Source: Scyliorhinus canicula (lineage: Eukaryota). From it: DNA of 64,000 bases. The stretch spans positions 85,267,982-85,331,981 of the forward strand of contig NC_052146.1 of assembly GCF_902713615.1 (NCBI RefSeq), in the 5' to 3' direction. A model generated the notes under the pieces. It ran no database searches, was not told the DNA's origin, and saw nothing but the letters and a program-made list of their open reading frames with translations. Position numbers and translations under genes: made by a program. This document shows, piece by piece, positions 1 through 64,000 of this stretch. Each line of letters starts with the position of its first letter. The stretch's first letter is position 1.

Positions 1-228
1 TCTGTGCAGAGTCTGCACGTTCTCCCCATGTCTGCGTGGGGTTCCTTTGGGTGCTCCGGTTTCTTCCCACAAGTCCCGAAAGACGTGCTTGTTAAGTGAA
101 TCGGACATTCTGAATTCTCCCTCGGTGTACCTGAACAGGTGCTGTAGTGTGGCAACTAGTGGATTTTCACAGTAACTTAATTGTAATGTTAATGTAAGCC
201 TACTTGTGACAATAAAGATTATTATTAT
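1..228 (+). mobile_element. V-SINE (HE1-like) with Rex1/Babar-like tail, cut at 5' by the window edge
   Basis: V-domain core (GAGTCTGCACGTTCTCCCC..GTGCTCCGGTTTC); tail TTTTCACAGTAACT..GTGACAATAAAG(ATT)n. Confidence 0.8.
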
Positions 229-1500
229 TTCGGTGCGTCGGTGCTGAAGGGAGTGGATGTTGAAGGTGGTTGATGGGAGGCCAATCAAATGGCTGATTTG
301 TCCTGCATTGTGTTGATTCCCTTGAGTGTCATTGGAGATGCACGCATCAAGGCAAGTGGAGAGTATTCCATCACACTTCATATTTGAGCCTTGTAGATGA
401 TGGACAAGCTGGGGGGTTCAGGAGGTGCATTATTCTCTGCAGAATTCCCAACCACTGACTGGGTCTTGTAGCCACAGTATTTATATGGGTAGTCCACTTA
501 GGTTTGTCGTCATTGGTAACCCCCAGGATGTCGATAATGGAGAATTCAATGATGGTGATGCCATTGCATGTGTAGGAGCTGAGATTAGATTCTCTCTTAT
601 TGGAGACGGTCATTGCTTGGCATGAATATTGCTGGCCAGTTATCAGGCCAAGGCTGAATGTTGTCCTGTACCATGCTGGATGTGAGGACAAGCTGTTTCA
701 TTATAGGGTACACTCTGCAGTCATCAGTGAACATCCCCACTTTTGACCTAATGATGGAAGGAAGGTCATTAATGAAGCAGCTGAAGATGGTTGGACCTGA
801 GGAACTCCAGGATGACCTGGAGCTGAGATGATTGACCTCTGACAAGCACAACCATCTTCCTTTGTGACAGGTATGATTCCAACCTGTGGAGAGTTTCTCC
901 CTGATCTTATGGACTCCAGTTTTGCGAGAGCTCCTTGATACCACACTTGGTCAAATAATAATAATCTTTTTATTGTCAGAAGTAGGCTTACATTAACACT
1001 GCAATGAAGTTACTCGTCACCACATTCCGGCACCTGTTCGGATGTTTGGAGGGAGAATTCAGAATTCTCAGCTGGTGCGGGAATTGAACCCGTGCAGCTG
1101 GCCTTGTTCTGCATCACAAACCAGCTGTCTAGCCCACTGAGCTAAACCAGCTTATGCTGCCTTGATGGCAAGGGCAGTCAGTCTCATCTCACGTCTGGAG
1201 TTTAGCTCTTTTTCTTCTGTTTGGAGCAAGGTTGAAATGATGTCAGGAGCTGAATGACCCTGGTAGAACCCAAATTGCGAGCCAGTGAGCAGGTTACTGC
1301 TGAGTAAGTACTAGTTGATAGCACAGTCGACAAATTCCTTCACTTTGCTGACGATAGAGAGCAGACTGAGGGACAGCAATGGCTGGGTTGAATTTCTCCT
1401 GCATTATTTTGAACAGAACAAATCTGGGCAATATTCCATATTGCCGGGTAAATACCAGTGTTGTAGCTGCACTAGAAAAGCTTGGACCGGCATGGCTAGT
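229..1500 (-). mobile_element. Old degenerate CR1-clade LINE RT fragment, interrupted by a SINE at 955-1152
   Basis: Minus-strand peptides SGPTIFSCFINDLPSIIRSKVGMFTDDC and IYKAQI*SVMEYSP; many stops and frameshifts. Confidence 0.75.
955..1152 (-). mobile_element. tRNA-derived SINE (second head type) with Rex1-like tail
   Basis: Minus-strand head GCTGGTTTAGCTCAGTGGGCTAGACAGCTGG..GGTTCAATTCC (A/B boxes); tail ..AAGCCTACTTCTGACAATAAA(ATT)n. Related copies at 9769-9947 (+) and 62427-62598 (+). Confidence 0.75.
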
Positions 1501-2255
1501 TCACAAATGATTCGAAAGATAGGCAGAAAATATGCTTTTCAATGAGACAGGAATCCAATAAAAGTGTTGAAAACAATGAATGATTTCAACTGCGAACTGA
1601 GTGAATGATCATTTCCACTATTTGATGAAATGGTAACAAGAACAGAAACTCAGAATTTTCATTAGAATTATGAAGCGGAATTTATTTTGCATAGTAATTG
1701 GAGCATGTTTTGCTTTTTTGCAAGTGCCCTTCAAAGCAGGCTGCTGCAAAGCTTGAGGGGAAACTAGATAAAACACAAGATATAAAAGAATGTGGGAAAA
1801 GTCAGGGAAATGTAGCTGGAGTAGATATCTCCTGCCCAGACCTCGCAACCATCAGACATAATGAGCTGCATAACTTTGTTTTGTGCTGCAATTCTCCCGA
1901 TTGTATAAACCCTGCCATTCATTTTGGCTAATGTACTGAACTCTTCCATCGATACATCTGTCCAAGATCCTGACCCTGTAGAAATAAGATTCTCTGACAC
2001 AGATTCTCTTTTCCAAACACATCTTGCATTTCACCACAGTGCCAATGGCGAGGCTTCTCTTGGCAGATAATGACAGAGCTTTTAAAACCACTGCAGTGAC
2101 CCAGATAGACAAGGAAAGTACACAGCCTGACCTCCACTGAGTGCTGAGCTGGTTGACCTCAGCCAGATGAGAGTATTAGACAGAGAGAAAGGGGAACAGT
2201 GGGGAGGAGGGAGGGAAAACAATTATAGAGGGTGCGATCTAATGGAAAAGTTTAT

Positions 2256-2426
2256 GGGCGGGATTTACCGGCTGTTCACGCTGGTGGGAATTTCCGGTCC
2301 CACGCCGGCGCAAGGGTTTCCCGGCAACAAGCGATCCCGTTGACAACGGCGAGACTGGTGGATCCCGCTGGGGGCCGTCTCTGCCACTGAAACATCCGGC
2401 AGCGGGGTGGTCGGTAAATCCTGCCC
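2256..2426. mobile_element. Short MITE (Harbinger-type termini)
   Basis: Terminal inverted repeats GGGCGGGATTTACCG / CGGTAAATCCTGCCC. Confidence 0.75.
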
Positions 2427-2454
2427 TCTAAGTGTCATTTGTGGTGATTTTCTT

Positions 2455-2672
2455 CATAAATTTAGAGTACCCAATTCTATTTTTCCAATTAATGGGCAAT
2501 TCAGCATGGCCAATCTATCTACCCTGCATATCTTTGGATTGTGGTGGTGAGACCCTCACAGATACGGGGAGAATGGGCAAACTCCACACGGACAGTGGCC
2601 CAGAGCCGGGATCGAACCCGGATCCTCAGCACGATGAGGCAGCAGTGCTAACCACTGTGTCACCGTGCTGCC
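2455..2672 (-). mobile_element. Short A-tailed V-SINE
   Basis: Reverse complement of GGGCAGCACGGTG..GTGTGGAGTTTGC..GGGTACTCTAAATTTA. Confidence 0.85.
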
Positions 2673-2986
2673 CCAGTGGTGGATTTTGCTGGAAGTTTCA
2701 CCCAGGTTCCGTCAGCGAGTTCCCCATAACTATCTAGCCACAGTTAGGTCGCAATCTAACCAAATTCGTTCCAAGTGTGGTAGCAAGCAGGAAATGCCAG
2801 AGGTTTCCCAACAGCCAACCGTATCTAACGTTAATTAGGCCACTTAATGGAGTCCCACGGGCTTCATGCCGCAAATAATTGTCCCACTGGCTGATTCGCC
2901 AGGACCACACTCAGCAGCTCCCCGCTAACGAGGAAGAGCAGCACTTAAATCGGTCCCGCAGAGCAAACCCTGGACATCACACAGCC

Positions 2987-3158
2987 ATGCCACCATGTAG
3001 ACCAGCTCCGTGATTCAGAAATGCCAACCTGGCCAGACTGATGGATGCGGTGGAGTCAAGACAGGACACCCTATTCCCCTGAGGGGGCTGGAGGGTCAGC
3101 AACAGGGCAGCCTGTGCTGCCTGGGAACGCAGTGGCAGGGGCTGTTAACTCGGCGAGT
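2987..3158 (+). pseudogene. Harbinger Myb/SANT-like DNA-binding protein, N-terminal part
   Basis: MPPCRPAP*FRNANLARLMDAVESRQDTLFP*GGWRVSNRAACAAWE/AVAGAVNSAS fits the Myb_DNA-bind_5 pattern (P-R-F...L...V....LF...AW..VA.AVN); two TGA stops likely from CGA decay. Confidence 0.75.
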
Positions 3159-3798
3159 CAACCTCCTGCAACACATTCTGTCCATCATCTGTTCGAAGGA
3201 CCAGCGACGCCTGTAAACCTTGGGAGGGTGGGGAGTGAAGGGCAAAGGCTATTGCTAATAGGGAATTGGCAATCATAGTTAAGTGAGCACTTCACAGTTC
3301 CCGAGTAGATTCCTGTGGCGTGCCATTTGGCATGTGGGAGTTATTGCCTCGCATCCCAATCGAGCCGTGATGCCTGGACAATGTGACTGAACACTGCAGG
3401 AAGCAACATCGTGGAAGTAGCAGACAACATCTGAAAAGCCACCATGGGCTGAGTCCCCTCATGGGAACATTTCCGTGACTAAAGGGTGGGTGTGTACACT
3501 GGGGTGTACACCAGGTAATGTTAAGTGTGGATGTCTGGGGTACAGGGTCAGGAGCCTCCTCTGCGGCCGGGCGCGTGTGGACTGAGCGTGGGGATCACAT
3601 CATCCCAGGGTAACGGGACTGTGTCGGCACTGTCAACGGGTCACTGTCGATGGCAGGGGGATTGATGATAACGTATAGAGAGCTGAGCGCTGGTGCTCCT
3701 CAATCTATGTCACAGTCTGACTCCTGTGTGTCTGCTGAGTGCTCACTCACAACTATCACCTGCACACGGTGTGCCAGTGTGTTGTGGAGGCGGGCGGG

Positions 3799-3833
<35 letters not shown>

Positions 3834-3859
3834 GATTGGTGGTCAGACAGGGTTGCTGG

Positions 3860-4067
3860 GGGGCAGCACGGTGGCCTAGTGGTTAGCACAACCGCCTCAC
3901 GGCGCTGAGGTCCCAGGTTCGATCCCGGCTCTGGGTCACTGTCCGTGTGGAGTTTGCACGTTCTCCCCGTGTCTGCGTGGGTTTCGCCCCCACAACCCAA
4001 AAATGTGCAGAGTAGGTGGATTGGCCACGCTAAATTGCCCCTTAATTGGAAAAAATAATTGGCTAAT

Positions 4068-4131
<64 letters not shown>
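3860..4131 (+). mobile_element. Young short V-SINE with ~55-nt poly(A) and 14-bp TSD
   Basis: Intact A/B boxes; pure poly(A); AGACAGGGTTGCTG repeated on both flanks. Confidence 0.92.
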
Positions 4132-4133
<2 letters not shown>

Positions 4134-4149
4134 CAGGGTTGCTGAAGAA

Positions 4150-5518
4150 AATGCCAGAGACGTTGTATTTCTCAGGTGCAATGCTTTTTAATGCCGAACA
4201 TATGTGTCCCCAACTGCCCCTAGCCCCCAATGGTGCTGTTCCCAAATGTCTGCAGCACAGTGTCAACGCCCTTGCCGATGCTCCTCAGTGACTGGGACAT
4301 GCTCTGGAGTGCCTCATACACGTCTAGCTAGGGATGGGTCCTTCAGCGAGTCGGCCATGCCGCTGAGGCACTCAGCCATGGCCATCACTGGCTGAGCCAC
4401 GCCTTGGACATCTCCAGTCATGGTGCTGACATTGTGCACCAGGCTTTCCACTGTGGTTGCCACCCTAGCAGTGTTGGCCCCGGTGTCATGCATTTTCAGC
4501 ACTATCTCCTGCGCCCATAGAGTCTAGAACTCCTCCAAACAACTATAGACCTGCTGGGGTGTCGCTGACAACTCCTCAGAATATCACGGCCGCACCCTAA
4601 AGACTGCATCAGTTCTGGGTAAACCTGGTCCAGAGGCTCAGCATCAGGTGAGCCCCAGTTGGGTTCAGGGATCCAGCAGACTGCCGACTGCTGTCTCGCC
4701 TGGGCGTTCCTGCCTCTACCTGATGTGCATCAACAACTGTGTGGTGCTCACCAGAATGTGCCCCAGAGGCCTGTCCATTACTGTCGACCCTGAGAAGTGT
4801 GTCTCTGCACTGGTGGAGGGTGGGGATGACAGCTGTGCCGCATCAATGGTGGTCTCCTCGGAGCTCCCTTTGAGATGTTCTCATTGTACGCATGGGCAGG
4901 GACCACCCAGATGGGTTGGCACTGTCAGACGGAGATCCTGTGCGATAATGGACATGTGGTCAGTGGGAGGGATGGTTCATTCTGTACGTCATTAACAACT
5001 CATGTGTGACAGGTCATCCTCATGGGGGCCAATAGATCCTCACCCCTGCGGCGTACGCCAACATCTACATTGGCAACTGATCTGTCCTCAGTCACCCCCG
5101 CAACCTCAAGAGCCAATGTCTCATAGAGAGTGCGGACTCTGGTCCGGAATCCTGCCGCCCGTCTGGGCCCTCTCAAGTCTGTAGTGGGCCAACTTCAACT
5201 GGGGGACATATAGGGGGCATCGTGAGCCACAAGCTTCATTCATCGCGGGTGATGGGGGAGTGCGAAGGGATGGGGGAGATGGAGGATGGGGGATTATGGG
5301 GGTTTGGGGGAGATGGGGTGGCACTGCTGGACATGGGTGGGCTGGCGTACATTATGGTGCTGGGCAGAGGCGGGGCCAGCACATGGTCATCGGGGGGGGG
5401 GGGGGGGGTTGCTGGTGGGGTGGTGCCAGATGACTGTGCCAACCCACCCCCACCCTTGGGGCCTGGAGATCGTTCGTTGATCTTATGGCACTGGGTGTCA
5501 GTCCTCCTGGTGACAGTG
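4150..5518 (-). pseudogene. Harbinger Myb/SANT-like gene, remaining exons
   Basis: TVTRRTDTQCHKIN (end of Myb domain); acceptor TGTCCCCCAG|LKLAHYRLERAQTGGRIPD; donor GG|GTGAGG (~5043); acceptor ATCGCACAG (~4938); heptad-like VESLVHNVSTMTGDVQGVAQPVMAMAECLSGMADSL. Confidence 0.7.
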
Positions 5519-6534
5519 TCTTACTCCAATTGAATGAAGCCTAAGACCACACCTGCAGGACCAGTTAATTCGGCAGGTCTCCCCCGAAGGAGGTGACGCG
5601 GGACACTGTCTGGCTGTTCAGCCGGAGGTTGAGACCCCCATGAACTCCATTCAATTCTGCTCAGTGTTTTGAGTAATTGATCTGTCATCAGGACTGGATT
5701 TGCCTAAATTTATACTCTGGGCTCCTGTTGGAAGATGCTTATTGAAGCACGATCTGTATAATCGACCTTATTGTGTCTGTGACTTAAAAACAGTTTAACA
5801 GGGTCCTTGTCTGAGGTGACAACTGAGCTAAGCTGTGTCAAACACCAGTCCCGTGGCAAAGTCGACGGACCTTTCACTGGTTTGTCAAATTTTCCAACTC
5901 CCGCACCCCCCCCCCCCCCCCCCCCCCCCAACCCCCAGACCCCCCAACACAACTGACTATTCCCACCACAGGTGGGTTTAGAAAATCCTGGTTTACTTCT
6001 CTGATGACTCATCCCCAATCTGAGGTGGGAGTGGTTGAACCAACATGCTCAAGAGCAGAGAGGAAACACATTCTTTACATTTGAGTAACCCAGGAAAAGG
6101 GCTGCAACTGAAATTATAGCAGAGGTGCAAATAATAAATTCATCACAGCAAACAGACCGTAAAGTAGGAAAGGAAGGTAAAGCTGGAGCTTACAATACAT
6201 TTTATACTGTATTATGCCTTCTTTCAGCTTCCCAGTATAAGCATGGTGCTTGCTCATTTGTGACAGTCTGTGAGATGGATGTTTGAATACGAGGTCACAG
6301 GATTTGAATACCACAGGCCAGTACTCAATTATTATTAAAACAGGATGACTACTTCAGGTTGACCAGGTAAAAGAGTTCACTAGTTATGAGAATGGAGTTT
6401 TAATATTTCAGAGAGATTTCTGCTGAGTGCACTGCACTGCATTGACTAAAGTACTGAAGCCTGCTTTGTGGAATCATCGTCACCCAACACTTAATCTGAG
6501 GTTGTCATGTAGTGTTTATTTCTGCAGTCAACAA

Positions 6535-9080
6535 TTTTTTTTATAAATGATTTTTATTGGGTTTTTGAACAAAGTATATTTACAGTTATGTACACAGAAT
6601 AATATATATATATATATAGAAGAGAAAAAACAATTTAAAAAAGACTGATATGATATTGTGCACTAGCTCAACAACAGCAACTCTGTACAGTTAGCAATAT
6701 TATTTTTAACAAATAAGTAGGCACCTATTTGGGGGGGGGGGGGGGGGGCGGGGACTGGGGAGGTACATATACATTTGGGTGTCGGAGAAACAATTACAGT
6801 AGTTATGTCCAATACAGAGAGGGCAATACGAGAATGGATCCGGTGTTGGTATTGTTACTTGCTTCTCCCGGACGGTTTTCACTGCCGTTGTCATCGCGCG
6901 TACACCTCCGCTTTGGCCGTTCGTCCCGTCTTTCGCTCGCATTTTCCTTGCCCTCTGCTTTTGCCAAGTTTTTTGTTGTTTCCCGTGCTCTCCTTCCGGC
7001 TATCATTCCCTTGCCCCCCCCCCCCCCCCCCCCCACCTCTCTGGTTCCCCTCTATTGTTCCCTGTCTCCTTCCTCTTCCCTTTTCTCCACCCCTCCCCCC
7101 TTCTGCCCCCCTTCCCCCCTACCCTTCTCCTTTGGTTCATCTTTCTTTTCTCTTAGGTTTAGCTGTTCCCCCCGGTCTATCCCTCCCTCTCACGCCTTGG
7201 CTACTTTCCCCTGATTCTTGGCTACCTGGCTATTCTTCTGCTTGTTCATTGGCCACAAACAGGTCCCGGAACAACTGGGTGAATGGCTCCCATGTTCTGA
7301 GGAAGCCGTCGTCCGACCCTCGGATGGCAATTTTCTCCATTTGGAGAGATTCTGAGAGGTCGGACAGCCAGTCTGCAGCTTTGGGTGGTGCTGCTGACCG
7401 CCAGCCAAACAGGATTCTACGGCGGGCGATCAGGGAGGCAAAAGAAAGGGCGTCCACCCTCCTCCCCAGGAATAGATCTGGCTGGTCTGATACCCCGAAG
7501 ACCGCCACTTTCGGGCATGGCTTCACCCTCACCCCCACCACTTTGGACATGGCCTCAAAGAAGGCTGTCCAGTACTCCACAAGTCTGGTGCAAGACCAGA
7601 ACATGTGGGCGTGGTTGGCCGGGCCTCCTTGGCACAATTCACGTCTATCCTCCACCTCTGGGAAGAATCTACTCATTCTAGTTTTTGTTAAGTGGGCTCT
7701 ATGGTGGGGGTATCTTAGTGTAGAGTAGGGGGTTGGAAAAGGTGTGAGAGAGGAAGATGGCTTTTGCACTATGTTTATATTTGTATGTACACGGTTTCTT
7801 CTGTTACTGTTATAAAACTATAAATACCTCAGTAAAATGTTTATTAAAAAAACGTGGGCTCTATGTACCACTTTTAGTTGCATCAGGTTGAGCCTTGCGT
7901 ACGTGGAGGTGGAGTTGACCCTATGCAGTGCTTCGCTCCAGAGTCCCCACCCTATTCCAATCCCCAGGTCTTCCTCCGATTTCTTTCTTGTTGCGTCCAG
8001 TACGGTGTCCGCCTTTCTACCAGTCGATCATACATGTCGCTACAGTTCCCTTTCTCTAGGATGCTTGCGTCCAGTAACTCTTCCAGTAATGTTTGTCGTG
8101 GCGGTTGTGGGTATATCCTTGTCTCCTTTCGTACAAAGCTTTTGAGTTGCAGGTACCTTAGCTTGTTCCCCCTGGCGAGCTGGAATTTCTCCGTCAGCTC
8201 GTCCAGTGTTGCGATCCTGCCGTCCGTATACAGGTCCCTTACTGTCAGTCCCTCCGTCCTGTTCCCACTTTTTGAAGGTGGGGTCAGTCAGCGCTGGTGT
8301 GAACCTATGATTGTTACAGATGGGAGCTATGTCCAAAATTTTGGTCAGGCCAAATTGCTGCCGTAGTTGATTCTGGGATTGGAGGGTGGCTATCACCACC
8401 GAGCTGCTGGAGTGTTTTTTGGGTGGGGATGGGAGTGTTGCCGTGGCGAGGACCCGGTGGGAGGTCCCCTTGCAGGAGGCCTCCTCCGCGCGCACCCACT
8501 CAGCTTCTGGCTCATTGATCCATCCCCTTATTCACTTGGTTGTCGCCGCCCAGAGGTAGAATTGTAGGTTTGGGGAGGGCTAGCTAGGTTTGGGGAGGGC
8601 TAGCCCCCCCCCCCCCCCCCTCCCCCCCCCCCCGGTCTTTGTTCTTTGTAAGATCTACTTTGGGATCTGAGCATCCCCCCCCCATATGAATGCCATGATT
8701 AGTTTGTCTAGTGCTTTGGAAAAGGCCTTGGGGATGTAGATCGGGATGGATCTAAGTAGGAAGAGGTACCTGGGCAGTACGTTCATTTTGATCGTCTGGA
8801 CTCTCCCCGCGAGGGAGAGTGGGAGCGTGTTCCATCTTTGCAGGTCCTTTTTTACTTCCTCTGTTCCTCTGTCAGACTGATGAGATTTCATTTGTGGATC
8901 CCTTTCCAGTCGTGGGCTATTTGAACACCCAGGTAGCGGAATTTGTGTCGGGCTTGTTTAAATGGCAGTCCCGTTAGTGCTGCCCCCCTACCTGTGGGTG
9001 TACCGGGAAGATCTCGCTATTGCTCATGTTGAGTTTGCTCGAGAAGGCGGCAAACTCTTTCAGGAGCATGATGATATTTC
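6535..9080 (-). mobile_element. 5'-truncated L1/Tx1-type LINE (ORF2 C-terminal region, long 3' UTR, poly(A))
   Basis: WNTLPLSLAGRVQTIKMNVLPRYLFL, LMQLKVVHRA and CQGGPANHAHMFWSC (C-terminal Cys/His region); 3' end AATAAAAATCATTTATAAAAAAAAA; internal deletions and frameshifts. Confidence 0.88.
7704..7852 (+). mobile_element. Short A-tailed retroposed fragment (probably another L1-type 3' end) inserted antisense into the L1
   Basis: Ends TGTTTATTAAAAAAA; flanked by 12-bp TSD GTGGGCTCTATG (7692-7703, 7854-7865). Confidence 0.75.
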
Positions 9081-9768
9081 TGCAGTAAACATAGCTTTTT
9101 GGTGAGATTTAACCAAAACATTTCTATGTCCGGTTTCGGGCGCGTTTAGCGGTGTGTTTCTGAGCACTGTTACTTTGCCATAGGCCTGTCCAGACCGCAC
9201 TTACACCATTTCCTGCACTAGTGAGCTCAGCTATTCGTGATCAGGGCAGACCTTTCGACTGCAGCCTCCATACCCACCCCCTCCTCCACTTCAACAAACA
9301 TATCTCTTCCGGGGTCCTCGAGATCCCCTCACCTCACCTCTTCTGCACAAGGCACTCCCAGGCCCAACTCCTGGCATGGGCAACCTGGTACCCGGGCACC
9401 TTGGCAGTGCCAACCGTGCACCCTGGATGCAGGTCGGGGAAGGAGACCCTTCGGGGAGTGGAGGGTAGAGTTGTAAAATAAATAAATCTGTGTTTGTTTA
9501 TATCCAACCATTCGTTCCCCTGTACACACTCAGTCAAGTTGCTGGCAGGGCAGCAGTTTTGTTACTGTGAATGATGGATTTCAGGTTTGGACATTAGCTT
9601 TAACTTTAAAGGTCCAAACACTCTTCATTGGCAGATATACAAATGTTGTTATTGCAGATTCAGTTATCAGCTTCAAAACTAGTAAAAACATTTAAAACAC
9701 TAAAACAAAAGCAAAATATTACAGATGTTGTCCATCTGAAAAACAGAGAAAGCTGTCAACGGAGGTTA

Positions 9769-9947
9769 GGGGCTGGTTTAGCTCACTGGGCTAAATCGCT
9801 GGCTTTTAAAGCAGACCAAGCAGGCCAGCAGCACGGTTCGATTCCCGTACCAGCCTCCCCGGACAGGCGCCGGAATGTGGCAGCTAGGGGCTTTTCACAG
9901 TAACTTCATTGAAGCCTACTCGTGACAATAAGCGGTTTTCATTTCAT
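9769..9947 (+). mobile_element. tRNA-derived SINE (second head type) with Rex1-like tail
   Basis: GGGGCTGGTTTAGCTCACTGG..GGTTCGATTCCC; tail TTTTCACAGTAACTTCATTGAAGCCTACTCGTGACAATAAG..(TTTCA)n. Confidence 0.8.
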
Positions 9948-10200
9948 CTCGTGTTAGTGTTCTGTCATTTGCAATTATCTTAATTCCTAACGAGTAATAT
10001 AGTTAACTCCCACCAATTGTTCGCATTCAAATCCAGTCACAAGGCTGCATTTCAACAGACTCGGAATCTTCCAATGCAAAAAGTGTGCAGCATAAAGTAC
10101 CACTTAGTGTACACATTGCATCTCACCAATCACTGCAATGTATAGGAGCTGAAAATATAACGGGCTTTATTCTCCACTCCTGAGGCTAAGTGTTGACAGT

Positions 10201-11225
10201 GGGGCAGGATTCGTGGACTTCCACGACAGCAAGACTGGCGCCGAATCTGGACCGATTCAGCGACTGCGGAGGGGCTAGCACCGCCGCCACGTGGAACACA
10301 ATCAATTCCAACGACAATTGGTGTGGGATTTGCCGGGTCTGTGATTGATACTCGGGAGGCTGGAAAGCTGCAGCTGCACATACACATTACACTCCCTACA
10401 CGCTCCATCCCAGTCAACAAGATGGCACTGGTTGCGCTGGAGCGCGCTCATACGGCTGATGGGTCGGTTGGGTCCAGAGGGCACTCAGTGGGGTGGCCTG
10501 GGGAGACACCTATACGACCCGTAGCACTAAGTTGACAGTGGGCTGTCAACAACCTGTGCAGCTGCAGGGCTGCCTTTCTAACTGCGGCAATGGTGTTCCG
10601 TGCCCATCCACCACGACCCCACAGCCCGCCCCACTACTCCCCCCGACCCTGGTGGAAACCCCCCCCCACCCCGGCCAGCGGCACAACTGTCAGCAAACTA
10701 TGGCGATGTTGGACACTTTCTGTACTCCCTCTCGCTCCCTCAACAGCCACAACGCCGGTTTCACGATTTTTAAAAGCATAAGTGAACCCTGCCATCGGGA
10801 ACTCAGCACATAATAATAATAATCTTCAATTCGGTTTTTTCCAATTAAGAGGTAATTTAGCATGGCCAATCCGCTTAGCCCCCCAATCTTTGGCTGTGGG
10901 GGTGAAACCCACACAAGCACAGGAAGCATGTGCAAACCCCACACGGACAGTGACCTAGAGCCGGGATTGAACCTGGGACCTCAGCGCTGTGAGGCAGCAG
11001 GTCTCACCCACTGCACCACCGTGCTGCCTTATAATTAACATTGCAATATCAGAGGCAGTGCACCGGAGAATATCAGGTCAGGCCCGCTAATGTTATGCAA
11101 ACGGTATTTACTGTAGGTGCGTTCCGGACCACATCGATGTCGCTGTCAAGATGTCGGAGAATTGTGATTTGGTGACAAATTGGTGGCTGCCACGATTTTG
11201 GAGTCGGAACCGATTCTCTGCCCAA
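10201..11225. mobile_element. Degenerate GC-rich MITE / non-autonomous Harbinger-like element with nested V-SINE (10810-11030, -)
   Basis: Starts GGGGCAGGATTC; CpG-rich interior resembles the other MITEs; right boundary uncertain. Confidence 0.55.
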
Positions 11226-12259
11226 TTGCGTTTCCCAATTTCGGGGTCAGGCAACATGTTCTAAACCAAGAAGTCCAATGAAGAGTTATATGTCCATCTC
11301 ATGGAATGATAGTGTTATAACCCCCGCAAGACCCAGGGGGTTGACCGGATTAATCTCCACATGAGCCTTGTGGAGTAAGAGCTCCCCTGCTGAGGGGTGC
11401 AGGGGAAGGCTGGGGATAATTACCAGGCGGCAATGCTTTTGACTGTCTGTGGGGCACCCATCTTCAGCATCATAAAGAGGTTGATGTACCCCATCGCCCC
11501 GGACTGCAAGACATCCGAAGAATTAGTTGCACTCATGGCAATCCATTAAAATTTCAAGCTGTCAGAGGTACTGATTCAATAAGGCCAAGAGGACCCCATG
11601 GTAGTCCATTACCGAGTTTTTGGCGTGATTGTCCAAATTGGCAGTTTTGCGACTATGCGCATCCCTACCAAGTTGCTATGGGGCCGTCTTGTGTGTGGAA
11701 TTTTTTTAAATTAAGGGCAATTTAGCGTGGCCAATCCACCTGCCCTGCACATCTTTGGTTGTGGGGGTGAAACCCACATAGACACGGGAAGAATGTGCAA
11801 ACTCCACAAGCACAGTGACCCGGGGTGGGATCAAACCCAAGCTCTCTATGCTGTTAAACAGCAGTGCTAACCACTGCGCCACCGTGCCGTACTTGATATA
11901 AATAACATGGTGACCCGGGGAAGTTGCTGTTTGAGTTGTTACTGGACCTAAATAAGGTCGATGCGATCTCCCTCTCACAGGAGAGTACAGACAAAGTATT
12001 CCAGGAAATCCAGGAAATGCTGTTTACCGGGATATAGGTAAACAGCATAGGATGCCCCCATTCTGGCACAGAATGCCCCCTAGGGCTGGGAACCCGAGAC
12101 TCCACTCAGCCCGAACACCGCCGGGAACAGACCCATTAGTCAAGTGTCGCTGCAGCCAGGCGGGACACACCCCTGGAGTTGATCAAAGGCATTCCAAGGC
12201 GAGGCGGCACATGTGGCCAGCAGAATTGCCGGGATAAGAAACAGCAGGCCAGCCAGCAA

Positions 12260-12359
12260 TGTTATACATTTAACTGCTGTTGTATAAAGGTTCTGCTCCT
12301 TTTCCACAAACACGTTTATTTCACTTTAACAGACTCTGCACAAAACTCTAACATCACAT
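12260..12359 (-). repeat. 3' LTR remnant of the Copia element
   Basis: Aligns to 15655-15762 of the 5' LTR, then joins directly to RT coding sequence. Confidence 0.85.
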
Positions 12360-15300
12360 TTGTGGCTAATAGAGCCAAGAAGATCTTTAAAATAACCTTT
12401 CCTGCCATAGGTGAAATTACCCTCAAATCTAAGTTTTCTTCAAATCCCCTTGCCACAAGCCTGGCCTTTGCCTTATAAATTCCATCCGGGAGAACCTTTT
12501 CTGTGCAAATCCATCTGTGGGATAGAGCTCTTTGTCCCCAATCCGGTACTTCCGTGTATACCCCAAATTCACTCCAACTATGCAATTATTGCTGTTTGGC
12601 ATCTTTGATAACTTCTTCATCTAACTTATTGGAAGCCACCAAAATCTCACGTGCATGTGGACATCCACTCCTATTAGTATTTGTAGTCTTACTCATGTTC
12701 CGAGACCTTGATAAACTACATCCCCTCTCCCGCATGGTATCTCATTCTGTACTGCTACTGCTTGATCTTTCCCTTCTGCTGTGGGATGTCCTTTCAATAG
12801 TTCTCGACCTTTCCTGCGAACCTGTTCACTACCCGATGTACTATCCGAACTGGCCTGCGTTTCTGTACCCTCCATTTTTGAACTCTGTGTTCCCAATCCA
12901 TTGTCTTGACACCCTCCCCTGAATGCTGTACATTCGACCAATGTTTATACTTTCCAGTGGCCTTTCCTGCTCTACTAATAACAGTTGCATCCTGCCATTA
13001 ACTAGACCCTTCAGGCAAGTATGTCACTTTTGTAGTTGTTCTTTCGTAAAAATGGCCTGTTCTAAATCATCAGAAGTGTTGTGTTCCTCTACAGAAACCC
13101 TGTCTATATCAGTTAACTGGTCCACGTGCGTATCGGATTATCGTGGGTCCTTGTCATGTCTGTCTGCTCTGTCTAAATTTGAAAATTTGTAATCTCTACC
13201 CATTATCCTTGATGAATGTACCCTAACAGTTTGATTACCATGTTGCAAAATAATTGTTTTGCCATCTATGCCAATGATCTTCCCTGGGCCTTTCCATTCA
13301 TTAGAATTGTCTCTCTTATAGTATCTAATGTCTCCTTGCTGAAAAACGGTATTTGATGGCCGTACATATTATACTTCAAAGCTCTGCGAATTCTTTCAGA
13401 GACTTCTGCTTCCAAAAAAACTGTTCTACTGCTATGTAATGCATTTAAATGCTCAGCAAAGGCTGGTCATCCAAAATAGACGGAATTTTAGGATTTCTAC
13501 CAAACACTAATTGATAGGGACTATAGCCCCCAACCATCTGCAATTAATTCTTTGCATGTACCGCCCATGATAAAGCTGACTTTAGCTTGCAGTTTGGTCT
13601 ATCTGCCAAAGTTTTCCGGAGCATGTCATCTATTAACGCATGGATCTTTCACACACACCATTACTAAATGGGCTTTCTGCAGCTATATTCAGAACTGTGA
13701 TATTCACGTTTTCACACATATCCCAAAACTCACCATTAGCAAATTCTCCTCCATTGTCTGCAAGGAATTTTGCCGGTGGGCCCATTCCTGTCCCTATCCA
13801 TTTTTCCACGATTTGATCCAGAATTACTCTCTTTTCTTTACTTCGTACAATCGTTGATTGACTAAATCTGGTTGCTAAATCTACAAAATGCAAAATAAAT
13901 ATATTATTGGCTTTATCCCAGATCTTAAGGTCCATGGCCACAATGTCGTTATAATCCCTGGCCAAAGATAAGGTTACTATCGGTTGTGCTGGTGTCCTTC
14001 TATACTTCCTACAAACTTCACAACGATCACTAACCTATTCTATTAGCTTAGCATAGTCTTCATCCCTTACCCCTGCATCCTTTAATAAATTTTTCAGCCT
14101 CCGAGGAGACGGATGTGCAAATTGCCTATGCAGTTTTAATACAACAAACTTTTTCTCAGCTAAAGTCCCATTTTCAACTGCCATTAACACATCCTTAACA
14201 ACTGTACTTGAAATATTATTTGTCAGTAATGGAATACAATAGTGTCCTGATTGCGTAAATGATAAGTCCACCATCTTTCCAAAAACTGTTGCCTTATCGT
14301 GTTCCATATCCAGTTTCATGTGTGCTTTCTTCCTCGAAGGTCTTCCCAGAAGCAAAGGTATCTCACTTGATCTAACATCCGTGCTAATGAAATGATTCAT
14401 CCTGCAATATTGCAAGGGATCACCACTCTTTTCAGCGACTTCAGAGTATTATCATCCCCAAACCTGAAACCTGTGGAACTTTCAAATTCCTTAACCTTGT
14501 TACGATTTTCAGCATTCAAGGAGTCCAAGTAACATTTTAACCAGTCAATTTTGCACACAGTAGATGTGCAGCCACTGTCCAATACAGCACAGTTGAAGGA
14601 TTCTGCAACCAACACCCTCATTACCGGCTTAAAACTGCCTGTTAATAGGACAATGCCTTCTTTCTGATCACTATCTTTTTCCTCTTCTGACTCTTCCGTG
14701 TCATGTGTCCCTTCAAACACTCTATCATAACGAGTTGGACAGTTGAAAGCATAATGGTATTGAGAGTCACATCGAAAACATCGATTATCATGCCCCGTGC
14801 ATTTCTGGGGTTCATCGTCCTATTGTAGGTACTAAGTGGGTTTCTGTCTTCATAATTTCCGGGTCCCGATCTCCTTCTATAGTCTTGGAACCAGTTTTTA
14901 GCCGTACGATTTCGCCATCCTTTTAGTAGTGTATCTTCCATATTCTGCTTTATTGCAGGCTGACCAATTTGGGTCATCAGAGCCATCGGAATTGAATGTT
15001 TCCCCAGAAACTTTTTTAAAGCTTCTGTCATCTGATCGAATAAGGTATCCTCATCCACAACACTGAACTCCTGTCAAAATCAGGAGTCTATCCACGTTGC
15101 TCACTCGAGCACAGTCAAGTAATTTAAAGGCCAACATGGACTGTGGAAAATCCAGGTTGTGTTTCTGCAGCCTTTTATATAGTCTGCCAAATTCCATTAC
15201 ATAGTCTTCCATGGAGAAATCCTCTATTTTACGGAACCTATCAAAATCCGACCATGCTTCATACGCACTTAACGAGCCATCCTTTTCATATATCTTATCC

Positions 15301-15529
15301 AAATAACATAATAGAGTGTGCAGACCTTCGTCTGAGTCTAACTCTTTCAATTCCAGCTCAGAAAACACTTTGCTCCGGATTTTACTGTCATTAGGTAGAG
15401 AAAGAGCCATTGCCATACCTTGTTTTCTCTTTCCCAAGGTAGTTACCTTAGTCCACATAACTACTGCACATCTCCATTGGTCGTACGATCCCCTTTCAGA
15501 AAATAAGGCGGGTAGTCATATCCAGCCAT
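12360..15529 (-). pseudogene. Copia gag-pol polyprotein, frameshifted
   Basis: ATG at 15529 (MAGYDYPP). gag QGMAMALSLP..AFKLLD; zinc knuckle CFRCDSQYHYAFNC; protease AVLDSGCTSTVC; integrase LHRQFAHPS..CEVC, VAMDLK, ADNGGEF, SNGVCER, WKGPGKIIG; RT start ELHSWSEFGVY..KARLVARGFEE. Confidence 0.88.
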
Positions 15530-15634
15530 CTTTATCCTAGGTTCAGCCATATATCTTTGTTTTATTTTCTTCTCACTCACTCCTTCGTTTGGTCTGGAAA
15601 AGTTGTATCTTTCAACCCTTCACATTTGCACAGC

Positions 15635-15652
15635 AACCATCCTCTGCTACCA
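15635..15652 (-). other. Primer binding site complementary to initiator tRNA-Met
   Basis: Minus strand TGGTAGCAGAGGATGGTT is the complement of the vertebrate tRNA-iMet 3' end (AACCAUCCUCUGCUACCA), 2 nt from the LTR. Confidence 0.92.
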
Positions 15653-15654
15653 TT

Positions 15655-15872
15655 TATTATACGTGTGGCTGCTGTTGTATAAAGAGTCGAAGGTTTCGCT
15701 CTTTTTCCACAAACACCTTTAATTTACGTCAACAGACTCCGCACAAAACTCTATCATCACATCACCTGACACAAAGGCCACCTGAAGCCCCTTTACATAT
15801 CAGTGTCAATTATTGGATACTTAATATAAATGAGACAACTAATTGGAATGTCTCTTAACCCATTACGTAACA
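15655..15872 (-). repeat. 5' LTR of the Copia element (~218 bp)
   Basis: Begins TGTTACG on minus; adjoins the PBS; homologous to 12260-12359. Confidence 0.88.
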
Positions 15873-18840
15873 AGCAAACTCTCCACCCTACCTGAGGGAG
15901 ACGCCAGCCCAGGGCGCAGACACTCCACTTGGAACGACCTGATGACGAGGAGTGTATGCAATTGAATTGCATCACCATGAGTTACCCCATCAGGATTTGC
16001 GTCCAGGTGAACGCCCACCCGATAGGGATAGAGTTGGTCATGGGGGCCACAGTTTCAGTAATTGGGAGACAAACGTTCAAGAGAATCAAAACTGAAGTTC
16101 AATGGTTGAGTTTGTGGGATACCAAGTGAAGCTGGCGATCTATACAGGTTATCCCCTCATCATGCGGGTACGACGATGACGCCGGTAACTTATGGACACC
16201 AGTCCGTTAGGCTGCTGTTAATAACTGTGAAGGGCCCTGGACCAAATTTGCTGGGCCGTGATTGGCTACAGCGCCTCGGGAGGATTGGCAACAGATCTTC
16301 TGGATGGGCATCGGAGGACTCCACAAAATATTGGAGAAGTACGCTGAGGTTTTTCAGGAAGGCCAGGACAGAATTAAGGGAACTGTAGCCAAACCATATA
16401 TGGACCCTGAGGACCAGCCTAAGACCTTCCAGGCCTATCCAGTCTCCGACAGGTTGAGGATGAACTCAGCGGACTGGTATCATCCAGCGGGTACAGTTTG
16501 CTGATTGGGCAGCGCTAGTAGTCCCGGTACTAAAACCTGACAAAACAGTATGCCTGTGCAGTGATTATAAGTTGACCATCAACAAAGCTTCCTGTCTAGA
16601 CAGGTACCCAATGCCGTGGATAGAAGACCTATATGCAAAGTTAGCCAGAAGTCATTCCTTTTCCAAGCTTGACGTGAGCCATGCCTATCTCCAGTTGGAG
16701 CTGGATGCCGATTCAAGGCATTACGTAACCATTAATACCCACAGAGACCTCTACGAATACACAAGGCTGCTGTTTGGAGTGTCATCGGCTTGCACAATTT
16801 TCAGTGCATTATGGAGAACATCCTCAGAGGGCTACTGCGTGTTGCGGTCTACTTGGATGGTGTCCTGGTCATCGGAGCCACGGAATGAGAGCACCTGACA
16901 AACTGGAAGAAGTCGTTCACCAGTTTTCTGAGACAGCAATCGCCTCCAGAGGGGAAACTGCATTTTTTACATCAAGGAAGTTACATACTTCACATCATGT
17001 AGACCGGGGTGGACTACACCTGCTAGAGAAGAAGGTGCAGGCGATCAGACAAGCCCTCATTCCGGAAAACGCGACAGAGTTACGGTCACTCTAAAGTCTC
17101 GTAAGCTACTTCAGGAAATGTATTCCTGGCCTGGTGGCCATCCTCACCCCACTGCACTCAGAATGGGCGTGGACAGCACCTCAGGAGGAAGCTTTTGCCA
17201 GGGTGAAGCAGCAACTAATGTCGTCCGGATTATTGACACAATACAACCCCTCAAAGCCTCGTTTGGTGATGGCGATGCCTCGCCTTCCGGAATGGGAGCT
17301 GTATTGTCCCACCACATGGCTGATGGAAAAGAAAGGTCGATAGCATTTGTGTCAAGGACTTTGACCGCTGTGGAGCACAATAATGCCCAGATAGAAAAGG
17401 AAGGGATGGCCATCGAATTCGTGGTGAAGAAATGTCACCAGTATGTGCATGGGCGTTGAATCACCAGTGTGACGGACACCAAGCTATTGCTGGGGTTTTT
17501 TAAAGGGAGAAGGTGATCCCACCGATAGCATCCGCCAGGACTCAGCGATGGGCCCTGTTGCAAGGGGCATATGAATACACCTTCCAGCATCGCCCAGACA
17601 TGCAAATTGCTAATGCAGACGCATTGATGAGGCTTCCGCTGCCCACACGGCCCCGCCTCCACCAAGAGCTGCAAAGTCATTTCAACACTGCACTTTATGG
17701 ACACCTTGCTGGTCACCGCAGCCCAGATAATCAATTGGATGCAGAAAGAGTCTGTATTAGCGAATGTACGCCACATCATCTTACATGGGGGCCAGCAGGG
17801 GAAGCTGCCTGAAGAACTATGTGCCTTTGAAGTCAAAATGCTGAAGCCGAGTGTGGAAGGTGGCATCCTCCTGTGGGGGGCTTGTGTTGTGGTCCCAATC
17901 CAGGGCAGACTCACCATCCTTCAGGATCTGCACAAAGGACATCCAGAGGTGTCAAAAATAAAGATGCTAGCCCACAGCTATGTGTGGTGGCCCGGACTGG
18001 ATCGACAGGCCAGGCACAATCAAACTATCGGCCCTACAGTGCACTGCATGTCCGGAAGATCAGAAACTCCTGCCTGCTATCCCACTACATCCATGGGAAT
18101 GGACAGGCCGGCCTTGTGTGCATCTACATGCCGATTTCACCAGACCATTCCAAGGATCGATATTTCTTCTCATGGTTGGCTACCATTCCAAATGGCTGGA
18201 AGTCTATTGGATGCCGTCTATCACATTGAGGACTTCTGTTGAGAAACTCCAACTCTCCTTTAGCACCCACGGCATTCCAGAGGTGCCGGTCACAGATAAT
18301 GGCACTGCCTTCACCAGTGAAGCGATCAAGTGATTTACGAAGACAAAAGAGGTGCAATACATCCGCACAGCCCTGTTTCACCCTTCCACAAACAGGCTGT
18401 CCCTGCGGGTTGTGAGGACCTTCAAGCGGGATCTGAAGAAACAGAACACAGGGTCCATGGAGACATGACTGGCAAGATCCTTCTTCAACTATCGACTATT
18501 GCACATGCCGTGATAGGCACCGGCAGAACCGGCCACTCAGGACCCGCCTCAGCCTCACCTTCCCTGATATTGGCGGGAATGTATGACAGAGTCAGAACCA
18601 GCAGAGACAAAGCCAAGGCAGGCGGACGTGGACCAGGAGTTTCAAACCAGGAAACACAGTTACATCCGCAACTTCGGGGACGGTGCCTGATGGATTCCAG
18701 GGACAGTGGTATGGCACCCGGATCGGTTGCATATCAGGTGCAGACGCGAGAACAGACGGTGCGGAAACACCTTGACCACCCCAGGAGCAGGGGACCAACA
18801 TTCAGATACGCCCCACTGGAGGAACCGTCTTCTAGCCATG

Positions 18841-19068
18841 TTTTTTTTTTATAAATTTAGAGTACCCAATTATTTTTTCCAATTAAGGGGCAATTTTAGC
18901 GTGGCCATTCCACCTTCTCTGCACATTTTTGGGTTGTGGGGGCGAAACCCACGCAGACATGGGGAGAATGTGCAAACTCCACACGGACAGTGACCCAGAG
19001 CCGGGATCGAACCTGGGACCTCAGCGCAGTGAGACGGTTGTGCTAACCACTAGGCCACCGTGCTGCCC
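18841..19068 (-). mobile_element. Short A-tailed V-SINE within the Gypsy
   Basis: 14-bp TSD GTCTTCTAGCCATG on both sides. Another copy lies in gag at ~11700-11890. Confidence 0.9.
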
Positions 19069-19798
19069 TGTCTTCTAGCCATGTTGCCCAACACATGAAG
19101 GCCTGTGAGTGTCACTTTCTGGAGGCCCCAACGCAGAGATATGCGAGATCATTGACTCCGACTTGGAAATGGAGACCCAGGCATCTGAGACGTCCGACGG
19201 CGACCTGGCCAGGGATCAGTCAGCAGTGGGTTTCCCCGACACGGTATACATCTCCCTACCCAGCTCCGGAGCCATTGGAAGGAAAGCCGTGGGTGAAGAA
19301 GACGTCCTCTTGCTCCACCCTTTTCAGAGGGACTTACAGGGTTTGGAGGCGGGGACCCAGCAGCGGGATAGTCGAGCTGCAGAGTAGACCCAGCTGGGAC
19401 TGAGACTGGGACTGGGACTATTACTTGTAAATAATTTATCTTGGTAATAAATCGTTTGCTTTGACTCGCCTTTCTGGATCCTCTGTGACTACTAAAGGTA
19501 GCAATTTTGAAAAGCGTGGAGCATGAGCTAAATCTAATAGTGATTACAAGGACATCAAGATGTATTTTGCTTTTCTAAATTCACAATCGTGCTTTCAAAA
19601 TAGTGATTTAATAGTGATTGCACTTTAGCTCACCATCTTGAACAATTCAAATAATTCAATATATCCTACTGCATGTGGTGTCTGTCAGATTTCCAAGGGA
19701 GGTGTTATATGATTCCTGGGGTGGCACCTGTATGCTCATGTCTTACAGTTCACTCAGGAAGTCTGAATTGTTCGGGTAACATATACTTTCCATGCATG

Positions 19799-20045
19799 GG
19801 GGCAGCACGGTGGCGCAGTGGTTAGCACTGCTGCCTCACGACGCCGAGGACCCGGGCCACTGTCCGTGTGGAGTTTGCACATTCTCCCTGTGTCTGCGTG
19901 AATCTCACCCCCACAACCCAAAGATCTGCAGGGTAGGTGGATTGGTGACGCAAAATTGCCCCTTAATTGGAAAAAGAATTGGGTACTTTAAATTCATAAA
20001 GAATAAAATAAATTAATTAAAAAATTAAAAACAACAACAAAAAAA
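19799..20045 (+). mobile_element. Short A-tailed V-SINE
   Basis: 16-bp TSD ATACTTTCCATGCATG. Confidence 0.9.
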
Positions 20046-20849
20046 TACTTTCCATGCATGTTGCAATCTGGAGCTATGGATAGTGATGGCAGAGGCTCAA
20101 ACATTCTTTTCATCACCCCAGCTGAACAGACATCTCTCCCACTCCTACTGGCTGTCATCGGCCTGTGTTGGAAGGATTTGCAGGTTGATAATCAACCTGT
20201 TTGGCTGCGTTATGAACACACCTTCCTTGGCCATCAAATCCTGAAGTGGGACTCGAACCTGGTGCTTCTGGCTTAGAGCAGAGATACTGCCCACTGCGCC
20301 ACAAAGCTTTCCTGCAAGCTTATGTATCTGAGGCAAATAAATACTCAAATAGTGTTGCATTTTCAGAAAAAGCTATTTGTTTTGAGCAGCTGTTTATTCC
20401 ATTGGAGCTGTTGCTACATGAAGCAAAGCTCTATCTGCTTTAGTGTCTGCCCTAAAGAGACCAGAGTTGAATTATATTAGTGGAAAATGCATATCAATTG
20501 GGAAGATTTTTCCTGTGTACACTGAGACAGAGCGGGACTTAAATTGTGATGTTCCACAACTTAAAATCACAGCTTTTCATCCCAAAAAGGTGAGCCAGTT
20601 GACATTGGAAAAATAGTGAGCAGAGGAATGAAATGCGTTGTTGTTATGGGATAGTGTAGTCTACTGAAACTTTGTCCTTTAACCTCTGAGCCTCGATTTC
20701 AACTTGAGCCAAGACAAATTGGACATAGAAGTATTTTTCACTAGCAGCTGTTAAAGTTCTAAAGTCCCAGTTCAATTGGCAATAAACCTGCATCCAAGAA
20801 GGTTTGTCCTTCAAATTCATTATTAAATAGAATTGAACTAATCTGACAT

Positions 20850-21368
20850 TTTAAAAAATAAATTTAGAGTACCCAATTATTTTTTTCCAATTAAGGGGCA
20901 ATTTAGCATGGCCAATTCACCTATCCTACACACATTTTTGGGTTGTGGGGGTGAGACCCACGCAGACATGGGGAGAATGTGCAAACTCCACATAATAATA
21001 TAATAATAATCTTTATTAGTGTCACAAGCAAGCTTACATTAACATTGCAATGAAGTTACTGTGAAAATCCCCTAGTCGCCAATCTCCGGCACCTGTTCGG
21101 GTACACTTTGGAGGAATTCTGAATGTCCAATTCACCTAACAAGCATGTCTTTCAGGACTTGTGGGAGGAAACTGGAATACCAGGAGTAAACCCACGCAAA
21201 CACAGGGAGAACGTGCAGACTCCACACAGACAGTGACCTAAACGGGAATCAAACCCAGATCCCTGGTGCTGTGAAGCAACTGTGCTACAGTGACCCGGGG
21301 CTGTGATCGAACACGGGTTCTCGGCGCTGTGAGGCAGCAGTGCTAACCACTGCGCTACCGTGCCGCCC
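20850..21368 (-). mobile_element. Short V-SINE with a Rex1-tail V-SINE (20993-21288) nested inside
   Basis: Outer copy is broken after CAAACTCCACA and resumes at AGTGACCCGGGG; flanks TGAACTAATCT(G/A)A; inner copy has an (ATT)n tail. Confidence 0.82.
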
Positions 21369-22029
21369 TGAACTAATCTAATTTAAGCATGCTACAATGA
21401 TAGAACCCATATCCTTGTCTAATTGAGCGGCTTCAAATTGTTGGCCTAGGCTTAGTAGTCAGCAGCAAGGTGACAGTATAGTTGCCCACCTCAAAGGATG
21501 CTACCCACAACAATACTGGTCTCTGTGGGTTCCTCCTTATTTGATGCCATTTGAATCTTGCACCAACCATCGGGGATCTCCAATGAGAAGTAACAATGAT
21601 GTCATCGAGCAGGCTAACCAGCTAACGACATTGAAGAATTCTCACAGGCAGGAAAGTAAAAGCCTGTTTTATTCTTTATCACTTAGTCATCTAACTGGGA
21701 ATGCACGCGTTAGATTAAGGTAGAAAATGAAATATTATAAACAAGCTTTAATTTTCTTTATTACTCCAAAACTCTATGGAATTTTAAACACAATCAAGAC
21801 ATTTGACATCCTACAAATATACAGTGGGCTGGATTTAATACAGCTTTCCACTTGGGACACATGATGGCCAGCCCTGCTTAGTCACAGGAGAGGCTGGCTG
21901 CATATCAGTCTCCTGACAGTGGGAAGATGAAGTTGAAAGCAGGAATGGGGCCATGGGGGAAACACACCAATTAAAATTGGGTTGTCATTTAGGTTCATTA
22001 TTGAACCCATCGAGATCAATTTTCTTTGA

Positions 22030-22579
22030 GGTGACAGTCAAGAAGGCAAATGCAATGTTAGCATTCATGTCAAGAGGACTAGAATACAAGACCAGGGAGG
22101 TACTTCTGAGGCTGTATAAGGCTCTCGTCAGACTCCATTTGGAATATTGTGAGCAGTTTTGGACCCCATATCTGAGGAAGGATGTGCTGGCCTTGGAAAG
22201 GGTCCAGAGGAGGTTCACAAGAATGATCCCTGGAATGAAGAACTTGTCGTATGAGGAATAGTTGAGGACTCTGGGTCTGTATTCATTGAAGTTTAGAAGG
22301 ATATGGGGGGATCTTATTGAAACTTACAGGATACTGCGAGGCCTGGATAGAGTGGACGTGGAGCGGATGTTTCCACTTGTAGGAGAAACTAGAACCAGAG
22401 GACACCATCTCAGACTAAAAGGACAATCCTTTAAAGCAGAGATGAGGAGTAAGTTGTTCAGCCAGAGGGTGGTGAATCTGTGGAACTCTTTGCCGCAGAA
22501 GGCTGTGGAGGCCAAATCACTGAGTGTCTTTAAGGCAGAGATCGATAGGTTCTTGATTAATATGGGGATCAGGGGTTAT
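22030..22579 (+). mobile_element. CR1 LINE 3' fragment (older), left part
   Basis: VKKANAMLAFMSRGLEYK..LYKALVRLHLEYCEQFW..RTRGH..WNSLP; one in-frame stop. Confidence 0.92.
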
Positions 22580-23780
22580 AAGAACATAAGAACATAAGAA
22601 CATAAGAACATAAGAACTAGGAGCAGGAGTAGGCCATCTGGCCCCTCGAGCCTGCTCCGCCATTCAATTAGATCATGGCTGATCTTTTGTGGACTCAGCT
22701 CCACTTTCCGGCCCGAACACCATAACCCTTAATCCCTTTATTCTTCAAAAAACTATCTATCTTTACCTTAAAAACATGTAATGAAGGAGCCTCAACTGCT
22801 TCACTGGGCAAGGAATTCCATAGATTCACAACCCTTTGGGTGAAGAAGTTCCTCCTAAACTCAGTCCTAAATCTACTTCCCCTTATTTTGAGGCTATGCC
22901 CCCTAGTTCTGCTGTCACCCGCCAGTGGAAACAACCTGCCCGCATCTATCCTATCTATTCCCTTCATAATTTTAAATGTTTCTATAAGATCCCCCCTCAT
23001 CCTTCTAAATTCCAACGAGTACAGTCCCAGTCTACTCAACCTCTCCTCATAATCCAACCCCTTCAGCTCTGGGATTAACCTAGTGAATCTCCTCTGCACA
23101 CCCTCCAGCGCCAGTACGTCCTTTCTCAAGTAAGGAGACCAAAACTGAACACAATACTCCAGGTGTGGCCGCACTAACACCTTATACAATTGCAACATAA
23201 CCTCCCTAGTCTTAAACTCCATCCCTCTAGCAATGAAGGACAAAATTCCATTTGCCTTTTTAATCACCTGTTGCACTTGTAAACCAACCTTCTGTGACTC
23301 ATGCACTAGCACACCCAAGTCTCTCTGCACAGCGGCATGCTTTAATATTTTATCGTTTAAATAATAATCCCGTTTGCTGTTATTCCTACCAAAATGGATA
23401 ACCTCACATTTGTCAACATTGTATTCCATCTGCCAGACCCTAGCCCATTCACTTAACCTATCCAAATCCCTCTGCAGACTTCCAGTATCCTCTGCACTTT
23501 TCGCTTTACCACTCATCTTAGTGTCATCTGCAAACTTGGACACATTGCCCTTGGTCCCCAACTCCAAATCATCTATGTAAATTGTGAACAATTGTGGGCC
23601 CAACACGGATCCCTGAGGGACACCACTAGCTACTGATTGCCAACCAGAGAAACACCCATTTATCCCAACTCTTTGCTTTCTATTAATTAACCAATCCTCT
23701 ATCCATGCTACTACTTTACCCTTAATGCCATGCATCTTTATCTTATGCAGCAACCTTTTGTGTGGCACCTTGTCAAAGGC
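22580..23780 (-). mobile_element. Young 5'-truncated CR1 LINE with uninterrupted RT ORF (22695-23768) and (TGTTCTTA)n tail
   Basis: 357 codons without a stop: GVPQGSVLGP, FADDTK, RPHLEYCVQFWSP; 3' UTR followed by 8-nt tandem tail. Confidence 0.95.
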
Positions 23781-23783
23781 GCT

Positions 23784-23892
23784 TGGGGAGAAGGCAGGAG
23801 AATGGGGATGAGAAAATATCAGCCATGATTGAATGGCGGAGTAGACTCAACGACCGAGTGGCCTAATTCTGCTCCTATGTCTTCTGGTCTTT
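23784..23892 (+). mobile_element. CR1 LINE 3' end (older), right part
   Basis: TGGGGAGAAGGCAGG continues ..ATCAGGGGTTAT of the left part; CR1-type 3' UTR ending CCTATGTCTT. Confidence 0.85.
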
Positions 23893-24661
23893 TAGAATGG
23901 TGGCTCAGGGATGACATGTAAGTGACATTGCTTTCCCATGCGTCCAGAAGACCACTTAGTGCCTGATTGTTTGATCCAGCATCAGGCAGGAGGGTGGTCG
24001 CTGAAAGCTAATCCCCTTGCTCTTGTCTCTAAAACTCCTGCAAATCCATGTCAGTCACTTGAAATTCCACCCAGTTAGTTATTCTTGGCTAGAGATGTCA
24101 TCCAGCAGGATGCCATTACAAATCCAGTTACACCTCATACAACAAGGCTTATGTGATATCATATGATCAAACTCCCTCACAATCTGTTCAAACTAGCTCC
24201 CGAGTTGTAGAAATATGACCCTGACTAAAAATAGGATTGTTGAAGGTTTCACAGTTTCTGGCTCCTGGCCATCAGGTACTTAGGGAGAAAAGTGCTGGGA
24301 GGTTCAACCAACAGTTGAACCAGACACAGCACCAATAGCTCAGATAGTGAGATGCTGTAGTGTGTTGGGCAGAATTTAATAGCAGTATAAAATCCCAGAT
24401 TCAGAACCTCCCTCAATACCACCCCCACCCCCTCCCCTGCCTCTATGTTGTGTTCACTGACAGGGGGCAGGTTGAAAAAAACAAGCATTACAATATACTT
24501 GTGAACCTCCAGGATAAGGGGGGGTGTTGGGGGAGTGGGACCGGGGCTGGGAGGTTGGCGAGAATTGTGGGGAAGGTGCTGAAATCAATCTAGATTCTCT
24601 GTTTAATGGTTGAAATCCATTGGCCACTATTTTCAGCACAATGGTTAAGGTGCTCATGCAT

Positions 24662-25290
24662 GGGGCAGCACGGTGGCACAGTGGTTAGCATTGCTGCCTA
24701 CGGCGCTGAGGACCTGGGTTCGAATCCCGGCCCTGGGTCACTGTCCGTGTGGAGTTTGCACATTCTCCCCGTGTCTGCGTGGGTTTCACCCCCACAACCC
24801 AAAGATGTGCAGGGTAGGTAGATTGGCCACTCTAAATTGCTCCTTAATTGGAAAAAATAATTGGGTACTCTAAATTTATTTTTTTTAAAAGGTGCTCATG
24901 CATATCTGTGCAGTGTTTTATCAAACTCATTAGCCTATTTAAAATAAATAGTCTGGCGCCAATGACCCAGGTTCATTTCTGGCCCTGGGTCACTGTTTGT
25001 GTGGAGTTTGCACATTCTCCCTATGTCTACGTGGGTCTCGTCCCCACTACCCAAAGATGTGCAGGTTAGGTGGATTGGCCACACTAAATTGCCCCTTAAA
25101 TGGGGAAAAAATAATATAAATAGTGACTTAATAATAATAATCTTTATTGTCACAGTATACTTACATTAACAATGAAGTTACTGTGAAAATCACCCCGTCG
25201 CCACATTCCGGCGCCTGTTCGGGTACATAGAGGGAGAATTCAGAATGTCCAAATGACCTAACAGCACATCTTTCGGGGCTTGTGTGGAGC
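24662..25290. mobile_element. SINE cluster: two short V-SINEs (+) and a Rex1-tail SINE fragment (-)
   Basis: 24662-24890 with TSD AAGGTGCTCATGCAT; 24955-25120; 25130-25290. Confidence 0.8.
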
Positions 25291-26078
25291 ACCCAGCAAA
25301 AAGCTGGTAATAACTAATCAGTGACTCTACTGGAAAGTAGTCAATGCAGATACTGAGTATACATATAATATACATGCAATATACACTTTGTCTGTCCATG
25401 GCCAAGTCATCAGTTGACATTCAATTTACTGACTTAAACATTTGGTATAGCCATTTTGATAGTACTAAAATGGGCTTGTTCACTATTGTGCATTGAGGAA
25501 GGGTTTACCCAGGGAATGAAAAAAAACCTCAGAAATAGATACCAAACCAGATAGCGAAATCTGACCAAGTTCACAGTTACAGCTCTCACATTGTTCTGAT
25601 GTCTTTACTATAGTTGCATCTACCCTTCAGGAAACATGTTCATGGTTTGGAAATTTCTCTGATGGCAGAATTCTCTGTGGAGCTCTTGTGGAATAAATGT
25701 GTTCGCAAACACATTAAACATCCAGCCAATATCTAACTTAAACACAAATTTCCTTGAATCAAATTGTTGAAGTACCAGCAAATTGATGTCAGATGTTTTC
25801 AGCATGTTCAATAATTACCCTTCATATCTTCTAGCAGTGCTGATCAAGCTGGGGCTGATGGAACTCATGTGGCTCTTGAAGCCATGGCAACTGAGTCTTA
25901 TTTGTACATATTTGCTCATTTGTCCTCTTTGAATTTTGTCGATTAGGAAATTTGGAAAAGGCAATAATTAGTGCTCTTGTCTCATTTATGAATATGTCTA
26001 AATCTGTGCAGTGATCCTGATATTTGCAGCAATTTAAGATATTCCAAATAGTGATGTGATGCTGTGCATAAGCAATCA

Positions 26079-26350
26079 TGTATATAATGATATAAATGAC
26101 CTCCGGCCAGCAGGTGGCAGTGTAAATCTACCATGTGACTCTGTACCTCGAGGAGTTGGGAGTTAGTCGTGTCAGTGGATCGTCATACCTGCAGTAGCTC
26201 TAGGATAATTTATCAGTATTGGTAGTTTGTAATATATTTCTAGTAGTTATCTTTACCACACATTTATTTTATAATAAAATACTTTAACTAGTCAAGAACT
26301 ACACGTTCTACTGTACATCATTCCCGCCGGCCAAGCACCAGAATGTAACA
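26079..26350 (+). mobile_element. Solo LTR (~270 bp)
   Basis: TG..CA ends, internal AATAAA, flanks AATCA/AATAA. Confidence 0.65.
26103..26122 (+). promoter_or_regulatory. CTCF-like motif inside the solo LTR
   Basis: CCGGCCAGCAGGTGGCAGTG matches the CTCF core CCASYAGRKGGCRS; motif only, no binding evidence. Confidence 0.45.
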
Positions 26351-26469
26351 AATAACATCTGCCTTGTGATCCATGACATGAATCTTTGCAACGATTCAGA
26401 GCAGACGCTTTGACACCCCTCACTATAGCACACACAAAAGGATTGAAGTGATAGTGAATGACATGATAA

Positions 26470-28728
26470 TGTCATGACACCCTGGGCTAGTGTACGGTCA
26501 ATTCCACTCCTATTTGACCCCATGTTATACCACAGATGAAAATAAATTTTATTTAAAATACCTGAGGTTCTTGGCTTTGCCCAATAAACTGCAGTCACCA
26601 AGTTTGTAACTTTGACATAAGTAACCTTTTATTATGTACAGTATTACAATTAAATGGACAAAAAAGGTAACTGACTATCACATAGCTGTTTCCCACCCCT
26701 CACTTCCGATCCCGCACCACTCTCTACATACATACAGACAAACACAGAGGGGGAAAGAGTGGTGTAAAGGGAAAGAAAAAAAAATTTTTTTTAAAATTTA
26801 GATTACCCAATTATTTTTTCCAATTAAGGGGCAATTTAGCGTGGCCAATCCACCTACTCTGCACATTTTTGGTTGTGGGGGCGAAACCCACGCAGACACG
26901 GGGAGAATGTGCAAACTCCACACAGACAGTGACCCAGAGCCAGGATCGAACCTGGGACCTCAGCGCCGTGAGGCGGGAAAGAAAAAATGTTAATAAAAAT
27001 AAAAGAATAAAAGGTCTTTGATGCACTGGGATAACCTCCAGTCAATATCGTTCTGAAGTTCAGGCTTTTATTTTGGTACTTCTTTCTAGGCTTGAGATGA
27101 GTTTCCTTGGCACGGTTGTCTACTTGCTCTGCAGACTCAGCATCATTTCAGGTTTAGAGCAAAGGACATGGCAGGCACTCACAACTTTCAGAACAATAGA
27201 GCAGTTCTTTCATTTCAGCAAACAGGAGAGAGAGAGCATTCACTTCCAAGGTCGCAACACTTCTGACCAGTTCTCTCAGAAAGCAACATGCAGAAACCAA
27301 TCACTAACTGTTGTCAGGCCGAACACTACCCCCGGCCAACCCACCAGTTGCTAGTTAACCAATCGAACCAACTCCCTCCAAACCTGTTTCCTAAGATCCA
27401 CTTGGTATGAAAGAATCTGGCTTCTCCTTTTGTAAGGATCCCTCCTGTTTGTTTCCTGTTTATTCCCTTATTCCCCCTTTCTTTTATTTTTGCAATTACT
27501 CTTTTGATCCATGGATGAGTAATGGACCTGTGACTTTAACACAGCCTGTATCTTTAAGGCAAAGCAGCTTGCAGGTGGTTTGTGCCTTTAAATTCAAGCA
27601 GAGGATTGCGACAGCAGGAGACCTCAGGAATGACTCGGATGGATTGATGTGACTGGTGGCCAATGAATGGGCCCAGGGTGCTGTGCCATGCCCAATAACA
27701 GGTGGTGATTGGATATTACCTCACTGGAATGTTTCCCACAGCCACGAGGTTCCATTGAAGTTTCACTTCCGATTCTGCAGGCTGGATGGAGGAATCTAAC
27801 CAACCAACTCCAGGAATATCCAATTAATTCTCACCAAAAGGCCACCCTATGAATCTGATAACTCTCTCTCCAGAAAAGGCTGTGCAAGCAGAATCCAAAA
27901 TCTGATAACTCTCTCTCTCTGCAAAAAAGAGGAGCACCCGGAGAAACTCATGCAGATACGTGGAGAACATGCAGACTCCATACAGACAGTGACCCAAGCC
28001 AGGAATCGAACCTGAGTCGCTGGTGCTGTGAAGCAACAGTGCTAACCACTGTGCTACAATGCCACCCATAACTCTCTCTAAGAGGAGGTTGACATGAAAC
28101 CAGAAGCCTCCCCTGGAAAAGCTGTGAGCAAGATACACTGCTGAACTGCAAAGAAGATATTTACATGCTGTAGACCAGAGACTTTAAATCACACTTATAC
28201 TGTGAAGAGAGAACTGAAGAACTCATCATCTGAAGCAAGGGCACTTATCTTTTGACCTTAATCCTTAGTAATGATCAACATTTTTCTTCCCCTCTGTGTT
28301 TGTCTGTCTTGTGTGTGTGGGTAGAGTGTGAGGCAGTTAGTGGGGAGTTAGATGTTAAAGGACTTTAACCAACTGTGTTCACTGCATATTTTATATTCTA
28401 GTTATAAATAAGTAGTCATTGTGTTTAACCTTACAACCCTGGTGACTGTTATTAATAGGAGGCCAAAGATGTTGGTACTTTTTCAACGAATTATCAGTTA
28501 ATGCACTTGTGTTGCGACTCCTGGGCATGTGGGGCTGGAATTGACTATACACTAGCCCAGGGTGTCATAACACTTTCTATAATGCAAAACCTGGGAACAC
28601 TTTGCCCTGAAAAGCAGGCTGTTTCAACTTTGAGACTTCTGCTTAAAGGCACATCCCGGTTATGCATCCACAGAGCAAAATAATAAAAGAAATGGGAACA
28701 AAGGAAATAATCAGGACGGACTTTTACA
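26470..28728 (-). mobile_element. Long solo LTR (outer), interrupted by a SINE (26780-26975) and a related LTR
   Basis: Minus strand begins TGTAAAAGTCCGTCCTG and ends CTAGCCCAGGGTGTCATGACA; both ends are homologous to the inner LTR. Confidence 0.75.
27431..28572 (+). mobile_element. Long solo LTR (inner) with 4-bp TSD; contains a V-SINE fragment (27925-28068)
   Basis: CTTT|TGTAAGGATCC ... CTAGCCCAGGGTGTCATAACA|CTTT. Confidence 0.82.
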
Positions 28729-29282
28729 GTGAAGATTGAATAACATTTGGAACAGATTTTTTATCTTATGGTGGTAACTGAATGGGTGGTTGGTTAATTA
28801 CATAGAATTAGCTGCTTTTGATAAACATTTGACTCCCACTGGGGACCAGTTATCATTTTAATTGGACACAGTATAAGCTGCAGAGATATATACAGTAGCC
28901 CAGAAGTGTGTCAGTTTCTACCTCACAGTTACCCACTCATGCAAAACCCATCTATAATTAAAAACTGAGGTGAGTGAGTCCAGGATGAGGAGGGGTTGGC
29001 AAAACTGGTCTTTTGGAAGATTGGTCTACGCTCCTTCTCACATCGCAGATGTATCACTGTTGTGTGTATGAACATCAACTGAGTGCAGAAGTGAACTCTG
29101 CCATGTCCCACTCTGTAGCCAACATAGACACTGGATTGATCTCTGCCAGCACCCACAACCACTACATCAGCAAGAAAACAATCACCTTAGCATCAGAAGG
29201 GGAGAATTATAGAACCAGAAGATTCATAGAATGGCTGAAGCTCAGAATGAGGCTATTCAGCCGATCAAATAGAAAACAAATT

Positions 29283-29853
29283 GAGCGCGATTTAGCGGTC
29301 TCGCCGCACCTGACATGGTTTTGGAACGAGGTCATCGAATCTCGCGAGAGACCTCTCGTGATATTCGCGACATTCTAAACGTTTTGCGAGATTCAACCGA
29401 ACCTCGAGAGATGTCGCATTCTGGATCTCGCTCTTTTTCATTGCGATCCAGATTGCGACATTCATATGAAGCGTTAGGTTCATTTAAATATGTGTGCGCC
29501 AGATTCCCCCAGCTCCCAGAACCTAACAACCTCTCCTGGGAGGCCTTGCCAGGGTGCAAATGTGGACCAAGAGTAATGGCACCTGGTGGATCTCCCTGGT
29601 CATTTGAGACCCCTTAGTGATGAGGGACAGGGCAGGATGACACCCTGGCACCTGGGATCGCCTCAGCACAGGAAATTACACTGAGTGTGGCCTCGGCGGA
29701 GAGGGGGAGCGGTGCGGTGGCAATCCCCGTCAGGGCCAAAGAAAAATCAGAGTGCCGTTAGATAGCAGGGCCGCTCCCAATGCTACAAGCGCCGGGAACA
29801 ACGCCGCTAATCGCATCTAGAATGGACTTTATTATTTTAGTTAGATTGCACCC
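29283..29853. mobile_element. MITE / non-autonomous Harbinger-like element
   Basis: Termini GAGCGCGATTTAGC / GTTAGATTGCACCC; internal TCTCGCGAGA-type palindromes. Confidence 0.65.
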
Positions 29854-32344
29854 TATAAGTGTGGGTGAATGTCAGTGTGGATCTCACCCAAAAGGTCAGC
29901 GGGGAACTTGCCCAAAATGGCATTTCGAAATTTATTGGTTGAATTTGCCCCTTGTCATAACAAATAGATTGAGAAAGGCCAGAAGAACAGAGTTGTCACT
30001 GTTTGAAGTTACACAGTATCAAAGCTTTGTTTATAGCTTTAAGCCAGGCCACAAAAAAGTCTTATTATAACTCCTCATTGGCAATTCAGGATGGACGATA
30101 AATGCTGGCCTTGCCAGCGACGTTCCATGAATGAACAAGGGAATGCTTCGATCTCCCAAATATTTGCGAGACTTCTCATGCAACGTCAAAAGAAATTCCT
30201 GCAGGAAGTGAAGAGAATGTGATTAACATCAAATGTATTCGAGCTGCAACTGAGTGCTGACTCTTGTCTGGCGTGAGGCGACATGTTTGGGATACATGAA
30301 ACAAAGGGATAATTTTAACAGTGAACAACCAAAGAGATGAATTAACTGGAATGATAATTCACTATTCATGCTGTGTTACTGCAATGAGCCACAATACACA
30401 AGAAGCAAAATGAAAGAATTCTTTGTTTTCCTTGTGTTTCTCTGTTTTATTATAAATAAGAATCCTGGTCAAGAAGTATTAAAAATTGAATATTAGCACC
30501 AGCTGGAGATATCTACAGTTTTAATTTTGAAGTGACAATGTCTTGGAAGCTCGCTGTATATATATCTGCGACCTGCACAAATAGCAATACTAACATTTAT
30601 TCTTGTTTGTTGTTAAGTTCTGTTCTGATTCTGTAGCAAAGAGCGCATACTGAAAGCTGCGAAACCAATTTTCCCAAATATCCTTTTCTCCGATCTGAAG
30701 TCAGTGCCTGTTTAGCCACTATCTGACTGCAATAGCTAATCTTATGGTCTAAACCCTGGAACTGACAATCTGTTATAATGAAGTCCAATACATGAGAAAT
30801 ACAACTGTACCAGGAGTCATATCACTTGTGGGGAACTTGGTTATTCACTGATTACTAACTGTGAGAAAAAGATCTTTATGGTCCACTGCACGATTGAGGC
30901 TCAGGCATTATCTTTCTCAAATGTTGCTGTGTTTATGATGCAGTTTTGAGCCAGAAATCTTTTAGCTGTGCTTGCTATTATAAATAAATTGCTTGAACTC
31001 CCCCCCCCCCCATCCTCCCACTACCCCCCCCAAAGAAATGTCATCCTGAACGGCAGCTCACAAAGGCTTATCTTTTCCTCACACAGGAGCCTACATGCCC
31101 ATTTAACAGCAGAGATCACGGATCAGGAGCAGGAAACCAGTCCAAAGATGTGCAGGTTAGGTGGATTGGCCATGCTAAATTTCCCCAAAGATGTGTCTAA
31201 GGTTAGGGGGGGTTACAGAGATAGGGTGGGGGAGTGGGCCTGGATGAGCCTCTTTTGGAGGGTGGGTGCAGACTCAATGGGCTGAATGCCCTACTTCTGT
31301 ACTGTAGGGATACTATGGATTCTATTAATCTACTTTTCAAATTCCCACCATTTCCCTGGTTGAGGTCAGTCTAAGACAGGGCTGGAAATCAGAAATGTAA
31401 TCGGCCCATAATCACACTGTGTTGCCCACTTAGTATTGAACGGCCACTATTTAATTTATATACATAAAATGTATGCAAATACATATGTTACACTGGGAAT
31501 CCCCAGTAAGAAGCTGAAATGCTGCACAATGATGGGAGGAAGCGACGGCAAGACAGTAATGAAGGGGTTTGCGATCCGGAGAGTGAAGCTGCCAGAAGCT
31601 CAGCTGTCAGCCTCCTCACACACATACAATTCTTTGTGCAGTCTTAAGATTAGCTCTGAAGACCTTTGAGTTAGAAGATTATTTCTTAAAACCCAATTTC
31701 AGGATTAGAGAATAGGAACCTGAAAGGAATTTCAGTACACGGCTCAGAAAGTGCTACTGTGCTGTGGTTCTTAACAACAATTTTTATCCCCATTATATAC
31801 TTAGGGAATATTGGCCAGGTTTTCAGCTGGAAGTCAGTTCCATGAGATTGTCACCGGTCGTGGAATTTGTTAAGAGTGTGCCTCTTGGATAGGAGGCAAT
31901 TTGAAGCGTGTTAAAGATAAGTATTTCAGACTATTTGTGAAATATTTTCAAGAGGGAATTGGAATACTATTTGAAAAGGAAGAAGGTGCAGGGTTACAAC
32001 GAGAAGGTGAGAGAGTGGCTCCAGGTGAGCTGCTCTTGCAGAAAGCCAGCACAGTCAGAATGGACTGAATGGACTCCTCACGCGCTGTGACAATTCTGAT
32101 TCTGTGGAGAGGATTCACCCCCCCCCCCCCCCCCCCCACCGCCCCCCACCAAGCCACCCCTCCCTGCAGCATATCATTTGTGGTGGCGGAGACACCCCGC
32201 CATTAGCTGCTGGCGGGATGTTCTGGTCCCGTTGATGCCAATGGGGTTTCCCATTGTTCGCACTCGCTGCTGCCGGGGAACCTACAGCAGGAGGGTCGCC
32301 ATCGGCAGGACCAGAAAATTCCACCCTGTAATTCTGTTTCTGTT

Positions 32345-32645
32345 GGAGGCCATTCAGCCCATCGAGTCTGCACCGGCCCTTGGAAAGAGCACCCCACTTA
32401 AGCCCACACCTCCACCCCATCCCGTAACCCAGTAACCCCATCTAACCTTTTTGGACACTAAGGGGCAATTTAGTACGGCCAATCCATCTGACCTGCACAT
32501 CTTTGGACTGTGGGAGGAAACCGGAGCACCCGGAGGAAACCCACGTAGACACTGGGAGAAAGTGCAAACGCCACACAGACAGTCACCCGAGGCCGGAATT
32601 GAACCCTGGTCCCTGCAGCTGTGAGGCAGCAGTGCTAAGCACTGG
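32345..32645 (-). mobile_element. Full-length V-SINE with CR1-type tail (HE1-like)
   Basis: Complete V domain plus tail GCAGACTCGATGGGCTGAATGGCCTCC, shared with CR1 3' UTRs. Partial copy at 31140-31325; adjacent MITE at 32105-32326. Confidence 0.82.
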
Positions 32646-33519
32646 TTAGCAGTGCTAACCACAGGCTTCCTGAGATATCATATCTTTCCACCAGTGACTA
32701 CACACCTGAATTTGCAGATTGGTGTCATGCTGTAATGCTGATAGAGGATTTAATTTACTCGAATAGAAAAGTGAGCCAGCAGATCCTTACTGGTATCACA
32801 TCTGTGTGAATGGCTGACTAACCATTTTGCTGAATGGTTCGTCCGTAGTATGCCAATCACAGCACGCCATGTTTTATCGAGCGCTGTGTGAAAAGCAGCA
32901 AGCCAGAGTGACCTAAAGCTGGTGCTGTCTGCAACTGTGACCCAGCAATGACAGAGGGAAATGACCTTCCCAGACTCAGTCACAGAAAGGCTGATCTGTG
33001 CCATCTGATGTAAAGGAGTATCACAGCAGAGTTTGGCTGGCAATGGTTAGTGAGGACCTGTTTCTTGGCTTCACCTTCTGCAGGCATGTTACAGAGCTAA
33101 CCTCTGCAAATAGTGCAGTGGGGTTGAACTGAAAGAAAAGCTTCACTAAAGAACCTCATACTGTTGTCACTTCAACTTCAGCAGCCAATTAACAAGAACT
33201 GCTCTGTCATCAGATTCACACCAATGCCAAAATTAATCCTGATATTGCGACACACTCATTTCATTGGAGCGATGATGCCAATTTGGTCCATGTGCATTCT
33301 TCCTTTTAATTATCAGTGATGCGCTCTCTTGATTTGATTCTGTAGCTAGTGTTGTGAATCATTTTGCAGCTAAGCATACAGCAGAGATTTGACTGCTTTA
33401 GATCTTGATATTTTGGATGAGGATTTGCTGTAGTTTTTTTCCATTTAGTAGTAAATTGCATCAGATATTTTTTAGCATATCTTCACACACAGGCACGCAG
33501 ACACAGACACCTTTTTCCC

Positions 33520-33677
33520 TTTGAGGAATAGTGAGGCAACGATTCCTGAGCTGATTATCAGCCTGTTGAACATCATTGCTAATACTCCTTCTGTGCCAAC
33601 AAGTCCTGGCATTGGACTCAGACCTGGAGCTTCTGGTCCAGAGGTAGGGACACTACCCATTGGGCCACAAGACCTCT
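33520..33677 (-). mobile_element. Older tRNA-derived SINE (third head type)
   Basis: Head GAGGTCTTGTGGCCCAATGGGTAGTGTCCC..; similar copy at ~20180-20310. Confidence 0.55.
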
Positions 33678-33854
33678 CATTTGCGGTAGTAAATGTGAAT
33701 CTCACTTAAAGGTTGAAGATCAGAATGGGGGTGGTGCAGAGTGGATTTTCCCTGTTGTATAGGCATCTCCCCATTATATCGGACAGGGTTATTTAACAAG
33801 GGTTATAGGTCAGCTGATTCAATATGGCAAAGTTTCTATTCTCCACTGAAGTAA

Positions 33855-33975
33855 CATGTTGATTGATTGATTTATTGTCAAATGACCCGAAGTACAGTGA
33901 AAAGTATTTTTCTGCGGCCAAGGAAGCGTACGCAGTACGTACACAGTAGACAAAAAGAATAATCGGAAAGTGCAT
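33855..33975 (-). mobile_element. Rex1/Babar 3' end fragment
   Basis: GCAGAAAAATACTTTTCACTGTACTTCGGGTCATTTGACAATAAA(TCAA)n matches the tail at 60300-60365. Confidence 0.7.
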
Positions 33976-34599
33976 GTTACCCATGGTGTCTGGTCCAATA
34001 CTGCTTCAATCTCCCCCAAAGAAAAGCAAATAATAGTCTGTTTCTCTGCTGGCTTTGAGATCTGCCTCTGTGCAAAATGACTGCAATCTTTGCATACATT
34101 ACAATGAGTGCTCTTCAAAACAATGTGTTCCATGCAAATTGCTCAGGGGAACTTTCAGAGAGACACAATAAGGTATTATGTTAATGTAAATCTCACTTTA
34201 TATATATGGTGATTGTCTTTAATAGATATTACTGTTGGAGATGAAAACCTATGTGCAAGTGGCACCCAATGTCTAATCATGGCTCGGCACAACATTGAGG
34301 GCCGAAGGGCCTGTTCTGTGCTGTACTGTTCTATGTTCTATGTTCTATGTTCAACTCAAGTCAGGCCATAGGTAGCATTGATTCGGCACAGACTCAATGG
34401 GCCGAAGGGCCTCTTTCCGTGCTGTAAAACTCTGACCCTATGACTCTATTTACAATTAGCCTACTGCATCAGTCAATTAACAATAACTTGAATTTATACA
34501 GCATCGTTAATGTACTAAAATATTCCAAAGCATTTCACAAGAGCATATCAAGACAAAATTTAACACTGAACACATTAGGAGATTTAGACATTATTCCGA

Positions 34600-35066
34600 A
34601 GGAGAGGAGTTCCCTCTGATGTCCTGGACAATTATATATTTTTTAAGATTTTTAAAATAAATTTCGAGTATACAATTATTTTCTTTTTCCAATTAAGGGG
34701 AAATTTAGCGTGGCCTATTCACCTACCCTGCACATCTTTGGGTTGTGGGGGTGAGACCCACGCAGACACTGGGAGAATGTGCAAACTCCACACGGACAGT
34801 GACCCGGGGCCTCAGCGGTGTGAGGCAGCAGTGCTAACCACTTCGCCACCGTGCCGCCCACATCCCAGGCAATATTTATCCCTCAATCAACATCACAAAA
34901 CAGATTGTCGCACCATCATCACACTGCTGAGTGTGAGATCTTGCTGTGTGAAAATTGGCTGCTGTGTTTTTTACATTACAACACAAGTGACAACACTTCA
35001 AATGTATCTCATTGGCTGTAAAGTGCTTTATCGTTGTAAATGGTGCTATAGAAATGAAAGCCTTTC
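34600..35066 (+). mobile_element. Deu-domain SINE (SacSINE1/AmnSINE-related) with nested short V-SINE (34640-34858, -)
   Basis: ATATTTATCCCTCAATCAACATCAC..GATCTTGCTGTGTGAAAATTGGCTGC..CTTCAAA..GTGCTATAGAAATG. Further copies at ~33985-34170 and ~62930-63470. Confidence 0.65.
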
Positions 35067-37034
35067 GTTCTTTGTGGATCCCAGAGAAAACCACACATGA
35101 TAAGAATCTTCATATAGATTTACATTCCAATAGACTCAACCTAAGATATTTAATCTCTTTGTTATTGTGTCTGTCATGTGCTGGAACATCAAATTGAGCT
35201 GTGTGAATGTATTATTATCCACAAAAACAAGCTGTAAATATTTAATGTTTATCCTCCTTTACCAATAAATTCACCATTGTTAGCTTTGATTTCACGGGTA
35301 GAATTAGCTCACAATTGCAACTGTAAATAGTTTGATCACAATGTCTCTTGGATGGGATAGATATCATTCCTGTCACTGTCTAAAAGGAATGAAAAACCTT
35401 GTGCGAAATTCTCCGATCCCCCAGCCATGTGTTTCTCGGCAGCGCGCCGTTCGCTGGTGGCGGGATTCTATCTTCCCGCCGCTTGTCAATGGGTTTGCCA
35501 TTGAAACCACCCCACGCCACCGCAAAAAGTGAATCCCAACGACCGGAGAATTCCGACCACTGTCCGGATGTCTATTTGTTCTGTCGGGGTTATTTTGCAT
35601 TAAATCCAATACAGGAACAAAACATTCAATCCACACCCTGCCAACATGTATACCCCAAGTCAAATCATTACAGACTCTGAGCTCACCCTCTTCTGCCCAA
35701 ACTCTGGACAGTGTCAAACTGCTTAAGTCACTGTGGAATTCCCACCCCAGACTGTCTTATCATTGCTTCAAATTAGAGATGCTAATTTGATGGCATCAGT
35801 AGCATGCGTAGTCTTTTGCAACTTAGACTTTCTCACAGATACAAAGGGTTTGTCCATCCCATTATCTCTGATTGAAGGTACCCCCATGGAGATTTATGTG
35901 ACAGAGATAGTAGCAAAGTCATTACCTTACGTGTCCTCGCAGACACAGTTCTGTGCTGGACATAACCAACTCTTTGAGGTTTCAGTGACGTTTGTAAAAG
36001 AGAAGTTCTGCACAGTGAGCTTGCTAAGAAGTCTCTTAAAGCTGCACTCACTAATTCAATCAAAACATTTCAATATACTCAAAGCAAAAAAATTATCGAA
36101 GCAACAAAATCCCAATATATCACAGTGCAGACACAATGGTGAGTGCCCGTTGCTTCAATTGATAAACAAGAAAGATGAAATTTCATTCAACCCATTATCA
36201 CAATTGAAAACATATTCTGCATTTGGACAGACGTTGGGGAACTCTACCCACTGCCAGAATGTGTCTGGAGAGTTAGTTCCACGGTGCACCAAAACCGTTA
36301 AAGTGCCAAGTTCCCATATAATATCTTGTGCAAACATTCTCCCTGTCTCCTCTCCATGAAGACACTGATTCTTTTGGGGATACTGTTCCACGGATGCCTG
36401 GCATGTTAACTTGCCTGGAGCTTTGGTTAGTAATCAAGCACATTGAATGGCTGATTATCCCCTCCCTAGCCCAGGGACACAAAAAATAATTGTACTCTAC
36501 AGCTGTCCTGTTCAAAACAGCAAACTAAACACAGACTGAGATTTGAACTGTGGTCCTTTTGGACCGTATGCCTCTAGTAACGCATTGACTTCATCAACTG
36601 GGAAGCTGTCCTTCCTTTCAACAGAGTTTTGCAGGATTTCCTTTCCAAACATCTTTGAATAAAGAAAAATAACTTGCATTTTGCAATCAGTAAGAGGATG
36701 TGCAGTCCTCAAAATCTGCTATCAGAGCTTTTCAATCTATAGCAATCATCTGAACAAAACCCAGGCTGTAGCTTCGGAAACCTTCGCCAGGAATTCTGTG
36801 CTTGGAAACAGGAAATTCCTATTTACAAACAATCATTATGAACAGATAAACAGCAGGAAAATTGGTGTATTCAGTAGCAAAGATAGGCATGAAATTGCTG
36901 TGTTTCGCCTTTCTTAAACATTTACCACTTAACAACTTTTGCAAGTGGTACTGGGAATTCTAATTCCTCACTGATTCAAGGTTGCACCAAGGTTACACTC
37001 AATGCAGGAACTGCCTTGTGTAGAGTGGAACCTA

Positions 37035-37400
37035 CAACAATAACTTGGATTTGTTTCGCATCCCAACGTAAGGAAGTATCCCAAGTGTCAAAGTACCAAA
37101 CCACATAGGAGATATGAGGTCAGATGACTGCAAGCTTGGTCAAAGAGGTAGCCTTTAAGAAACATCCTCGATGATGAAAGTAAGACAGAGAAACAGAGAA
37201 AAAATTAAGAAAATCAGAGATACACAAAGGGTTAAAATAGGAGGAGCACAGAGATGCCAGAGAGATGTGGGGTTGGAGGAGATTACAGAGATAGGGAGGG
37301 ATGAGGACATGGAGGGATCTGAAAATAAAGATGAGAATTTTGAAAGCGAGGCATTACCAAACAGCCAACCTATGCAAGTCAGCACACATGGGAGTGATGA
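37035..37400 (-). mobile_element. Old L2-like LINE 3' fragment, followed by a short V-SINE (37430-37648, -)
   Basis: Reverse-complement similarity to the TTTAAAACCTACCTCTTTGACCAAG L2-like end at 63480-63690 (+). Confidence 0.55.
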
Positions 37401-38121
37401 GTGAAGAGAACTTGGTTTGAATTCATCTGTTTTTTTTTCAATTTAGAATACCCAATTCATTTTTTTCAATTAAGGGGCAATTTAGCGTGGCAAATCCACC
37501 TAGCCTGCACATCTTTGGGTTGTGGGGGTGAAACCGATGCAAACACGGGGAGAATGTGTAAACTCCACAGTGACCCAGAGCTGGGATCGAACCTGGGACC
37601 TCGGTGCCATGAGGCAGTAGTGCTAACCACTGCGCCATTGTGCTGCCCTCGAGTTAATCTGGTTTAAACTCAAAACCAAGAATGTCCAAAATCTGCTAAT
37701 TATGTATTGATCTGAGTTTTGTGCTGGGGTATAGTTGCTACGCTGGGCTCAGTGCCAATTGTTTAGGGTAAGAACTAAACTGGGTCCCCTTACTTATCGT
37801 TATCCAGTAGCTGCTTCTGGAAGCTGTATGTGAGCTTACTGCATGCCTAATGAGCAGAACAAGATAAAGTTTAGCTGTGAGGCTCATTGTATAGTTGAGT
37901 AGCGTCTCATTACTCAAAATGTCACCTCCTGAATGAAGAATTGGCATATCTTTGGTATGAGACGGAAGACAATGCTATTGAATTGCATCCAATCACCTTC
38001 AGAGGAGAATAAAAAATTAGGTATATTCAGAAGTTGAAATGAAGACTCATCTCTAGTTTTCATAATGAGTAACAGTATACATGAAAACTCACACAATCCT
38101 ATCCTTAGAACTGTCCAGAAA

Positions 38122-38348
38122 GGGGCGGCATGTGGCGCAGTGGTTAGCACTGGGACTGTGGTGCTGAGGACCCAGGTTCGAATCCTGGCCCTGGGTCACT
38201 GTCCATGTGGAGTATGCGCATTCTCCCTGTGTCTGCGTGGGTTTCACCCACACAACTCAAAGATGTGCAGGTTAGGTGGATTGGCCATGCTAAATTGCAT
38301 CTTAATTGGGGAAAAAAATAATTGGGTACTCTAAATTTAAAAAAAAGA
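38122..38348 (+). mobile_element. Short A-tailed V-SINE
   Basis: TSD AGAACTGTCCAGAAA. Confidence 0.88.
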
Positions 38349-39324
38349 ACTGTCCAGAAAATGAAGCTCTCTTCACCTGACCTAACCCCTGAATCTAGGG
38401 TCAATGACCTGAGAACACATTGGGCCCTTTGTCTTACACACCAACATTGGAAAGTCATAGGCCACTGTGGCTGATCGGGATTCTCCATAGTCAGGGGTTA
38501 ATAATAAGCCACACCTGATTGCTCTGAGGACAAGACACTATTAATGTACACAGAGCTTCCAGGAGCACAAATTCTGACCTTCAGGTTTTCACAATAACAT
38601 CCAGAAAAGCATAAGTCATAAAGTTTTTTTGATATCCTTGTGAGCAAGGCTATAAGATGCCAGATTTGACTAGCCGTTGAAAACAAGCAGTCTGTACTTA
38701 CTTGAATACAACTTGTGTGGAAGTTTGAAGTGTACAATCAGGAGTTTACCAGCAAGGGAAAGCAGCCAAGGTTCCTGCTCATGACCATTAACCAATGGTC
38801 CCTGTTGGAAACAAGCTTCAGGTGATGACAACAATGGAATGGACTGTATTTTGATGGTTAAATGGCCGAAAACACCCAAGGCTAGAAGATAATCAGAACT
38901 GGGCTTGTGTTTTCAATATCGATGGTAAAATCCACCGAGCCTGCACATCTTTGGGTTGTGGGGGTGAAACCGACGCAAACACGGGAAGAATGTGTAAACG
39001 CCAGTAAAAGCCCCTGAACCTCCAGTCAGCAATTTGTCAACAATTCCAGAGTGAAGGTCAAAGAGAATAAATAAGTATTATAAAGGAAATATCACCTTAT
39101 TTCTTAAATACTATGGCGATCAATCAGTCATTTGTGGAATTTGTTATCTGGTCTCAATTTTGCTCCTGATGTTGTTGTGAGTCGCAATATTTTTGGGGGG
39201 TTTTCCCATCTAAATCTTTTGGCCATCAAAGGAATCTATATTAGCTCAATTCTTCTTGCTGAATGATGTTCAATGAAAATTAGTCACCGCTTATACTTGG
39301 TCAAATTAGTCATCCTATAGCACA

Positions 39325-39608
39325 AAAGCACAGTGCTTAGCACTGTTGTTTCACAGCGCCAGGGACACAGGTTCAACTTGGGTCACTGTCTGTGCACGTT
39401 CTCCCAGTGCCTGCTTGGGTTTCCTCTGGGTGCTCCGGTTTTCTCCCACAAGTCCCAAAAGACGTGTTGTTAGGTGAATTGGACATTCTGAATTCTCCCT
39501 CATTGTACCCGAGCAGACGCCGGAATGTGGCCACTTGGGAATTTTCATGGTAACTTCATTGCAGAGTTAATGTAAGCCTACCTGTGACATTAATAAAGAT
39601 TATTATTA
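39325..39608 (+). mobile_element. V-SINE with Rex1-like tail
   Basis: V domain, then GGACATTCTGAATTCTCCCTC..GTGACATTAATAAAG(ATT)n. Confidence 0.78.
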
Positions 39609-41451
39609 CCTGCGGGTTCCTGACAGTGAGGGTTGTCAAGCTATGCAGCTTAAAACCTCAGTCCGATTCTCACACAGGCACCCTCCAAATGGGAGTGTCG
39701 GACAGGATTCTGGGCAGAGATTCTGGCTGGTTTAGCTCTCCCTTGGCCCAGAATGTTGACCAATGCACTATTTCTGCCTCACTTTACATCAGCCAATGAA
39801 TCAAACTTGGCATTTTCCTGGCCTTTGTGGATCAAGCTACCAATTAGCCTAGAGTTTTCCCCGTTGATCGTGTTGCTCAATCCAGCTGAAATCAAAGTAA
39901 CTGGTACAAAAGATCATGGAATTTTAAACACTTTTTGTATTCGGGGCAACCTGAATTTATGTCATTGTTTGCGTCTGTTTTATAAACTTTGTGCTGGGAG
40001 CTGGCTCTACCCTCAGGATGGATTCATCACTATTTGGCTAATTGTGCCCATTCTTAGGTCATTGAGGAGGCTCCAAAAATTAATCGAGAACATGTGGATG
40101 CAAGGACATGAATATAAATGTTTTCAAAGCTTTTAAATGTGATTGTTGTTTGAAAGAAACCACTGTGCCCCAGAGGAACTGCTAAATAGTTTTATTTTAA
40201 GAGAATTTTCAGTACTTTTTAGTCAAGTTAATCAGAGTGGCATTCTGATTAAAAATGTATAATAAACATTTTCAGCTGTTGCAATCGAACTTAAACATGT
40301 TATTGCTCTTCAAATAAGAAGGAATGTTTTTAAAGCACTTTTTAAAAAGATCGCATTCTAAAATAAGGCCTAATGTGATAACTTACAGCAGAAGTTGGAT
40401 TTACTGAGATGCAAATGGCTTTGAGAGAAATTGGGGACAAAAAGCACTTTTTGAAACAAGCACAGTTCTGGGTGCAATTTGCATTGAAATCAGTGACAGA
40501 AACAAATCCCAATATGGAGCTACTCAGCTGAACCATTGGAATTTGGTATTTTTTTTGTCCTGGATGGCTGTTTTTAATTCTGGGCCATGAAGAATTGTAC
40601 CATGAACTGAAGAAAACTCCTTGATTAGTGACACACATTCAGTGAGTCATCAAACAGTATTTCCCTTTCTTGTGCTTCCTTTGATCTTTTCTATCGTTCA
40701 TTGATTGATGGGCTTTCATGAGAAAGGTTTTCTTCAAAAAAGATCCGTGAACGAAGATAAAACGATGTAGGGCTGTTTAAATGAAACCAATACTAATACC
40801 AAGAGAGACAAGTTAGAAACAGGCACACCCTCAGTGGAGATGCAGAAGACACTGTTCAAGGGGTTTGGTTCGAGTTAATTCCATAACAACTGAAATCTGT
40901 GGGATGGAATGCAAGTTCACAGTGACACTCGTGACTATGTTGCTTTCTGGCTGATGTAATCATCTCTGAAAGATGTCAATATTATCAGGTCACGGTAAGT
41001 TAGCGTTTTATGCATCACCTTTGATATTCCCATCCGGGAGAAATTCCAATAAAATTTCAAGGCCAAGCTCCATGGGCTGGATTTTACAGGCCCCCATCTG
41101 GGGCTTTTTTGCTGGGGGGGGCCAGGGGTGAGGGGGCACATAAAATATGTTGGCTGGCTAGACGACCTTAAAATCCACCCCCATCTCAGCCCATAGGGGA
41201 TGGGTAAGGTGCACACAAGCTCACCCCCTTAGCCCACAGAGGCTCTTAAGTGACCAGTTTTTGCCCACTTATGGCCCTCAATCAACCTCCACTGCCATAA
41301 TATGCAGGGCAGCAGAAGGTAGGTGAGAATGGAAAGGCCGTTTTGTCACCAATGTGGGAAGGAAGTGGCTGGGCACTTGTATGAAAACAAACGGTTCCAT
41401 GTGAGCAATCGAGTCTGAGCTGAGGAATGCCAACAGGAATACTTAGTTACA

Positions 41452-41665
41452 GGGGCAGCACAGTGGCCCAGTGGTTAGCACTGCTGCCTCATGGTGCTGA
41501 GGACCCGGGTTCGATCCTAGCTCTGGGTCATCTCCATGTGGAGTTTGCGCGTTCTCCCAATTTCTGCCTGGGTCTCATCCCCACAACCCAAAAGATGAGC
41601 AGGGTAGGTGGATTGGCCATGTTAAATCGCCCCTTAATTGGAATTTTATTTTAATTTAGAAAAGG
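41452..41665 (+). mobile_element. Short A-tailed V-SINE
   Basis: tRNA head and V core; AGTTACAGG repeated on the flanks. Confidence 0.82.
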
Positions 41666-41794
41666 AATAGTTACAGGATGGTTGATGTATTTGTGCCATG
41701 AGTCAGTGATGGCTCAGTCAAAGAGACAGGTTTTGAGGAGCTGAAAGGAGGAACAAGAGAAGGAGAGGCAGGGACGTTTGGGGAGAGAATACCA

Positions 41795-42534
41795 GGGCGA
41801 GATTCTCCGCACTCCCGACGGTGCGGAGAATAGCGTTGCTCGTATAATTTTACGGCCACGCTGTTCCGACGCCCTCCAGCTATTCTCTCCCCCCCCCCCC
41901 CGCCCAACTCCCGACACGAATCGCTGCCGCCGTTTTTTTTACGGCCGGCAGCGATTCACAGCTGATAGATGGGCCGAGTTCCCAGCCCTTTACGGCTGTT
42001 TTTACGAACGGCAAACACACCTGGTCTGGCCGTTCGTAAAAACGGCCGTAAACACTCGCATTTTATAACCATGGCACCGATTGGCACGGCAGTACCACGG
42101 CCGTGCCAAGGGTGCCATGGGCCCGCGATCGGTGGGCACCGATCGCGGGCAGCGGGCCCGATGCCCGCGCACTATTTCTCCTTCCGCCGCCCCGCAGTAT
42201 CCATTCGCGGGGCGGCTGAGGGGCAACCCGGCCCGCGCATACGCGGGTTTCGCGCAAATGCGCAATGACGTCATCCGCGCATGCGCGGGTTGGAGTCTTC
42301 CAATCCGCGCATGCGCGGCTGACGTCATATGACGCGTCAGCCGGCGCTAACTCCGGCAAGCGTGCTTAACAAAATTCGTTAAGCCCGTGATGCCGGAGCT
42401 TACGGCGTCGGGCTGCTAGCCCCTGACCGGGGACCAGAATCGGTTCCCAGTCGGGAAGGGGGGGGGCTGGCGTCAAACCCGCCCGGGTTTGACGCCAGCC
42501 TTACGATTTCTCCCCATATGGGAGAATCTCGCCC
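41795..42534. mobile_element. Young CpG-rich MITE (Harbinger-type), 740 bp
   Basis: Perfect 14-bp TIR GGGCGAGATTCTCC / GGAGAATCTCGCCC; 3-bp TSD CCA; little CpG decay. Confidence 0.9.
42266..42327. promoter_or_regulatory. Palindromic CRE-NRF1 / NRF1-CRE motif cassette inside the MITE
   Basis: TGACGTCA (42266, 42320), GCGCATGCGC (42277, 42307), CCAAT (42300); 29-bp arms with 27/29 complementarity. Function not shown. Confidence 0.5.
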
Positions 42535-42817
42535 CCAGTACCTGGGGCCCAGGTGACGGTTCGGCCACCAGTAATGGAGTTATTAAAATCAAGGATGCAC
42601 AAGAGGTGCCTTCGAATAGTTGAGTTTGGAGGTAACAGACAAGAAAATGTTTCAGCAGACTATGAACTGAGGGATGGAGCGAAGCAACGTTGTGAAACTG
42701 GAAGGCCAATGAAGGAGAAATGCAGAGAACATGTGATGAATGGAAGAAATTGTCATACTTTATCATTTGTATTTTCGCAGTAATATTATTAAAATCTAGG
42801 TTAAAATGCTGAACAGT

Positions 42818-43003
42818 GGGCGGGATTCTCCAGTGGGATCCTCTGCCTCGTCGGCAGCGCACTCACGCCCACGGATTTCCCGACAGCGGTGGGGGTAGCC
42901 ACAATGGGATACCCCATTGGCCGGCTGTTAGGACGGAGGATCCTACTGCCGGCGGGGTGTGTCACCCCACAAAACAGGTCTGGTGGGACGGAGGATCCCA
43001 TCC
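42818..43003. mobile_element. Short MITE
   Basis: GGGCGGGATTCTCC / GGAGGATCCCATCC. Similar element at 35401-35558. Confidence 0.7.
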
Positions 43004-43117
43004 AGTACGTTTGTTAGAGTTGTGCTTAAAAGTGAGGTAATCAGTGATATTTGCAGGGGAAGTATTTTGCTAATAGATGTTAAAAGCCATTATACCTGTT
43101 TGCAGATATAGAGCTAA

Positions 43118-43652
43118 TGTAACGTTGTCACAGTTTGAGCCTGGCTAAACAAATCAAGGGACATCTTGTAACGCGGGACAAAAGAATGCTGTGTGCTTTG
43201 AATGCAGCTGGTGTAGCTAATGTAAGGGGCCATGTCTGTATGGAAAAGGCATTTTTGCCAGGACTCTAAGCTGAACATGAGGTTTTCAACTTGGTCCTAA
43301 GAAGGTTTCTCTCTCCAAGAATTCCATACCAGGATAAGCAAATAAAACCTGGATGTTAACTGTGTACATGAGTGGTATTTGAAATATATGGGTTTGCTTA
43401 AGTGGAATGTAGAGGCAGATTTCAAGAAGCAAGTTAAGATGTTGTACCTGTTAACGATCTAGCTATTTATTTGTTGCTATTATGCTTAATTCTCTATTGA
43501 AATTAAAGTTTGTTTTAATACAAAAGCTGTCTACTGGTCAATGTCATCACTCCTATGGTGCAGTAACATTTCCTCAGTTTTACCAAATGCAAATAGTTGG
43601 ATTCTAGTCTGGGATCTTAACCAAAATTGGGTTCTGGTCCGGACCCATAACA
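43118..43652 (+). mobile_element. Probable solo-LTR remnant
   Basis: Ends GGTTCTGGTCCGGACCCATAACA, similar in style to the LTRs at 26470-28728; 5' boundary and TSD not found. Confidence 0.4.
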
Positions 43653-43663
43653 AATAAAATTAA

Positions 43664-45583
43664 CACTTGTACATGGCCTTCTTTGGCCTCAGAAAGGCCT
43701 TCAAGACTGTCAACCATGAGGAATTGTGGAGTGTCCTCTTCTGTTTTACCCACCCCAAATGTTTGTCACCATCCTCCACGTACTCCATGATAAAATGGCA
43801 AAGCAAGGCTGTGTCATGCTCTTCTCGATCTTCCTTGCTGCAATGTTCCATCTCACTCTCACACCTGCAAGGTCCCAGCTGGAGTGGAGATAAACTACAG
43901 AACAAATGGGAATCTGTTCAACCCCTGCAGCCTGCAGGCCAGATACAAGGTTGTCCCATCTTCTCTCATTGAACTACAGTATGCAGCTGATGCTTGAATT
44001 TGCACACAATTGGAGGTCAAGCTGCAAGCCATCATCAACACCTTCACCAAAGTGTACAAGAGCATGAGCTTTCTACTAAACATCCATAGGATAAAGGTCC
44101 TCTACTAACCTGTCCCCGCCACACTGCACTACCTTCCAGTTATCAAAGTCCATGATGGGGCCTTGGACAATGTGGGCCATTTTCCATGCCTTGGGTTCCT
44201 ACTATCAACAAGGGCAGACATTGACGAGGAAGTTCACGACTACTTTTAGTGTTCCAGCGCAGACTTTAGTCACATGAGGAAGGAAGTATTTGAGGAACAG
44301 AACCTCAGAGCCAGCACCAAACTCATGGTCTACAGATCAGTAATGATACTCATCCTCCTATATGGCTCAGAGACACGGGGTGGGGTTCTCTGGTCGCTGA
44401 AGCCAAAATCGCGTTCGCCGATCGGTGGAGAATACCTGTTTCCGACCAAATTGGGGAGGGGGGCGTTTCGCGATGTTCTGCCCTCTCTAAAATGGCGTAC
44501 TCTGCGAATACGGTGCGCGCCGTATCGACGGCCTCAGGATATTGCCTGAGGCCCACCCCCCCCCCCCCCCCCCCCCCCCCCGATGCTCTACCCCCGACTC
44601 AGTCCAGTGCCATCACAGTCGGGGGGTTGGCCGATCCGCAGGCATGGGGGACTTTGTCAGGGGCTGGGAGCACTGTTGGAGGTGGTCCGGGGCTCGTGCG
44701 CCGGCCAAAGGGAGGGCATTATCTTGCAGGCCAGGTCCGCACGCAGCCAGCGCCATGTTGCACTGCACAGCCGCTGCAGGACACCGCCATGCACATGCAC
44801 GGCTATGGACCCGGCAATTATCCACGCCATATCGGCAGCTATTGCCGGGTGCTCTATGCTGCCAGCATGCTATCCCCCAGCAAAACGGAGGATCGGTGGC
44901 CGTTTTGCACCGAATGTTCGGGCGTAAAACACCAAGTTCCCATGCCAGCGTTATGACATAGCCTCAGAATCGGAGAATCCAGCTTACACGCTATGTATAG
45001 CAGGCACCTCAAAACCCTGGAGAAGTACCACCTGTGCAAGATCCTGCAAATCCTCTGGCAGGATAGGTGCACCAATATCAGTATTCTCACTCAGGCCAAC
45101 ATCCCCAGCAGCGCAGCATTGACCATGCTCGATCCAGCTGCACTGGGCAGATCACATTGTCCACATGCTGGACATGAAACTCACGAAACAAGTGCTCTAA
45201 CCAGACCTTCAACACCACAAAAGAGTCCAGGCGGGCAGAGGAAACACTTCAAGGACAGCCCCTCAAAGACCCCTTGATAAAGTGCAACATCCGCACCAAC
45301 ACCTAGGAATCTCTGGCCCAACACCACCCGAGGTGGAGGAAAAGCATCCAGGAAGGAGCTGAATACCTCCAATTTCATCGCTGCGAGTAAGCTGAATCCA
45401 CGCGTCAATGGTGAAGGGAGCATGTGGCAACCTGGGCACCCCACCTGCTCCTCCAACCACCATCTGCCCTACCTGTGACAGAGGCTGTAGGTCACGCATT
45501 GGACTCCTCAGTCACCTGAGAACTCATTTGTGTTGTGGAAGCAAATCATCCTCGACTCCGAGGAATTTCCTAAAAAGAAGATA
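43664..45583 (+). mobile_element. Degenerate RTE-clade LINE (RT and 3' end), interrupted by a MITE at 44377-44984
   Basis: LYMAFFGLRKAFKTVNHEELWSVL, LQYAADA, STKLMVYRSVMILILLYGSET|..MYSRHLKTLEKYH; C-terminal CPTCDRGC..IGLLSHLRTH. Confidence 0.85.
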
Positions 45584-45709
45584 GTAGAGAGTCTATGGGG
45601 TCTGAAGCTCACCTCAGGGTCAAAACGAAATCTGAACAGTTAGAATTACACACAAAATTGACATCTAACAAAGGGAAATAAGTTGTGACATACGTGCTAA
45701 TATTTTATG

Positions 45710-45920
45710 AGGTAAAGTCGCCCTAGTGCGCTTCTCCTTTGAGGGGAAGAGCTCACTGGTGGTGATTTAACCTGAGGATTACTGCACCTCAGATGAAGGG
45801 TAAGATTGAAAAGGCAGGCCTTCATGAAAAACCTCAGCCGGTCTGGGAATTGAACCGGCGATGCTGGCCTCGATCTGATTCACAAACCAGTTTTCTAGCC
45901 AGCTGAGCTCAACCAGCCCC
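45710..45920 (-). mobile_element. tRNA-derived SINE (second head type) with a different, unassigned tail
   Basis: Same head as 955-1152, but the body ends ..TTAAATCACCACCAGTGAGCTC..GGCGACTTTAC. Head-only copy at 53983-54080. Confidence 0.65.
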
Positions 45921-47542
45921 TAATATTTTATTACTAATCTGAGGAACATTGATTGTACCAGAGATATCACCAGCATTGGATCACACTGTGCTCTGGGTCC
46001 ATCATCCTCCTGCTTGAGTGTGGCATTCAATGAAGCCCCCACGTACTTGTCTGGATTTTCATTCAATTCCTTTTCAAACATTATTAATTAGGACTGTTTT
46101 ACCAGCTACAATCCATTGTTCAAGTCAGCCATACCTTGGAGAGAGAATAATTCTCGGGCAGCAAACAAGCCAACTGAGGTGTTCGGCTTCAAAACCTTTT
46201 TAATTATTTTAAATAAAATGAGAACAGTTTTCTTATAAACCATTACCATCCTTTTAATCAATTTAAACATAAAATTAGTGACATGCTCATACTAATTACT
46301 GAACATTCTTCCTTCATTCCTCTTACAGGCTGCTTTTTCTCATCCCTTCACCCAGGACACCATCTAGATGTAGATTTTCATGATCATTGTTCATGATGAG
46401 GTGATTGGAGGTTCAACTGGACTTAGAGGAAAAGGGAAAAAATAAGTTTCCATGTGATAATTTTCGTAATAGCTAAGCCACAAACTGATAAAACTCTCAA
46501 TCACCTTATTGTAAACGAGGGAGTTCTTTGATTAAGCAAACAGCCAACATTCTACCGAAAGCCTCTGCCAGTTGTTGGTGTGTAGATGATCACTTTTTTG
46601 TTCACCCTAATCCTGACCTTTCTCACTAATTACTTCTATGTAGATGAACAAAGAACAAAGCACAGGAGCAGGGCCTTCGGCCCTCCAAGCCTGTACCAGT
46701 CATGATACCACCCTTGGCCAAAACCTTCAGCTTTTCCTTGTGTTGTATCCCTCTATACCCATCCTATCCAAGTATTTGCTGAGAAAAGAACAAAGAACAA
46801 TGGGAAGGCACATTTTTAATCTGACGTCAATGTAGGTCATTATGCATAGGGATATGGGTGAATGGGACTTGAGTAGAACACAGGCAGCAGAGTTTTTGAT
46901 TACCTCAAGTTTACAGCAGAATATGGGACAGGAGCCGGGCGTGTGTTGGAATGTGCATTTATATATCATCTCTGACACAGAAAAAAGCCCAGTTGCCTTT
47001 CACAGAAACAGTTAAAAGTGGATTCCAAGCCAAATGAGGTGCTAAAGGTGTCAAAAGGCATGGTCAATGGGGTATTTTTTAAATAAATGTTGAGTTGTGA
47101 AGAGGTGGATGAGTAAATGGAGGAGACACAGACACCAATGATGGACCAAATGGAGGGGGAATATGTTAGAGCCCAGAGTGAAAGGCAGAGAACGAGTTGG
47201 AGTTTGGGCTGGAAGAGATAGGGAAAGGTGCAAAGATTTAAATGTGGGGATTAAATTTCCATTTGGAAATATGGGAGTGTGGGGAGTTAATTTAGGTCAG
47301 GGAGATTAGGGGAGTGATGGGTGAGTGGCACTTTTTCCTCTTGTGTGGTATTCATAACCATTGTCCTGCTCAATATTAAGCAGTTTGAGACCTTTCTGAA
47401 TATATTTCTGTCATATTTCCATTGGAATAAGAGGCCCAGATTTAATTCCAGTGTAAACATGATCAGTAGGCCTTAACAAGTACGTTTGGTCAGATCTCTC
47501 AGGCAGATGTTTGCAATGAAATGGAAGCCACATTTTGGAATT

Positions 47543-48173
47543 GTGTCAGAATTCTCCATTATTGAGACTATGTCCCCATGCCGGCGTCAAAAGAGTGGCG
47601 TTTTACTCCTGAACATCCTGGAAAAAAGTGAAACTAATTTATAGCCCTGCAGGGGGCTAGCAGGGACCCGGAGTAAATCTCGCAGCTTTTGCTGCAGATA
47701 CGGGCCCCCGCACTTCTCCAGCGGCCGCGCATGCGCACAGAGCCAGCCTCCAGCGGCCGCGCCATACTCCCTGGTTGGCTCGGACCGCAGAGGTAGACCC
47801 ATAAAGGAGACCCCCACCCCCGATCGGCCATCCCCCCGACCCTCAAACCCCACACATAATTCTTAGGCCGCCTACAAGGCCCCCTGGCCTCCAATCCGCC
47901 TGCCCCCGACCAGGGTGGCTGCGGACTGAGTCTGCAGCCGCCATGCAAGCACCCTGACCAGCAATAGTCAGGAATTTGGTTGGTCGGGGGTGACGAATGT
48001 CAGAGCGGGCCTCTGGCAATGGTCTCCGGCGGCGCGCCGTACTGCCTGGTGACGCCGATTTTCAGTGCCTGGAGAGTCGCCGAACCGGCACCCGTCCCGA
48101 TTATGGCGTCAAACTGGATTCTCTGCCCCGCCGCCGGCCGCAATTTCAGCGTCGGGGTGCAGAGAATCCAGCT
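47543..48173. mobile_element. GC-rich MITE
   Basis: Termini GTGTCAGAATTCTCC / AGAGAATCCAGCT; contains GCGCATGCGC. Confidence 0.65.
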
Positions 48174-49167
48174 CATTGTGCTTTGAAAACATGTTGTCAT
48201 GTGAATGATCATGGTGTAAAGCACAGCTTCAGCTGAGTGTTCAGTGCAAACTATTCTTGGCAACGCTTTCTCAAACAACCTTCCTTGCAAAATAACAACC
48301 CTTCAAAATAGGTAATGTAAAGATATCAGTTCCTGCTGTTTGCTTTGGTTCATGTTGTTGGGGTGTGGCAGTCTGTGTCACCACCTGACTTGTTCCAATA
48401 AGAAAGCAGATTAATGGTGTTTGCACAGATAGGAGGAGTCAGTAGAACGATTATTGAATATTTGAACCCAGGCCAATTACCTTTTCATTGTCAGTAAAAT
48501 GAGAAAAACACAGCTGTACTGCAAGTACAGAAAATCGGTTGAAGTAGATTAGGGATTATTTCCAAATGGTTTGGAACACAAATACTCCATTGCAGTGTTA
48601 GCTGAGGGTTATGGAAATGACTCCGCAATGTTTTAAAGTGGAGTGCACGCCCATTACATGGACAAGTCTCTTCTGTCTAGAATTCTAGCCTCGCTGCTGT
48701 GTGTCACCAGCAGTTTCTGTTGCAGATTTTCTCAGTATTTCTCTTTACATGCTGTCCAACATCAGGGAGCTTCCACTTCTGTAAACTATCATAGGCTCAT
48801 TGGATCGGAGTTAACTGCCCATGTATAAATGCTTATTTCATAGTTAATTTAAAGATGTTACTTATAACATTTTGCCATAGCTTGTACTTTATTGCTTTGT
48901 CAGGGTGTATATCAGCAAGACTGAAACCATATTGCTGCTCTGTGTGTGTTGGTGGTTCAGCTAATTGCTCTCTGGAAATATATTGTAACCTCTTCTGAGG
49001 CAAGTACCATCTTGTTTAAATTGTCACCACCTTCAAACTATGATTGATGGTAAACTGATAGAAGAGTCTTTGACTTGTTTTTGGCTTCTTATCCACACAA
49101 ACACATGGTGATATTCACCTTTTACATATTGTCGAAGGTATCTTGTTTATCCTATTTGAAACACAAT

Positions 49168-50672
49168 GGGAGGGATTGTCCCTTACCCGGCGGAGCAGGC
49201 CGAACCAGCGCCGAGGATTGACATGAACCACTCCGATGTCAGGCCGCCCGGATGGTGCGGAATCCTCTGCACCTTCAGGGGCTAGGCCGGCACCGGTGGG
49301 GTTGGCGCCACGCCAGCCGTCATCAAAGGGCATGGCGCTGCGCCAACTGGCGCCGAAGGGACTCCGCTGGCTGGCGCAAGTAGGCCCACGCGCAGGATTG
49401 CCAGCGAGGGGTTTTCTCCGCGACGGCCATGGCGGACCGTTACACCGGCTCGTGCGGAGGGAAAGAGTGCCCCCACGGTGGGCCCCGATCGCAGGCCAGG
49501 CCACCATGGGCCCCCCCCCCCGTGGCCAGATCTCCCTGCGCCCCCCCGAGGACTCTGCAGGCCGGCCACAGAGCCAGGTCTCGCCGGTACGGACCTGATG
49601 TATTTTACGCCAGCGGACCCGCTGAAAACGGGCGGCCACTCGGCCCATCATGGGCCAGAGGATCGGCAGGAGGGGGCGCTGCCAATGGCCTCAGACTGGT
49701 GCAATTCCTGCCCCCGCCGAAAATCTGGTGCCAGAGAATCCGGCAGCCGGCGTCGGGGCAGCGGGGTGGGATTCACGCCGCACCCCGGCGATTCTCCGGC
49801 CCAGCGGGTGGTCGGAAAATCCCGCTCAATGGTCGGGATCCTCCCTTCTGGGGACAAAAGGCGGGATTCTCCCAGCCCGGGGACGAGCCAGAGAATCCTT
49901 GCAATCGGGCCACGCCGCCCCGACGCCGGCACGCGTTTCTCCGCTCAGCGGAGAAGCGGCGCCATTGCCGCCGGCGTGTTTAGCGCTCGCCTGGCGCGGG
50001 CCGCTGTACACGGCCTGGGCCTCCGACTCTCCGGCCGGATGGGCCGATCGGCCGCTCTAAAAAGGCAGAGTCCCGCCGGCGCCGTCCACACCTGGTCGCA
50101 GCCGGCGGGAACTCTGCGCGCAGGGCCGGGGGCAGCCAATGAGGGGGGGGGGGTGCTCCAATCCTGGGGGGCGTCTCCGATGGGGCCTGACCCCCGATCG
50201 TGGGTCACCAATCGGCGGGCCGGCCTCTTGTTCCCCGGGCCTATTTTCTTCCATGCCGGCCCCTGAACTCCCGCGTCATGTTGCGTCGGGGCCGGCACGT
50301 TGAGGGAGGCCACCGTGCATGTGAGGGTTGGCGCCAGCGCCACTGCGCATGTGCGGATCCCACGACACACAGTTTGCACCGAGATAGGAGGCTGAAGCGG
50401 CGTGAACTGCTCCAGTGCCGTGCTGGCCCGCTGTAGGAGCCAGAATCGGTACTCCCAGAGACCCGTTCATGCCGTTGTGAAACTTTCTACCGCTGAATGG
50501 GAGAATTCCGCCCTGAGTCCCCACGCCGGCGGGAACCCTCCCGCAATCCCCGAGCCCACCCCCGCCGACTTATCTGCCAGATCCCGCCAGTACGTGCGTT
50601 GAGTCATTCACACCGGTGGGACTGGCCAAAAATGGACGGCCGCTCAGCCCATCGGGGCCTGGAGAATCACCA
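49168..50672. mobile_element. Cluster of 2-3 abutting GC-rich MITEs
   Basis: TIR-like ends at 49168 (GGGAGGATTGTCC), ~49826 (GGAAAATCCCGCT), 49831 (GGTCGGGATCCTCCC), 50513 (GGGAGAATTCCGCCC) and ~50672 (GGAGAATCACCA). Confidence 0.7.
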
Positions 50673-53333
50673 AAGAACATACAACTCCTGGGTTGCAGTA
50701 ACCCAACAGGTAGGTTTTTAGTATTTTGACAGACTGAAATACAAGACTGGGCCTATAGCCTGTGAACCCAACTGATGATGTCACCAGTGCTCACATGACT
50801 TACTTCTTAAAGGGACACTACTCCAACATAACAGCCACCAACTGTAATACATAACACACCCTCCCCCTTTCCTTTGAAACTTCCTCTTACGCAAACATCT
50901 CCAATATTTCCAAAAGCCATACATTTGCCCAGCAGCAAAACTATTTATAGAGACAAGAAAAGCATTTTCCAGCAGACATACAAACATGATGTACAATTAA
51001 TGAGACAGTCTGTCTGGCGGGTGCTTTTGTCGCGCCAGCTGCCTCCTTACTTCTGGCACAGGATTGTTTCCCACTTTAGGGATACTGAGGTCACTAGGTG
51101 AAGAGAGTGCATCCCTCTGGGGCGTACAGATAGTCTCTGCGACAATGGCTGTATCCTCAGTGACGATGCTGGTTTGCTCCAGGGATGGTGTACTGATTTT
51201 ATGTAGTAAGGCCGAGGCCCCGACTTGAAGCCCTGTGGTGATCGATGGTTCCAACACTAGGGCGTGTGTCGCTAACAGCTGGTCAACATGCCATCGCCAC
51301 ACAATCTCCTCCCTAGTCAGGACCGTGTAAGATATGGACCTGTCTTGGCCAGTATCATGGCAAGTAGCCACTGGTCAGTCATGCTGTAGCTCTGGGCCCG
51401 TTTTTACTCACCATGACAGAAGAGGGGTGCCTCTTGGGAGTTTGTTTCCCTTCTGGACATCTGGGATAATTGGTTCTTCTCGACAATCTCGTGAGTTTCT
51501 TCAGGTAACAAGAGGTCAAATGTGGTTTGTAGCTTCCTTTTCATCAACATGTAAGCTGGCGATTTCTGGATAGTGGTATGAGGTGTGTTTCGGTACATGG
51601 CCCGGAAGCTATTGATACATTGAACTAATGACCCCTCCCCCTGTGAAGCTTTCAATTAGTGCTTCACTGATTGCATGAACCTTTCTGCAAGATCATTGGT
51701 TGAGGGATGATAAGGTGCCGACTTAATGTGCCGAATGCCATTCCATTCCACACAGTACGTGAATTCCTGCACAAGGAACTGAGGACCATTGTTGCTAACA
51801 ATCTGTTCAGGGTTTCCGAACCTCGCGTATGTTTCATCCAATTTCTCGATGAGCAGTTCAATTGAAATGGACTGGCACCTCCAGCCACTTGGAATGGGCA
51901 TCAATCACCACCAGCATTTGACCCTCAAGGGGTTCAACAGAATCAACGTCAGCAACAGTGGTGGTGTGTTCCTGATTTTGGTGTAAGCTTGGTACAAACT
52001 GGCTTTTTCCTCAATCTGAGTATCCACAAACGGCCACCAAAAATAGCTCTTGGCAAGCTTCCATCCTCACCACCCTGGATGGCACTGGTGCAATTGCTCC
52101 AGCACCTTGAATCTTAAGATCAGAGGAATGAGCACCTGCATCCCCATAATAAGCAGCTGTTTTGAACCGATAACTCCTCCCGCCGGGACATATATGGCTT
52201 CAATTCCCGATGGTTCCTACCGACCTTCCCTTTCAGGACCAGGTCCATCACCTGGCTCAGAACGGGGTCATTTATGGTAACATTCTTTACTTGAGCTGCC
52301 TTAACCGGCACATTTTCAGATTGGGAGAAGTAGAGAATCTTCAGCCCACTACTGGATTGCTCTCCATTCTAGGGTTGGGGCAGTCTGGACAATACATCTG
52401 CGTTTGCGTGCTGCTAAGATTGAGTCGTAGATGTTTACAGCGTGGAAACAGGCCAATTGGCCCAGCTGGTCCAGGCCGCCTGTATTTGATATTGAACGAG
52501 TGCGGTGACAGGAGGAGGGCCCACCTCTGAAGCCTACTGACCATCATTGAGAGAATCCAGGAGTACTGGCGGAAGATGGATGTGTGTGGACGATGATCTA
52601 TCAGCAGAACGAAGCGGCGGCCATGTAAGTAGTGGTAAAATCTCCTCACGGTGAAAATTATCCTGCTCTAGTTATGCTTATCTCATTTCTGCACTGGTTA
52701 GAGAGGGTGAATTGAAGACAATTGGCCTCTCCTTTCCATTGCATAGGGTGTGCAACAGCACTGCACCAATTTCACAAGGTGAGGCATCACACGCCAGTTG
52801 CAAGGACAACCGAGGGTCGAAGTGAACCAAGACATCCGACCTCTGAAGTGCCTGTTTGACAGTGAGATAAGTTTACTCACGGTCCTTGCTCCCATTTCCA
52901 GGATTGACCTTTACATAGAAAATTGTGTAATAGATTTGAAAGGGTCACCAAAAAAGGGAATCTGCCGTCCTTTCCCCTCGCTCTTTCTTACCGGGTCCTG
53001 CAGCCAAGTGACGTCCCTCTCCTGTTGGTCCGATATATTTAAAAAAATTCTTCCTCTCTCACGCTGGCCGCCGTAAATCCCACCCTCATTGCCAGTTGTT
53101 CTGCACTGGGCCATTTACTAGGCTGCAGTCAGAACCAAAGAACATACAATTTGTGTACTGCTGTAACACGCAGGTAGGTTTTTACTATTTTATACTGTGT
53201 ACTCTCACAGCCTTAAAAACAAGACTGGGCCTAAAGTCTGGACATCTGACTGATGATGTCACCAGTGCTCATGTGACTCACCTCTTAGAGGGCACTGCCC
53301 CAACATAACAGTCACCAACCATAATACTTTACA
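50670..53333 (-). mobile_element. Old internally deleted Gypsy LTR element (two LTRs, RNase H and integrase remnants)
   Basis: Diverged direct repeats ~50670-50856 and ~53136-53333; PPT AAGGGGGAGGG next to the 3' LTR; FYHYLHGRRFVLLIDHRP..RLQRWALLL; IVSNNGPQF..SAPYHPSTNDLAERF. Confidence 0.85.
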
Positions 53334-54169
53334 GATTCTGCCAGTTCAAGGACACTTTTGTAGCACTCCTTGTGGGCCTGGAGCAGCCTCTATCCATCGC
53401 TCCCTCACTCCATGATGGCTGATCACATTCTCTCCTCCATCTCTCACTCCTACCCTGCCCTGATGACTCACCTCCCCTCACCACCCTCCATCACCCCCTT
53501 GAACCCCAATCACAGACACGGTGGCAAGTCATCATCAGCTTTTGACAAAAACGTGAGATTCAGTAACCCTGTGTGAACTGAGCAAATTTATCAGCTGGCT
53601 CAGTCATCTGAAGTAAAACATGTTCAGGCTACAGGTTTTACAGAATTAGCTGATTCCAGCTAGTGAACTGGGGCAAGGTTGGGAATGGGAAAAGGAGCTG
53701 AAGTAATTTCCCAGCAACCTCAGCAAGATGTTTGCATGGTCGTAGGTATGTACCTCTGTGAGTGCATGTGTATGTATGTAAGTTTGCATGTATGTTCATA
53801 AGTCTGTGTGAGTGGTTGTGTGTTTTTTTCTAATTAACGGGAAATTTAGCATGGCCAATCCACCTACCCTGCACATCTTTGGGTTGTGGGGGTGGAACCC
53901 ACGCAAACACAGGGAGAATGTGCAAACTCCACACGGACAGTGACCTGGCCCGGGATCCTCCGCGCCGTGAGACAGCAGTGCTTTCATGAATAATCTCAGC
54001 AGTATGGGAATTGAACCTGCGTTGCTGGCCTCGCTCTGCATCACAAACCAGCTGTCTAGCCAACTGAGCTAAACCAGCCCCCGAGTGTTTGAGTGTATGT
54101 GTGAAAAGATGTGTGAATGTGTGAGTTGGAGTGCTTATGAATGTGTGTGTGGCTATCTGATTTTTAATT

Positions 54170-55590
54170 ATTCTTTTTATTGGATGTGGGCATCGCTGGC
54201 TATGCCAGCATTTATTTCCCATCCCTAGTTGCTCTTCAGAAGGTGGTATTCTTGAACTGCTGCAGTCCATGTGGTGTTAGGGAGGGTGTTCCAGGACTTT
54301 GACACTGCGACAGTGAAGAACAGTGATATATTTCCAATTCAGGATGGTGAGTGATTCAGAGGGGAACCTCCAGGTGGTGGGGTGACCATGTATCTCCTGC
54401 TCTTGTCCTTCTCGATGAAAGAGGTCATGGGTTGAAAGGTGCTGTCAAAAGAGCATTGGTGAGTTCCTGCAGTGCATCTTTTAAATGGTACACATGGCTG
54501 CGACTGCGCATCAGTGGTGGAGGGAGTGAGTGGTAATTATGATGGATGGGTTGCCAATCAAGCAGGGCTGCTTTGTCCTGGATGGTGTTGAGCTTTTTGA
54601 GTGTTATCATCCAGGCATCATTCCATCACATTTCTGACATGCTGCTTATAGATGGTGGACAGGCTTTTTAGAGTAAGGAAGTGGGTTACTCTCTGCAGAT
54701 TTTTTTTTTCCATTCTTATATGCGATGTGGGCATCATTGGCTGGGCCCAGCCCATTCCTTAATTGACCTTGCACATTCTTCCTGTTCCATTTCAGAGGGC
54801 ATTTCAGAGTCAACCACATTGCTGTGGGTCTGGAGTCACATGTGGGTCAGATTTCCTTCCTTAAAGGAAATTACTGAATCAGATGTGTTTTTACAACAAT
54901 CAACAATGTTTTCATGGTCATCACTGGATTTTTAGGGCAGCACGGTGGCACAGTGGTTAGCATTGCTGCCTACGGCGCTGAGGACCCGGGTTCAAATCCC
55001 GGCCCTGGGTCACTGTCCATGTGGAGTTTGCACATTCTCCCTGTGTACCTGGGTCTCTGGATTATTAGTCCAGTGACACCTCAGCCTCCCTGAATTTCCA
55101 ACCTTTGGTCTGTTCTTGTAGCCATTGTGGCAATACAGTTCAGTTTCTGGTCAATGGTAACCTCCGGCATGTTAACAATGGGGGTTTCAGGGCAGCATGG
55201 TGGTACAGTGGTTAGCATTGCTGCCTCACAGCGCGAGGTCCCAGGTTCGATCCCGGCTCTAGGTCACTGTCCGTGTGGAGTTTGCACATTCTTCCCGTGT
55301 TTCCGTGGGTTTGGCCCCCACAACCTAAAGATGTGCAGGTTAGGTGGATTGGCCACGCTAAATTGCCCCTTAATTGGAAAAAATTAATTGGGTGCTCTAA
55401 ATTTATTTTAAAAACATGGGGGTTTCAGAGATGGTAATGCCATTGAATGTCAAGGGATGATGGTTTGATTCTCTCTATTAGAGATGGTCATTGTCTGGCA
55501 CCTGCGTGGCATAAATGTTACTTGCCACATCTCAGCCCAAGCTTGGATATTGTCCAGGTCTTGCTGCATTTGGACTGTTTCCGTGTCTGA
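54170..55590 (-). mobile_element. Old CR1-clade LINE fragments (same family as 229-1500) with V-SINEs at 54934-55050 and 55190-55413
   Basis: TLKKLNTIQDKAALL; colinear with the 229-955 copy. Confidence 0.7.
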
Positions 55591-55967
55591 ACCCCAACAT
55601 CCCATGAAGGAATATAAAAAATGTTATGACGAGAACATCAGTTTAGTTACACAATACTAGTGTGAAAGCATTCTGAAGCCAAGATTACTTTTTCAGTTCT
55701 CCTTCCTCATGAGATTTTACTTTATGTATGGTTCATATTGACAGAGTAGATACACCTGCGAGTTCAGTGAGAAGTTGGTGTATAGTTACCTCATGAATAG
55801 GTTATTAGAGCCTTGATCTCCCTCCCTGATGCTCATTAGTTTAGATTGTTGTATTTTGTAAATAAGCACTTACAATCTCCTTGTGAAACCGGAGTCAAAC
55901 AATAATGGAGCCAAAAACCCATGAACAGTTAAACCACATGCTCAACACAGAACAGGTGCTGTCTTTT

Positions 55968-56207
55968 CTTTTTTTTTTTTTTTTTTTATAAATTTAGATT
56001 ACCCAATTATTTTTTTTTATATTAAGGGGCAATTTAGCATGGCCAATCCACCTACTCTGCACATTTTTGGGTTGTGGGGGCGAAAACCCACGCAGACACG
56101 GGGAGAATGTGCAAACTCCACACGGACAGTGACCCAGAGCCGGGTTCGAACCTGGGACCTCAGCGCCGTGAGGCGGTTATGCTAACCACTAGGCCACCGT
56201 GCTGCCC
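55968..56207 (-). mobile_element. Young short A-tailed V-SINE
   Basis: TSD GGTGCTGTCTTTTC; long T run. Confidence 0.9.
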
Positions 56208-58566
56208 TTGGTGCTGTCTTTTCTGAGTGCACTCCTTCAGCGTGTGAAATGAATATATTTGCAGCATTTCTAAGCAGCAGCAGTGAAGGGTATATTTATT
56301 TCTCTGCAATGCCTTTTGCTTCATGAATGCAGGCTGATATACCGACAGTTCTGTTAAACCAAGACTTTCACTGAGAAGCAAAATACAACATCAGCCTTGC
56401 TGGTGTCTCAATGGGAAGCTGCTGCGTGTAAATTTGTTACTGTGAATGTGGCAGCAATTCAGGAGCACATTGTAGTCGCGAGCCCCTTTGGGCTTTGTGG
56501 GGGGCGGGGGAGGTTTTGATGGGTCATGTGACCTGATCGGCCAATCGAGCCGGCGATCGCTAATCCTGGAGCTGAGAGCGGTTTTCCCCAGCCTGTCTGG
56601 GACTGGGGTCAAAAATGTCGGTCACATATTGATTTTTTTAATATAAATTTAGAGTACCCAATTATTATTTGTTTCCAATTAAGGGGCAATTTAGCATGGC
56701 CAATCCACCTAGCCTGCACATCTTTGAGTTGTGGAGGCGAAACCCACGCAAACATGGGGAGAATGTGCAAACTCCACACAGACAGTGACCCAGGGCTGGG
56801 ATTCGAACTCGGGTCCTCAGAGCCGTAAGCCCAGTGCTAACCATGGCACCACTGTGCTGCCCTGCTCGCATATTTCTTACACCATGTGTATAGTTTATTC
56901 CTTACAATAAATAGTTCATTTAGTTACTAAACTTGGTGGTTGCCCATCCTTGGATTATTACATTGGTGACAAGGATCAACAGGACGCATTCAAATTGCCA
57001 TAAAGAAAGACAGAGCAGTCTTGTGTGCAAGTCATTCAAGCTACTTCCTTTCAAGCCTCAGCAAGTTACAACAATGCCTCTATTCAGAATATTAGAGCCC
57101 TTTGACCCTAATTCGTAAGATTGGGTTCAATATATCGAACACTTGCAATAATTTTTTCAAAGCAAACAAAATGGAGGGAGAGCAGAAGTAGAAGAGTATA
57201 ATATTGTGAACAACCTGCAGTGCCCGAACCTACAATTTAATAAGAAACTTGACTTCTCCAGAAGCTCTTGCCTCTAAAACCTTCAAAGAGCTAGTTGAAA
57301 TAGTAAAAGAGCATTACCAGCTGAAGCCCTCGATAATCATGAAGAGTTCATAAGTGAATCATAAGTTCAACTCAACATCAAGAGCCCATGGAGAAGCGTC
57401 AGCAACTTTTGTGTTGAGATTGAGGCAAACAGCTGAACATTGTGAATTTGGGCCTGCCCTTAATGATATGTTGAGAGACCGTCTAATGTGTGGGGTAAAT
57501 AACAAACTGCTGGCAGAGGCAAAAATAACACTAAAGAAGGTGCTAGAAATTTTCCCTGCCATGGAAAGTGTAGAAAAGGGCATAATGGAGCTTCAAGGTG
57601 TGAAAGACGGTGAGGTCTGCCAAGTTTGGAGGGAAGCTGCTAGTGGCACCTCTGTCAAGGATGAGGGGCGAGCAAAGAAATGCAGAACCCAGGGCAGCAG
57701 TGGTTATCACTGCTGGCTCACAGCGCCAAGGTCTCAGGTTTATCCCGGCTCTGGGTCACTATCCATGTGGAGTTTCCACATTCCCCCCCTGTTTGCGTGG
57801 GGAACCCAAAAGATGTGCAGGGTAGCTGGATTGGCCACAGTAAATTTCCCCTTAATTGGAAAAAAATAAATAGGTACTCTAAATTTATTTTTTAAAAGAA
57901 ATGCAGAACCTGAGAGTGCAGAGGTATAAGAGATTCATCCAACAAACCAAGATTTGTGAAGAGTGCTTCCGGTGGGGGAGAAACCACCCCCAGGAGAAGT
58001 GTAGGTTCAAGGAATCTATGTGTTATACCTGTGGCAGAAAGGGACAATAAGAAGCAAATGTAGGGTCAAGCAGGGCCAGCCTGATGCGAGCAAGGTCAAG
58101 GTTCCAGCTCCAGTGCACAGCATGGGAAGTACTTCTGAAGGGGGACCAAATATAAATGAGTTGAATAATATTAAGGTAGGAAAAAATCCCATCTCTCAAT
58201 AATACTAATGGTCAATGGTCATCCACTAAAAATGGAAGTAAACACAGGAGCCTCTGCCACAGTAGTGGGAGAGCAAATTTATTAATACCTACAAAGAGGG
58301 GCCCAATGCCTGAGATTAGAAAATATTACTGTCAAGATGGCCATGTATATGGGTGAAGCTATATAGATCTTGGATAAAGCCCATGCACCTTGAAGAGTGG
58401 GCAACTCCCATTGTGCCAGTGGCCAAGCCAGATAACAGCGTAAAAATATATGGAGACTCCAAAGTAACAATAACCCAGGTAGCATATACCTAAAATAGAG
58501 GACTTATGTGGAAAGTTGGCTGGGGGTCTAGCATGCACCAAGTCAGATGTGCGTCATGTGTACCAT

Positions 58567-58888
58567 GGGCAGCACGGTAGCATAGTGGTTAGCACAGTTG
58601 ATTCACAGCTCCAGGGTGATTCCCAGCTTGGGTCACTGTCTGTGCAGAGTCTGCATGTTCTTCCCGTGTCTGCATGGGTTTCGTCTGGGCGCTCCAGTTT
58701 TCTCCCACAATCCAAAGATGTGCAGGTTAGGTGGATTGGCCATGCTAAATTGCACTTTGTGTCCAAAAAAGGTTAAGTGGGGGTTACGGAGATATGATAG
58801 ATACGTGGGCTTGAGTAGGGTGTTCTTTATAAGGGCCGGTGCAGACTCGATGGGCCGAATGGCCTCTTTCTGCACTGTAAATTCTATG
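58567..58888 (+). mobile_element. Full-length V-SINE with CR1-type tail (HE1-like) inside the Gypsy RT
   Basis: tRNA head, full V domain, tail GCAGACTCGATGGGCCGAATGGCCTC..ATTCTATG. Confidence 0.85.
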
Positions 58889-58973
58889 CCTATTCTATGT
58901 CAATGTACCACCAGCTAGATCTGGATGACAGTTCCAGGGGAGTTTGTCACTATTAATACATGTAAAGGCCTTG

Positions 58974-60365
58974 TCAGGGCCGGTGGCCCTGACGTCAGTT
59001 GCAATGAAGTGCTTCGAGAGGCTGATCATGAAGCGCATCATCTCCATACTCCCGGAACGCCTTGACCCACTTCAATTCGCATACCGTCGCAACCGGTCCA
59101 CGTCAGACGCCATTTCCCTGGCCCTACAATCATCCCTAGAGCATCTCGAAAACAAGGACTCCTACATCAGACTCTTATTTATTGACTACAGCTCCGCCTT
59201 CAACACCATAATCCCAGCCAAGCTCATATCAAAGCTCCAAAACCTAGGACTTGGCTCTCCACTCTGCAACTGGATCCTTGATTTTCTGACCAACAGACCA
59301 CAATCAGTAAGAATGAACACCAACACCTCCTCCACAATAGTCCTCAATACCGGTGCCCCGCAAGGCTGCGTACTTAGCCCCCTACTCTACTCCCTGTACA
59401 CACACGACTGCGTGGCAAAACTTGATTCTAACTCCATCTACAAGTTTGCTGACGATACGACCATAGTGGGTCGGATCTCGAATAACGGCGAGTCAGAATA
59501 CAGGAGGGAGATAGAGAACCTAGTGAAGTGGTGTAACGACAACAATCTCTTCCCGCAATGCCAGCAAAACTAAAGAGCTGGTCACCGACTTCAGGAAGCA
59601 AAGTACTGTACACACCCCTGTCAGCATCAAAGGGGCCGAAGTGGAGATGGTCAGCAGTTTCAAATTCCTAGGGGTGCACATCACCAAAAATCTGTCCTGG
59701 TCCATTCACGTCGACGCAATCACCAAGAAAGCACAACAGCGCCTATACCTCCTCAGGAAACTAAGGAAATTCGGCATGTCCACATTAACCCTTACCAACT
59801 TTTACAGATGCACTATAGAAAGCATCCTATCAGGCTGCATCACAGCCTGGTATGGGAACTGTTCGGCCCAGGACCGCAAGGAACTTCAGAGAGTCGTGAA
59901 TACCGCCCAGTCCATCACACAAAGCTGCCTCCCATCCAAGGACTCCATCTACACTTCCCGCTGCCTGGGGAAAGCGGGCAGCATAATCAAGGATCCCTCC
60001 CACCCGGCTTACTCACTTTTCCAACTTCTTCCATCGGGCAGGAGATACAGAAGTCTGAGAACGCGCACGAACGGACTCAAAAACAGCTTCTTCCCCACTC
60101 TTACCAGACTCCTAAATGACCCTCTTATTGACTGACCTCATTAACACTACACCCTGTATGCTTCATCCAATGCCAGTGCTTATGTAGTTACATTGTATAT
60201 CTTGTGTTGCCCTATTATGTATTTTCATGTATTTTCTTGTTTTTTCTTGAATTTTGTTTAATTCCCTTTTCTTCCATGTACTGAATGATCTGTTGAGCTG
60301 CTTGCAGAAAATTACTTTTCACTGTACCTCGGTACACGTGACAATAAACAAAACCAATCCAATCC
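58974..60365 (+). mobile_element. Young 5'-truncated Rex1/Babar LINE
   Basis: [71 protein letters not shown]; one frameshift near 59550; (CCAAT)n tail. A second 3' fragment lies at 61641-61902. Confidence 0.92.
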
Positions 60366-60459
60366 TGTACCATGCACCAGATTGCCAGCTGGAGTCTCAT
60401 CTGCTTGTGAAATGTTTGATTGCACAATGGACAGCCCATTTCAAGATTGGCTAAGTCCC

Positions 60460-60588
60460 TAAGACCATAAGCCATAGAAGCAGAATTAGGCCACTCGACC
60501 CATCAAGTCTGCTCTGCCATTCAATCATGGCTGATATTTTTCTCATCCCCATTCTTCTGCCTTCTCCCTATAACTCCTGATCCCCTTT
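60460..60588 (-). mobile_element. CR1 3' end fragment inside the Gypsy RT
   Basis: Reverse complement of the CR1 end seen at 23784-23892; (ATGGTCTT)-like tail. Other CR1-type tails at 34280-34445 and 46645-46800. Confidence 0.8.
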
Positions 60589-61419
60589 TTGGATGATGTG
60601 CTGATCCCAGGAACCACAGAAAAAAAGCACTTAGCTAACCTGGAGGGGGTTTTAAAAAGATTTCAGAAAGCTGGAGTAAGACTAAAAAGAGAGAACTGTA
60701 ATTTTCAGGTGAGTGAAGTGACGTATTTGGGTTTTAGACTGCATGCACAAGGATTGTGTCTGATGGGAGAGAAGATTAGAGATGTTAAGGCAACACCAGC
60801 CCTGAAGAATACATCCCAACTAAAATCATTCCCTGAAGTGGTAAATTGTTGTGGGAGATTCATTCCAAACTTGCCTATGATGCTAGCATATTTACATGCA
60901 GTATTAAAAATCATACAGCTGGCGCAGTAAAAAAAAACAGAGGGTGCAACCTATTTCACTTCCACGGAGTCTGAGTCGGAAAGTTTTACAAACTTTTAAA
61001 AATTGTTTGGGGTTCTCTTCTGATATCCGAACAAATGTTGGGATCTGGTCCAGTATCCTCACAGAGTAATACTGGCCTTACCAGTGACACCCATATCCCC
61101 TGAAAAAATAAAGAAAAAAAAGTCTCCTGGCAGCAGAATAACCTCCCGTGATAATGCAGAAGTCAGAGGGGCTGATTTGGGATTCCCGGCTGCTCATGGT
61201 GAGATGTCAATTAACCTCATTAATGAGCCAATTAACACATATTATTTCTGAGCTCACTGCAAATTTATTGGTGACTCATGGCATCTGCAAACTGTTGAGG
61301 TCAACGGGAAGCCCCAACAGTGGCCACATTAGTAGCTAAACAGCACAATAACAGTGGGCCTCCCCCATGGAATTGATGGGGGGTTTCCAGCTGGTTCCCA
61401 GGATAATGGCAGAGACCTC

Positions 61420-61600
61420 CATCGGGTGACTAAATCCAAACCTTTGTTGCCTTTTCTTGGTAATATTAACTAACAATCTTTCCTCCTCCATTATCCTGAG
61501 AACTTCTTCATTGCTCTTGTGTTCTCTGTGACTGACACACTTCATCCTTTTCCAGACCACTTTTCATAACTTTCTAGTCTTTGAATTGGCCATTGTTCGC
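61420..61600 (-). mobile_element. Old RTE-like LINE fragment
   Basis: VWKRMKCVSHREHKSNEEVLRIMEEERLLVNITKKRQQRF resembles the post-RT motif of RTE elements. Confidence 0.55.
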
Positions 61601-63034
61601 AACGTCCAAATTTCGGCCCGTGCAACACCCAAAGACCCGGCGAGAACACACACAAACAGATTCCAAAATAGCTTCTTCCCCACTGTTACTAGACTCCTAA
61701 ACGACCCTCTTATAGACTGAATTGATTAATAGTACACTCTTGTATGCTTCACCCGATGCCGGTGTCTATGTATTTACACTTGTGTCGCCCTGTTATGTAT
61801 TTTCTTTTCTTTTTAATACTGAAGGATCTGTATGAGCTGTATGCAGAAAAATACTTTTCACTGTACCTCAGTACACGTGACAATAAACAAATCCAATCCA
61901 ACCAGACAGTCCAAAATGCCTTGACTCATTCCTATGCCAAACAATTCCTTAAGTTTGGAATATATGAAAGAAACAAGGGAATTGCCTTTCAGGATATTCC
62001 CTCAAAGTGTTTCATCAGCAATTCAGTATTTTGGAATAAAGTTACTGTTGTAATGCAGGAAAATTTTGGAGCCAGGTTTTGTACAATAGTTTCCATAACA
62101 GCAAAGAGATCATTTGCATCTGGTTGAGGGAATTTTGTTGGTTTGGGCTCCGGGAGAACTCTCAGCACATCTTTGAATAGTGTTGTAATATACAAATGTC
62201 AAAATACAAATGAGAACTGTGGCAGCTGCCGGAGATGTAACATTTCCCGCTGCACAAGTTTTCTTTGTTGATCAACATAGCGACATTTAAACTCAGATTT
62301 AATGCAAACTGTTTCAAGAACTCTGAGTGCCCAATAATTATGCAAGGCAACAGGAATGGCCCATTTATTTAAAGGACTAATTATGCAGTCTGTGGGTGGG
62401 ATAAGTTTACTGTCTGAGTCCTAATGGGTCTGGTTTAGTACAGTGGGCTAAACAGCTGGCTTGTAGCATAGAACAAGATCAGCAGCGTGGGTTCAATACC
62501 CGTACCAGCCTCCCTGAACAGGTGCCGAAATATGGCGACTAGGGGCTTTTCACAGTAACTTCATTGAAGCCTACATGTGACAATAATTATTATTATTACA
62601 GATCAGCACTATCTGAGGCTCAATTTCTGGTCTGTGTTCAGTTAACCAATGATTGTCAAGGTGTAAAAAGTATCTGTGTGTATCCAATGAGGGCAGTAAT
62701 TGCTTCATAAGAGGATGGAAGAGGAGAAAAATAGTATGTTTTGCACTTCAGTAGCTTGGATAGAAGCGGGAGACATGTGTCTACTGTGGTTCCTCAATTT
62801 TACAGAGGTGATGTATGAGGCTGTAATTCTGTCCTTAAATTAGATGGTGGTGCCCCTGCCCCCAAGTTAGAAAATTCGGACATGAAGCCTCATTTCTGGG
62901 GACCATCACATTTAATCGAGGCTGACACGGTGTTGAAATAGTGCCGCTTTGTTGGAGGTGCAGCTTTTCAGTAAAGATGTTCAAACCCGGGTTCTGACCA
63001 TATGTTCAAGCAGATGAAAAAAATGTAATGGCTC

Positions 63035-63262
63035 TTTTAAAAAAATAAATTTAGAGTACCCAATTCAATTTTCCAATTAAGGGGTAATTTAGCGTGGCCA
63101 ATCCACCTACACTGCACATCTTTGGGTTGTGGGGGCAAAACCCATGCAAGCACGGGGAGACTGTGCAAACTGTACATGGACAGTGACCTAGAGCCAGGAT
63201 CAAACCTGGGACCTCGGCACCGTGAGGCAGCAGGGCTAACCCACTGCGCCACCATGCTGCCC
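63035..63262 (-). mobile_element. Short A-tailed V-SINE nested in a Deu-type SINE
   Basis: TSD TGTAATGGCTCT. Confidence 0.88.
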
Positions 63263-64000
63263 TGTAATGGCTCTATTGGGGGAAGAGCAGTGAGTTCTTC
63301 TGGCTTTTATGGCAAAATTCTTCCCCCAGCTACCAACATCACCAAAAATAGATAACTGATTTATCTCATTGATGTTTGTGGGATCTTTGTGTGTTGCTAT
63401 GAATGTAACAGGGACAAACCATAAATAACTTTGGAATATGGAGAGGATGTTATGAAATGTCAGTTCTTTCATTTTTAAACATCAGGGATGGACACATGGA
63501 CATTAGATTTCTGGAATCCAAACATTCCTAATTATAATTATAACTGCATTTTCAGTTGCCTCAGCCCCAAGCTTTGCAATTCCCTCACCACACCACGGCA
63601 CCTCACTTTCCTCCTTTAAAACACCTGTAAAACCTACCTCTTTGACCAAGGTTTTGGTCACCTGACCTGATAGCTCCTTTTGTGGCTCAGGGTGATACTT
63701 CTTTTCATAAGATGTGAGCATCGCTGGCAAGGCCAGCATTTGTTACCCATCTCTAATTGTCCTGGAACTGAGTGTCCTGCTAGGCCATTTCACGGGGCAG
63801 TTAAGAGTCAACCAACCACATTGCTGTGGATCCGGAGTCACATGTTGGCCTGGCGAGGTAAGGATGGCAGATTTCCTTAAGGACATCACTGAACCAGATG
63901 GGTTTTTATGATCATTGATGATAGTTTCATGGTCACAGACGAGCTCTCAATTCCAGATTTATTAATTGAATTTAAATTCCACCAGCTGCCGTGGTGGGAT

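Follow-up and report, generated by a model that had tools for sequence, protein, structure and literature searches.

The window analysed here, a stretch of 64,000 nucleotides from the Scyliorhinus canicula genome, holds a Copia retrotransposon inserted in a Gypsy element. A preliminary description made from the sequence alone had presented this retrotransposon as a fairly recent, possibly uncatalogued GalEa-type element and as a candidate for aquatic horizontal transfer. The locus raises the question of which clade the element belongs to, how old it is and how its family came to reside in a shark genome. At the level of the clade the idea of an uncatalogued family is not supported, since the parts of a published survey that were available to us (PMC11889832) list 8 Copia clusters for S. 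canicula (719 copies), of which 7 are GalEa, and 210 copies with 3 GalEa clusters for Carcharodon carcharias. The same parts report Copia copies in the thousands for squamates and some amphibians, so the premise that Copia elements are scarce in vertebrates stands in part and does not hold for these groups. The main text of PMC7070016 mentions neither Copia nor sharks. The presence of GalEa elements in sharks is already known and the locus is ordinary; being one dead copy among many, it is unimportant in itself. A copy with a single remnant LTR such as this one would likely escape the LTRharvest screen of PMC11889832. The family is material for two questions, namely whether marine GalEa elements cross phyla and what role is played by a conserved second barrel in the integrase tail.

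Anatomy of the copy and its nesting in a Gypsy element

The Copia element runs on the minus strand, beginning at 15872 and ending at 12260 (3,613 nt), in the order gag-protease-integrase-RT, which confirms on that strand the integrase-before-RT arrangement first described. Its 5' LTR (15655..15872, minus strand, 218 nt) starts with TGT and ends with TA, where most sister LTRs end with CA, and the best sister LTRs are 92-94% identical to it. The length of 218 bp initially given for the LTR applies to this one; the other is a remnant of 100 nt (12260..12359, minus strand) that keeps the CA end and is fused directly to the RT. An AGCAA target site duplication (TSD) lies on the outer side of each, at 15873..15877 for the 5' LTR and at 12255..12259 for the remnant, and the primer binding site (PBS; 15635..15652, minus strand) is found 2 nt past the 5' LTR. 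The TSD had been called exact and the PBS perfect, and both are: the TSD is exact over 5 bp, and the PBS pairs at 18 of 18 positions with the 3' end, CCA included, of tRNA-Met(CAT) genes in the host's own genome. That 5 nt should agree by accident at the two LTR ends has odds of about 1 in 1,000. The integrase was matched at 150 of the 150 places scored among 7,849 first-look candidates (at 85-91%, 100% being the copy itself), counts for the family being lower bounds (at least 150 sisters) or unscored candidates and not copy numbers. Together, these two results exclude chance.

Read along the minus strand, the gag region (14600..15550, lower limit approximate) is broken by frame changes and contains a C2C4H4C zinc knuckle (14780-14739); it is followed by the protease active-site motif DSGC (14568..14579), which GalEa1 likewise has. 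The integrase comprises an H-X4-H-X30-C-X2-C zinc finger with an in-frame stop inside (14011..14130), a D(57)D(35)E core (13645..13935), a C-terminal WKGP module (13180..13365, limits approximate), predicted to be an SH3-like barrel from a model of sister L012, and a second conserved module of the tail, a predicted small beta-barrel that is broken here (12872..13039, limits approximate). An N-terminal piece of the RT follows (12360..12648), with KARLVA at 12468-12451, and is cut by a deletion. LHRQFAHPS, DLK..DNGGEF, WKGP and KARLVARGFEE, the motifs on which the preliminary description drew, are all present. On the window element Pfam gave rve at E 7.5e-8 and RVT_2 at E 3.9e-4, the latter below the cut-off. 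The LTR, the TSD and the order PR-INT-RT-RH are those of Ty1/Copia elements, the RNase H being found in sisters only.

Both flanks consist of Gypsy sequence, with RVT_1, RNase H, H2C2 and rve on the plus strand. The gag side lies at 11300..12254, with an approximate left limit and a short repeat interrupting it at about 11701-11894, and the pol side at 15878..18840, with an approximate right limit and with a protease region, RT (RVT_1), RNase H and integrase (H2C2, rve) that are all broken. The claimed insertion inside a Gypsy element was substantiated by sister Gypsy copies in which the site is empty: in 5 of the 9 uninterrupted sisters the two flanks can be aligned as far as the junction and meet there after removal of one TSD copy, 3 others align over only part of the left flank, and 1 not at all. 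Gypsy copies are 72-78% alike and Copia copies 86-91%, and the host Gypsy is therefore older than the Copia insert. A second organism (B), not necessarily a shark, contains 37% of the words that make up a sister copy. A 467-nt contig of organism B matches the Gypsy flank with 30 differences and may hint at an orthologous locus; among the pieces listed, none bridges an insertion junction. Overall, we consider it very likely that the element is a dead copy, with an internal deletion, of a Ty1/Copia family of high copy number, itself likely GalEa, lying reversed inside an older Gypsy element.

Decay of the copy and age of its family

The deletion junction (12359..12360, minus strand) marks a loss of about 1.5 kb that took the rest of the RT, the RNase H, the PPT and ~110-118 nt from the start of the 3' LTR. 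Sisters with two LTRs are mostly about 4.8-5.3 kb long and have a PPT, and the RT-RNase H part missing here was present in 31 of the 40 sister loci fetched. With up to 2 mismatches allowed, the junction had 1 match in the genome, and the deletion is therefore private; no microhomology is evident at it beyond a few letters. Comparison with the natural frames of relatives reveals no fewer than 9 frame changes and 5 in-frame stops in the window copy, where no open stretch exceeds 154 aa. It is dead and old and encodes nothing functional.

Long open stretches had been taken as a sign that the copy was fairly recent, and the PBS and TSD, both perfect, could be read in the same way, as could one sister with 99.2% LTR identity, which indicates that part of the family is younger. 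The copy might also have transposed as a deleted, non-autonomous derivative. Youth or transposition in deleted form is nevertheless very improbable in view of the frame changes and stops, of closest sisters that are only 87-91% identical internally, and of a deletion that removes both the PPT and U3. A non-autonomous deleted subfamily was rejected on the ground that the junction is single in the genome. The open stretches themselves (133-154 aa here) are short compared with those of sisters, which reach 1,009 aa in the RVT_2 set and 1,077 aa in the integrase set; none of the scored places holds a full gag-pol frame, which in intact relatives measures 1,400-1,500 aa. The reading as an old, dead copy is the one we retain.

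Dating the copy by its own LTR pair was also rejected. The remnant and the 5' LTR share 85 of 100 bases and differ further by an 8-nt gap (K2P 0.17), and the remnant has a linked three-site non-CpG haplotype that is absent from the 5' LTR and common to 6 of 27 sister LTRs, a count biased by the retrieval of half of these LTRs with the remnant as query. Since the shared haplotype is in the remnant only, we infer two templates, and the two LTRs probably come from different ones. Because the pair looks chimeric, dating by it was dropped; its distance overstates the age of the copy. At loci picked by integrase, LTR pairs were 94.3-99.2% identical (8 of 20 loci), and in the LTR subfamily of the window copy their median identity was 93.9% (78.8-95.4%; K2P median 0.064; 10 of 20 loci). 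If one applies the rate given for the epaulette shark in the available part of PMC10587355, 7e-10 per site per generation, the LTR divergence amounts to 4-5e7 generations, a crude figure with a rate from another species, and this excludes a recent origin. LTR activity is described as declining in the catshark in the part of PMC11979771 at hand.

An exact 5-bp TSD was seen in 4 of 10 two-LTR sisters and also at 3 solo LTRs. Among seven sisters with long frames, a choice that biases the result, dN/dS was about 0.4-0.5 between subfamilies and 0.54-1.2 among the closest pairs (outlier 2.9), a pattern that fits master lineages under selection whose copies evolve neutrally. A scan for RVT_2 gave 1,736 candidates, and the 150 that were scored, which do not make a full census, all reached 93-114 bits and resembled the GalEa-like family. 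Other Copia clades were looked for among these 150 and none was found.

The first variant of the host tRNA-Met(CAT) gave 48 pattern hits, with genes confirmed by ARAGORN run on 3 of them, and a second tRNA-Met variant gave 34, with genes confirmed at 4 of the 6 loci tested. At base 12 of the PBS, the 29 distinct sites divide into 14 with G and 15 with A, none having C, and both PBS forms are present in both LTR length classes. The two PBS variants correspond to the two host tRNA-Met variants. Recopying of the PBS from the tRNA primer is established retroelement biology, and a base 12 that follows the host tRNAs is consistent with it; the match would be an elegant trace of tRNA priming left in the genome.

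The copy probably arose as follows. Its parent would have produced from the 5' LTR a single gag-pol transcript leading to a virus-like particle, in which the minus strand would have been primed by the host initiator tRNA-Met at the 18-nt PBS, with both host variants likely used in the family, and the plus strand at a PPT such as that seen in sisters. A DDE integrase would then have inserted the product with a 5-bp duplication, the duplication itself being observed. The differing LTR templates may reflect a strand transfer from one co-packaged RNA to another, or gene conversion at a later time. Following insertion, the copy likely underwent neutral decay together with the private loss of ~1.5 kb, an observed deletion whose timing would belong to this stage.

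Probable GalEa membership and the integrase tail

The GalEa-like Copia character initially proposed is supported by motifs and by an RVT_2-type RT. The motifs of six metazoan GalEa elements have been tabulated (PMC5445492 Additional file 5). Sister frames P0001 and P0002 carry DSGC, H4H30C2C, D..D(35)E, KARLVA, DIKAAF, HVDD, TRPDV, SDAS and SDCFTK; KARLVA is found in the window copy itself and the remaining RT/RNase H motifs come from sister P0001. The family displays these metazoan GalEa characters: C2C4H4C in gag and D(T/S)(G/A)C in the protease, HX4HX30CX2C and DD(35)E in the integrase, KARLVA, D(I/V)K(A/S/T)A(F/Y) and (H/Y)VDD in the RT, and TRPD(I/V), SDAS and an ADxxTK-type ending, here SDCFTK, in the RNase H. 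Its LTRs are of the TGT...CA type and fall within the ~130-310 nt typical of metazoan GalEa elements, with a 5-bp TSD and a total length of ~5 kb, and a PBS complementary to the 3' end of tRNA-Met comes after the 5' LTR. The H4H30C2C zinc finger is as in CoRex1 (available part of PMC3587641), and GalEa elements are common in teleosts according to the parts of PMC3587641 and PMC5941688 at hand. Both the zinc-finger spacing H4H30C2C and the W.GP motif occur in 69 of 69 full-length relatives. Branch-2 Copia elements (Hydra, CoMol, CoMar, Mtanga and others) have a WHxRLGH zinc finger and a GKGY-type integrase tail, motifs seen in 0 of the 69 full-length relatives and in neither P0001 nor P0002.

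The 12-mer TGGTAGCAGAGC is the strictly conserved PBS of six metazoan GalEa elements according to the available part of PMC5445492, and all 29 shark sites match it at 11 of 12 bases, base 12 being G or A. The literal 12-mer is a descriptive trait, while the clade is defined by placement in a tree with labelled references. As this 12-mer is unmatched and the FastTree and IQ-TREE trees contain relatives only, we file the family as GalEa-like; no labelled GalEa or other Copia reference was among the 240 protein matches listed, and the PDB sequences found were solely integrases of retroviral, Ty3 and transposase type. On its motifs and the published survey, the family very likely belongs to the GalEa clade of Ty1/Copia (branch 1). 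Assignment to a subclade of GalEa by protease and RT motifs was rejected, as these motifs vary too freely.

Gmr1-like Gypsy elements also have the integrase before the RT (available part of PMC3587641), and the WKGP module resembles the GPY/F module, which the part of PMC2774666 at hand treats as absent from Ty1/Copia integrases, so the element might be taken for a Gmr1-like Gypsy with a GPY/F-type tail. However, the RT of sister P0001 matches RVT_2 (E 1.1e-29) with no RVT_1 match, whereas the flanking Gypsy matches RVT_1, and KARLVA, HVDD and TRPDV are Copia/GalEa motifs. Judged by the RT family, the Gmr1-like reading is refuted, its probability being next to nil.

After the core, the integrase tail consists of the WKGP module and then the second conserved module of ~60 residues. 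The RAGK motif of the second module occurs in 47 of 69 relatives with a strict pattern and in 61 of 71 with a loose one. AlphaFold2 predicted both modules as confident small beta-barrels with a disordered linker between them. The first barrel is matched alike by Tudor, KOW and retroviral integrase C-terminal domains (Z 6-8), and matches to tandem Tudor domains reflect the presence of two barrels, with TM-scores of ~0.25. The second barrel aligned with RimP (Z 7.3, rmsd 2.6, 69 aligned), with the RDM15 Tudor domain (Z 6.6, rmsd 2.3, 56 aligned) and with Sm-like folds too, matches within the range of common arrangement that suggest a generic small beta-barrel. This barrel has no Pfam family, its Atlas matches were all below 0.8 and Foldseek returned no match at E 0.001. 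The idea that the second barrel might steer insertion by reading chromatin or nucleic acid, as a GalEa counterpart of the chromovirus chromodomain, has a low probability. In the chromatin-reader check on the two predicted barrels, Tudor, KOW, Sm-like, RimP and retroviral integrase CTD matches were tied at Z 6-8. Our literature search, outside which lay most subscription papers, Repbase, Dfam and GyDB, found no description of this barrel.

Origin of the family and comparison with known elements

Long inheritance of the family within sharks is likely. Its nearest named relatives are crustacean and not fish, which does nothing to favour plain vertical descent. The family could instead have reached the shark lineage by an old horizontal transfer from some marine invertebrate, for instance a malacostracan crustacean, and have expanded there. 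The best of 2,068 protein matches is a cluster with krill (Meganyctiphanes), at 64-65% in RT/RNase H, while krill and porcelain crab are only 57-58% alike in that region. FastTree (122 rows) joined shark, krill and two further rows with SH 0.977, and IQ-TREE, run on 35 of these 122 rows, gave a 22-row clade (100/97) with shark and both named crustaceans but without Mytilus and Clytia. Of the 5 Copia-positive sharks listed in the available part of PMC11889832, only 2 have a high Copia copy number, and no copies are reported for sawfish or elephant shark; the survey itself raises marine horizontal transfer as a possibility, not as shown. However, the sister link between shark and krill is an open fork in the IQ-TREE tree, gag and integrase are only 44-52% alike with the krill cluster, and only four rows of the trees are named (krill, porcelain crab, Clytia and Mytilus), none of them from a fish or another shark. 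DIKAAF and HVDD are moreover the RT motifs of the teleost elements Olco1 and Zeco1 (PMC5445492 Additional file 5), whose subclade also includes a mollusc and a hemichordate according to the part of PMC3587641 at hand; ancient paralogy therefore explains the pattern equally well. We accordingly regard an old transfer as unlikely, and give as little credence to the fuller scenario in which the family would have crossed phyla from a planktonic crustacean and then spread to thousands of copies primed by two tRNA-Met variants. No description of a shark-crustacean transfer was found in the literature search, which had the same scope as that for the second barrel.

Recent transfer between species was rejected, as the run search found near-identical DNA in two organisms only, which shared 0.36-0.49 of a sister copy's words; among the matches listed, no RNA contained them.

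The GalEa clusters published for S. canicula and C. carcharias (available part of PMC11889832) are like the window family in their GalEa type, their high copy number and the large size of the shark genomes that carry them; GalEa is the sole Copia clade listed for them there, and the likeness is drawn at clade level. The Copia proteins of Meganyctiphanes norvegica have the same motif set, at the identities given above and with sister status unsupported, and those of Petrolisthes manimaculis have the same motif set at 59% in RT/RNase H. CoDi-A Copia elements and chromoviruses likewise have an extra small domain beyond the integrase core, as described in the part of PMC2774666 at hand; the shark module differs from theirs in having no Pfam match and in being a generic barrel (best Z 7.3) of predicted fold only. 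GalEa1, CoRex1/2, Cico1, Zeco1 and Olco1 are, in the parts of the sources available, similar to the shark family in size (~5 kb), in short TGT..CA LTRs, a 5-bp TSD and a tRNA-Met PBS, and in C2C4H4C, DSGC, H4H30C2C, D(35)E, KARLVA, DIKAAF, HVDD, TRPDV and SDAS. Unlike these named elements, the window copy is deleted and dead. The shark family also departs from the metazoan GalEa table in its D-D spacing (57 versus 49-54), in the end of its RNase H (SDCFTK versus ADCLTK) and, as far as the available part of the source goes, in PBS base 12, which is G or A in the shark family and C in the metazoan elements.

Primer binding sites and host tRNA genes

Base 12 of the primer binding site was found in two forms, G in 14 and A in 15 of the 29 sites compared (window 15635-15652 and sites at L011-L030 and L077-L096 elsewhere in the genome). 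These correspond to two variants of the host tRNA-Met(CAT) gene, which gave 48 and 34 pattern hits (tRNA loci examined: L031-L033 and L109-L113). Many of these hits lie in clusters on contigs C27 and C31.

LTRs and sister copies

Though its TSD is perfect, the studied copy carries LTRs of different subfamily haplotypes (12260-12359 versus 15655-15762). The LTR pair of the sister copy L077 is likewise highly dissimilar (78.8% identity) but, unlike the studied copy, L077 has no matching TSD. By length, the LTRs at L011-L030 form two groups, one of about 216-219 nt and one of 242-249 nt; with boundaries set by script, L012 and L024 apparently have one LTR of each group apiece. Amongst the 28 LTR loci examined, three to five are solo LTRs of the Copia family, three with an exact TSD (L054, L067 and L072) and two with one mismatch (L073 and L076). 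We also observed insertions of 130-700 nt within the element in L013 (5608-5757), L016, L017, L020, L021, L024 and L026, and far larger internal insertions in L019.

Other repeats of the window

One type of short interspersed repeat, which we take to be a shark tRNA-derived SINE, is present in six copies on both strands (10836-11030, 11701-11894, 18851-19070, 19799-19997, 20858-20992 and 24662-24884), and one copy breaks up the Gypsy gag region. Two LINE-type reverse transcriptase remnants, 22695-23846 (minus strand; RVT_1, E 2e-19) and 21917-22597 (plus strand), face each other. Several minus-strand frames of 100-195 aa at 7230-8957 resemble a further decayed LINE; none of the three frames tested gave a Pfam hit.

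Predicted second barrel of the integrase tail

The integrase tail probably contains a second small beta-barrel (window 12872-13039; L012:5012-5245), to which no Pfam family matched. This predicted module is conserved in the studied family and the majority of its relatives, the proteins P0007 and P0009 being examples of relatives without it.
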